Positions 1 through 35,246 of a stretch of DNA of 35,246 bases are shown piece after piece. The notes beneath the pieces were generated by a model. The model made no database searches, had not been told where the DNA came from, and was given only the letters and a program-made list of their open reading frames with translations. The stretch is taken from positions 1 through 35,246 of IMG/VR virus record IMGVR_UViG_3300030207_001559. One strand, given 5' to 3'. Source of the DNA: a virus (taxonomy: Duplodnaviria; Caudoviricetes). Positions within the stretch are counted from its first letter, which is position 1. The number at the start of each line of letters is the position of its first letter. The position numbers and the translations under genes were made by a program.

Positions 1-189
1 ATAGCTAAGAATATTTGATGGAGAACCTCCAGTAGGCACAGTAAAGACAGCCCTACTGCCATAGAAAGTAGAAGCAAGACCTGTAAATTCAAGCGTGTTT
101 AACTTTTCAATATTGTCATCAGTTCTAGTGTTAACTTTTTCAATATCTGCTATAGCAATAGTATTAACTTTTTCTATTTCATTAGCCAT
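1..189 (-). CDS. N-terminal fragment of a tail fibre / receptor-binding-type virion protein (runs off the window)
   Basis: Not in the ORF track. ATG at 189 overlaps the upstream stop (TAATG). Reads MANEIEKVNTIAIADIEKVNTRTDDNIEKLNTLEF...GSRAVF..GG.PSNILSY, with a triple IEKxN repeat; follows the 600-aa fibre gene. Confidence 0.6.
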   Translation of the reverse strand, partial: MANEIEKVNTIAIADIEKVNTRTDDNIEKLNTLEFTGLASTFYGSRAVFTVPTGGSPSNILSY

Positions 190-1991
190 TAAGCATGCTC
201 TATTACGTCTATGCTAGGCATTACAAACAGCACATCATCTGTTACTGCAATCCCAATTCTTTGTACATAGTCTCCATCATCTGAAGGGGCAGTTTTAGTA
301 ATAGCCCCTACCGATTCTCCTAAATAAACAGGGTCACCAGCATCAAATGCTTCTGCATCCATTCTCCAAATGCCATGTGTTAATACATAACAATCGTCAC
401 CATCACTTGCAGCATCATTTGTAGCTATACCAATAGCAGGGTCTGTTACATTCCCTGCGTCTGCTCTTGCTTGAGCAACTTTTCCACTACTATTTATATA
501 AACAGCATCTCCTTGAGAAACACTTCCTGCACTATCAAAACCTATAACTATTCCATAGCCTGAAGTATTGCTTGCAGGTTCAGAAGTAGCCATTCTTGAA
601 CCACCTAATTTAATGTACTTAGCATCAGTTGTAGATATGTCTTGTGCAAATGTAACCCCACCACCATCTGCGATAGTAATAGCATTATCTCCATCAGTAA
701 AATCAATAGTTGCAGTTTGAACACTATCACCTGTAGTTATTGTTCCAGTAGTTGTAATAGTATCTATATATGCGTCTTTCCACCTTACCCCTGTAGTACC
801 TAAATCAACATCACTGTCTGATTGAGGACCAAATATATTGTCTGCAACATATACTTGCTCTACGTTTGCAGCATAAAAATGTATTTCATCTGCAGTTTCA
901 AAATCTATTTTAGTTTGGTCATCTTCACCAATTTTAATGTCAGTAGCTAACAAAGAAGTAATACCTGTTTGAGCAGCATCAACTGTAATAGTTAAATCGT
1001 ATGGGTCTCCATCAGTACCGTTGTCAGTATCAGTCCAGTTAGTAGTAACACCACTTCCAATTATCTTTACTTCTTTAGCGTTAGATATTGTTACTTCAGT
1101 ACCATCATCATCTTCTAATATAAATGAAGTCATTCCACCCGTACCAGCACCAATGTCAGACAATACTTGAGAACCTGTTCTGTAATCTACGTTACCTGAA
1201 CTGTCTAATACTAAAAATTTATCTGTATCTGTACCTGCTGCACTAACTGAACTTAATGTTAAGCTAGTACCACTTAGTGCATTTCCTGTAAGTAATACTG
1301 TTCCTGCAGCATCAGGGAATGTAATTGTCCTATCTGCTGTTGGGTCGGTAATAGCAAAAGTTGTTTCGTTACCGTCTGCTGTTGCCCCTTCAAAAGTTAA
1401 AGGGCTTGCACCTTGTAAGGTTGCTCCAATAGTTAATGTGTCTGCAGCAGCATCACCTAAAACTAAATTACCATTTAATGTAGTAGTTCCAGTAACTGTT
1501 AATGCTCCACCTACTGTAGCGTTACCTGCTATAGCAAATGTAGAACTAGCTACAGTTGAGTTAGGTGTAATAGTTACATGAGCAACGTAAGTGCCTTGAC
1601 TGTTAATGTCATTACCCATAGTAAAGACACCACCAGCAGCATTTTTAAATTGCCACCTATCTCCTGCATCATCACCTTCATCAGCAAAGAAATATAAAGG
1701 AGCATCTCCTCCTTCATTGGCTCTTATGTTAATTGTTTCTGCATCTAATTCTGATAGATGCACTTTATCGTCAAATTTAATTCTTCTTTTAGAAGCACCA
1801 CTAACAATCTCTATGTCAAATTCGCCTGCTGTAGTGTGAGCAATACTCCACGCACCATTGGAATCAGTAGTTGTTGTAGCCCTAACATTAGCCACAGTGT
1901 TCTTATCATATAAGTTTACAGTTGCACCCGATACGGCTGTGCCTGCATCATTATATAAAAACCCTGCAAAATTAATAGCTGGATTTGCCAT
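189..1991 (-). CDS. Tail fibre / virion fibre protein: N-terminal carboxypeptidase-regulatory-like beta domain, G/T/D-rich shaft, C-terminal DUF2190/cement-like domain
   Basis: 600 aa, G/T/A/D-rich. 'FEGATADGNETTFAITDPTADRTITFPDA' and 'DVDLGTTGVRWKDAY' resemble phage fibre segments; lies after the nozzle gene. Confidence 0.7.
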   Translation of the reverse strand: MANPAINFAGFLYNDAGTAVSGATVNLYDKNTVANVRATTTTDSNGAWSIAHTTAGEFDIEIVSGASKRRIKFDDKVHLSELDAETINIRANEGGDAPLYFFADEGDDAGDRWQFKNAAGGVFTMGNDINSQGTYVAHVTITPNSTVASSTFAIAGNATVGGALTVTGTTTLNGNLVLGDAAADTLTIGATLQGASPLTFEGATADGNETTFAITDPTADRTITFPDAAGTVLLTGNALSGTSLTLSSVSAAGTDTDKFLVLDSSGNVDYRTGSQVLSDIGAGTGGMTSFILEDDDGTEVTISNAKEVKIIGSGVTTNWTDTDNGTDGDPYDLTITVDAAQTGITSLLATDIKIGEDDQTKIDFETADEIHFYAANVEQVYVADNIFGPQSDSDVDLGTTGVRWKDAYIDTITTTGTITTGDSVQTATIDFTDGDNAITIADGGGVTFAQDISTTDAKYIKLGGSRMATSEPASNTSGYGIVIGFDSAGSVSQGDAVYINSSGKVAQARADAGNVTDPAIGIATNDAASDGDDCYVLTHGIWRMDAEAFDAGDPVYLGESVGAITKTAPSDDGDYVQRIGIAVTDDVLFVMPSIDVIEHA

Positions 1992-2387
1992 TTAACTTCT
2001 CCCTAAACGAGAACTGTCTCTAAACTGTAAGGCTTCTCTAGTTGTACCTAGAGGGTCTTGTGCTAGATAATCCTCATCTACAAATATTAATGTTATCCCT
2101 TGACCTGCTAACGACTCCCTTGCAAATATATCTCGTGCTCTAGTATCAGCACCTAGTTCGTAGTGATAGTATACACCTTGAACATTAACTGCCAAATTAG
2201 GTGGGTTGTTAAATAAAAAGTCAATAACTAATCCACCCTTGTCTAGTCTACCACCCATTAAAGGAGATTGGTAGGTAAAGTCTTCATTAGGTTCGTAACC
2301 TAACTCTACTAAAGATGCATAGAATTGCCATTCAGGTAGTGAACCTGTCCATCCTTCAGGAACTACAGTAAGTGATGGTCTTAACAT
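1992..2387 (-). CDS. Vsr/DUF559-like PD-(D/E)xK-fold protein
   Basis: Pattern PE..FY..L...G....F.YQ....IDF......LAVNVQGVYYH....RD...RE.L...G..LIFV. Start moved from 2411 to the ATG at 2387 (TAATG overlap with upstream stop). Confidence 0.6.
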   Translation of the reverse strand: MLRPSLTVVPEGWTGSLPEWQFYASLVELGYEPNEDFTYQSPLMGGRLDKGGLVIDFLFNNPPNLAVNVQGVYYHYELGADTRARDIFARESLAGQGITLIFVDEDYLAQDPLGTTREALQFRDSSRLGRS

Positions 2388-2680
2388 TACCCATCCAATA
2401 CTACTACCCAACTAACTTTATCATTGTTAGTTGCTGCATCTACATATAAGCTACTAAATGGAACGGTTCCCCCAAGTTCTGCAAAACTAATTTCAATAGT
2501 ATTAGTTGCAGCTAACTCGTAACCGTTACTAGCACTAACATCACTAGTACCAAAGTAAACTAATCCTGAATTACCAGCAAGAGCCTTTACTCTAATCCAC
2601 CTAACTTTGTTAACTGTATTAGATATTTGTACTCTTGTACCTGCTGAAGATACATTTGTAGTTCCACCATCAAGTATCAT
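2387..2680 (-). CDS. Small beta-rich virion protein (hypothetical)
   Basis: 97 aa, ATGA overlap with the nozzle gene, within the tail module. Confidence 0.6.
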   Translation of the reverse strand: MILDGGTTNVSSAGTRVQISNTVNKVRWIRVKALAGNSGLVYFGTSDVSASNGYELAATNTIEISFAELGGTVPFSSLYVDAATNNDKVSWVVVLDG

Positions 2681-4608
2681 GGTTCCACCAATGTTATTCG
2701 TGACGAGCCACGTTCATCATACCCTGTATACTCTATTCCTGTAGCTGAAGTTACATCTACGTAATAGTTTCTAGTTCCTCCTCCATCATCTCTAAAAGTA
2801 AACTCTTGTAACAAGTTACTTTCTATAGAACTTATTAAAGCACTTCTTAATTGTTTAGGGTTTTTACCTTTATAAGTATTATTTAAATCTACTTCTACAG
2901 TGTGACCGTATTTAGCTTCTAGTTTCTTCCTAAATTCTAATGTAGTAGATACTACGTCAGGAGACTTAGAAGTATCAGACCCTCTAGATAAAGTTAACTT
3001 AAACTTTATTGACCTAAAAGAAACCCCAACTCCACTACCAAAAGTATATGTAGTAGTACCACTACTGCTAATAGTTCCTAAACTAGTATAAGAAGTAGAG
3101 TAATCAATAGCATATTCAACAGCTACTGTTTCATCACTAGATGCATCTTCTACTTCTACTTTTAATTTCAAAGCTAACTTATCTACTTCTACTTGCTGTG
3201 CATCAAACCAAGGAGTTTCATGGAAACCAGTAGATTCATAAGCATAATCTGTACCATCTACAGATACTAACTGAGATGGGTTAGTTACATCAAAAGGAAT
3301 TAATTGATGGTATACCTGACCATCTAGCCCCCACCATAATCTGTAATCACCTTTACCTGCATTAGATACAAGCATTTTATCTACAGGCTTTCCTGCTTTA
3401 GAAGAAGGAGCAATCCATTTGGTTTCCCAACCTGTATCATTCCATGCAACTATAGAAGATTGACCACTACTGTCAGCTATAACTTGAGCACTGTGCCCAC
3501 TTAAACCTGCAGATGCACCATACTGAAACGGTATATCTGTAGCTGCTTGAGCACCGGGTGCAGTAGTAGCATCTACTGCTGCTATTAATTCTGTATGTGT
3601 TCCTACTAATTTCTTAATAGTTCCTCTGTATGTAGCAGGTAAACCATCATCTCTATCAGGACCCATAACCGTAACAACGGCATTGTTAGTTCCATTAATG
3701 TATTTATATATACCTAAACCTGATGGGTTGTATATTGAATCTCTCCATCTAACAGAACCTGTTCCATTAAATTGATGAAACGGTAATTGAAATTGAGTTT
3801 CAACCCACCTAGTGTTGCCTACGTCATGAGCAAACAAACCTACTTTAGTTGCTGCATAAAGTATCTGTTCACCTGCAGCATCTCTAGCTACAAACAAATC
3901 AGTTACGTATTCTTCTTGAACTGGCAACAACGCATCATTAACAGGTGTTCCATTTATAGTTAGTGTGTACCAAAGTTGTCCTGACTTATCTATTCCCCAC
4001 AACCTGTCATCCCAAAACGACAAAAATCTAGCGTCTGTAGTTTTATCTACAACTGTTGTAGCAGAAGAAAAATAACTATATCCACCTTCATGAGCAACAA
4101 CTATATAATCAGTACCTGACATACTTACTGTAATAGAATCAGTAGGAGTAGCAGGAAAACTATAAGCAGACCCTCCATTAGTTACTTGTGTCCAATGGTC
4201 TCCACCTTCAGAGTAGTAATAAGGAGTATTCCCATATCCAGCGTATAACTCAGTTCCTAAATCTTGTATAAAAGTAATAGCACCTGTTATTGCTGTACCA
4301 TCAGATAACTCTGCAGTAGTTGCAGCAGACAATGCAGGAAGTACAAGGTGATGTCTGTGACGTAAGTTACAAGTAGAATGCCATGCTCTGTCTGCGTCAG
4401 CAGGACCTTGCATCCTTTCTACACCAATACCACCACGCCAATCAGACCAAGCAATAATAGATGAACGTAAGTTACTGTCTCTAGTTGTGTCACCAATAGT
4501 AACTTTAGACGGGTATATAGATGCCAATACACTTTGTACTGGTCTATTTAATGGGTAGTAAGTACCACCTAAATATATCTCGTTATCATCTACTACTTTA
4601 TTTGCCAT
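2677..4608 (-). CDS. Tail nozzle / tail tubular protein B-like (predicted beta-propeller)
   Basis: 643 aa with short beta-repeat segments (RLWGID, ILYAATKVGLF); follows the adaptor gene as in podovirus tail modules. Confidence 0.6.
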   Translation of the reverse strand: MANKVVDDNEIYLGGTYYPLNRPVQSVLASIYPSKVTIGDTTRDSNLRSSIIAWSDWRGGIGVERMQGPADADRAWHSTCNLRHRHHLVLPALSAATTAELSDGTAITGAITFIQDLGTELYAGYGNTPYYYSEGGDHWTQVTNGGSAYSFPATPTDSITVSMSGTDYIVVAHEGGYSYFSSATTVVDKTTDARFLSFWDDRLWGIDKSGQLWYTLTINGTPVNDALLPVQEEYVTDLFVARDAAGEQILYAATKVGLFAHDVGNTRWVETQFQLPFHQFNGTGSVRWRDSIYNPSGLGIYKYINGTNNAVVTVMGPDRDDGLPATYRGTIKKLVGTHTELIAAVDATTAPGAQAATDIPFQYGASAGLSGHSAQVIADSSGQSSIVAWNDTGWETKWIAPSSKAGKPVDKMLVSNAGKGDYRLWWGLDGQVYHQLIPFDVTNPSQLVSVDGTDYAYESTGFHETPWFDAQQVEVDKLALKLKVEVEDASSDETVAVEYAIDYSTSYTSLGTISSSGTTTYTFGSGVGVSFRSIKFKLTLSRGSDTSKSPDVVSTTLEFRKKLEAKYGHTVEVDLNNTYKGKNPKQLRSALISSIESNLLQEFTFRDDGGGTRNYYVDVTSATGIEYTGYDERGSSRITLVEP

Positions 4609-5876
4609 TATTCAACTACTCTTCCTGTAATTAAAATAGGAAAAGCACGTTTAGCTTGTTCTGCTAAACCAAACCAAAAAGCTGCTTGTTGTCTTTTAGC
4701 ATCAGGGTCTATGTTAGGACCACCTGACGCTGCAGCAAACGCTAAAGCTGTGGCTCTAGCTATTATATAAGCGTCATCTATCTCACTAGTCCCTGCATCT
4801 GTAGATAACAATGCAGGCTTATCCCCACCAGTAATCTTAAGAAGTGCATACCCTGCTTCAGTTCTACCTGAGTCAGTAAGCACTAAGTCTCTAGCACTTC
4901 TATCTATTTTCCATAAATGTTTAGGAAAAATTTGATATACAGCAGTATCGTTTTCTACTACTTTAATATCGTCTATTCTAATTTGACACGCACCAAAATC
5001 AGAAGTAATCCCATACTTTAATCCTATAGATATAATTGCTGTATCTAGTTCAGGATTGGCTAAAGCTATTCGTACATAAGTCCATGTGTCTGCAGATAAT
5101 GCAGGAACAGATAATGTTTCTAATGGACTAGCACAACTAGCAGAATCATCTAAAAGTATTGCCAAGTTTCCTGCAGTAACATCTACATTAGACTTAATCC
5201 AACATTCTAAATAATCATATTTAGATATATCTTTACTAGTTATAGAATCTGTTGCTATATCATTTTGAGAAGCACCTGCAGCAATAACAAACTTATTACA
5301 ACCTGTACCTCGTTTTTTATCTTCAGTATCTACAGTAACTGTAATATCTGAATCTACCGTTTCGTCAAAAGCACTGTTACAAGAATGGAGTATAGTGCTA
5401 CTAATAGAATTACGGTAATAAATGTGATTGATAATTGAAATGTTAGAAGGAATGTCATATCTAAGACTCTTGCCATCTGCATAAATACCAAGACTTTCTA
5501 CTGGGTCGTACACTTGCCCTGTAGAGTCTACTATTGCCTGATTAATAAAATCATGAATAACATCAGGGTTATACGGCTCATCCCATATTTCATATTCATC
5601 AGAACTAGCTACAGTAAAGCTAGCATTTTGTTGAAATTGAATAGTGTTATTACTAGCTGTATAGTCATTAACATATTGAGTAGTTTGAGTAGTTCCATCA
5701 CTAGCATCAGTAACAAGAATTAACTTACCGTTGTAAGTATCATCTCCACCTCTAAACGTATTAACGTCTATAAGGGTATTGTTAGTTCCACCTGTAGCAT
5801 TACCAACTTTTAAAGCCCCTAGGTTGTACCCTATGGATTGCCTAAGTTGTTTTCGAGTTCTCCCTTGTACAGGCAT
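4608..5876 (-). CDS. Head-tail adaptor (tail tubular protein A-like) with inserted beta-sandwich domains
   Basis: N-terminal 'TRKQLRQSIG', central 'IHDFINQAI', C-terminal 'YIIARATALA' helices typical of adaptors; RBS GAGG; synteny. Confidence 0.55.
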   Translation of the reverse strand: MPVQGRTRKQLRQSIGYNLGALKVGNATGGTNNTLIDVNTFRGGDDTYNGKLILVTDASDGTTQTTQYVNDYTASNNTIQFQQNASFTVASSDEYEIWDEPYNPDVIHDFINQAIVDSTGQVYDPVESLGIYADGKSLRYDIPSNISIINHIYYRNSISSTILHSCNSAFDETVDSDITVTVDTEDKKRGTGCNKFVIAAGASQNDIATDSITSKDISKYDYLECWIKSNVDVTAGNLAILLDDSASCASPLETLSVPALSADTWTYVRIALANPELDTAIISIGLKYGITSDFGACQIRIDDIKVVENDTAVYQIFPKHLWKIDRSARDLVLTDSGRTEAGYALLKITGGDKPALLSTDAGTSEIDDAYIIARATALAFAAASGGPNIDPDAKRQQAAFWFGLAEQAKRAFPILITGRVVE

Positions 5877-5890
5877 AGTTAAACCTCATT

Positions 5891-6052
5891 TTATTCTTCA
5901 GCAGATTCCTCTTGCTCAGAACGTAATTCTACTATTGTTCTTTTTAAAGTAACTATTTGTAACTCTAAATTAGTAATAGTATTTATCTTCTGTTGCAACA
6001 CTTCAGCTATATCTGCTTGTGTTATTTCCAACGTATTGTTATCTGCGACCAT
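5891..6052 (-). CDS. 53-aa coiled-coil hypothetical protein
   Basis: Below ORF-track cutoff: MVADNNTLEITQADIAEVLQQKINTITNLELQIVTLKRTIVELRSEQEESAEE. TGATG overlap with the upstream gene; fills the gap exactly. Confidence 0.7.
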   Translation of the reverse strand: MVADNNTLEITQADIAEVLQQKINTITNLELQIVTLKRTIVELRSEQEESAEE

Positions 6053-6408
6053 CAGATTCCCCTATAATATATTCTATTGTTTGTACTTTCTCTACGCTTT
6101 TCTGCGTATTCTTTAAATTCTCTTAACTGCTTACCTATTTCTTTACGTTCTTTAGCAGTTGGTTTCTTTTTAGAATCCAACCCCCTACATTCTAACAAGA
6201 ATGTTTCTAACGCTTGAGCAGCCATATCTTCTATATGTGAAGGAGATATGTCAGGGTCAGCAGGTATCTTAACCACTTGTGCCCTGCCTGTCACTGGGTC
6301 ACGAAATTGAAATGTATGTACAACAATGGACACCCCAGTTTCAGTGTTGTTTCCAGCACTTTCTTCGCCTACGTAAGTAGACCCCTGAGGTGTCCAAAGT
6401 TCAACCAT
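6052..6408 (-). CDS. Hypothetical protein
   Basis: 118 aa, TAATG-coupled within the late operon. Confidence 0.7.
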   Translation of the reverse strand: MVELWTPQGSTYVGEESAGNNTETGVSIVVHTFQFRDPVTGRAQVVKIPADPDISPSHIEDMAAQALETFLLECRGLDSKKKPTAKERKEIGKQLREFKEYAEKRRESTNNRIYYRGI

Positions 6409-7148
6409 TAATATAAGTTCATCAACATTACTGTATGGAACTCATCATTTACACCAGCTTTACCGTGTAGTCTAGCAAGAGCAGGAGTAGTATCAGCACC
6501 AATCGCAAGAAGTTGTCCTGCGTGGTTTGAACTTGCACCTACTAATGTCCCTACTGCAGGTGTACCATCAATTTTAGCAGAAGCTATACCTGCTACTTGA
6601 ACCCAACCATAATAGTCAGCTTCTAAGTCAGCACAAGTTACACCAACAAATCTACCTGCAACAGCAGCAGGAGCAACAACAATGTCCTTGTATGGACTCT
6701 TGATAAGACCTGCTGTATCAGTACCTGCAGTTATTGCAGTCTGAAATCCATCAGGTTCATCTATTGTAATTTCTCCAGTACCACTAGATGCAATTAAAGC
6801 ATGACCTTTAATTTTGTACATTTCGTGTGGAGTAGTACTAGCTAAGTTAAAAAATAAGTATCCTTCTGCATACAAATCTTTAGCTGCTGCTGTACCACCT
6901 AATGTAATACTGATAGTAGTATCGCCTACTGAAGGACTAGTTGTAATCACCAAGTCTTCATCATGATTACCTGCTGGGGCTTCAGAAGCTACAACTAAAC
7001 CTTCTCCGATTGCAGTTCCTCCGTTAGCTACGTAACGAAACTTTCTGCCATCAGGAAAAGCCATTTCGGCTCCGAGAACTTGTCGTTGGTCAGATGTAGT
7101 TATTTTTTCAAAACCATATCGACCACCTTGAATAGGACTAAAAGACAT
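6408..7148 (-). CDS. Capsid decoration / cement-like protein
   Basis: 246 aa, A/G-rich, with 'DGRKFRYV' and 'YYGWVQVAG' motifs; strong RBS AGGAGG; near the capsid gene. Confidence 0.55.
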   Translation of the reverse strand: MSFSPIQGGRYGFEKITTSDQRQVLGAEMAFPDGRKFRYVANGGTAIGEGLVVASEAPAGNHDEDLVITTSPSVGDTTISITLGGTAAAKDLYAEGYLFFNLASTTPHEMYKIKGHALIASSGTGEITIDEPDGFQTAITAGTDTAGLIKSPYKDIVVAPAAVAGRFVGVTCADLEADYYGWVQVAGIASAKIDGTPAVGTLVGASSNHAGQLLAIGADTTPALARLHGKAGVNDEFHTVMLMNLY

Positions 7149-7175
7149 TTTAAACCTCCTAGGGTTTTATTATTT

Positions 7176-7238
7176 ACAGGGTTTTCCCCTGCGACCAACC
7201 GTTAATTTTATAGAGCCACGGTCAATCTTTACAACTCT
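7176..7238 (-). ncRNA. Structured 5' leader (pseudoknot plus hairpin) upstream of the decoration gene
   Basis: Minus strand: AGAGTT pairs with GGCTCT; GATTGACCGT pairs with ACGGTTGGTC; GCAGGG-GAAAA-CCCTGT hairpin. Confidence 0.55.
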
Positions 7239-7246
7239 TAATGTGC

Positions 7247-7252
7247 ATTATA
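7247..7252 (-). promoter_or_regulatory. Candidate -10 box (TATAAT)
   Basis: Perfect TATAAT in the intergenic gap, 8 nt before the structured leader; no recognisable -35. Confidence 0.4.
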
Positions 7253-7261
7253 CATCAGATA

Positions 7262-7708
7262 CTAAGAACATCCCTCTCGTTGACATTTCTTTTTATAAAA
7301 AGTCATCTTAGATGCTGCACCTGCAGCGTTTGCAGCTTCTGCTACAAAGCCACAAACGTCACAGGTTCTAGTTACTGTAGTGAGCACAATAGGTTCTTCT
7401 ACAGATTCTTCCTTAATCTCAGTAGCTGTGCCACAAACACCGTTTGTACCACTCCATTGACACGTACAACTTTCACTTGGCTCCCAAGGAAACATACCTA
7501 TCTTAGCTTTTTTTAATACATAATCAGGATTACCGGGAACTCCTTTTATAGCAGTTCCTACTGCTGCATTAATTTCACCATCTTCACTGTAACTAGGCTT
7601 GTGCCTATATAAAGTAGTTTTGGCTTGCCACTCATCTATGTATTTCATAGAAAAACCAGTGTTAGCTAATTCTATTCTTTGTTTGTTTCGTTCAGTTATA
7701 CCTGCCAT
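7262..7708 (-). CDS. Hypothetical Cys-containing protein (CxC, CxxC)
   Basis: 148 aa, RBS GAGG, between capsid and decoration genes. Confidence 0.7.
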   Translation of the reverse strand: MAGITERNKQRIELANTGFSMKYIDEWQAKTTLYRHKPSYSEDGEINAAVGTAIKGVPGNPDYVLKKAKIGMFPWEPSESCTCQWSGTNGVCGTATEIKEESVEEPIVLTTVTRTCDVCGFVAEAANAAGAASKMTFYKKKCQREGCS

Positions 7709-7722
7709 TTATACCTCGACTA

Positions 7723-8601
7723 TTATGAAGTTGCTAAGTCACCCATTTCAAATTGTATTGCTGCACCTTTAGTGTCATCTAATTCAAAAACACCATAGTC
7801 TGCTGTCATTACAATTTCTGTTGCTCTAAGTGATGCATCTCTTTGTCGCTCAGTTCTAGTGTCAACACTAGTAAGTGCTGCTAACGCAGTCTTATCAGCA
7901 ATAACACCATAACCTGAAGCATCACCAACAGATGTATCTATTGCAATGTTTCCATCTTCAAAAATTGGAACACCATTAATTGGTCGCAATCCACTATAGA
8001 AGTTAGACAACAAATCTGCTGACCAACCTGAAGAAATTTCAGCATTGTTACCTGCAGTTGTTGCTGCTTCTTTAGATAAAGTTGCTACAGCATTTGGGTG
8101 GTGAATAATGTACAACTGAGAACCAAATTTATTTGCTTTCGCATTAGAAATGATTGCGTGTACGTTAGCAGCATTAAAACTTCTGCCGTCTGCTCCAAGA
8201 GCAGTACCACCATTCAAACCTGTGTAAAGAGCAATAACATCAGTATCTTTCTTTCGAGCCATACCATCACCTAACTGTCTTCCAATAATTGAAAAGACGT
8301 TATTAGCTGATTGCCTTACAAGTTTGTCTGTAAGAATAACTTTTGCACCAACCTCACTGGCTGTAAGGTCTACAGTAGTCATTCCAATATCTTCTTCATC
8401 AATAATGTCTACTCCATCTTGTAAGTCACTCATTGACATCTGCCCTACTTTAGGAACAGTTACTGTCTTAGCACCTTTTGGCAAACTAAATTGTTCGATA
8501 AGGGCTAAAGCAGGAGCGTTGTGCTCTTCTGTGTATCGAGCAGAACTAATGATAATTTTTTGGGCATTTTCTAAATTACCCGTTGTGGCTGTTGTTGCCA
8601 T
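7723..8601 (-). CDS. Major capsid protein (HK97 fold)
   Basis: 292 aa; 'GAKTVTVPK' E-loop, spine helix 'GRQLGDGMARKKDTDVIAL', 'INGVPIFED', C-terminal 'TERQRDASLRATEIVMTADYGVFEL'; directly after the scaffold gene. Confidence 0.85.
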   Translation of the reverse strand: MATTATTGNLENAQKIIISSARYTEEHNAPALALIEQFSLPKGAKTVTVPKVGQMSMSDLQDGVDIIDEEDIGMTTVDLTASEVGAKVILTDKLVRQSANNVFSIIGRQLGDGMARKKDTDVIALYTGLNGGTALGADGRSFNAANVHAIISNAKANKFGSQLYIIHHPNAVATLSKEAATTAGNNAEISSGWSADLLSNFYSGLRPINGVPIFEDGNIAIDTSVGDASGYGVIADKTALAALTSVDTRTERQRDASLRATEIVMTADYGVFELDDTKGAAIQFEMGDLATS

Positions 8602-8631
8602 GGGATTACCTCTTTATATATGTATTAAGTT

Positions 8632-9426
8632 TTAACCTAAGCCAGCAGCCCTTCGTGCTGCAGCAGATGCTTGAGGAGACCTATCGCCTTGGTTATACCT
8701 ATCAAGCCACCTGTCCTCATCACTGGAAGGAGCCGGTGTACTTTGACTATTGTCAAACTCTTGAGCCGGAACTAGCTGTGCCTTCAGCCTAGCTATCTCT
8801 GCATCTTTGTCTCTATCACTTTTAAGACGTTTTGCAGCATCTTCCATCTGTTGAGGGTCAGGAAATTTACGTAATTCAGCAAGGTCTTTTAACTCAAGCC
8901 CGTATTTAGTTGCAAAGTGTTCAGCAGCATTAGCTTGACCTTGTAAAAACCTAGCTTGCTGTTCAGCTTGTTGTTGCATCTGTACTACTTGAGATTGTTG
9001 TGCAGCCCAATTCTGTGATATCTGTGCTGCTTGGTCAGGCAAATATCCTGCCTGTTCTAGTTGTTGCCTATAGCCATCAGTCTGTTGTTTTAACTGATTC
9101 TGTTGTTGCTGATTTCTGTATTCTAAATTTTGCTGTTCTATTTCTTGCATACGTTTTTGCAAGTCATCTACAGCAGGGTTTACGTCAGGAACAGGAGTTT
9201 CAGGTACAACAGGAGTTTCTGATTCTTGGTTAAGCACTTCCGGTTCAGGTGTGGGTTGTGCAGAAGTTTCAGCTTCAGGTGATTCTGAAGGTGTTTCGTC
9301 AACTGCTTCTGTAGGAGTGTCTTCAAATGTGTTAACACCTGCAAACTCTTCTGTAATATCTGTAGTGGTTCCACCTGAGAAATCCTCAGAAGGTGCACTT
9401 TCCGGTTGTTCTGCCTGATTGACCAT
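8632..9426 (-). CDS. Capsid scaffolding protein
   Basis: Acidic P/E-rich N-terminus, Q-rich coiled coil, immediately upstream of the capsid gene. Confidence 0.7.
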   Translation of the reverse strand: MVNQAEQPESAPSEDFSGGTTTDITEEFAGVNTFEDTPTEAVDETPSESPEAETSAQPTPEPEVLNQESETPVVPETPVPDVNPAVDDLQKRMQEIEQQNLEYRNQQQQNQLKQQTDGYRQQLEQAGYLPDQAAQISQNWAAQQSQVVQMQQQAEQQARFLQGQANAAEHFATKYGLELKDLAELRKFPDPQQMEDAAKRLKSDRDKDAEIARLKAQLVPAQEFDNSQSTPAPSSDEDRWLDRYNQGDRSPQASAAARRAAGLG

Positions 9427-9458
9427 AGGTATACCTCTCGTTATTTTAAATAACCCTT

Positions 9459-9488
9459 AGTATACCCTTAAGGTTTAAGGTCCTGCAA
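9459..9488 (-). promoter_or_regulatory. Candidate sigma70-type promoter for scaffold/capsid genes
   Basis: TTGCAG (9488-9483), 18-nt spacer, TATACT (9464-9459), upstream of RBS GAGAGG. Confidence 0.45.
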
Positions 9489-12400
9489 CACCGTAGAGTT
9501 GTCTATGGTAAGCCTTGCCTGCAAGAGTTACTCCTGTATAAAAGTCCCCATACCAAAATACTAATGTTTCATCTAAGTCAGGAGTTTGCATAACAAGACG
9601 TTCTCTAAATATGCTACGTCTTTCTTCAAGTTTACTTAAGTAAGGGTATTGGGTTTTCATTTGATATTTAGTTTGACGATTACTATTTAAGTATTCTTTC
9701 CAAACAGTTTCAACTTGTTGATTAATATTTTGATAGCCTAATTCTCTTAAATTTTTACCAACATCCCAATAAGGTTTCATTTTAATTCTAGCTGCATCAT
9801 AGGCTTTTTCAAATTCTGTATCGTTTACATTTAATCTTCTAGTAAACTCATCATATAACCCATCTCCTCTAACTTCAGAGTTAACCCTAACAGATTCAAT
9901 ATACTCTTCTCTTAATCCAAAAAACATATCCCAATCAGATGCTTCAGGGTCTTCAGGTAATTCTATTGCGTAGTAACCAACTAATAACAAATCTGCTGCA
10001 CTTCTACTATCAGGAATAGAACCTGCACTGTTATATATTAAATTATAATAATTATCTCTTGTTTCATCATCAGCAGCTTGAATAGAGTTTTTAAATATTT
10101 CTGTAATTCCTAATTGAGCACCTTCATACTTTAAATACTTTTCAGACTTAGCTTGTCTCCATTCTTGAGGAGTAATGCCGTTTACTTTATCTCCACGTGC
10201 CCACCTTTTTAATTTAGAATCAGATTCTACTTGGTCATCACGTAATTGTTTTCTAATACTACTAGCAGCAATCCCTGCTTTACTTGATTGTTCAGAAGAT
10301 ATTTCAGGAAATGCTTTTTTTGTTCTTTCCCTACCTGCTCTTTCTAAACCTCCCCCACGTTCAGGGTAAAAAGATTTTTTTAATCCTTCAATAAAAGGAA
10401 TTGATACTTTGTCAGGTTCTCGTAATTCTTTTTGAAACTCTTCATATTCATCAGGAGTTAACGAGTTTCTAAACTCAGTTCTTTCAGTACGAGTCATTTC
10501 TCTGTACTCAGCAACTTTATCTTCCATTGGTCTTTTTTCTACTCCCCTTAATTCATTTAAGGTTTGTAAAGTCCAATCAGCTACATCTGTTACCATTTGA
10601 CCTGTACTTCCAAATATACTTTCGTATAAATGTTGGAATCTGTCAGGACTAGAAACTATATTGTCTAAAAATTCAATGTTTTCAAGTGGGGCTTCTTCCA
10701 TAACCCCTGCTGCTTTACGCATAACATTACTAGTTCTTCTAGTATATTGTTCTGATAATGGAGCGTCTTCATCTTCTACAATTTGAGATTGTCTCCATGT
10801 GTCGTACCCAGTTATTTGTTCACCAGCTACGTTAAAGACTTCAGGTATAGGTATTTCATTAATAGGGAATGTTGATTTCCAAACTTCCTTACCCCATGCA
10901 GCTTTATCAAACTTTGTATCAGCATCAGTAGATTCTGATAAATATGTTACTGCAGCAAACACACTATTCCATTCACGTAATTTGTGAGGTATTACTACAT
11001 ATTGTGGTTTAGGTCTTTCTGTAGCAGGGTCTAATATTAATTCTCCTGCTTCATCTCGTTTAGGAGGAAGCATAAATATTAAACTGTTATATCTAATGTA
11101 CTCAGGTATATCATAATATAAAGGAGTGCCTTCATATTCCCATAATTTATTCCAACCTTCTTGAATAGCCCAATAAGCGTATACAGCACCACCTATTGCT
11201 GCTGCTGCTTGTCTTGGACCCATAGCAGTATCAAAACCTTTACCTGTAATTCCTCTAGCTTCTCTATAGCCAAAACCTAAAGTTGCAGGAGATACAGTTA
11301 AGTTGTTGACTGCTTTAGCATATTTAACAATTTGTTCATTTACTGTACCAAATTCATACATTGGTCCATTTGGCACAGGGTCTTTAACTGGTCTTATTAC
11401 AGGATGCAAATCAATACCTAATGCTCTAAACGGAAGTTTAGTACCTTCAACTGCAGCATTTAAAAACAATATGTAATTATTCCAATTCCTAAATTGAGAG
11501 CCACCTCTAGCAAAATCTATAGTAGCTTCAATACTATTAATAGCAGCACGTTGAGCAAAGTCTTGTTCAATTAAACCAACCCCAGTTCCTCTCCAATTTT
11601 CTAATACCTCAACATCAAATTGTTCTTTAGGTAATTTCATTAAACGATTAAGTTCTGCTTTACCGTTAATTTTTATTCCATCAGAATCAGTTAATTCATT
11701 TAAATACTTTACAAAAGATTTTCTAGCTACTGCTATACGTGGAGCCGACTCAATAGCCCCACCAACTTGTGGGAAAAATTCCTTTACTTTATTTCTAATA
11801 CTATTATCTAATGCTAGATTTAATTGCTTACCACTACTTACTACGGTAGCAACATCATTATGCCCAGCTTTACTTAATTCTCTATAAATACTTTTTTGTA
11901 ATTTAGTAGAATTAATATAACCACTTCCTTCAGCCCAACCACCTAATGTTCCCATAAAGTCATTAAACCTGTCTTCTTTACCCATAATATTTTTATTAAG
12001 ACTACGAGCCATTTGTGCTAAGACCTCATCAGGTCTAGTGTCTGCTTTAAGTTGAACTGTAAACATATCTATGATTGCATTACGTACCCAAAACAAAGGG
12101 CTATATGTTGTATACACAGACCTAAACCAACCATTAGAAGCAGCTAATCTAGCTAAAGCTGCGTTATCACCTATAGCAGCTAAACCGTTTTTACCATTAA
12201 CTTCTTGCCACATTAACTCAGGTACTGGTCCACCATCCATCCCCCCAAACACTCTTCTTTTCCCATTTTCAAAAAACACAAAGTACCCAGTTTTATTATC
12301 AGGGTCAGGGATAGCTTTCTTTAAAGAACCATCTTCTTTAATAAATTCATCTGTAACTTCTTTTAATCTTTGCTTACCATCATAAATATATAAGTTAACT

Positions 12401-14658
12401 ATATTTTTAGTTTGAGTATTATTAGCAATTTTAAGTTCTGTTCTCATAAGGTTAGCTGCAAGAACTTCAGCATCTAACGGGTCACGTGCACTTAGTCGAA
12501 CATCTAAATCTTCTGACAATCTTCTAAAGCCATCATCTATAACATTAGTAGTTCCACCTAAACTAGTTCCTTTAGTTGCTTTTTCTGCATACTCAAGATA
12601 TTCAGTTGGAATATAATGAGACCAAGTTTCATTGTAATACTTAAAGTTTTCTTCACTAATAATTCCAGCTTTATAAAGACGTTCTCTTGCTTCTTCATAA
12701 ATACCGATTATAGGCTTACCATCACTATCATACCTTCGTTTATTAGCAGCATCTTTACCAACAATTCTAGCAGCAGTTTCTTCTAAGAAATCAAATTGTT
12801 CATCTGTAAAATCCCATGCTTCTTTTACTTTTGCTCGGTCTATCCAATCCCCTAATTCTTTATCAGTAACTGCTATATCCCATTGTTTAGTTTCAGGATT
12901 GTATACATTTGGATTTGTTCTAGTGTAGTCACGACCTTCTGCTGTTGCTCGTGCTGAAAGCACATCATTAACATTCTTTATTTGTAATGCTTGTAAGTAT
13001 CTGTTTAAAGCAGTACCGTTACCACCTTGTGCCAAGTATGGTTCAATAACCATTCTGTAAACATTTTTAGTACGCATAAGTGCTTGCCCAGCAGCTACAT
13101 CACGAAACCTGTGAATATTTTCAGCAACTTGAGGATTAGGTTTAGGTATACCATTAGGAGATAATTCTCCACCTGCTAATGTAGACCTTTTTGGTTGAGC
13201 AGTTTTAATTTCTCTAATTGGTTTTCCGTTAGGACCATAAATATAATCTGTCATTTGTCTAGCAGAACTAGCAGGAGCATGCCATTTATTTATAAATCTT
13301 AAATAAGAATCTGCTCTACCCATATTAGGGAATCTATTTTTAAGAGTTTTACCTAAAACATCACTTGCATCATTTCCAAACTTACTTAAGTTTTGTACAA
13401 ATGGTGCTTTAGCTATAACTTTTTCTATAGAAAAAATACCTGATATGTCAGGAATAGCAGATTTAATTGTTTCGTAAGTTCTTACAGTAAAGTTTTTATT
13501 TGTAATAGGTCTTTTAATTGGAGAATCGCTACCAGCCCTAGTCAAAGCAGGAACATAAAATTCTACAGTTTCTGTTACTTGTCTAGGAACAATTAAATCA
13601 TCAGGTGTTGTAGTTGTAGGCGTAACTATTTGAGGAGTTTCAGGTAAGTCTACAGTAGTTTGAGGAGTAATAATTTCATCAGCTTGTTGTGTAATAGGCA
13701 CTGATACGTCATCAATAACTTGCCCTCCAAATTGAGTAGACGGCATACCTGCTCCGGCAGGTAACATTACATCTTCAACTGGCACATCAAGACTTTGTGT
13801 AGTAAATGTTCTACCTCCAACTTCAGCTACTCCAGTTGCAGGGGAAACATCAGGTACAGTTCTGCGACCAACTGATTTAAACGGTGCAGTAATTGCACTA
13901 GCTAATGTTTCTTCTACAACTTCAAGTGGCTTTAATCCAAGTTCTACTCCACGCAAACCTGCTCGTAGTGCTGGGTTGTTAGCTGCCGTTGCACCAGTAC
14001 GTGCTGCTTGTGCTGCTGTTCTGACTCCTTTAGCTGGAGGAATTAAAAAGTACGGTAACTCTTCTGCTAATCCTCTAGCATAAGGAAGAGTAGGGTATAA
14101 ATCTTGCCCTATTTCCCTACGTTGTTGTTCAGTTACTTGTTGACCTGTTTCTTGTTCTATACGTTTAACTTCTGTATTAATACGTTGATTTTGTCTAGTA
14201 TTACCTTTCCAAGGTTCTTGAATATCAAGACCTTCTAGTACAGTTCCTGCTACTACTCCTATAGGATTAATATTCATAAACTGGTCAAACGCACCACCTA
14301 AAGAAAAATCTCCTTCAGGCGTTACATATTGGTCAACATTAGGAACCATTCTTCCTTCAGTAAATCTACTAATTGGTCTATACCAAGGAGATTGTTCAGT
14401 TACGCCTTCATTTAATTCCCAATTAAAAGGAATAGGTTGTATAGCTTGATTTATAGTTGGTTCAACTATACGACCATGAACAAAGTTTAACCCAGCCCCT
14501 ACACCTTGTAATGCAGGCATAACTCCGGGAATTTGAGCAATTCCACTACCTACTGCACGGGCAGCAGGAAATAAATACTCTTGGAATACAGTGGGGTCTG
14601 CTGCAGGTTCTTGAGTGTCAGGGAGATAATCCCATTGATGCCACCATGTATGGGGCAT
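9475..14658 (-). CDS. Large internal virion / DNA ejection protein with LPD38-like region
   Basis: 1727 aa; 'YYDIPEYIRYNSLIFM...YVVIPHK...EQITGYDTWRQSQIV' and 'FWVRNAIIDMF...EATIDFARGG' resemble phage large polyvalent proteins; lies between portal and scaffold. Confidence 0.65.
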   Translation of the reverse strand: MPHTWWHQWDYLPDTQEPAADPTVFQEYLFPAARAVGSGIAQIPGVMPALQGVGAGLNFVHGRIVEPTINQAIQPIPFNWELNEGVTEQSPWYRPISRFTEGRMVPNVDQYVTPEGDFSLGGAFDQFMNINPIGVVAGTVLEGLDIQEPWKGNTRQNQRINTEVKRIEQETGQQVTEQQRREIGQDLYPTLPYARGLAEELPYFLIPPAKGVRTAAQAARTGATAANNPALRAGLRGVELGLKPLEVVEETLASAITAPFKSVGRRTVPDVSPATGVAEVGGRTFTTQSLDVPVEDVMLPAGAGMPSTQFGGQVIDDVSVPITQQADEIITPQTTVDLPETPQIVTPTTTTPDDLIVPRQVTETVEFYVPALTRAGSDSPIKRPITNKNFTVRTYETIKSAIPDISGIFSIEKVIAKAPFVQNLSKFGNDASDVLGKTLKNRFPNMGRADSYLRFINKWHAPASSARQMTDYIYGPNGKPIREIKTAQPKRSTLAGGELSPNGIPKPNPQVAENIHRFRDVAAGQALMRTKNVYRMVIEPYLAQGGNGTALNRYLQALQIKNVNDVLSARATAEGRDYTRTNPNVYNPETKQWDIAVTDKELGDWIDRAKVKEAWDFTDEQFDFLEETAARIVGKDAANKRRYDSDGKPIIGIYEEARERLYKAGIISEENFKYYNETWSHYIPTEYLEYAEKATKGTSLGGTTNVIDDGFRRLSEDLDVRLSARDPLDAEVLAANLMRTELKIANNTQTKNIVNLYIYDGKQRLKEVTDEFIKEDGSLKKAIPDPDNKTGYFVFFENGKRRVFGGMDGGPVPELMWQEVNGKNGLAAIGDNAALARLAASNGWFRSVYTTYSPLFWVRNAIIDMFTVQLKADTRPDEVLAQMARSLNKNIMGKEDRFNDFMGTLGGWAEGSGYINSTKLQKSIYRELSKAGHNDVATVVSSGKQLNLALDNSIRNKVKEFFPQVGGAIESAPRIAVARKSFVKYLNELTDSDGIKINGKAELNRLMKLPKEQFDVEVLENWRGTGVGLIEQDFAQRAAINSIEATIDFARGGSQFRNWNNYILFLNAAVEGTKLPFRALGIDLHPVIRPVKDPVPNGPMYEFGTVNEQIVKYAKAVNNLTVSPATLGFGYREARGITGKGFDTAMGPRQAAAAIGGAVYAYWAIQEGWNKLWEYEGTPLYYDIPEYIRYNSLIFMLPPKRDEAGELILDPATERPKPQYVVIPHKLREWNSVFAAVTYLSESTDADTKFDKAAWGKEVWKSTFPINEIPIPEVFNVAGEQITGYDTWRQSQIVEDEDAPLSEQYTRRTSNVMRKAAGVMEEAPLENIEFLDNIVSSPDRFQHLYESIFGSTGQMVTDVADWTLQTLNELRGVEKRPMEDKVAEYREMTRTERTEFRNSLTPDEYEEFQKELREPDKVSIPFIEGLKKSFYPERGGGLERAGRERTKKAFPEISSEQSSKAGIAASSIRKQLRDDQVESDSKLKRWARGDKVNGITPQEWRQAKSEKYLKYEGAQLGITEIFKNSIQAADDETRDNYYNLIYNSAGSIPDSRSAADLLLVGYYAIELPEDPEASDWDMFFGLREEYIESVRVNSEVRGDGLYDEFTRRLNVNDTEFEKAYDAARIKMKPYWDVGKNLRELGYQNINQQVETVWKEYLNSNRQTKYQMKTQYPYLSKLEERRSIFRERLVMQTPDLDETLVFWYGDFYTGVTLAGKAYHRQLYGVAGP

Positions 14659-15002
14659 TAGAAATAAATAAACCTTGTATTAGGAGCGTATCTTCTTGTT
14701 GACATGCCTTTTTGTCCGGGAGTTAATGCTCCATATCTACTTGTAAAAGGTTGTCTAGCTAAGAAGTCTGTAAATGAAGTCATTTGTGACGGGTCAGTTC
14801 TTCTACGTAATTCATCACCTTTTACCCCTAAGTATTGATTATATACGTCACCAAACTGACTAGCTATTGAACTTCTTGCTCTTTCGCCTGCTCTTCCTGT
14901 AAAAGGATTTGCTGCCCCAATAGCACTTAAGTATGCAGTCTGTGGGTCTGACTCAAGCATACTTTGATAATAGTCATCAAATGCGTTCATTCCATTAGCC
15001 AT
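14658..15002 (-). CDS. Small internal virion protein (putative)
   Basis: 114 aa, overlaps both neighbours. Confidence 0.55.
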   Translation of the reverse strand: MANGMNAFDDYYQSMLESDPQTAYLSAIGAANPFTGRAGERARSSIASQFGDVYNQYLGVKGDELRRRTDPSQMTSFTDFLARQPFTSRYGALTPGQKGMSTRRYAPNTRFIYF

Positions 15003-17160
15003 ATTGAAACTCCAAAGGTTGTGTTGTAATCATTGGTGCTTGTGTCGGTGCTCCAAATGCACTTCCTACCATATCAGCAAATCTTGATGCACCTTGTGCT
15101 CCATATTGTGTTTGGAACAAATCATACAATGTTCCAAGATTTCTTTCACCTCTTGAACCTAAACCTCTTCCACCTAATGCAGCTAAAGAAGATTGTAAAA
15201 TTTGGCTTCTATCAGGAACATTTCCATAAGTTAAGTTATAACCTAAATCTAAATTACCAAGTTGATTACCAGCTAAATTAGCTAAATAGTTTTGTAGTCC
15301 TGCATAAGACTGTCTTACATCTGCTAACTGTCTTTGTTGACCACCTTGTAAATATTCAGCAAACGCAGGATTTTCTTCATATGAAGTTACACCTGAAGGT
15401 AAAGTTCCTGACGCTGCTCCTAATAAATATCTACCTCGTACTGGGCTATACCCAGTTGAGTAATCAGAACTAGCAAGGACACTAATAGGTGCTCCTGCTA
15501 ATTGTCGTGCTCTAAATTGTTGGTATTGAGCAAACGGGTCTAAAGTTTGTAAGTAAGGGTCAACACTACTAGTGCCTATCATTGTGTCGTAGCTTTGTGA
15601 AGCTGCAACACTAGGGTCTACAGTAGTAGCAACAGGAGGAACTACAGGAGGAACTACAGCACCTGTTGTTCCAACTCCAGTAGTTGTAGTTGGAGCAGTA
15701 GCTGTAGTTGGAGCAGTAGCTGTTTCAGTAGTTGTAACATCACTAGGCGTTACTGGTGTAGTGCTAATTTGTTCTGCTACTACTCTTCCTTCTCTTGTTG
15801 GAAAAATTTGTCCTGCTTGATAAGTATACCCTTCAGGTAATATTCCTGTTTCATCAAATTCTTGTCTAGCTTTAGCTAACTCATCTTGAGTAACTTTTGC
15901 TGGACCAGTATCTATTACTGCATCTGCAACATCTACTGCAGTAGCATCAACAGTTTGTCCTTCATTTAACTGTAATTCATTAGTTAATGATTGCTCTATT
16001 ATCTTTTGTTCATCTTCTTGTTGTTTTACTAATACAGCTTTATCTTCTTTACTTACATCAACTCCTACATTTGCCAATCTTCTTTTATCAGTTTCTTCTC
16101 TATCTTTTAATCTTGCTTCTTTAACAGCATTTCTTTCTGCTCTAGTAGCATCAGGATTACTTCTTACCCAATCTGTTATTGAATAAATGTAATTGCCTGT
16201 TATAGGACTTTTTGCATTAATGTTGTCAGTATTTACTTGAGGAGCAAATATATCAAATCTTTCATCTCCACTTTCAGTATATGCAACATTGCCACTTAAT
16301 GCTTGCTGTGCTGCTTGTGCTTGTTGTGCTTGAGCAGCAGCTTCTATTGCTGCAGCACCAGTAGGATTATTAGGATTAAAAATGTCAGGGTTATAAAAAC
16401 TTCCCCTATCTCCTATAATTTCTGCTCCTGTTCTTGATGAATATGTGCCTGTTACAGGATTAAAAATAAGGTTAGGGTTTAATGATTGACGGCTTGTACC
16501 AATCATTACGTCATCCATTGCTCTTGCTCCTACAGGAGGAGGTGCTATTGGACCATACACTGGTTGTCCTTCAGCATCAGCTATAATCTGCCTTCTTCGT
16601 TCTCTTGCTAATTCATTTACAAATTCTTGTCTACCTATTAAAGCATCTTGTAATTGTTGTCCACTTAATGTGCCACTTGTATCAATCATTGCATCAGGTG
16701 ACATTGTTAATTGATTAACATCAGATGCTGTACCCAATGGAATAGGAGCATTAAAAGTTACTCCTGAATCTCTGACATCCATAACATTTGGAGCAGCAAC
16801 TGGAATATTTCCTCCTTCATAGCCACCTTCAAAATCAGCAAACGGTCCTTGTGAAACATTAGTACCTAATACTCTTTGTACTGCACCAGTCATAGCATTT
16901 GCTTGTGCAGCAGGGTCTAAATTACCTAAAGCTGCTTGTCCTCCAAATAATTGAGGAATAGAAGAAGTTTCACCTGCTGTAGGTTCTGTTCTTACAGTAT
17001 TTGCATCAAAAGCCTTTTGAGCATCTATTCGTCTTTGAAGAAATTCAACTTCAGTTCGTGAAGGTATTTCATCTTTAAATCTATCATTTTGTAAATGATA
17101 GTGAATAGTTTGTTGTCTTCCCCCATGAGTATGTGGACCATGTATATCTGTATCGCTCAT
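14995..17160 (-). CDS. Internal virion / ejection protein (putative), low-complexity A/Q/T/P-rich
   Basis: 721 aa directly after the portal gene; composition typical of podovirus core proteins. Confidence 0.5.
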   Translation of the reverse strand: MSDTDIHGPHTHGGRQQTIHYHLQNDRFKDEIPSRTEVEFLQRRIDAQKAFDANTVRTEPTAGETSSIPQLFGGQAALGNLDPAAQANAMTGAVQRVLGTNVSQGPFADFEGGYEGGNIPVAAPNVMDVRDSGVTFNAPIPLGTASDVNQLTMSPDAMIDTSGTLSGQQLQDALIGRQEFVNELARERRRQIIADAEGQPVYGPIAPPPVGARAMDDVMIGTSRQSLNPNLIFNPVTGTYSSRTGAEIIGDRGSFYNPDIFNPNNPTGAAAIEAAAQAQQAQAAQQALSGNVAYTESGDERFDIFAPQVNTDNINAKSPITGNYIYSITDWVRSNPDATRAERNAVKEARLKDREETDKRRLANVGVDVSKEDKAVLVKQQEDEQKIIEQSLTNELQLNEGQTVDATAVDVADAVIDTGPAKVTQDELAKARQEFDETGILPEGYTYQAGQIFPTREGRVVAEQISTTPVTPSDVTTTETATAPTTATAPTTTTGVGTTGAVVPPVVPPVATTVDPSVAASQSYDTMIGTSSVDPYLQTLDPFAQYQQFRARQLAGAPISVLASSDYSTGYSPVRGRYLLGAASGTLPSGVTSYEENPAFAEYLQGGQQRQLADVRQSYAGLQNYLANLAGNQLGNLDLGYNLTYGNVPDRSQILQSSLAALGGRGLGSRGERNLGTLYDLFQTQYGAQGASRFADMVGSAFGAPTQAPMITTQPLEFQYG
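15686..15721. repeat. In-frame 18-bp tandem duplication (TATAPT x2)
   Basis: GTAGTTGGAGCAGTAGCT twice; a neighbouring 12-bp duplication encodes VVPP x2. Confidence 0.7.
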
Positions 17161-19005
17161 TTACGCACCTCCTGTAGGTGGTACTAATCCTATGCTTTCT
17201 AATCTAGTTTGCGTACTTTGACCTCCGGGTCTTGGAGTTCCGGGAGGAACTGAAGGACCCACTGGAGCCGTTGGAGGAACTGGTGGTACCCCAAGTGCTG
17301 CATCAGGCATTACTTGAGGTGGTAATCCGGGAGGTCCACCACCTTGAGGTGGCATTGGTGCTCCCTGACCCATTCCTTGTGTTTGTTGGTTTTGTGCCAT
17401 TAGTTGAGCACGTTCCATGCCCTTTACCATAAACACATTCATCAACTCACCTTTGTAAAATTCTACCAAATCATCTCTGCCTTGTCTTTCTGCTGCCTGT
17501 AACAGTGACCATAACTGTGCTTCAGGCAGAACTTTTTCGGCAAGTTGTACTCTAATAGAGTCTTGTACTGAGTCGGCTGATTGCAAACCAAGTATTTTAT
17601 CTCGTATAAATATGTCAGGTAGTAGTGGAGTTTCACCTTCACGTGCTATTTGAGCCATGCTCATCTTTGACATATCGTCTTGTGGTAGTTGTCCGATAAA
17701 GTCTACTTCAACATCACCGGCATCACGTATAGTCTCAGGAGTAATTTCTTCTGAGAAATACATTCTGTTCTTATCCTGACCACTAAGTTCCATAGCTTTA
17801 AATGCACCAGTAACATACTGGTCACATAAGTGGTGAAACATACTTCTATAACATTTTTCTAATGCAATTAGTCTAGGAGCAAGTACAGTTTCAACACCTT
17901 GACGCAAAGTATTTATTGCGAATCCTGATAATTGAAATTCTAATTGCCCGTATATAGAGTGTGGTAATCCACCTCTTTGCATTTCGCCTGAGATTAATCC
18001 CATAAACACGCCTGACTCTCTAGCCATTTCCAGTAATCCTAGTGGCTCTACGTCTTCGCCTTGTCCTAATGCAATCTCAGAACCTTCCTTGTATGGGTCT
18101 TCTTCCAACGTTTTAGTTCCATCACGTGACCTGACTTTAAGCCCTTGTCTACGTGAACGTGCTGTAAGTTCAAGCATCACACTCATCATAAAGTTGTGCT
18201 TTTCAAACAAATCACGGGAAGACTTATAGCAAGATTCACCATAGTCTTCTACGGTATCTAAGTTTCCTGACTCTGATATTGCCTGTACTAAAGGTTGTGC
18301 TCCTACAGGTCCAATAACTACAGGTACTTTGTCAGAACCATGTTTAGTTCTTTTCTTTAAAATAACTGTATCGGTACAAACTATATTATCTTCAGAATCA
18401 AAGAAGTCATATATATCTATACCGTCATCATCATCAGGACCCATGCCTTCGCCTTCCACCTCTACACCATATATAGCTTTAATCTCTGTAGGAGTTTTCT
18501 TAGTCTTGTAACAAGCCCAAGCTAAACCGTTAGGTCCTTCTCCCCAGTATGTGTGGAGTGGGTCCCAAGGCTGTATATCTACATAAGTATCGCCTTCTTT
18601 ATTCTTTACAAGTGTTGACCTTACTGCATACCAGCCACGTAAAGTAATATACCAAGATAGCTGTGCTCGTACAGTAGGTTGAAACCTAGCTGTTACTCTA
18701 TCGTCAGCACTTTTAAGTAATCCTATAAGGAATCTTTCTTTAGCATCATTGTTTTCCCTTTGCTCTCTTTCAGCATTGTTGTAAGGAACACGCACAACCA
18801 TCTCAGATGTAGTCATCCAAGAAATAAGTTTGTCTGCGTATACTTGTGGTTCGTTAGATGTGTAAGATTGATAGCCTTCTCCTGCATCAAACTCTTCAAG
18901 TCTGTACAGTTTGTGGTCATCATCCATTCTTGTACGTAAAGGTTCAGTCAATTCATAGTGATTATCGACTAAAGCCGTTATTTCTTCAGGTTTGTAGTTA
19001 GCCAT
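17161..19005 (-). CDS. Portal (head-tail connector) protein
   Basis: 614 aa directly after TerL; 'IQPWDPLHTY', 'SGFAINTLRQ' and a Pro/Gln-rich C-terminal tail like P22/T7-type portals. Confidence 0.8.
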   Translation of the reverse strand: MANYKPEEITALVDNHYELTEPLRTRMDDDHKLYRLEEFDAGEGYQSYTSNEPQVYADKLISWMTTSEMVVRVPYNNAEREQRENNDAKERFLIGLLKSADDRVTARFQPTVRAQLSWYITLRGWYAVRSTLVKNKEGDTYVDIQPWDPLHTYWGEGPNGLAWACYKTKKTPTEIKAIYGVEVEGEGMGPDDDDGIDIYDFFDSEDNIVCTDTVILKKRTKHGSDKVPVVIGPVGAQPLVQAISESGNLDTVEDYGESCYKSSRDLFEKHNFMMSVMLELTARSRRQGLKVRSRDGTKTLEEDPYKEGSEIALGQGEDVEPLGLLEMARESGVFMGLISGEMQRGGLPHSIYGQLEFQLSGFAINTLRQGVETVLAPRLIALEKCYRSMFHHLCDQYVTGAFKAMELSGQDKNRMYFSEEITPETIRDAGDVEVDFIGQLPQDDMSKMSMAQIAREGETPLLPDIFIRDKILGLQSADSVQDSIRVQLAEKVLPEAQLWSLLQAAERQGRDDLVEFYKGELMNVFMVKGMERAQLMAQNQQTQGMGQGAPMPPQGGGPPGLPPQVMPDAALGVPPVPPTAPVGPSVPPGTPRPGGQSTQTRLESIGLVPPTGGA

Positions 19006-20355
19006 TTACCAACGCCTTACACTGATTGTCTTATTTTCAGTCACGTATCCGTAACCATACCGATTTATTATGCCATATATTACAGCTTTTACACCGTGGT
19101 TGTATCTATCCTCCGGTGTATTTCCTACAATATTACCATCTCTATCTGTTTTCCACTTATAAGCACGGCTTTGACCGTCAAAAGGATTAGGATGTACACC
19201 TAACTCAGATAAAATTCCCTCACATTTAGGGTTAAAGACTATTCTAGCATCTCTTTGTTCTACGGGGTCAGTCTTTAAAAAGGCTTTTAGTCTTTCAGTT
19301 CCTTCATTTATTCTGATTTTTTGTGAATCAAAATAAATTCCAGTCTTTTCTAACCACACTTCTGCAGGTGCAGCCATAGCCTGATGCTGATAACCTGCAA
19401 TATCTATCACTCCAAACTGTGCATCCTTCCACCAAGGTCTGCTCTGAGCGATATCTATAATGTCATCTGTGACTAAGTTACGCTCATATATTTCATCAAT
19501 GACTCTTATTTGGTCATTTACAATTTGGACTATTTCGCAAGCATACGCTTCAGAATATCCGGGGTCAATCCAAATATGCACAGGAATATCGGGTTCATAC
19601 TCAACATCTTGTATGTGAATGTCAGGTCTTATCTCATTAAACACAAGACCTTGTGGTGGTGAGGGTATACCTTCTATACGTTCCATAAAGAAATCGTCAG
19701 AAGCAGCTTGTTCCAGTGCTAGTATTTCAGGGTCTTCCCTGCCACCGGGGTACAAATACTGGTTGGAGTAGCTTGGTAAGGAGAACGCTTGTTCGTCTTT
19801 ATTTGAAGTATGTTGCCATGCCTGATACATTTGTGGGTACCAGCCTAGTGAGCCTTCAAACGTACCAGCTAAAAACAGCCAACCACGTTTAGGTGCACAT
19901 CTTCCACGCAATCTATTAAAAGTTTCTAGGTCTAACTGACTAGCTTCGCAACCAATTATTCCATTAGGTGCTCTCATAGCTAGAGTTCTAGGGTCTTTTG
20001 CAGATTTAGTTTCTATACGAGTGCCGTCTGCAAGTATTATTCTACCGGGGTCTACACGTTTAGTGGATTCTGCCAGTAGTCCTAACTCAGAAAAGTCTTG
20101 TACTAGGTATTCAAACTCTGCTCTAGTCCTTTCGTAGTCTGCAGCGACCAGCCAATAAAGACCGGGCTCGTCATTTTCTAGGAATCTAGCAAGTAAATAC
20201 TTAGAAGCTACCATAGATTTGCCAGCTTGTTCACCACCAGCTACTAGGATAAATCTTTTTCGGGAGGACAGTATAGGTTTTTGGAGTTCAGTAGGAGAGA
20301 AATTTATTTTCTCGTATATGTAATCAGCAATTTCATTAATATTCGCAATCGCCAT
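19006..20355 (-). CDS. terL: Terminase large subunit
   Basis: Adenine-binding 'PTELQ', Walker A-like GGEQAGKS, 'YWLVAADY', coupling motif 'LAGTFEG', RNase H-like 'WIDPGY'. Start probably ATG 20355 (MAIANI). Confidence 0.85.
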   Translation of the reverse strand: MAIANINEIADYIYEKINFSPTELQKPILSSRKRFILVAGGEQAGKSMVASKYLLARFLENDEPGLYWLVAADYERTRAEFEYLVQDFSELGLLAESTKRVDPGRIILADGTRIETKSAKDPRTLAMRAPNGIIGCEASQLDLETFNRLRGRCAPKRGWLFLAGTFEGSLGWYPQMYQAWQHTSNKDEQAFSLPSYSNQYLYPGGREDPEILALEQAASDDFFMERIEGIPSPPQGLVFNEIRPDIHIQDVEYEPDIPVHIWIDPGYSEAYACEIVQIVNDQIRVIDEIYERNLVTDDIIDIAQSRPWWKDAQFGVIDIAGYQHQAMAAPAEVWLEKTGIYFDSQKIRINEGTERLKAFLKTDPVEQRDARIVFNPKCEGILSELGVHPNPFDGQSRAYKWKTDRDGNIVGNTPEDRYNHGVKAVIYGIINRYGYGYVTENKTISVRRW

Positions 20356-20599
20356 TGTAAACTTCGGACACATAAGTTGGTGTGCCCTCTCCCATATGAC
20401 TTCCTAAAACATTATATTCAAAAAATTCATTTGCTTCTTCTGCTGTCATATCATCTTCTAAGACAAATATCTCAATAATCTTATCTACCGAGTAAACAAT
20501 CGTGTTATCTTTCGCATTTATCCCTAGTATCGCAGAAGAAAACTTATCTCTTTCTAGGGAATCCCCACCTAAATACAACCTATCTTCAGAATCAATCAC
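20336..20599 (-). CDS. Conserved phage hypothetical protein
   Basis: 87 aa; 'AILG...VYSVDKIIEI....MTAEEANEFFEYNVLGSHMGEGTP' resembles a common small phage family. Confidence 0.65.
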   Translation of the reverse strand: MIDSEDRLYLGGDSLERDKFSSAILGINAKDNTIVYSVDKIIEIFVLEDDMTAEEANEFFEYNVLGSHMGEGTPTYVSEVYNGDCEY

Positions 20600-21068
20600 C
20601 TTTTTTTCCTTTTAAAATATTTTCGACCTGCTCATGTGCAGTTAACTCAGTTGATGTGTCCTCACTTTCAGTATTTTTACTATCCTTAAAGCGTTTACGC
20701 ATCTCACTAAGAACTTCTTTAGCCGTATCATCTACCACAGTTGTCTGAGGTCGATACTTATCAGCCCAATGAGCGTTCAATAAAGTAATCAACAATACAG
20801 GATTATCTTTAGGACCTTGGTCTTTCACCCTAGATACTGCCAAATCCTGTAGCATTTCTCGGAAATTATGCTTCGCATCTTCAAATCTTTCTTTAAATCC
20901 CTGAACATTATTCTCTATCCACCTCATAGGAGTACGTCTATTAACGCCTAACTCCTTAGAAGCAGCACGAATACTGCCTACCTCTGCATACAAAGCAAGG
21001 AAAGCATCTTGTCTAGCCTTAATATCATCAGGCTTTGACCCTTCTATCCAAGAATTAGTAGCTGCCAT
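20592..21068 (-). CDS. terS: Terminase small subunit (HTH)
   Basis: 'QDAFLALYAEVGSIRAASKELGVNRRTPMRW' HTH and 'LLITLLNAHWADKY'; upstream of TerL. Confidence 0.7.
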   Translation of the reverse strand: MAATNSWIEGSKPDDIKARQDAFLALYAEVGSIRAASKELGVNRRTPMRWIENNVQGFKERFEDAKHNFREMLQDLAVSRVKDQGPKDNPVLLITLLNAHWADKYRPQTTVVDDTAKEVLSEMRKRFKDSKNTESEDTSTELTAHEQVENILKGKKGD

Positions 21069-21151
21069 TATTTCTTTTTCCTTCCCATCTTCTTCTTTTT
21101 CTTCGGAGGTCTACCCATCTTACTACCGTAAGTACCTTTTCCTTGTGGCAT
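21068..21151 (-). CDS. 27-aa highly basic peptide
   Basis: MPQGKGTYGSKMGRPPKKKKKMGRKKK; RBS AAGGAG; TAATG coupling to terS. Confidence 0.7.
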   Translation of the reverse strand: MPQGKGTYGSKMGRPPKKKKKMGRKKK

Positions 21152-21153
21152 AT

Positions 21154-21306
21154 CTATCTCCTTTTAGCAGTCTTTGCTGCTCTTTTAAATTGCGCTGCAG
21201 TAGGTCTATCTTTCTGTCCCTTCTTCCTCATAGTTTCACCACTCCCAGCCTTAATCCTCTTCCTCTTAGCATGAATATTAGCATACAAGCCTTTCTTCTT
21301 AGCCAT
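21154..21306 (-). CDS. 50-aa highly basic protein
   Basis: MAKKKGLYANIHAKRKRIKAGSGETMRKKGQKDRPTAAQFKRAAKTAKRR; TAATG-coupled to the upstream gene. Confidence 0.75.
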   Translation of the reverse strand: MAKKKGLYANIHAKRKRIKAGSGETMRKKGQKDRPTAAQFKRAAKTAKRR

Positions 21307-21572
21307 TACCACTTCACCTTATTAGCCCAATACGCTGCAGACATCTTACCTTTAGCAATATTCTTAGCGTGTCTAGCCTTAAATGACTTAGCACGGGGAG
21401 TCATGGTCTTATCCCCAGTCTTACCCTGTTGACCAAACCTTATAGTCTTAGTCTTATCACCCACTTTAGCAACAACAACGTGTGACTTCGTAGGGTGTTT
21501 AGGAGTTCTCTTAGGCTTATTATACCCACTAACTCCAGCATTTTTTAATTTAGAATCTTTCTTAGGTGCCAT
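21306..21572 (-). CDS. 88-aa basic protein, first gene of the late arm
   Basis: MAPKKDSKLK...TIRFGQQG...SFKARH...SAAYWANKVKW. Start reassigned from 21608 to ATG 21572. Confidence 0.75.
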   Translation of the reverse strand: MAPKKDSKLKNAGVSGYNKPKRTPKHPTKSHVVVAKVGDKTKTIRFGQQGKTGDKTMTPRAKSFKARHAKNIAKGKMSAAYWANKVKW

Positions 21573-21578
21573 ATCTAA

Positions 21579-21608
21579 TTTATACCATACAAATGTTAAT
21601 ATACACAA
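21579..21608 (-). promoter_or_regulatory. Candidate leftward promoter, possibly giving a leaderless mRNA
   Basis: TTGTGT, 18-nt spacer ending TGG, TATAAA, then ATG 6 nt downstream with no SD sequence. Confidence 0.35.
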
Positions 21609-21609
21609 C

Positions 21610-21690
21610 GAGAGGGGTTAATCAGACTAGCATCTGCCATGCTATCGACCAGCCTACGATACGTTGTCTGAACTAATTCGTGTTCCTCTC
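21610..21690. ncRNA. Branched stem-loop element between the divergent arms
   Basis: GAGAGG/CCTCTC and TCAGAC/GTCTGA enclose TAGCAT-CTGCC-ATGCTA and TCG-N9-CGA hairpins. Confidence 0.45.
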
Positions 21691-21706
21691 ACATAAGGAA
21701 ACTAAA

Positions 21707-21877
21707 ATGAATATACACGACCTACAAGGTCTAACTAATAAACTAGGTGACCTGTCCAAAAGAGTAAACAAAATAGAAGAAATATCTAAAATTAGCTACT
21801 ACTCACTAGTAATAACAGCACTAAACTCTCTAACTCTTCTTATAATTATTCTCTTTTTAGTACTTGTTAGTCCTTGA
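21707..21877 (+). CDS. Small membrane protein (one C-terminal TM helix)
   Basis: RBS TAAGGA before ATG 21707; short coiled coil then 'LVITALNSLTLLIIILFLVLV'. Confidence 0.55.
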   Translation: MNIHDLQGLTNKLGDLSKRVNKIEEISKISYYSLVITALNSLTLLIIILFLVLVSP

Positions 21878-21889
21878 CAAATAAATTAT

Positions 21890-22500
21890 AATAGAAAGTA
21901 ACAAGTAACTATTTCTATTCTATTTAAATATATTTTCTAGTAATAAGTCATTAGTTAATACCCTCCTGTATAAAGAAAATAGCAACTAGTTACTTGTTAC
22001 TGTTACTAGTAACTAGATACTAAACACCTCTTTTTAGAAAAATTAAATTTCTACAGGTATACTCCCCTCCAATACACATTCCACAAGACATACCCCCTGT
22101 TACTTTAAGTTATGGCTAACCTGTACCGTAACTGTAAACAGTTACTAGGTTAGCTAGATACTATTTTTACGTGTGCGTGACGGGAAACTTCAGCAACTCT
22201 CAAAATACTAGTATCTATTTACGTGATACTACTATCATTATTATTGATGAATCGCTGTTATGCATATATTAACTTTTTATAGTGGTGTCATATGTATATA
22301 TAGGTTGTTTTATTATTACCTCATATAACTAGCTTCTAAGGTATCTATATTAGGTATCTATCTGCTAGCTATTTATTTAATCTTCAGGCACAAATTAAAT
22401 TAATTTAAGCAATTTTTGATTAATTTTCTAGGCACGACTCAGGCACGAACTAGGTGTTTTCACCTGGAAAAATTAAGGTATAATCTCTGTATCTAGTCGT
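21890..22500. other. Non-coding control region (candidate origin and/or packaging site) with iterated motifs
   Basis: About 670 bp without ORFs; clustered GTAAC/GTTAC repeats, six GTATCTA/TAGATAC copies, three AGGCAC copies, palindrome at 22115-22154. Confidence 0.45.
22457..22484 (+). promoter_or_regulatory. Candidate early promoter
   Basis: TATAAT at 22479-22484 with weak -35 (TTTTCA), followed by a 5' stem-loop (TCTAGTCG...CGACAATAGA) and RBS AAGGAG. Confidence 0.5.
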
Positions 22501-22552
22501 AATAACAACAGCGACAATAGACACATAAATTAATCAACAAGGAGTTGACACA

Positions 22553-22915
22553 ATGAAAATGACAAAACAAGAAAATTTGAGATTTGCAGAATCTATGGTT
22601 AGAAGAGTAGAAAAAGAATGGGAAAAACTAAATACAAAAAATGGACAAATTTATGAAGAAATACATCAAGGAGTATCAGAAAAAGGATTTAACCATATTC
22701 AAGAAATGAATCAAGATTATTTAATACTTAGCATTAAAACACAATTAAGGAAAAGACAATTAACAGTTGCACAAATCGAAGCAGGAGTATATATGCCTGA
22801 AATTAACAAAGATATTCTTCAGAAGAAAAGAAGAGCATATAAACAAGAAATCAAGCATCTAGAAGCTCAAATGATTCAATATACAGGAGGTATAAACTGG
22901 TCAATAAATAGTTAA
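22553..22915 (+). CDS. Early hypothetical protein (helical)
   Basis: 120 aa, RBS AAGGAG. Confidence 0.75.
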   Translation: MKMTKQENLRFAESMVRRVEKEWEKLNTKNGQIYEEIHQGVSEKGFNHIQEMNQDYLILSIKTQLRKRQLTVAQIEAGVYMPEINKDILQKKRRAYKQEIKHLEAQMIQYTGGINWSINS

Positions 22916-22919
22916 ATTG

Positions 22920-22948
22920 TAGACCTGAGCAAGTCTAAAAACTGCTCA
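22920..22948 (+). ncRNA. Intergenic H-type pseudoknot motif, copy 1
   Basis: TAGAC-C-TGAGCA-A-GTCTA-AAAAC-TGCTCA. Confidence 0.7.
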
Positions 22949-22981
22949 AATAAATAAACAAGTAACAAAGGAAAAAATACA

Positions 22982-23266
22982 ATGACAAACGAGCAAATCA
23001 TAAAAGAATTTTTAAATAATAAATCAGCAAAGAATCAAAACAATTCATTGACAAGCACAGGAGACCAATTATTTAGTTATAGATTTTTAATAGCAGAAAA
23101 GGCACCAACAACTACAGTAGGAGAATTTGCAACAGTAATAAATGATTTTTCAATAGGTAAAATAGAAGAAATTACAGGAATAAGGAGCATGACAACAAGA
23201 CAACACATAGGATTATTAAAAAGAACAGCACAAAATCAAGGAGAAGAAACAATAATATTAAATTAG
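22982..23266 (+). CDS. Early hypothetical protein
   Basis: 94 aa; 'LFSY..LIA...SMTTRQH' pattern seen in small phage early proteins. Confidence 0.75.
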   Translation: MTNEQIIKEFLNNKSAKNQNNSLTSTGDQLFSYRFLIAEKAPTTTVGEFATVINDFSIGKIEEITGIRSMTTRQHIGLLKRTAQNQGEETIILN

Positions 23267-23271
23267 TAGAT

Positions 23272-23300
23272 ATAACCTGAGCAAGTTTTAAAACTGCTCA
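23272..23300 (+). ncRNA. Intergenic H-type pseudoknot motif, copy 2
   Basis: ATAAC-C-TGAGCA-A-GTTTT-AAAAC-TGCTCA. Confidence 0.65.
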
Positions 23301-23330
23301 ATTAATTAAGCATTAAAGGAGAATTTAACA

Positions 23331-23738
23331 ATGAGAATGAGTTACAACAAATTTATATATAACTGGGTAAAAGCTATAAGAGATAATGATGAAATTTCTG
23401 AGCAGTATTTAAAAAGTGAACCTAAATATAAAAATTTATATATTAGTAAATATGGAGACTTAGTAGTTAACTCAGTTGATGAAAAAAATTGGTGTATAGC
23501 TGACATTTACGAGCATGAAGATTTTGAATGTGATGACTGGAAACCAAATTGTTTCACTAGTCGAGAGCCATCTATATATTTAACTAGTAAATATTTTTTA
23601 AAACATGGTGGATATTCGGATAAAGAAATAAACATAATTTTAAGTTGTCAAGAAATAGTAGAAGGAGCAGTACAAGATTTATATGGTGAATTTGTAAAAA
23701 ATAATTCATGGGAACCATTTATATCTGATATGACATAA
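23331..23738 (+). CDS. Early hypothetical protein
   Basis: 135 aa, RBS AAGGAG. Confidence 0.75.
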   Translation: MRMSYNKFIYNWVKAIRDNDEISEQYLKSEPKYKNLYISKYGDLVVNSVDEKNWCIADIYEHEDFECDDWKPNCFTSREPSIYLTSKYFLKHGGYSDKEINIILSCQEIVEGAVQDLYGEFVKNNSWEPFISDMT

Positions 23739-23743
23739 ATAAA

Positions 23744-23773
23744 ATATTCCTGAGTAAGAATATAAACTGCTCA
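23744..23773 (+). ncRNA. Intergenic H-type pseudoknot motif, copy 3
   Basis: ATATTC-C-TGAGTA-A-GAATAT-AAAC-TGCTCA. Confidence 0.7.
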
Positions 23774-23804
23774 CTAATAAATAAATTTATAAAGGATAAA
23801 AAAC

Positions 23805-24098
23805 ATGAATACAGAAAAACAAAAGCAAGTATTAGAAATGCAAGATAAAGCAGAAGAAATTGAGCAACAATTATTTGTAAATGATAAAAGTTTAAGCTAT
23901 GCAGAAGTAGCACATATTATCGAGTATGTTTTTGGATTAAAATCTGACCAAGTGAGAGATGCTATACAAGAATTAGCAGATTTTAGGAGAAAAATACCTA
24001 CTGATAGTAGATTAAATAATTCCTGTAGTTGGGTAAATTGTTTTGATGAAGCATCAAACATCCTACACTGTATGGAAACAGTAGGATTAACAGTTTGA
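23805..24098 (+). CDS. Early hypothetical protein
   Basis: 97 aa, RBS AAGGA. Confidence 0.7.
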   Translation: MNTEKQKQVLEMQDKAEEIEQQLFVNDKSLSYAEVAHIIEYVFGLKSDQVRDAIQELADFRRKIPTDSRLNNSCSWVNCFDEASNILHCMETVGLTV

Positions 24099-24120
24099 TA
24101 AATATATAAAGGAGAAAAAA

Positions 24121-24351
24121 ATGATAAATCAAAAATGTAATTGGTATCTGTTGCGACAATTTAATATAAAACATTTAGGAATGGGTGACTGGTCAATTCA
24201 GCCATTAAATAAAACGGCAACTAGAGAATTAAAACGAATAAATTCTCGTATTGATGGAGACAATGGCAGGGTATTTTTTGAAGGAAAAACATTAATTATT
24301 TTGAATGGTAGTCAATGGATTAATTTAGTTGATTATTATTCAAATTTATAA
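24121..24351 (+). CDS. Early hypothetical protein
   Basis: 76 aa, RBS AAGGAG. Confidence 0.7.
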   Translation: MINQKCNWYLLRQFNIKHLGMGDWSIQPLNKTATRELKRINSRIDGDNGRVFFEGKTLIILNGSQWINLVDYYSNL

Positions 24352-24365
24352 AGGAGAATTTAACA

Positions 24366-24593
24366 ATGGCAAAGAAACCAATATTAAGAATGCATGAGCA
24401 GATAATACCAACAGATAATAATAAATTTAAATTTAAAATAGGAGATAAATTAATAGGAGATTTAAAAGGTAATGACGCAATCGGATTTATATTAAATGTA
24501 AACAATCAATCTGTTTTCAGGTCTGATTTAAGAGACACTATTAACACAATGAGAAGCATACATTTATGTAAATTAGCTGACAGTATTGATTAA
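24366..24593 (+). CDS. Early hypothetical protein
   Basis: 75 aa, RBS AAGGAG. Confidence 0.7.
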   Translation: MAKKPILRMHEQIIPTDNNKFKFKIGDKLIGDLKGNDAIGFILNVNNQSVFRSDLRDTINTMRSIHLCKLADSID

Positions 24594-24641
24594 TATATAG
24601 ATTGGTGTTAGTGTTAACAAAAATAATAAGGAGAATATAAA

Positions 24642-24779
24642 ATGTACACAGAATTAAAAGAATCCAATTTAATAACAGATTTCCTGGATAGATATGAAAC
24701 AGTCAATTTTAATGACAGTTTCCAGGAGATAATAGAATCAGAAGAAGTAGAAATAATTAATCAAGAAATAGGAGAATAA
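24642..24779 (+). CDS. 45-aa acidic hypothetical protein
   Basis: Below cutoff: MYTELKESNLITDFLDRYETVNFNDSFQEIIESEEVEIINQEIGE; RBS AAGGAG. Confidence 0.6.
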   Translation: MYTELKESNLITDFLDRYETVNFNDSFQEIIESEEVEIINQEIGE

Positions 24780-24782
24780 ACA

Positions 24783-25076
24783 ATGATAGTTATACGACAT
24801 TTAGACAATACAAATAGCGAATGCGACCAAGAAATTTATTGTGATATTGCTTGCTTTGGTACTGTTCGATTCGGAGATTGGACAACAAATATTAAAACAG
24901 CAACATTGAAAATTGAATCTGTGTATGACGCATTAAATAAAATTGCAGAATCTGACCAATTTAATGTGTATGAGGATGAACACATCATACCTAACTCACA
25001 TTATCCAACTATTGAAGATTTTTTAAGTGAAGATTCTCAAGAATACTGTTATAGCTGTAAAGAAGAATTAAATTAA
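24783..25076 (+). CDS. Early hypothetical protein with C-terminal CxxC
   Basis: 97 aa, RBS AGGAG. Confidence 0.7.
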   Translation: MIVIRHLDNTNSECDQEIYCDIACFGTVRFGDWTTNIKTATLKIESVYDALNKIAESDQFNVYEDEHIIPNSHYPTIEDFLSEDSQEYCYSCKEELN

Positions 25077-25092
25077 TAAAGGAGTATAAAAA

Positions 25093-25251
25093 ATGATAAA
25101 TCAACAAATGAATATCAGACTAATCAAAGAACAAACAATTAAAAAAGAATATGAAAATGTAGATTATCAAGATATTACACACTCTAAAAAAAGAATTGGA
25201 GATTTTTATTATTACAAATTAACAAAGATAGTTTTTGTCCCAATAAATTAA
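25093..25251 (+). CDS. 52-aa hypothetical protein
   Basis: Below cutoff: MINQQMNIRLIKEQTIKKEYENV...; RBS AAGGAG. Confidence 0.55.
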   Translation: MINQQMNIRLIKEQTIKKEYENVDYQDITHSKKRIGDFYYYKLTKIVFVPIN

Positions 25252-25270
25252 TTAATAAAGGAGAATAAAT

Positions 25271-25299
25271 TTGAATAATAATTTAACCTAGTGTATAAT
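25271..25299 (+). promoter_or_regulatory. sigma70-type promoter
   Basis: TTGAAT, 17-nt spacer, TATAAT; followed by a GGAGT/ACTCC stem-loop (25308-25329). Confidence 0.7.
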
Positions 25300-25355
25300 T
25301 TAATATAGGAGTTGGCGTTGTTTGACTCCAACAATAATAATAAAGGAGAACAGAT

Positions 25356-25757
25356 ATGAATGTAGATATAACAAATGGAATAGATAGGAATACTTGTCAG
25401 CAATTAAGAGAATCATTGGAGGATTTATTAAAACCAATCATAGATAGTGGATTAGATTTTAAGATTGGGAATATTAAATATGACAATGTAAGTATGGATA
25501 CAAAAATAGAATTTTATATAAAGGAAGGTAAAGAAGATAAAGACAAAGACATGGCTAATCAATGGCTAGAAATTAGAGGAGCAAATTTTAGGGTAGGTGA
25601 TGTGTTTATTGCTAAAAATGAGGAATGGATTGTCTCAGGATTTAATGCAAAAGCTAAAAAGTATCCTGTAGTGATTACTAGAAAATTAAATGGAGATAGT
25701 TATAAGAATAGTGTTCAAGGAATTAATGCATATTTTGCAATACAGGAGAATAAATAA
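25356..25757 (+). CDS. Early hypothetical protein
   Basis: 133 aa, RBS AAGGAG; C-terminal 'VSGFNAKAKKYPVV' beta domain. Confidence 0.75.
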   Translation: MNVDITNGIDRNTCQQLRESLEDLLKPIIDSGLDFKIGNIKYDNVSMDTKIEFYIKEGKEDKDKDMANQWLEIRGANFRVGDVFIAKNEEWIVSGFNAKAKKYPVVITRKLNGDSYKNSVQGINAYFAIQENK

Positions 25758-25903
25758 TGACTGACAATATTGAATGCCCTGAAGGGCACATAGATACATA
25801 CACATATGACTCAACTAAAGATGGTTTAGATTATGGTTTATTACTAATGTGTAATGTTTGTGAAGATGGCTACGAAATAATTGAAAATAATAAAGGAGAA
25901 TAA
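25757..25903 (+). CDS. 48-aa Zn-ribbon-like protein
   Basis: Below cutoff: MTDNIECPEGH...LMCNVCEDGYEIIENNKGE. Confidence 0.65.
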   Translation: MTDNIECPEGHIDTYTYDSTKDGLDYGLLLMCNVCEDGYEIIENNKGE

Positions 25904-25906
25904 ATA

Positions 25907-26353
25907 ATGATGTTACAAAAACTTATAGATGGAAAAGTAGATATTAAACAATCAAGGTCAGGACAAAAGCAATTAATAGATTACTTGTATTACAAAGTAA
26001 TTGTAAATAGTGATTATAAATTTGATTGGTTACTTAGTGATATAGAAAAAGATGAAAAAGCACACAGAAGAATGGCATCTAGTGATAGAAAAATTTATGA
26101 CCTATCTATTTTATATACAGCAAAATTCTTTTCTATTCAATATATATTAATAGGTTTACAAAACCCTGATATTACATTTGATGCAAGAGACATTGTAAGT
26201 TTAAGACAAACTTATTTAACTGGTGTTTCATTGGGTGCACTTTGGGCAGAAACAATTACAAAGAACTTCCCAATGACCCCTGAAAATGAGAAATATGTAG
26301 AGTTGTTTGAACAGTTAGATTACACAGATTTTATTAAGCAAGTAGGAGAATAA
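25907..26353 (+). CDS. Early hypothetical protein
   Basis: 148 aa, RBS AAGGAG. Confidence 0.75.
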   Translation: MMLQKLIDGKVDIKQSRSGQKQLIDYLYYKVIVNSDYKFDWLLSDIEKDEKAHRRMASSDRKIYDLSILYTAKFFSIQYILIGLQNPDITFDARDIVSLRQTYLTGVSLGALWAETITKNFPMTPENEKYVELFEQLDYTDFIKQVGE

Positions 26354-26560
26354 GTGATGAATCTTAAGGAAATAAAAGCAAGTGTAGAGTCAGGTGAAAC
26401 AGTTTACTGGGCAAATACGGCGTACAGGGTCATTAAAACTGACAATGGTGGTTGGTTAATCATGTGTGATATTAATGGGCATTGTATCGGATTAACTCAC
26501 CAAGATGGAGTAACTATGAATGGAGAAGAAAAAGATTTCTTTATTAAAAAAGGAGAATAA
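26354..26560 (+). CDS. Small conserved phage hypothetical protein
   Basis: 68 aa, 'GETVYWANTAYRVIK...IGLTHQDG'. Confidence 0.7.
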   Translation: MMNLKEIKASVESGETVYWANTAYRVIKTDNGGWLIMCDINGHCIGLTHQDGVTMNGEEKDFFIKKGE

Positions 26561-26938
26561 GTGATGACTAAAAAAGAATTTGTATTAATTGCTAAAGCAT
26601 TAAAAGATGCTAGAAAAAGAGCAGACAACTCAGGAATGATAAGAGAAAAAACAAAAGATAGTGTTTTAGAAAAAGGAAAACGAGTGCCTAAAGCTATTCA
26701 AGGTAACGAAGTTTATAGTTTATGGGATAGGCATATAGATACTCAATTTGCTATCACAATGTTGATAGGAGATTTGATAGATATATTTGAATTGTCTAAT
26801 ACCTACAAAAATGATTGGAAACGATTTGACAAAGAAGCATTTTGGAAAGCAACAGACCTAGATAATGAAGAAGAAATTGAAAAGTTATGGGAGCAAACAC
26901 AATCGGAACATCCTGGATTTATTCCTGCAGTAACTTAA
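26561..26938 (+). CDS. Hypothetical protein
   Basis: 125 aa, 'MTKKEFVLIA...RFDKEAFWKA' pattern. Confidence 0.7.
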   Translation: MMTKKEFVLIAKALKDARKRADNSGMIREKTKDSVLEKGKRVPKAIQGNEVYSLWDRHIDTQFAITMLIGDLIDIFELSNTYKNDWKRFDKEAFWKATDLDNEEEIEKLWEQTQSEHPGFIPAVT

Positions 26939-26968
26939 AGAAAATATATAACTAAAAGGAGATAAGCA

Positions 26969-27139
26969 ATGAGTAATATTCAAGAACAATACAAAGAATT
27001 AAGCCAAGCAGAAATATTTTATGGTGTCAATGATGGCAGTATCGAACTTGATGGTTGGGGCTACTGTGAAGGGTGCGAATGCGAATCACCACATGTAAAA
27101 AATGACTGCTTAGTCTGTGGACAGTTAGTAAAGGAGTAA
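26969..27139 (+). CDS. 56-aa Zn-finger-like protein
   Basis: Below cutoff: ...YCEGCECESPHVKNDCLVCG...; RBS AAGGAG. Confidence 0.65.
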   Translation: MSNIQEQYKELSQAEIFYGVNDGSIELDGWGYCEGCECESPHVKNDCLVCGQLVKE

Positions 27140-27141
27140 GT

Positions 27142-27321
27142 ATGAATCAGTTTAATGCAACTAAGAAATATGAAATCCGAATAGATGCTAAAGATTTAAA
27201 CAGTCTAAATAAAATATTAGATTGGATAGAAAAAGGCATGGAACAAAAGGAGATTCCATGCCACTTAGAAATGAACTGGATAACAGAAGAGATGAACATT
27301 AAATATATAGAAGGAGAATAA
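27142..27321 (+). CDS. 59-aa hypothetical protein
   Basis: Below cutoff: MNQFNATKKYEIRIDAKDL...KYIEGE; RBS AAGGAG. Confidence 0.65.
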   Translation: MNQFNATKKYEIRIDAKDLNSLNKILDWIEKGMEQKEIPCHLEMNWITEEMNIKYIEGE

Positions 27322-27324
27322 ATA

Positions 27325-27531
27325 ATGTTATCAATATATGACAGGCTACAAATTTGGGCAATTAGAAGTCAGGGTACATTAGGTAAGCAAATGTACAACA
27401 AAATATTAAATCTAGCTTTAGAAGATATAGACAGACTAAAAGAAATTCAACTGTTCATAGACGCACTCGTGACAGTAAGCGAAGACCAAGAATTTCAAGA
27501 CGATTTTAAACAATTTATGAAAGGAGAATAA
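27325..27531 (+). CDS. Hypothetical protein
   Basis: 68 aa, RBS AAGGAG. Confidence 0.7.
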   Translation: MLSIYDRLQIWAIRSQGTLGKQMYNKILNLALEDIDRLKEIQLFIDALVTVSEDQEFQDDFKQFMKGE

Positions 27532-27534
27532 ATA

Positions 27535-27732
27535 ATGCCTTATATTAAAAGGGATAAGATAAAAAAGATTTTAGAGTGGTATCACAAGGGTTGGGAGACA
27601 GGAACAATACAAGACTTGTATGAAGATTTATATTTTTATGCTGAAGAGTATTTAAAAACATTACCAAAAGAAACTATAGATGCAGACTATGAGCAAGCAA
27701 AAGAAGAATTAAAGGAGTATTACAATGGCTAG
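27535..27732 (+). CDS. Hypothetical protein
   Basis: 65 aa, RBS AAGGAG. Confidence 0.7.
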   Translation: MPYIKRDKIKKILEWYHKGWETGTIQDLYEDLYFYAEEYLKTLPKETIDADYEQAKEELKEYYNG

Positions 27733-27988
27733 ATTATTAAAAGGAATACCAACAGAATTTGAAAACATAACTGAATTTGAAGAGCAATGCGAAGCATACG
27801 AAAAAGTAGAAGCAAGAACAACCATATGGAAATTTCCAATGGCAGATAGCTATGCATTTTATGAAGTAGTTAAAGTACAACCACTACAATTACGTTGGAT
27901 TCCATACATGGATAAATGGAAAGCACCTGAGTATGTTATTAGAGGGCTTAAAGCTAAAGACATAGTAAGAAGTATTGCAAATGTTTAA
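27725..27988 (+). CDS. Hypothetical protein
   Basis: 87 aa, 'FPMADSYAFYEV...PLQLRWIPYMD'. Confidence 0.7.
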   Translation: MARLLKGIPTEFENITEFEEQCEAYEKVEARTTIWKFPMADSYAFYEVVKVQPLQLRWIPYMDKWKAPEYVIRGLKAKDIVRSIANV

Positions 27989-28712
27989 GTTATATAACGA
28001 AAACTGTTTGGATACTTTGGCAAAAATGAATAACAATTCAGTAGATTTAGTTATTACTTCACCACCATACAATATGAATTTAAGAATAAGTAAAGGCAGA
28101 TACCATTCTAGGCAAATTGTAAAAGAAATTAGTACAAAGTATGAAAACTTTTCAGACAATTTACCAATAGATAAATTTTATTCTTTACATTCAAAAATAT
28201 TAAAAGAGTTGTTAAGGGTAAGCAATCTAGTTTTCTATAACATAGCCATAGTAACTGGTAGTAAACGAGCCTTTTTTAAAATGATTGGAGATTTTTCAGA
28301 CAACTTAAAAGACATAATTGTTTGGGATAAATTAAATGGACAACCTGCTATACAAGAACAAGTAATGAACAGAAGAACAGAATTAATACTTGTGTTTGAA
28401 AATGAGTATCCAATTAGTAGACAGTTTAAAAGTACAGGCAAATTTGAGAGAGGTACATTAGATGACCTATGGCAAATTAAAAGAGAGAGGAGTAAAGACA
28501 AATCACATGGAGCAACTTTTCCTACAGAGTTAGTAAAAAAGATATTAGAAAACTTTTCATGTGAAAACGATACAGTCTATGATGCCTTTACTGGTACAGG
28601 AACTACAGGGTTAGTTGCTAGGCAAATGAACAGACACTTTATAGGAAGTGAGATTGACCCTGATACACACAGAAATGCTTACAATAAAATCATGGAGACA
28701 ATGGCTATATAA
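27975..28712 (+). CDS. DNA amino-methyltransferase (N4-cytosine/N6-adenine, beta class)
   Basis: Motif IV 'VDLVITSPPYN' precedes 'HGATFP' and motif I 'VYDAFTGTGTT'; no cognate restriction gene adjacent. Confidence 0.9.
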   Translation: MQMFKLYNENCLDTLAKMNNNSVDLVITSPPYNMNLRISKGRYHSRQIVKEISTKYENFSDNLPIDKFYSLHSKILKELLRVSNLVFYNIAIVTGSKRAFFKMIGDFSDNLKDIIVWDKLNGQPAIQEQVMNRRTELILVFENEYPISRQFKSTGKFERGTLDDLWQIKRERSKDKSHGATFPTELVKKILENFSCENDTVYDAFTGTGTTGLVARQMNRHFIGSEIDPDTHRNAYNKIMETMAI

Positions 28713-28724
28713 GGAGTAATACAC

Positions 28725-28898
28725 ATGGGTAGACGAGACGTAACAGACCAAGATGCAATCTTAGAGAAATCATATGAAGATTTATATGAAGAGTTAGGCA
28801 GAGAACCTACAGCTGTAGAGATGCAGAGAAAACAGAGTGGGTTAACAGAAGATTTATGGGAACAATTTAATATGGGTAAAGGAGTAGAAGAACAATGA
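28725..28898 (+). CDS. 57-aa protein with sigma70 region 3-like motif
   Basis: Below cutoff: MGRRDVTDQDAILEKSYEDLYEELGREPTAVEMQRKQSGLTEDLWEQFNMGKGVEEQ; RBS AAGGAG. Confidence 0.6.
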   Translation: MGRRDVTDQDAILEKSYEDLYEELGREPTAVEMQRKQSGLTEDLWEQFNMGKGVEEQ

Positions 28899-29248
28899 CT
28901 GATGAAAAGGTATTAACAGTACATTATCCTGTGCTTAACTCAGACATATTAAACTCAGGTCATGTTATGTGGGAAGAAGATGTTTGGTACTGCGAACCTT
29001 GCGAACAAGAAGTTGTAGGAGAACCTAACATATATGAAGACCAAGAACTTTGTGGGGGCTGTTATGAAGATATTTTGTATGTAAAAGGCATAGCAGTCTA
29101 TTGCGATATACATGAAGCGTGGATTGTTAGTGATGCATTTGATGCTAATACAGGTGGGTATGTGTGTGACGATTGTTATGAACACCTAACTGCTAGATGG
29201 ACAACCAAAGATGTAGAGTTGTTTCAGCAACGAGGACATGATGTTTAA
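28895..29248 (+). CDS. Acidic multi-CxxC zinc-finger protein
   Basis: CEPC, CGGC, CDIH and CDDC motifs. Confidence 0.7.
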   Translation: MTDEKVLTVHYPVLNSDILNSGHVMWEEDVWYCEPCEQEVVGEPNIYEDQELCGGCYEDILYVKGIAVYCDIHEAWIVSDAFDANTGGYVCDDCYEHLTARWTTKDVELFQQRGHDV

Positions 29249-29304
29249 TTTTAATTGGCTTAACTTAGTAGAGATAAAAGAAATAGTAATAACAAGGAGT
29301 AAAA

Positions 29305-29478
29305 ATGGGCAAGATAAAAAATGTATTTATAGACCGAGAAGGAATATGGGTAGAAAGCGACCTACTAGATGAACACTTCTTTGACCAAGAACCTGACTAT
29401 GTTACAGAACAAGAGTACGAAGAGTGGAAAGAACATATAAATACTATGGAAAACGACCCTGATTTATTGAAAGAATAA
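29305..29478 (+). CDS. 57-aa acidic hypothetical protein
   Basis: Below cutoff: MGKIKNVFIDREGIWVESDLLDEHFFDQEPDYVTEQEYEEW...; RBS AAGGAG. Confidence 0.65.
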   Translation: MGKIKNVFIDREGIWVESDLLDEHFFDQEPDYVTEQEYEEWKEHINTMENDPDLLKE

Positions 29479-29486
29479 TAAAACAC

Positions 29487-29514
29487 TTGACTAAAGTTGA
29501 GGTTGTTGTAGAAT
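29487..29514 (+). promoter_or_regulatory. sigma70-type promoter for the replication/recombination module
   Basis: TTGACT, 16-nt spacer, TAGAAT. Confidence 0.6.
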
Positions 29515-29521
29515 CAAAACT

Positions 29522-29598
29522 CTAGTAACTAGTAACTAACAACTTATTTCTTATATTAAATTAAAAAAATAGTAACTAGTTACTAGTAACAGTAACAA
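29522..29598. repeat. GTAAC iteron cluster flanking an AT-rich core
   Basis: CTAGTAACTAGTAACTAAC, ~30 bp of A/T-rich sequence, then TAGTAACTAGTTACTAGTAACAGTAACAA. Confidence 0.7.
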
Positions 29599-29613
29599 AC
29601 AAAAGGAGAAGAA

Positions 29614-29823
29614 ATGGATTTTGAAAGATTAGAGATTAAGTGTAGTAAGTGTGACCACACTACTGAGTTGATGGGATTAGTAGAATCAGCCCATAAACTT
29701 AAGGTACACCCTGAATCATTAAGGAGATTTGTCAGGTATGGTCAGGTTAATTCTATGGCTATAGAGCGTGGCAGATACTTTACTGAAGCAGATTTAGAAG
29801 CATATATAAATGAAGGAGAATAA
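29614..29823 (+). CDS. Excisionase/MerR-like HTH DNA-binding protein with N-terminal CxxC
   Basis: 'LVESAHKLKVHPESLRRFVRYGQV...GRYFTEADLEAYI' (HTH_17-like). Confidence 0.75.
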   Translation: MDFERLEIKCSKCDHTTELMGLVESAHKLKVHPESLRRFVRYGQVNSMAIERGRYFTEADLEAYINEGE

Positions 29824-30417
29824 ATGACATTACAATCAGATACCCCAAGAACCGAACTTATAGAAGTAATTAGCGTACAGCCTGCTATGTCGAGAGATGG
29901 AATGACACCACAATATATAGTGGGATATACATGGCAATACAGCCAATACCCGTCTAACTTTTACATTACTCAATCAGAAGCACCTGATGTAATTGCTAAC
30001 TTTACTGGTAAGTTTGAAGCAGTTGTAAAGGTAAGGCAACAGTGGTTAAAGAAGAACAAAGATGGTAGCTACAAGACAGGAGACAAGATGTATGACTATC
30101 AGTGGGAAGTATTGGCATGGGAAAGTTCAGATACGCCTGTATCAGCCCCACCTGTTGCTGAACCCTCACCTACTATAGAGCAATCTTTAGGTGTAGCCCC
30201 TGCACCACAGGCTCGACCAACTGATGAGAACCAAATGAGAATCATGAGACAGTCAGCACTTAAATGTGCATCATGGTTATCTGTTCCAACTGTAGAAAGT
30301 ATGGGAATAGAAACATCAGCTAATAAAAGCATAGAGATTGCTGAAAAGTTTATGGAGTACTTTATAACTGGGCAAGTGCCTAGTGAGTTAGATGAATTAT
30401 TAGAGGAGATAGAATAA
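29824..30417 (+). CDS. Putative ssDNA-binding / recombination-associated protein
   Basis: Beta-rich N-terminus, Pro-rich linker, 'IMRQSALKCA' helix, acidic tail; first gene after the HTH gene in the replication module. Confidence 0.4.
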   Translation: MTLQSDTPRTELIEVISVQPAMSRDGMTPQYIVGYTWQYSQYPSNFYITQSEAPDVIANFTGKFEAVVKVRQQWLKKNKDGSYKTGDKMYDYQWEVLAWESSDTPVSAPPVAEPSPTIEQSLGVAPAPQARPTDENQMRIMRQSALKCASWLSVPTVESMGIETSANKSIEIAEKFMEYFITGQVPSELDELLEEIE

Positions 30418-30635
30418 TGAAGATTACTCTTGAGTTAAATACAGAGCAGTACATAAGTTTAATGAGTTTAACTAGTCCAATAAAAGGAGACACAGGTAAG
30501 TATTTATCTAAACCAATAACTTCTAAAACTGCTCCAATAATAGAAGAAATTAACAAACAACTTTTAAATCAATACAACAAACATGTAGAAGAAATAAATA
30601 AGGAGATAGAGGAGAATGAAACTGCGAACACGTGA
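30417..30635 (+). CDS. Hypothetical protein
   Basis: 72 aa, TAATG-coupled. Confidence 0.65.
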   Translation: MKITLELNTEQYISLMSLTSPIKGDTGKYLSKPITSKTAPIIEEINKQLLNQYNKHVEEINKEIEENETANT

Positions 30636-30936
30636 TGGAAGAGTTGTCGGAGATTTAGACGGCAACGTAGCAATCATTAAAAAGAGTGAAAAGAAACACA
30701 AACTAATGAGACCTGAAGCGTGGTGCTTTGATATTGAACTAATAAATAGCATTGTTGAAAACGGTGCTACTACTATTAGAGTAGAAACTACAGATACTGG
30801 GAAGAAATTCCTGGTGTCTGTGGAGTTCTTTGTTGACAAAGCATTTAAACTAGATAGAGGGTACAACAAACAATTAGGATTACCAATAGTGTACTGGGAT
30901 ACAGGAGAGCCTGCAGAACAGTTAAGTCTATTATAG
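30616..30936 (+). CDS. Hypothetical protein
   Basis: 106 aa, RBS GAGGAG; ends in QLSLL, a beta-clamp-binding-like motif. Confidence 0.7.
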   Translation: MKLRTRDGRVVGDLDGNVAIIKKSEKKHKLMRPEAWCFDIELINSIVENGATTIRVETTDTGKKFLVSVEFFVDKAFKLDRGYNKQLGLPIVYWDTGEPAEQLSLL

Positions 30937-30943
30937 TTAAACC

Positions 30944-31231
30944 TAGCTACAAGGGTTTGAGTAAACCATCAGTCGAAGCAACAAGTTCTTCACGCAAACG
31001 CTAAAGGTTTTTTCTGAATTATTTTCCTTGTTTGCGAATAGTCAACATTGTGTAACATCTAGATTTGAATTAACTTTCATTTGTTACGACTTAAAAGCAG
31101 CAGAGTTGCGGCACTGAAACTTACTAACTTTAGCGGGTTGGAGTAAGTTTAGAAACAGTGTACTGACTGCATCCTTTCAGAGCCCGATACTCTTACGATT
31201 TTGTTGGTTATAAATACAGTAAGTGTAGCTA
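30944..31231 (+). ncRNA. Large (~290 nt) multi-helix structured RNA candidate
   Basis: Ends pair (TAGCTACA/TGTAGCTA) and enclose many helices; fills an ORF-free gap in an otherwise packed operon. Strand inferred from context. Confidence 0.65.
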
Positions 31232-31238
31232 TAAAAAT

Positions 31239-31266
31239 TGACCTGAGTATGTCATTAAACTACTCA
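31239..31266 (+). ncRNA. Intergenic H-type pseudoknot motif, copy 4
   Basis: TGAC-C-TGAGTA-T-GTCA-TTAAAC-TACTCA. Confidence 0.7.
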
Positions 31267-31285
31267 CTAATTAAAAGGAGAATAA

Positions 31286-31549
31286 ATGAATACTAAATGG
31301 GACAGGAAAGATAAGTGGGCAACTAGCCTAACTCCTGCACAGAAATATGAAAACCAATCAAGGCAAACAGTTATCCTTACAAACTTTACTGAAAACCATA
31401 CTCGTATGCAGTCAAAGATTGTAGAGTTTATGATAAGCAACTTTCCTGAAGTTAAAGTTATAGTTGAAGAAAAGTATGGCAAGAAAAATAAAGTATTTAC
31501 TTATGATAAAGCAGGAAATAAAAAGGAGATGAAGGATGAGCAAAACTGA
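31286..31549 (+). CDS. Hypothetical protein
   Basis: 87 aa, RBS AAGGAG. Confidence 0.7.
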   Translation: MNTKWDRKDKWATSLTPAQKYENQSRQTVILTNFTENHTRMQSKIVEFMISNFPEVKVIVEEKYGKKNKVFTYDKAGNKKEMKDEQN

Positions 31550-31736
31550 AGAAGAAAAAATATTAGAATTAAATCAATTTATCCATGAAGTAGGACTTGA
31601 AAAATATTGTGGGTATCTTAGAGCCACAGATATTGTTTTCGGTGTAAACAAAAGAAAGTTACCTCGCTATATAGATAAGTCTCTAGAGAACTACAAAACC
31701 TACTGTAGAGAATTAAACATCCCTGAAACTCAATAA
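31536..31736 (+). CDS. Hypothetical protein
   Basis: 66 aa. Confidence 0.65.
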   Translation: MSKTEEEKILELNQFIHEVGLEKYCGYLRATDIVFGVNKRKLPRYIDKSLENYKTYCRELNIPETQ

Positions 31737-31755
31737 CAAGATAAAGGAGTAAAAA

Positions 31756-32037
31756 ATGAACTGTGATGATTTAACTTGCAAACAATTACAATCGTGCAAG
31801 TGGGGAGATACAAGGGTGGCTACTGTGTGGTGTGGTGATATGTATGCACGAGAACGAGAAACTAGCATAAGAAGACAAGAAGAGTTAATGGAAATAGAAA
31901 ACCTTAAGAAACGAGTTATGGAACTGAGGGGAGAACTAGCTGTATATTATGCTGAGTCTAGTGCTGTAAAATCAGTTTCAGTACCTACAACAACAAAACA
32001 AATGTCACCAAAAGAAAGGAGAAATTTATATAGATGA
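31756..32037 (+). CDS. Hypothetical protein (Cys-rich N-terminus, coiled coil)
   Basis: 93 aa, RBS AAGGAG. Confidence 0.65.
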   Translation: MNCDDLTCKQLQSCKWGDTRVATVWCGDMYARERETSIRRQEELMEIENLKKRVMELRGELAVYYAESSAVKSVSVPTTTKQMSPKERRNLYR

Positions 32038-33380
32038 GAGTAGAACAAACAGGAACAATAATAGATGTTTATGATGACGCTAATAAAGTTCACATAAAAG
32101 CAAGACGTATACGAGGAGTAAACATCAAAGGTGAGTTGGACATTTACTATCAATTAGATTTCAACGATAAGATAAGCCAACCAAAGCCACACAAAACTGA
32201 ATTGTCTTTTCTAAATGATGGGGCTAGAAAAAGATTAGCCGAAATACTAGATGACAAGACAGGTGGAGATAGACCTTGGGGTTCTATTATTGATGAAGCG
32301 TGTATTGCAATAGTAGAAAAACATAGGGCAGGCAATGATGAAATAGTAATGACCAAAGTAGACGGTCATTCATTCAGGTCATATCAACTAAAACCTTTTC
32401 TAAGAGAGGGAGTGCCTAACTTAATGTGGGCAAGTGGTGGTTCAGGTAAGAGTTACTTTGCAACACTAACTGCAATATTAGTAAGTAGAGGTATGGGTGC
32501 ATTAGGAATGACTCCTCGTAAAACTAATGTGTTGTACTTAGACTGGGAAGAGGAAGAGGACATTATGAAGAGTCGCATATACTCTTTGCAGAAAGGATTA
32601 GGCATAGAGAATCCTGAAGATGCTGAAGGGATAGTGTGGGAGAAAATGGTGGGTCCATTAGAAGATAGTATAGAAAAGTTATCTTCTGTAGTTTCTGAAC
32701 ATGACATTGGATACATAATTGTTGACAGTCTTAATCCTGCATTAGGTGGGAGAAGTATAGATTCAGAATCAGTAGAGAGTTTCTTCTTTGCATTGCGTTC
32801 TTTGAATGTAACTTCTTTGCTCATAGACCACGCTAACAAGGCAGGAGAGAGGAGTGGCAAGTTCGAGATATATGGAAGTGCCTTTAAATATGCTAGAGCC
32901 CGTAACGTCTACGAAATAAGTAAAGTACAAAACAACGAGTCAGATAAAGTTGAGGTTGTGTTCTATCACCGTAAGGCTAATGACAGTAAGTTCCAATCAT
33001 TAAAAGGATTTACTATTACTTTCGTAGAAGAAGATGTTTGGAATGCTGCTGAGGGGGAGTACGAAACTATGGTTGATAAAGTTATATTTGAGCAGACTGC
33101 TTTACCTGATATGGATGGGAAGCTACTGCAGAAGGTAGGGGTACTTCAACTAGCAGAAGAAATAGTGAGGGCTGTTGAGCCTGACCCTACTAACGGTACA
33201 AAAGAGATACATATAGAAGAACTAAAAACTAGAGTGTCTACATTAAAAGAAGAAGAGGTGTCAGCACCTGCACTGAAGAACATGATAGGTAACTCATCTG
33301 TTCTGTTGACAGACGGTGATATGGTATTATTGAAGGCAACAGCAATGCGACCAATGGAGGATATAGATGTCGAGTTCTAA
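32034..33380 (+). CDS. RecA-fold (AAA_25 / RepA-like) replicative helicase
   Basis: Walker A 'ASGGSGKS', 'VLYLDWEE', Walker B 'IIVDSL', 'LLIDHANK', 'YGSAF'. Confidence 0.85.
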   Translation: MRVEQTGTIIDVYDDANKVHIKARRIRGVNIKGELDIYYQLDFNDKISQPKPHKTELSFLNDGARKRLAEILDDKTGGDRPWGSIIDEACIAIVEKHRAGNDEIVMTKVDGHSFRSYQLKPFLREGVPNLMWASGGSGKSYFATLTAILVSRGMGALGMTPRKTNVLYLDWEEEEDIMKSRIYSLQKGLGIENPEDAEGIVWEKMVGPLEDSIEKLSSVVSEHDIGYIIVDSLNPALGGRSIDSESVESFFFALRSLNVTSLLIDHANKAGERSGKFEIYGSAFKYARARNVYEISKVQNNESDKVEVVFYHRKANDSKFQSLKGFTITFVEEDVWNAAEGEYETMVDKVIFEQTALPDMDGKLLQKVGVLQLAEEIVRAVEPDPTNGTKEIHIEELKTRVSTLKEEEVSAPALKNMIGNSSVLLTDGDMVLLKATAMRPMEDIDVEF

Positions 33381-33822
33381 CATAGCTGAATTACTGGAAC
33401 GTGCTAAACAAGTAGGGTTTAACATTCAGGTTGATGGGGAGAAGTTGCGTGTACGTGGTCCGAAAGGACATGAAGATATAGTTAATGAGATAAAACTTAA
33501 TAGAGAAGAAATCTTGGTAGCTATGGAAAATAGCAAACCTGACTTAACAGATAAGATAGAGGAACTAAAAGACCGACTGCGTAAAGGCATGGATTGGTTT
33601 AGTGCAGTTGACCCTATCTACTGGAGTGATGAAGGTTTCTCTGACAAGAAAGTTAAGAATGGTAAAACATTAGAAGAAATAATGCAGATGCAATTACAGA
33701 AGTGGGATGACCTAGAAAAGATATTACGCAATTTATATGACTATGAAGGCTGTATCTTTGATGACGGTAGTTGTCCTGACAATATAGTTGTTAGATGTAT
33801 GAAGTGTGCAGATTGTTTATAG
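33367..33822 (+). CDS. Protein with TubC_N-like N-terminal domain and C-terminal Cys cluster
   Basis: 'IAELLERAKQVGFNIQVDGEKLRVRGPK...IKLNREEILVAM'; such domains often lie next to phage replication genes. Confidence 0.55.
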   Translation: MSSSNIAELLERAKQVGFNIQVDGEKLRVRGPKGHEDIVNEIKLNREEILVAMENSKPDLTDKIEELKDRLRKGMDWFSAVDPIYWSDEGFSDKKVKNGKTLEEIMQMQLQKWDDLEKILRNLYDYEGCIFDDGSCPDNIVVRCMKCADCL

Positions 33823-34280
33823 AACTGCCACACCTACCACCACGTGAAGCTAATCCGAATGCAAATTCGCATTACTTCACTAGGTCAAAGGTACGTAGAG
33901 AGCAACGAGAAGAGATGATTGCCTATGTACTGGAACAAGGTAAACCCAAAACTCCCTTTGATAAAGCACACATAACTATAACTTGGTATGCAAAAGATAA
34001 ACGCAAACGTGATGTAGATAATTTATTGTCTGCTATGAAAGGGAGCATTGATGGGCTGGTAGAAGCTGGAGTCCTTGTAGATGACTCTGCTCAACACTTG
34101 TCCTATAGTTTGTACTATCAATCAGGTAATGATGTTACTGAAAACAAAACTACAATATCAGTAGTAGAAATAACTGAAGAAGATAGCTTCCCTCAAGGTT
34201 GGGGAATAGATTTAGAAACTTCATATTGGGATAAAGCCGTTAAAGAAATACCGTGGGAAATAAAAGATGTACGAATATAA
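33795..34280 (+). CDS. rusA: RusA-like Holliday junction resolvase
   Basis: 'RKRDVDNLLSAMKGSIDGLVEAGVLVDDS' matches the RusA DxDN...K...D...DD motif. Confidence 0.85.
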   Translation: MYEVCRLFIELPHLPPREANPNANSHYFTRSKVRREQREEMIAYVLEQGKPKTPFDKAHITITWYAKDKRKRDVDNLLSAMKGSIDGLVEAGVLVDDSAQHLSYSLYYQSGNDVTENKTTISVVEITEEDSFPQGWGIDLETSYWDKAVKEIPWEIKDVRI

Positions 34281-34716
34281 AGTAAAAATTACTAGAGTTG
34301 TTGATGGAGATACTGTTGATGCTAATGTTGATTTAGGCTTTGACATATTTGTTAAAGACCGTATAAGACTTATGGGCATAGACACCCCTGAGAGCAGAAC
34401 ACGGAACAAGCCCGAGAAGATACTAGGGCTTGCTTCTAAAAAACGCTTAAAAGAGCTCTGTGCTATCCATAAAGGCAAAGTTATATTAAAGACATCTAAA
34501 GAAGGTAAAGGAAAGTTTGGCAGAATACTTGGCTCACTTTATGCTGAAGGTTCAGAAGTTTCTTTTAATGACATTTTAATTGCAGAAGGACACGCTAGAC
34601 CTTACTTTGGTGGTAGCAAGTCTGAGCAAGGAGAATGGACTACAGAATCAGACGGCAAATTAATGAGATGGACTGCATCAGGGTATGTAGAATTTAATAA
34701 ATCGGAGTATGTGTAA
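34267..34716 (+). CDS. Staphylococcal nuclease (thermonuclease)-like protein
   Basis: 'RVVDGDTV..VDLGF...RIRLMGIDTPE...KGKFGRILG...NDILIAEGHA'. Confidence 0.9.
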   Translation: MYEYKVKITRVVDGDTVDANVDLGFDIFVKDRIRLMGIDTPESRTRNKPEKILGLASKKRLKELCAIHKGKVILKTSKEGKGKFGRILGSLYAEGSEVSFNDILIAEGHARPYFGGSKSEQGEWTTESDGKLMRWTASGYVEFNKSEYV

Positions 34717-34895
34717 TGAAATTTGGAACAATAAGACCTCAGATATTTTTAGGAATAATATGTGCGACCATATTTGGTTGCGTTGGATTGTGGGTAGGAG
34801 TTGCAATGGAAGCAGTTGAAGTAATTACTGCTATTGTTGGTGGCTTGTTTGGATTCTTAGGTGGTGTTTGTCTTAAAGTTCTTGAAAACGAGTAA
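34716..34895 (+). CDS. 59-aa two-TM membrane protein (holin-like)
   Basis: Below cutoff: MKFGTIRPQIFLGIICATIFGCVGLWVGVAMEAVEVITAIVGGLFGFLGGVCLKVLENE; TAATG-coupled. Confidence 0.55.
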   Translation: MKFGTIRPQIFLGIICATIFGCVGLWVGVAMEAVEVITAIVGGLFGFLGGVCLKVLENE

Positions 34896-35061
34896 ACTCC
34901 ATTGCTTGCTTACTAGGGAGAGCATTAATAATTCTTTCTTGTAACGTATCTAAAACATTTACAACATGGTCATTAAGATTCGTTTGATAGTTAGCGTTGT
35001 CTACTAAGTAGTCTACCTTTAATTTTTTTATTGTTTCAGCAATTATTAAATGACTTTCCAT
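34873..35061 (-). CDS. Hypothetical protein, end of a converging minus-strand operon
   Basis: 62 aa, TAATG-coupled to the upstream partial ORF; overlaps the plus-strand gene by 23 bp. Confidence 0.55.
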   Translation of the reverse strand: MESHLIIAETIKKLKVDYLVDNANYQTNLNDHVVNVLDTLQERIINALPSKQAMEFTRFQEL

Positions 35062-35246
35062 TATGGATTAGCTACTTCGATTGTTGGTTCAATCATGTTC
35101 AACTCAACATTGTCGACAACAGACCAATTAGCACCTAATACTGTGTTCTTTATTTGGAACTCTTTAGTGGCTAGGTTGTTATCGTCACCTGCTTCATTCT
35201 CAGTAATGTTTAACTGACCAATGTCTAGGTTTTTAAACAAACAAAT
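35061..35246 (-). CDS. C-terminal fragment of a hypothetical protein
   Basis: Open from the window edge: ICLFKNLDIGQLNITENEAG...PTIEVANP-stop. Confidence 0.55.
   Translation of the reverse strand: MCLFKNLDIGQLNITENEAGDDNNLATKEFQIKNTVLGANWSVVDNVELNMIEPTIEVANP

What the first reader, a model, noticed from the sequence alone, without database searches (positions are those of the whole stretch)
22920..31266. Four dispersed copies of a ~29-nt H-type pseudoknot with compensatory changes in both stems
Seen: consensus [S1]-C-TGAGYA-W-[S1']-(linker ending AAAC)-TRCTCA at 22920, 23272, 23744 and 31239. Stem 1 changes sequence but keeps pairing (TAGAC/GTCTA; AAC/GTT; ATATTC/GAATAT; TGAC/GTCA). Stem 2 goes TGAGCA/TGCTCA, then TGAGTA/TGCTCA (G-U wobble), then TGAGTA/TACTCA (compensated). 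The bridging C and AAAC are invariant. Each copy starts 4-7 nt after a stop codon (or after the closing stem of the large RNA) and lies ahead of an A-rich leader and SD. Inference: the wobble points to function as plus-strand RNA rather than a DNA operator. Candidates are an exonuclease-blocking or processing element that cuts the early polycistron into stable units, a protein-binding translational control site, or a very small ribozyme. I cannot assign it to a named family.
Basis: partly seen in the sequence, partly recalled or inferred. Interest (0 to 1): 0.85.

Follow-up and report, generated by a model that had tools for sequence, protein, structure and literature searches.

The report
Phage pseudoknot capping RNA 3' ends
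Four spacers in this phage carry a 28-base sequence predicted to fold into a small RNA knot that recurs in thousands of other phage contigs, resembles the core of a plant-virus nuclease-blocking RNA, and sits just after stop codons and, in a minority of copies, just before ribozyme or tRNA cut sites, so it likely shields the tail end of each gene's message once a long transcript is cut.

Summary
In detail: four copies, none in 100 shuffles. The motif is very widespread (about 5,800 IMG/VR stretches, estimated), and both stems covary when left free in the search. One correction: the outer U-A pair of stem 2 is not a conserved pair. No Rfam family matches at its cut-off. The core matches the plant-virus coremin xrRNA, but the second hairpin and loop G that coremin needs are missing. 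Context gives a direction. Copies pile up 9-11 nt after stop codons. tRNAs start just 3' of the knot (25 vs 0 on the 5' side, 360 copies). Type III hammerhead cut sites are predicted 4-20 nt 3' of it (36 of 46 vs 0 of 18). Before some head-scaffold genes it stands where relatives have a terminator-like hairpin. Best reading (0.55): a non-terminating 3' cap against 3'-to-5' exonucleases; no RNA-end or bench data test it. A few promoter-proximal copies argue against it. The scan found this motif before on other DNA (e1-7981443, e1-6023443, e1-5780518; possibly e1-5840385) and linked it to the 5'-to-3'-blocking coremin; their few visible lines do not mention this 3' polarity.

The parts
22920..22948 (+). 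Pseudoknot copy 1 (S1 5 bp; loop C 22925), 9 nt from stop of the first early ORF to loop C
23274..23300 (+). Pseudoknot copy 2 (S1 3 bp contiguous; loop C 23277), 10 nt from stop; a second stop codon follows the first directly
23744..23773 (+). Pseudoknot copy 3 (S1 6 bp; G-U wobble in S2; loop C 23750), 11 nt from stop
31239..31266 (+). Pseudoknot copy 4 (S1 4 bp; compensated S2; loop C 31243), 7 nt after the closing stem of a non-coding segment
22553..22915 (+). Early ORF, 120 aa, no confident family; upstream unit of copy 1
22982..23266 (+). Early ORF, 94 aa, no family; upstream unit of copy 2
23331..23738 (+). Early ORF, 135 aa, no family; upstream unit of copy 3
22949..22981 (+). 33-nt A-rich unstructured spacer with SD; like the 30-, 31- and 19-nt spacers after copies 2-4, the inferred place of an endonuclease cut
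   Evidence: (MFE 0.0 for all four); the cut is inference
22457..22484 (+). Sigma-70-like promoter candidate ahead of the early genes (10 of 12 matches; such matches are no commoner here than in shuffles)
30944..31231 (+). About 290-nt non-coding segment with a predicted closing stem; its 3' hairpin is conserved in two related phages that also carry the knot right after it

Best explanation
The four copies are predicted to fold into a compact 28-nt RNA pseudoknot that likely works as a non-terminating 3' cap: after the long early transcript is likely cut in the unstructured spacer just downstream, the knot would stop 3'-to-5' exonucleases and keep the upstream message or non-coding RNA intact. 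Shown by comparison: the two covarying stems; conserved loop C-U, A and AAAC; position just outside the inferred footprint of a terminating ribosome; tRNA starts and hammerhead cut sites 3' of it and not 5'. Inferred: that it folds in the cell; base triples like those proposed for coremin; a cut in the A-rich spacers of this phage by a host single-strand endonuclease (RNase E or Y type); the exonuclease block itself. In other phages the cut is predicted to come from a type III hammerhead or RNase P, leaving stop codon, 5-6 nt, knot and a 4-12 nt tail.
For: Polarity 1: tRNA begins within 60 nt 3' of the knot in 25 of 360 unique copies (23 within 12 nt) and ends within 60 nt 5' of it in 0; 12 vs 0 in 132 metagenome copies. 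Polarity 2: whole-collection scans for a hammerhead core 3' (52 stretches) or 5' (28 stretches) of the knot give 36 of 46 vs 0 of 18 unique rows with a full type III fold, cut 4-20 nt after the knot, 23 at 4-5 nt; Rfam Hammerhead_3 matches next to the knot in 8 of 20 loci tested; in unselected sets 5 vs 0 of 360 and 1 vs 0 of 132. 41 of 42 copies from the hammerhead scan follow an ORF, 29 at 8-13 nt. Polarity 3: ahead of GP20-b leaders of head-scaffold genes, 4 of 8 matches (2 genomes, one lineage) have a variant knot before the U-tract where the other 4 have a terminator-like hairpin (read by eye; PF06810 confirmed for L964, L518, L526); 7 or more T in the 10 nt after S2 in 44 of 488 copies vs 5, 3 and 1 in control windows. 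Polarity 4: 7 of 122 genome rows end a unit that faces a convergent ORF. Stop to loop C: 37 at 9, 21 at 10, 13 at 11, 2 at 8, 2 at 3 of 178. It occurs in genomes without RNase J over the cut-off (4 of 10).
Against: No RNA-end or bench data. In 11 of 360 copies a promoter-like -10 box ends within 13 nt of S1 (8 in the nearest 7-nt bin vs 0-4 in the others); in L118/L119/L238, L364 and L038 the knot would start the transcript. L516 and L486 carry it 3' of a hairpin and T-rich stretch, where a cap is redundant. Its core is that of a proven 5'-to-3' blocker. The counts are not independent events: 16 of 25 and 11 of 12 tRNAs are tRNA-Asp, probably of related phages, and hammerhead cassettes come in families. 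The 3' hammerhead pattern was narrower than the 5' one. The window itself has no tRNA and no Rfam ribozyme match, so the cut here is inferred. The RNase J result rests on MAGs of unknown completeness.
Confidence: 0.55

Rival explanations
1. 5' guard: like coremin, the knot stalls a 5'-to-3' exoribonuclease (RNase J) or RNase E scanning and stabilises the downstream cistron.
For: Same closing C-G pair, first-loop pyrimidine, A-D loop end, 6 nt to AAAC and U-R-C as coremin (PMC6546385, PMC10520033); longer linkers are commoner than shorter ones, as in coremin mutants. Promoter-proximal copies and copies after a hairpin. It precedes scaffold genes. RNase J over the cut-off in 6 of 10 carrier genomes.
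Against: hp2, needed for Xrn1 resistance, is not enriched (56 vs 64.9 expected of 222; none in the four window copies). Loop position 2 is U, not G (G in 1 of 119). A hammerhead or RNase P cut 4-12 nt downstream leaves almost nothing to guard. No tRNA-knot-mRNA arrangement in 360 plus 132 copies.
Confidence: 0.15
2. Ribosome-acting element: the knot lodges at the mRNA entry of the terminating ribosome and holds it or stops post-termination sliding and re-initiation.
For: Sharp peak 9-11 nt after stops, S1 starting 5-6 nt after the stop; short SD-led ORFs also peak at 9-12 (8 of 17) while bare stop triplets are flat. Coremin blocks scanning ribosomes and stimulates frameshifting in vitro.
Against: The distance has a long tail, and 98 of 368 copies have no long ORF ending within 59 nt; copy 4 follows a non-coding segment. 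A floor plus compaction explains the peak. Readthrough is unlikely: mostly TAA (52 of 84), 9 of 84 with an immediate second stop.
Confidence: 0.12
3. Pseudoknot-type intrinsic terminator or pause: S2 plays the part of the terminator hairpin next to a U-tract.
For: U-tract directly after S2 in 44 of 488 copies; same position as terminator-like hairpins before GP20-b leaders; convergent gene ends.
Against: About nine in ten copies, including all four in the window, lack a U-tract, and tRNAs, hammerheads or genes follow with no promoter enrichment between.
Confidence: 0.08
4. Folding insulator or protein-binding site (for example ribosomal protein S1 or a phage protein) that keeps upstream RNA from mispairing with the next tRNA, ribozyme or ribosome-binding site.
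For: Unstructured, G-poor stretch right after it; hammerhead stem III often begins at the knot's last base. S1 binding to pseudoknots is recalled, not from a call.
Against: A plain hairpin would insulate; strict conservation of unpaired C, U and AAAC across phages found in genomes of many phyla points to a specific fold, and no linked protein gene was seen (not searched systematically).
Confidence: 0.06
5. A very small self-cleaving ribozyme, or a DNA operator with 11-bp spacing.
For: Occurs where phage ribozymes occur (PMC3088659 passages); the spacing between the S2 arms is fixed in 100 of 138 hits.
Against: Redundant next to hammerheads; no Rfam ribozyme match. An operator explains neither S1 covariation, G-U pairs (U-G 21 of 105 at one S2 pair), nor the strand-specific stop floor (no like peak on the other strand).
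Confidence: 0.04

Closest known systems
Coremin motif (xrRNA-C) of BNYVV and other eukaryotic RNA viruses, with its 6-8-nt-loop and Watson-Crick variants (PMC6546385, PMC10520033, PMC10321173)
   Same: 3-4 bp first stem closed by C-G, pyrimidine at loop start, A then A/U at loop end, 6 nt to AAAC, then U-R-C; proposed H-type pseudoknot; the RnHV2 heptaloop is this loop minus one U; intergenic or UTR position.
   Different: 8-nt loop with U, not G, at position 2; 4-5 bp covarying Watson-Crick S2; no second hairpin; DNA phages and prophages; context points to protection of upstream, not downstream, RNA.
GP20-b RNA motif (Rfam RF03003)
   Same: Lies before head-scaffold genes of Firmicutes phages; its first module can be drawn as a small pseudoknot of similar size; L518 and L524 match it at 24-25 bits.
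   Different: Below the 36.2-bit cut-off; window copies do not match; true GP20-b matches lie 3' of the U-tract while this knot lies 5' of it, and both occur in one leader.
3' stabilisers of upstream mRNA: intrinsic terminator hairpins and E. coli REP stem-loops (recalled)
   Same: Directly after stop codons, dispersed, inferred barrier to 3'-to-5' exonucleases, sets differential stability in operons.
   Different: A 28-nt pseudoknot with conserved tertiary letters, mostly without a U-tract, coupled to hammerheads and tRNAs.
Phage T2/T4 gene 32 operator pseudoknot and luteoviral frameshift pseudoknots (gene 32 recalled; luteoviral from PMC10321173)
   Same: H-type with a very short first loop and an A-rich last loop.
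   Different: Not tied to one gene, not in coding frames (8 of 99 copies inside a long same-strand open frame), no readthrough signature.

Membership tests
Coremin (xrRNA-C) | Short hp1 closed by C-G | tested here: met
   C-G in 95 of 97 where the pair was free, G-C in 2
Coremin (xrRNA-C) | Spacer: 6 nt from loop to AAAC, then U-A-C | tested here: met
   Same spacing; AAAC in 104 of 108 (upper bound); U-G-C is commoner than U-A-C
Coremin (xrRNA-C) | Loop Y-G...A-D | tested here: not met
   Y, A and D are met; position 2 is U in 115 of 119 and G in 1
Coremin (xrRNA-C) | Second hairpin directly after the spacer | tested here: not met
   56 observed vs 64.9 expected in 222; MFE 0.0 after all four window copies
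Coremin (xrRNA-C) | Stalls Xrn1 at its 5' side | not testable with these tools
   needs an in vitro assay
H-type pseudoknot | Two interlocked stems, both covarying | tested here: met
   3 of 4 S1 pairs and 4 of 6 S2 pairs with changes on both sides; 91% of cells paired; slid controls 23-37%; one more inner S2 pair covaries when freed
GP20-b (RF03003) | Score above 36.2 bits | tested here: not met
   24.0 and 25.4 bits for 2 of 20 loci; no hit for window copies
Any Rfam 15 family | Match at gathering score on the motif | tested here: not met
   window and 60 loci
Intrinsic terminator | Stem followed by a U-tract | tested here: not met
   absent in the four window copies; present in 44 of 488 copies elsewhere
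Stop-codon readthrough pseudoknot | Leaky stop with a conserved open frame behind it | tested here: not met
   TAA 52, TAG 25, TGA 7; 9 of 84 with an immediate second stop, many others closing within 8 codons
Self-cleaving ribozyme | Site-specific self-cleavage | not testable with these tools
   needs an in vitro assay

The most novel reading that the evidence does not exclude
The coremin fold is a shared module of DNA phages and eukaryotic RNA viruses that comes in two polarities: a tetraloop form with a second hairpin guarding 5' ends (also present in DNA phages, 3' of a U-tract), and this octaloop form capping, and with a U-tract perhaps terminating, 3' ends. Together with hammerheads and tRNAs they form a general protein-free kit that cuts phage polycistrons into separately stabilised units.
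Probability: 0.3. Interest if true: 0.9.

Novelty: new variant of a known kind. Interest (0 to 1): 0.75.

Why it matters
It would be one of the commonest uncatalogued RNA motifs of phages (estimates: about 5,800 IMG/VR, 11,000 metagenome and 570 GTDB stretches). It offers an answer to what protects the upstream piece when phage hammerheads or RNase P cut a transcript, a question left open in PMC3088659. It links a plant-virus xrRNA whose structure the 2023 papers call unsolved to a natural Watson-Crick-stabilised relative with hundreds of covarying examples. Cultured carriers exist (Synechococcus phage S-EIVl with five copies, Arthrobacter phage Amigo, Mycobacterium phage Labelle, Lactobacillus phage phig1e), so it can be tested now. 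A 28-nt non-terminating cap would also be a useful part for synthetic operons.

Tried and rejected
Rfam: no family for the motif; ARAGORN finds nothing in the window. Literature searches for a phage occurrence gave none; the library lacks most subscription papers, and the supplement of PMC5737381, which holds the 224 motif descriptions including phage motifs, could not be read, so a prior description there is not excluded. The Minerva preprint passages do not describe it. Ten model phages (P-SSP7, Syn5, Syn9, S-PM2, crAss001, SPP1, SPO1, AR9, T4, phiKZ) have no copy with both stems (searches used a pattern one base too long and were discarded), so their published end maps could not be used. 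Klebsiella phage BLAST hits were chance. RNA data: one metatranscriptome run holds contigs of close relatives but none over the four copies, and contigs cannot show ends. Contig ends in the metagenome scan show no bias (16 within 300 nt on each side). No BLAST relative of the 290-nt segment among cultured phages beyond the knot itself and one 30-nt coding hit. My first hammerhead caller was too strict (24 of 45) and was replaced by a relaxed one applied to both sides. Dropped rows: duplicates throughout; copies with S1 under 3 bp or S2 under 4 bp (S1 only); loci selected for hammerhead cores were left out; four distances of -4 are the TGA inside the motif.
Full report
1. Observation. The pattern matches four times in the window, at loop C 22925, 23277, 23750 and 31243, and never in 100 shuffles. 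The window is a whole 35,246-base virus record with capsid and terminase genes on the minus strand and small ORFs, a methyltransferase, a helicase-like AAA protein and a RusA-like resolvase on the plus strand. Copies 1-3 follow the first three plus-strand ORFs, with 9, 10 and 11 nt between stop and loop C; 30-33 nt A-rich spacers with no predicted structure follow. Copy 4 follows a 290-nt non-coding segment with a predicted closing stem (z -0.88, so weak alone). The two related phages found with the helicase both carry the knot at the matching place, after a similar hairpin.

2. Spread. The IMG/VR scan estimated about 5,800 stretches from 2 of 64 parts and returned 132 loci; the metagenome scan about 11,000 from 1 of 64; GTDB about 570 from 15 of 64, in genomes labelled Saccharibacteria, lactobacilli, clostridia, cyanobacteria, Bacteroidota, Proteobacteria and others, many on small contigs of MAGs. 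Cultured carriers: S-EIVl (five matches), S-RIM4, crAss-like cr7_1, Amigo, Labelle, ParKuw1, Vibrio phage D456 and phig1e. Ten model phages lack it.

3. Structure. S1 was not in the first pattern, yet 97 of 97 unique hits with the 24-nt core have 3 or more S1 pairs; 74 have 4 or more against a shuffle mean of 8.4 (maximum 17); of the 35 hits with other lengths 23 have S1. With parts of S2 freed (analysed): A-U 95 and G-C 20 of 119; G-C 69, A-U 26, G-U 7 of 119; G-C 91, A-U 8, U-A 3 of 105; C-G 62, U-G 21, U-A 16 of 105; the last pair is A-U in 97 of 105. The outer U is conserved but its partner is not. Loop C is kept in 107 and AAAC in 104 of 108 (loci from scans that fixed these letters are mixed with those, so these are upper bounds). 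On 119 distinct aligned copies 91% of cells pair, and the covariation score is 0.466 against 0.140, reached by 0 of 500 shuffles; slid controls pair 23-37% (three S2 pairs and one S1 pair were fixed by the pattern for all but the window copies). Model: S1 3-4 bp, loop 1 C-U, S2 4-5 bp, one unpaired A/U, linker ending AAAC.

4. It acts on RNA. Among 178 of 222 copies with an upstream ORF, the stop-to-loop-C distance is 9 in 37, 10 in 21, 11 in 13, 8 in 2 and 3 in 2, with a long tail; the opposite strand shows no such peak. The metagenome set repeats this (3, 15, 15 at 8, 9, 10 of 102). S1 thus starts 5-6 nt after the stop, about where mRNA leaves the entry channel of a ribosome with the stop in its A site (recalled), so the knot sits as close as it can without being unwound (inference). 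Readthrough is not supported.

5. Direction. tRNAs start within 60 nt 3' of the knot in 25 of 360 copies, 23 within 12 nt, and none end within 60 nt 5' of it; 12 versus 0 in 132 further copies. Most are tRNA-Asp, probably of related phages, but eight amino-acid classes occur. Scans for a hammerhead core gave 52 stretches on the 3' side and 28 on the 5' side; 36 of 46 and 0 of 18 unique rows fold as type III hammerheads, with the cut 4-20 nt after the knot, 23 at 4-5 nt. Rfam supports 8 adjacent hammerheads in 20 loci tested, one above its cut-off; a ninth match lies about 180 nt 5' of the knot in L638. 41 of 42 copies from this scan follow an ORF, 29 at 8-13 nt. After such a cut the upstream RNA would end in stop, spacer, knot and a few bases, a tail shorter than RNase R is recalled to need. 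Before head-scaffold genes, 4 of 8 GP20-b matches from 151 genomes searched have a variant knot, lacking the last S2 pair, 5' of the U-tract, where the other four have a hairpin (by eye; one lineage). A T-rich run follows S2 in 44 of 488 copies against 5, 3 and 1 in control windows. Seven of 122 genome rows end a unit facing a convergent ORF.

6. Against. Eleven of 360 copies have a promoter-like box ending within 13 nt of S1, convincingly in three groups (L118/L119/L238, L364, L038); L118, L119 and L038 also follow an ORF at 20-26 nt. L516 and L486 place the knot after a hairpin and T-rich stretch. RNase J is over the cut-off in 6 of 10 carrier genomes and not in 4 (MAGs). Short SD-led ORFs also end 9-12 nt before the knot (8 of 17), which fits both the cap and a ribosome-directed role. 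No RNA ends could be observed.

7. Mechanism, with odds. 3' cap of the upstream unit 0.55; 5' guard 0.15; action on the terminating ribosome 0.12; pseudoknot terminator or pause 0.08; insulator or protein site 0.06; ribozyme or DNA operator 0.04. A two-way barrier would merge the first two. In this phage the cut in the A-rich spacers is inferred, not seen.

8. Comparison. The coremin lead came from earlier finding e1-7981443; I tested it. From PMC6546385 (passages), PMC10520033 (parts 1-3 of 6) and PMC10321173 (parts 1-4 of 6), coremin needs a pyrimidine-purine closing pair, a Y-G...A-D loop, the AAACUAC spacer and a second hairpin, and the passages I read name no phage. The knot meets the closing pair, spacing and spacer, but has U for G in the loop and no second hairpin. 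So it is built like coremin but is not a member. The canonical tetraloop form also turned up in about 580 viral stretches; 56 of 69 unique hits have S1 of 3 or more pairs, and 27 of the 37 outside long ORFs have a hairpin directly after. In 23 loci picked by eye as DNA-phage-like and closely related, it lies 3' of a hairpin and U-tract (mean 7.2 T before, 0.6 after), the mirror image of 18 octaloop rows picked by eye (4.7 before, 6.1 after); the ORF behind the one tetraloop locus tested had no Pfam hit in its first 71 residues. GP20-b is a neighbour, not the same element. PMC3088659 (passages) reports hammerheads flanking phage genes with unknown purpose. PMC5737381 was seen as passages only and its supplement was closed; PMC3997798 and the Minerva preprint as passages, with nothing on this motif. 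REP, gene 32, S1 and RNase R statements are recalled.

9. Novelty and score. Not in Rfam 15 and not found in ten literature searches. The scan met it before on other genomes. New variant of a known kind; interest 0.75, because it is very common, well supported as a structure, linked to an RNA-virus element, and now has a directional, testable function.

Noticed in passing
L847, L850, L852, L857, L859, L883, L938 and others: Canonical tetraloop coremin in 16-60 kb DNA-phage-like contigs, after a terminator-like hairpin and U-tract and before repeated small GAGACAC hairpins and a scaffold-like ORF.
   Followed up: partly
window 30944-31231; L685 about 1965-2165; L686 about 9470-9610: Non-coding segment ahead of the helicase region whose 3' hairpin covaries in three related phages; no Rfam match.
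   Followed up: partly
window 21970-22022 and 29525-29598: Clusters of palindromic GTTACTAGTAAC-type repeats, inverted relative to each other; possible origins or operators.
   Followed up: no
L964, L965, L969, L970: The first module of Rfam GP20-b can itself be drawn as a small pseudoknot; a variant of the knot lies upstream of it.
   Followed up: partly
L589 (crAss-like cr7_1 20762), L289, L315, L318: Knot followed after 3-4 nt by what looks by eye like a tmRNA 5' end; in L589 a tRNA-like 3' end lies about 45 nt upstream, an arrangement not counted.
   Followed up: no
L462, L466, L479, L489, L530, L536, L540: In Saccharibacteria and related genomes the knot follows small ORFs of a recurring cassette that faces a 227-271 aa convergent ORF; looks like an integrated mobile element.
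   Followed up: partly
L593 (cr7_1 36873 and 36915): Two knots in tandem 42 nt apart before the primase gene; the first has a G-C closing pair.
   Followed up: no
L005, L333, L087, L260, L369, L370, L443: Knot followed by recurring unclassified hairpin families.
   Followed up: no
L522, L539: In Weissella the knot lies 30-33 nt before an integrase-like ORF with no same-strand ORF upstream.
   Followed up: no
window 9475-14658: 1727-aa protein with an LPD38 domain.
   Followed up: no
window 27926-27948: Half copy (5' half of the knot, no S2 partner) inside a coding region; within chance.
   Followed up: yes
L938 56-152: Skipping-rope RNA (RF02924) above its cut-off, about 150 nt upstream of a tetraloop coremin.
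   Followed up: no

What the first reader, a model, noticed from the sequence alone, without database searches (positions are those of the whole stretch)
30944..31231. Unannotated ~290-nt multi-domain structured RNA inside the replication operon
Seen: a 349-bp gap (30937-31285) in an operon whose genes otherwise overlap or nearly abut. It is closed by TAGCTACA(30944-51)/TGTAGCTA(31224-31). Domain 1: AGTCG(30971)/CGACT(31087) encloses CGCAAAC..AAGG/CCTT-GTTTGCG (30993-31036) and TAACA..TGAA/TTCA..TGTTA (31053-31086). Domain 2: GCAG-CAG/CTG-A-CTGC, GCACTG/CAGTGT and AAACTTACT/AGTAAGTTT (31097-31170). A 3' hairpin CTTAC/GTAAG spans 31192-31223. AGCCC(G) at 31181-86 can pair either with GGGTT at 30953 (nested) or with CGGGTT at 31134 (pseudoknot). 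Pseudoknot copy 4 follows 7 nt later. I see no hallmark of tRNA, tmRNA, RNase P or group I/II introns, and no adjacent RT, TnpB or IscB. Inference: a possibly new phage large ncRNA, perhaps released from the transcript with help from the adjoining pseudoknot.
Basis: partly seen in the sequence, partly recalled or inferred. Interest (0 to 1): 0.85.

Follow-up and report, generated by a model that had tools for sequence, protein, structure and literature searches.

The report
New pseudoknotted RNA of marine phages
Several kinds of uncultured ocean phages carry the same knotted RNA fold (100-311 bases; 288 here) that matches no family in the Rfam RNA catalogue, and it likely works as a free-standing RNA that is predicted to grip the start signals of messenger RNAs.

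Summary
The element is real, but folding energy does not show it (z -0.75); comparison does. It belongs to a family of 70 distinct sequences (113-311 nt, plus a 100-nt form) from marine phage contigs, with no Rfam match. All share a core: a three-way junction (P1, P2, P3) locked by a 5-7 bp pseudoknot between the strand after P2 and the loop of the 3' hairpin. The pseudoknot covaries freely (mean own-partner run 5.96 bp, 3.19 with other members' partners). The RNA is single-copy and accessory, lies beside unrelated genes, and often ends at a terminator (22 of 48), so it likely acts in trans. Two single-stranded motifs are enriched: (C/A)UCC (41 of 48) and UUUCAU (17 of 48), complementary to Shine-Dalgarno and start-codon sequences. 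Binding to translation starts is my best guess (about 35%), untested. It fails SRP Alu membership despite a similar junction.

The parts
30944..31231 (+). The structured RNA (288 nt), a long and divergent member of the family
   Evidence: Descriptor trained without the window finds this place alone in the window, 0 of 100 shuffles; relatives first reached through the neighbouring helicase
30944..30950 (+). P1, 5' strand (pairs with 31225-31231)
   Evidence: 4 of 4 junction-side pairs covary
30951..30952 (+). J1/2, NA with invariant A
   Evidence: TA 25, GA 13, AA 6, CA 4 of 48; the A was part of the search rule
30953..30957 (+). P2, 5' strand (pairs with 31181-31185)
   Evidence: Two near-invariant G-C pairs, third pair covaries; unchanged in close strains
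30964..30970 (+). Pseudoknot, 5' strand (AACCA plus C30970; pairs with 31203-31209, one U-U mismatch)
   Evidence: Own-partner versus other-partner control; tree-aware test
30971..31091 (+). Variable domain 1 (expanded first inner hairpin), holding UUUCAU at 31075-31080
   Evidence: Length varies across the family; strain changes mostly at unpaired places; inner pairing uncertain
31097..31170 (+). Variable domain 2 (expanded second inner hairpin) with hypervariable tip 31127-31142
   Evidence: G31111>A turns a G-U into an A-U pair in 4 of 4 runs; indels in the tip in 3 of 3 DNA runs
31171..31177 (+). Single-stranded linker AUCCUUU, complementary to Shine-Dalgarno sequences
   Evidence: (C/A)UCC in the last 20 nt of the insert in 41 of 48, shuffles 6.4
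31181..31191 (+). P2 3' strand (31181-31185) and J2/3 (31186-31191, invariant A and U)
31192..31224 (+). P3 hairpin: P3a 31192-96/31219-23, P3b 31197-200/31213-16, CA bulge 31217-18, pseudoknot loop 31203-09, invariant U31224
   Evidence: 95.5% of cells paired, 5 of 10 pairs with double changes; the window itself has two double changes in P3b (A-U to U-A, C-G to U-A)
31225..31231 (+). P1, 3' strand
31239..31266 (+). Separate small H-type pseudoknot (fourth copy in the window); likely marks or shields a transcript boundary
   Evidence: Repeat family D6; about 8,800 viral stretches estimated; stem 1 of at least 3 bp in 129 of 142 copies
30616..30936 (+). Upstream gene, 106 aa, widespread family of unknown function; its stop lies 7 nt before P1
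   Evidence: No Pfam or PHROG match; 822 relatives at E<=0.001; not a fixed partner
31286..31549 (+). Downstream gene, 87 aa, unknown; absent or replaced in relatives
32034..33380 (+). AAA_25 helicase, the marker that led to the first relatives

Best explanation
This is a phage-encoded RNA with a covarying, pseudoknot-locked three-way junction that likely acts as a discrete molecule in trans, and is predicted to control translation by pairing with mRNA start regions. Shown: the core fold, its spread across unrelated marine phages, single-copy accessory presence, flanking terminators, and two enriched motifs. Inferred: the RNA is made from its own promoter in some phages and trimmed from the 3' end or the inside of an early/replication transcript in others (here between a stop codon and the small pseudoknot). 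The rigid core would give stability and position the variable hairpins. The UUUCAU loop would pair with AUGAAA-type start codons and the (C/A)UCC(U) linker with the GGAG of the Shine-Dalgarno sequence; their 5'-to-3' order fits antiparallel binding. The likely effect is to block or re-route initiation on host (or early phage) mRNAs.
For: Fold: 11 of 17 core pairs above every null value; best pair outside the structure E=7; 16 descriptor hits in 1.36 Mb, all known members. Strand: U-G wobble in 33 of 48 at one P3 pair. Discrete, trans-acting: 22 of 48 followed by a terminator and 3 more by a U run; in 7 of 48 the next gene belongs to one convergent family, so nothing lies downstream to regulate; TATAAT or TATACT 6-8 nt before P1, 61-106 nt after the previous gene, in L249, L254, L270, L227; neighbours unrelated; no protein family shared by all 21 carriers compared; carriers with different virion modules. 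Motifs: (C/A)UCC 41 of 48 versus 6.4 in shuffles, UUUCAU 17 of 48 versus 2.5; mean unpaired probability 0.78 (UUCAU) and 0.61 (UCC) against 0.48. A 162-nt contig in one marine RNA library lies wholly inside the RNA (30961-31127): a weak hint.
Against: No experiment. A phage's linker does not follow its own commonest Shine-Dalgarno type, and only 16% of 349 starts read AUGRRR. UUCAU is absent from 27 of 48 and (C/A)UCC from 7 of 48; in the window UUCAU is predicted mostly paired (0.28). The pairings are only 4-6 bp, and representatives are related, which inflates enrichment. About twenty near-invariant core bases suggest binding of a ligand or protein, or catalysis, which base-pairing regulation does not explain. 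Loose -10 boxes also turn up in 11 of 26 copies that abut a gene. The RNA-library contig has no control for DNA carry-over.
Confidence: 0.35

Rival explanations
1. A protein-binding decoy or scaffold: the folded core and U-rich loops titrate a host RNA-binding protein or a defence nuclease, in the manner of pseudoknot antitoxin mimics (recalled).
For: Accessory, single-copy, moves between unrelated phages like a counter-defence gene; invariant junction bases and CA bulge; no phage partner protein.
Against: Does not explain why the two enriched motifs match the two signals of a translation start; no tandem repeats as in type III antitoxins (one copy per record).
Confidence: 0.25
2. A cis-acting element: riboswitch, translational leader or self-cleaving/processing ribozyme for the neighbouring genes.
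For: Three-way junction plus loop pseudoknot is common in aptamers and ribozymes (recalled); 26 of 48 begin within 10 nt of a stop codon; an anti-SD-like linker could pair with the next gene's ribosome site.
Against: No common downstream function; terminator copies face convergent genes; some copies have their own promoter and terminator; no hammerhead CUGAnGA/GAAA core in the consensus (criteria from PMC10085705) and no Rfam ribozyme or riboswitch match.
Confidence: 0.15
3. An SRP-Alu-like RNA that docks on the ribosome's factor-binding site and slows elongation.
For: Same order of terminal helix, short helix and long helix, with an A in J1/2, an A two bases before the third helix and a U before P1', as for A12, A64 and U263 of junction IIIA (PMC4231752, Results read).
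Against: No SRP match at E<=10; pseudoknot joins other loops; UGU-like link in 6 of 48, helix-8 motif in 1 of 48; 4 SRP RNAs do not score with the family model.
Confidence: 0.1
4. A replication or packaging RNA (primer, origin activator, pRNA-like or self-assembling cage).
For: Often near replication genes (helicase, DNA polymerase, loader).
Against: Position varies, and related phages lack it: 0 of 8 unselected records at least 90% complete; found with two different virion modules.
Confidence: 0.08
5. Not a functional RNA: chance pairing or a DNA-level site.
For: Folding energy no better than shuffles; a sequence-only model without the window misses it.
Against: Covariation controls, structure-aware leave-one-out, conserved U-G wobble, terminators on the same strand.
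Confidence: 0.03

Closest known systems
Alu domain of large bacterial/archaeal SRP RNA (RF01854; PMC4231752)
   Same: Terminal helix closing a three-way junction; conserved A in J1/2, A near the third helix and U before the 3' strand; a 5-bp-scale loop pseudoknot; two inner hairpins in many members.
   Different: Here the pseudoknot joins the strand after P2 to the tip of P3, not the loops of the two inner hairpins; its sequence varies freely; no UGU link, no S domain, no Rfam match.
Large ornate RNAs of unknown function: GOLLD, ROOL, OLE, raiA, ARRPOF, manA, IMES (Rfam; PMC12286853, PMC5737381, PMC2864571 seen as listings only)
   Same: Structured, pseudoknotted, stand-alone RNAs, several in phages or marine samples.
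   Different: No match to any Rfam model; small core (about 85 nt) with a freely variable insert; no tRNA neighbours in the window.
C-rich-loop small RNAs that pair with Shine-Dalgarno sequences (RsaE, RNAIII, LhrC, 6C; recalled, not read)
   Same: Single-stranded UCC motif beside hairpins; promoter- or 3'-end-derived; ends at a terminator.
   Different: One UCC copy only, a second anti-start motif, a tertiary pseudoknotted core, phage-encoded; only a chance-level RsaA match (E=5.8).
Hammerhead ribozymes, permuted forms included (PMC10085705)
   Same: Three-way junction with a loop-loop contact.
   Different: No CUGAnGA or GAAA block; longer; single copy.

Membership tests
Large SRP RNA / Alu domain | Rfam SRP model match | tested here: not met
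   (E<=10 on 19 member loci)
Large SRP RNA / Alu domain | Loop-loop pseudoknot between helices 3 and 4 | tested here: not met
   Covarying pseudoknot joins the strand after P2 to the P3 loop; definition from PMC4231752
Large SRP RNA / Alu domain | UGU sequence between helices 3 and 4 | tested here: not met
   6 of 48 by a loose rule; the commonest link is UUAAA/UAAAA
Large SRP RNA / Alu domain | S domain with helix-8 motif | tested here: not met
   1 of 48 at 3 mismatches; the recalled pattern found 2 of 4 control SRPs
Large SRP RNA / Alu domain | Junction IIIA four-base platform (A12, G62, A64, U263) | tested here: inconclusive
   Three of four bases have invariant counterparts; the G is not conserved; 3D geometry not testable
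Large SRP RNA / Alu domain | Binds the ribosome and slows elongation | not testable with these tools
   Needs biochemistry
GOLLD/ROOL/OLE/raiA/ARRPOF/HEARO/6S/manA/IMES and other Rfam families | Match to the family covariance model | tested here: not met
   0 matches at E<=1 in the window; 7 chance-level matches to unrelated families, all far below cut-off, on 19 loci
tRNA / tmRNA | ARAGORN call | tested here: not met
Retron, DGR, omega RNA or other enzyme-partnered ncRNA | Adjacent RT, TnpB, IscB or other fixed partner | tested here: not met
   None among 47 of 47 window ORFs, 54 of 114 neighbour ORFs and 76 ORFs of other carriers scanned; no family shared by all carriers
Hammerhead ribozyme | CUGAnGA, GAAA and cleavage-site blocks | tested here: not met
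   Absent from the consensus; blocks as defined in PMC10085705
Self-cleaving ribozymes in general | Site-specific self-cleavage | not testable with these tools
   Needs in vitro transcription
Shine-Dalgarno-pairing small RNAs | Accessible C-rich motif | tested here: met
   41 of 48; unpaired probability 0.61 versus 0.48
Shine-Dalgarno-pairing small RNAs | Discrete transcript with its own ends | tested here: inconclusive
   Terminators and some promoters; one RNA-library contig without a control
Shine-Dalgarno-pairing small RNAs | Pairs with and regulates target mRNAs | tested here: inconclusive
   No match between linker and the phage's own Shine-Dalgarno type; host unknown

The most novel reading that the evidence does not exclude
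A new class of phage RNA that hijacks host translation with RNA alone: a pseudoknot-locked, SRP-Alu-like core docks on the ribosome while two single-stranded fingers copy the 16S anti-Shine-Dalgarno tail and the initiator anticodon, capturing mRNA start sites. The freely swappable insert would make it a natural programmable scaffold.
Probability: 0.12. Interest if true: 0.92.

Novelty: new variant of a known kind. Interest (0 to 1): 0.72.

Why it matters
It is an RNA family with a fold not in Rfam, exchanged between unrelated ocean phages, with about the strongest comparative support a new RNA can have without an experiment. A 100-nt natural minimal form makes probing, cleavage, binding and structure tests cheap. 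If the two motifs do bind start sites, it would be a phage RNA that steers host translation without a protein. A stable core that tolerates inserts of 16 to 240 nt could also serve as an RNA scaffold. It also shows that a folding z-score alone would have discarded a real RNA.

Tried and rejected
Folding z-scores, whole and in parts: uninformative. blastn of the RNA against cultured phages: 6 short hits, 5 of them on the small pseudoknot, none covering the RNA; the minimal member, and the helicase by tblastn, no match. Single-protein locus search with the upstream gene: nothing. Sequence-only leave-one-out model: missed the window, because its P3b carries double changes; the structure-aware test found it. 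GTDB pattern scan: 10 hits, none with a 5' half; their weak model scores follow from how they were fetched. The pattern covers only part of the family, so a cellular copy is not excluded. SRP origin: not supported. Fixed protein partner: none. Linker tracking the phage's own Shine-Dalgarno type: not seen. Host: not identified. More divergent copies in non-carriers: none by descriptor. RNA runs X21-X23 held next to none of the words: no evidence either way. Motif strings in papers: only unrelated primer hits.

Full report
Setting. The window is a whole 35,246-base virus record, about 90% complete. It is a tailed phage: terminase, capsid and a giant LPD38 protein on the minus strand, and early and replication genes on the plus strand. 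Runs that hold the region are labelled marine or seawater metagenomes. The host is unknown. The element fills the gap between a 106-aa gene (stop at 30936) and an 87-aa gene (start 31286), upstream of an AAA_25 helicase, RusA and a nuclease.

First checks. Folding energy is no better than shuffles (z -0.75; minus strand -0.65; 9 sub-regions). Rfam gives 0 matches at E<=1, ARAGORN none, and cultured phages only short hits. On these results alone the finding would fail.

Finding relatives. Both loci found with the helicase matched the 3' part of the element at the same place (nhmmer E about 2e-5, helped by the small pseudoknot). A helicase alignment gave 80 loci, and a profile found 10 distinct members. 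Patterns for the 3' hairpin then gave 120 viral loci (55 of 64 parts scanned), 86 metagenome loci, 12 more viral loci and 10 GTDB loci. A parser kept 70 distinct full-length sequences of 113-311 nt, the window's included. Dropped were 26 rows without a 5' half and 4 low-scoring rows; among the 26, L148 (three loci), L232 and the 100-nt L255 are members by eye, and L286 and L288 are cut by contig ends. No GTDB hit has a 5' half. Clustering at 75% identity left 48 representatives.

The fold. All members read: P1, NA, P2 (GG first), a few bases ending in A, pseudoknot strand, one or more variable hairpins, a linker, P2', a short joiner ending A-N-U, P3a (5 bp), GAAC, UU, pseudoknot partner, GAN, GUUH, a CA bulge, P3a', U, P1'. 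Several invariant letters were part of my search patterns, so their invariance is partly built in. The pseudoknot was not in any pattern. Its longest Watson-Crick run is 5.96 bp on average with the member's own loop, 3.19 with other members' loops (2,000 permutations: mean 3.25, maximum 3.69) and 2.81 with other parts of the same RNA. For P3, 95.5% of cells pair, 5 of 10 pairs show double changes, and 0 of 500 shuffles reach the covariation score. In a tree-aware test on 42 of 48 rows (6 dropped for unclear register, the window among them), 11 of 17 core pairs exceed every null value, and the best pair outside the structure has E=7; P1, P2 and pseudoknot registers were chosen for pairing, so one search is the fairer control. 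A U-G wobble in 33 of 48 fixes the plus strand as the RNA.

The window's copy. It is long and divergent: P3b carries two double changes (A-U to U-A, C-G to U-A) seen in no other representative. A sequence-only model built without it misses it. A structure-aware descriptor trained without it finds one place in the window, 31189-31224 with its 5' half, and 0 of 100 shuffled windows give such a hit. Its pseudoknot is 30964-30970 with 31203-31209. In close strains (three DNA runs, one RNA run) no listed change falls in P1, P2, P3 or the pseudoknot. Of 14 substitutions in the insert, 9 are at unpaired places in my model, 2 keep the pair (A-U to G-U, G-U to A-U), 1 comes with a deletion at its partner, and 2 lie in the indel-rich tip 31127-31142.

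Context. Of 48 representatives, 22 are followed by a terminator, 3 by a U run, 12 by the small pseudoknot and 11 by none of these; 26 start within 10 nt of a stop codon. L249, L254, L270 and L227 have TATAAT or TATACT 6-8 nt before P1 and lie 61-106 nt from the previous gene; three of these are related, and loose -10 boxes are common elsewhere (11 of 26 abutting copies). In 7 of 48 the next gene is a convergent one of a single family. Upstream genes include HTH, PD-(D/E)XK, VRR-NUC, DnaC-like, HhH/ERCC4, resolvase, RusA and PAPS reductase proteins; downstream genes include the helicase (10 of 48), DNA polymerase, DUF932, a cupin and a small terminase (54 and 29 of 114 ORFs scanned). Each carrier record has one copy. 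It is accessory: 6 of 50 helicase-related records, all six known beforehand, and 0 of the 8 that are at least 90% complete; 0 of 19 further helicase records. One contig shows the window's upstream gene followed directly by a ribosome site and start codon. Among 21 carriers and 7 non-carriers no protein family is common to all carriers, though many records are fragments. Carriers G056 and G060 have a portal/prohead-protease module unlike the window's clade, sharing 3 and 0 families with it. The small pseudoknot is a separate, widespread element.

Motifs outside the core. (C/A)UCC lies in the last 20 nt of the insert in 41 of 48 (shuffles 6.4, maximum 13), UUUCAU somewhere in the insert in 17 of 48 (2.5, maximum 8) and UUCAU in 21 of 48 (7.3). 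UUCAU occurs in different hairpins in different members and is mostly predicted unpaired (0.78 against 0.48). These are the complements of GGAG and AUGAAA, in the order that antiparallel pairing needs. Against this: the linker does not track each phage's own Shine-Dalgarno type, and AUGRRR makes up 16% of 349 starts.

Expression. One marine RNA library has a 162-nt contig wholly inside the RNA (30961-31127, depth 14.6) and a second contig on the upstream gene of another strain (depth 5.6). No control for DNA carry-over was obtained, so this is only a hint.

Mechanism. Shown: fold, spread, context, motifs. Inferred: a discrete, stable RNA acting in trans (about 75%), and pairing with translation starts as its job (35%). 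Rivals: protein or defence decoy (25%), cis element or ribozyme (15%), SRP-Alu-like ribosome binder (10%), replication or packaging RNA (8%).

Comparison with known RNAs. No Rfam family on 19 member loci at E<=10 beyond 7 chance matches. The junction recalls junction IIIA of the bacterial SRP Alu domain (PMC4231752; parts 2 and 3 of 6 read), but the defining pseudoknot, UGU link and S domain are not met. No hammerhead blocks (PMC10085705; outline, first third of Results and one section read, supplement searched). Literature searches showed no description of this family; most hits were seen as listings only. Fremin et al. 2023 (PMC10690425; passages read) mined IMG/VR for 8,495 motifs of 29-151 nt; the motif strings were absent from the 4 supplementary files I could search, but 2 zip files and 3 large files were unreadable, so part of this RNA may be listed there. 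The Minerva preprint (10.64898/2026.09.22.753630; passages only, supplements closed) describes a different phage RNA array. The C-rich small RNAs named above are recalled, not read. Earlier notes of this scan hold no look-alike sequence.

Verdict. A real, apparently undescribed family of phage RNAs with a well-supported fold and an untested function. Interest 0.72.

Noticed in passing
window 22922-22948, 23274-23300, 23747-23773, 31239-31266: Four copies of a 28-nt H-type pseudoknot; about 8,800 viral stretches hold the pattern, stem 1 covaries (129 of 142), and by eye some copies lie just before tRNA-like sequences or hammerhead-like CTGATGAG motifs. No Rfam match.
   Followed up: partly
window 21973-22022 and 29524-29598: A 29-nt inverted repeat pair (97%) built of TAGTAACTAGTTAC-type palindromic boxes, one set at the divergence between virion and early genes, one before the HTH gene at 29614: operator-like.
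   Followed up: no
window 30935, run X20 record 7: A related strain has the 106-aa gene followed directly by a ribosome site and start codon, without the RNA: an empty site or a rearranged order.
   Followed up: no
window 31531-31752 and 30417-30605: Close strains lack the 66-aa gene (220-base skip) and apparently the 72-aa gene: small genes come and go around the RNA.
   Followed up: no
L050, L214, L239, L244, L246, L256, L276 and others, 40-90 nt after the terminator: A second conserved non-coding stretch (CTCTATG-GGC-CACAG-CCC-like) follows the terminator in this group, before the convergent gene.
   Followed up: no
L255:1143-1242: Minimal natural member, 100 nt with one inner hairpin, followed by a strong terminator: best construct for experiments.
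   Followed up: partly
window 30788-30823: A 16-pair hairpin scored as terminator-like inside the 106-aa gene, 120 nt upstream of the RNA.
   Followed up: no
window 30616-30936: The 106-aa protein has 822 relatives at E<=0.001 yet no Pfam or PHROG family.
   Followed up: partly
L485 (G056), L486 (G057), L493 (G062), L498 (G067): Carriers also encode amidoligase/glutamine amidotransferase, ArdC anti-restriction, a PPDK-domain protein and adenylosuccinate synthetase.
   Followed up: no
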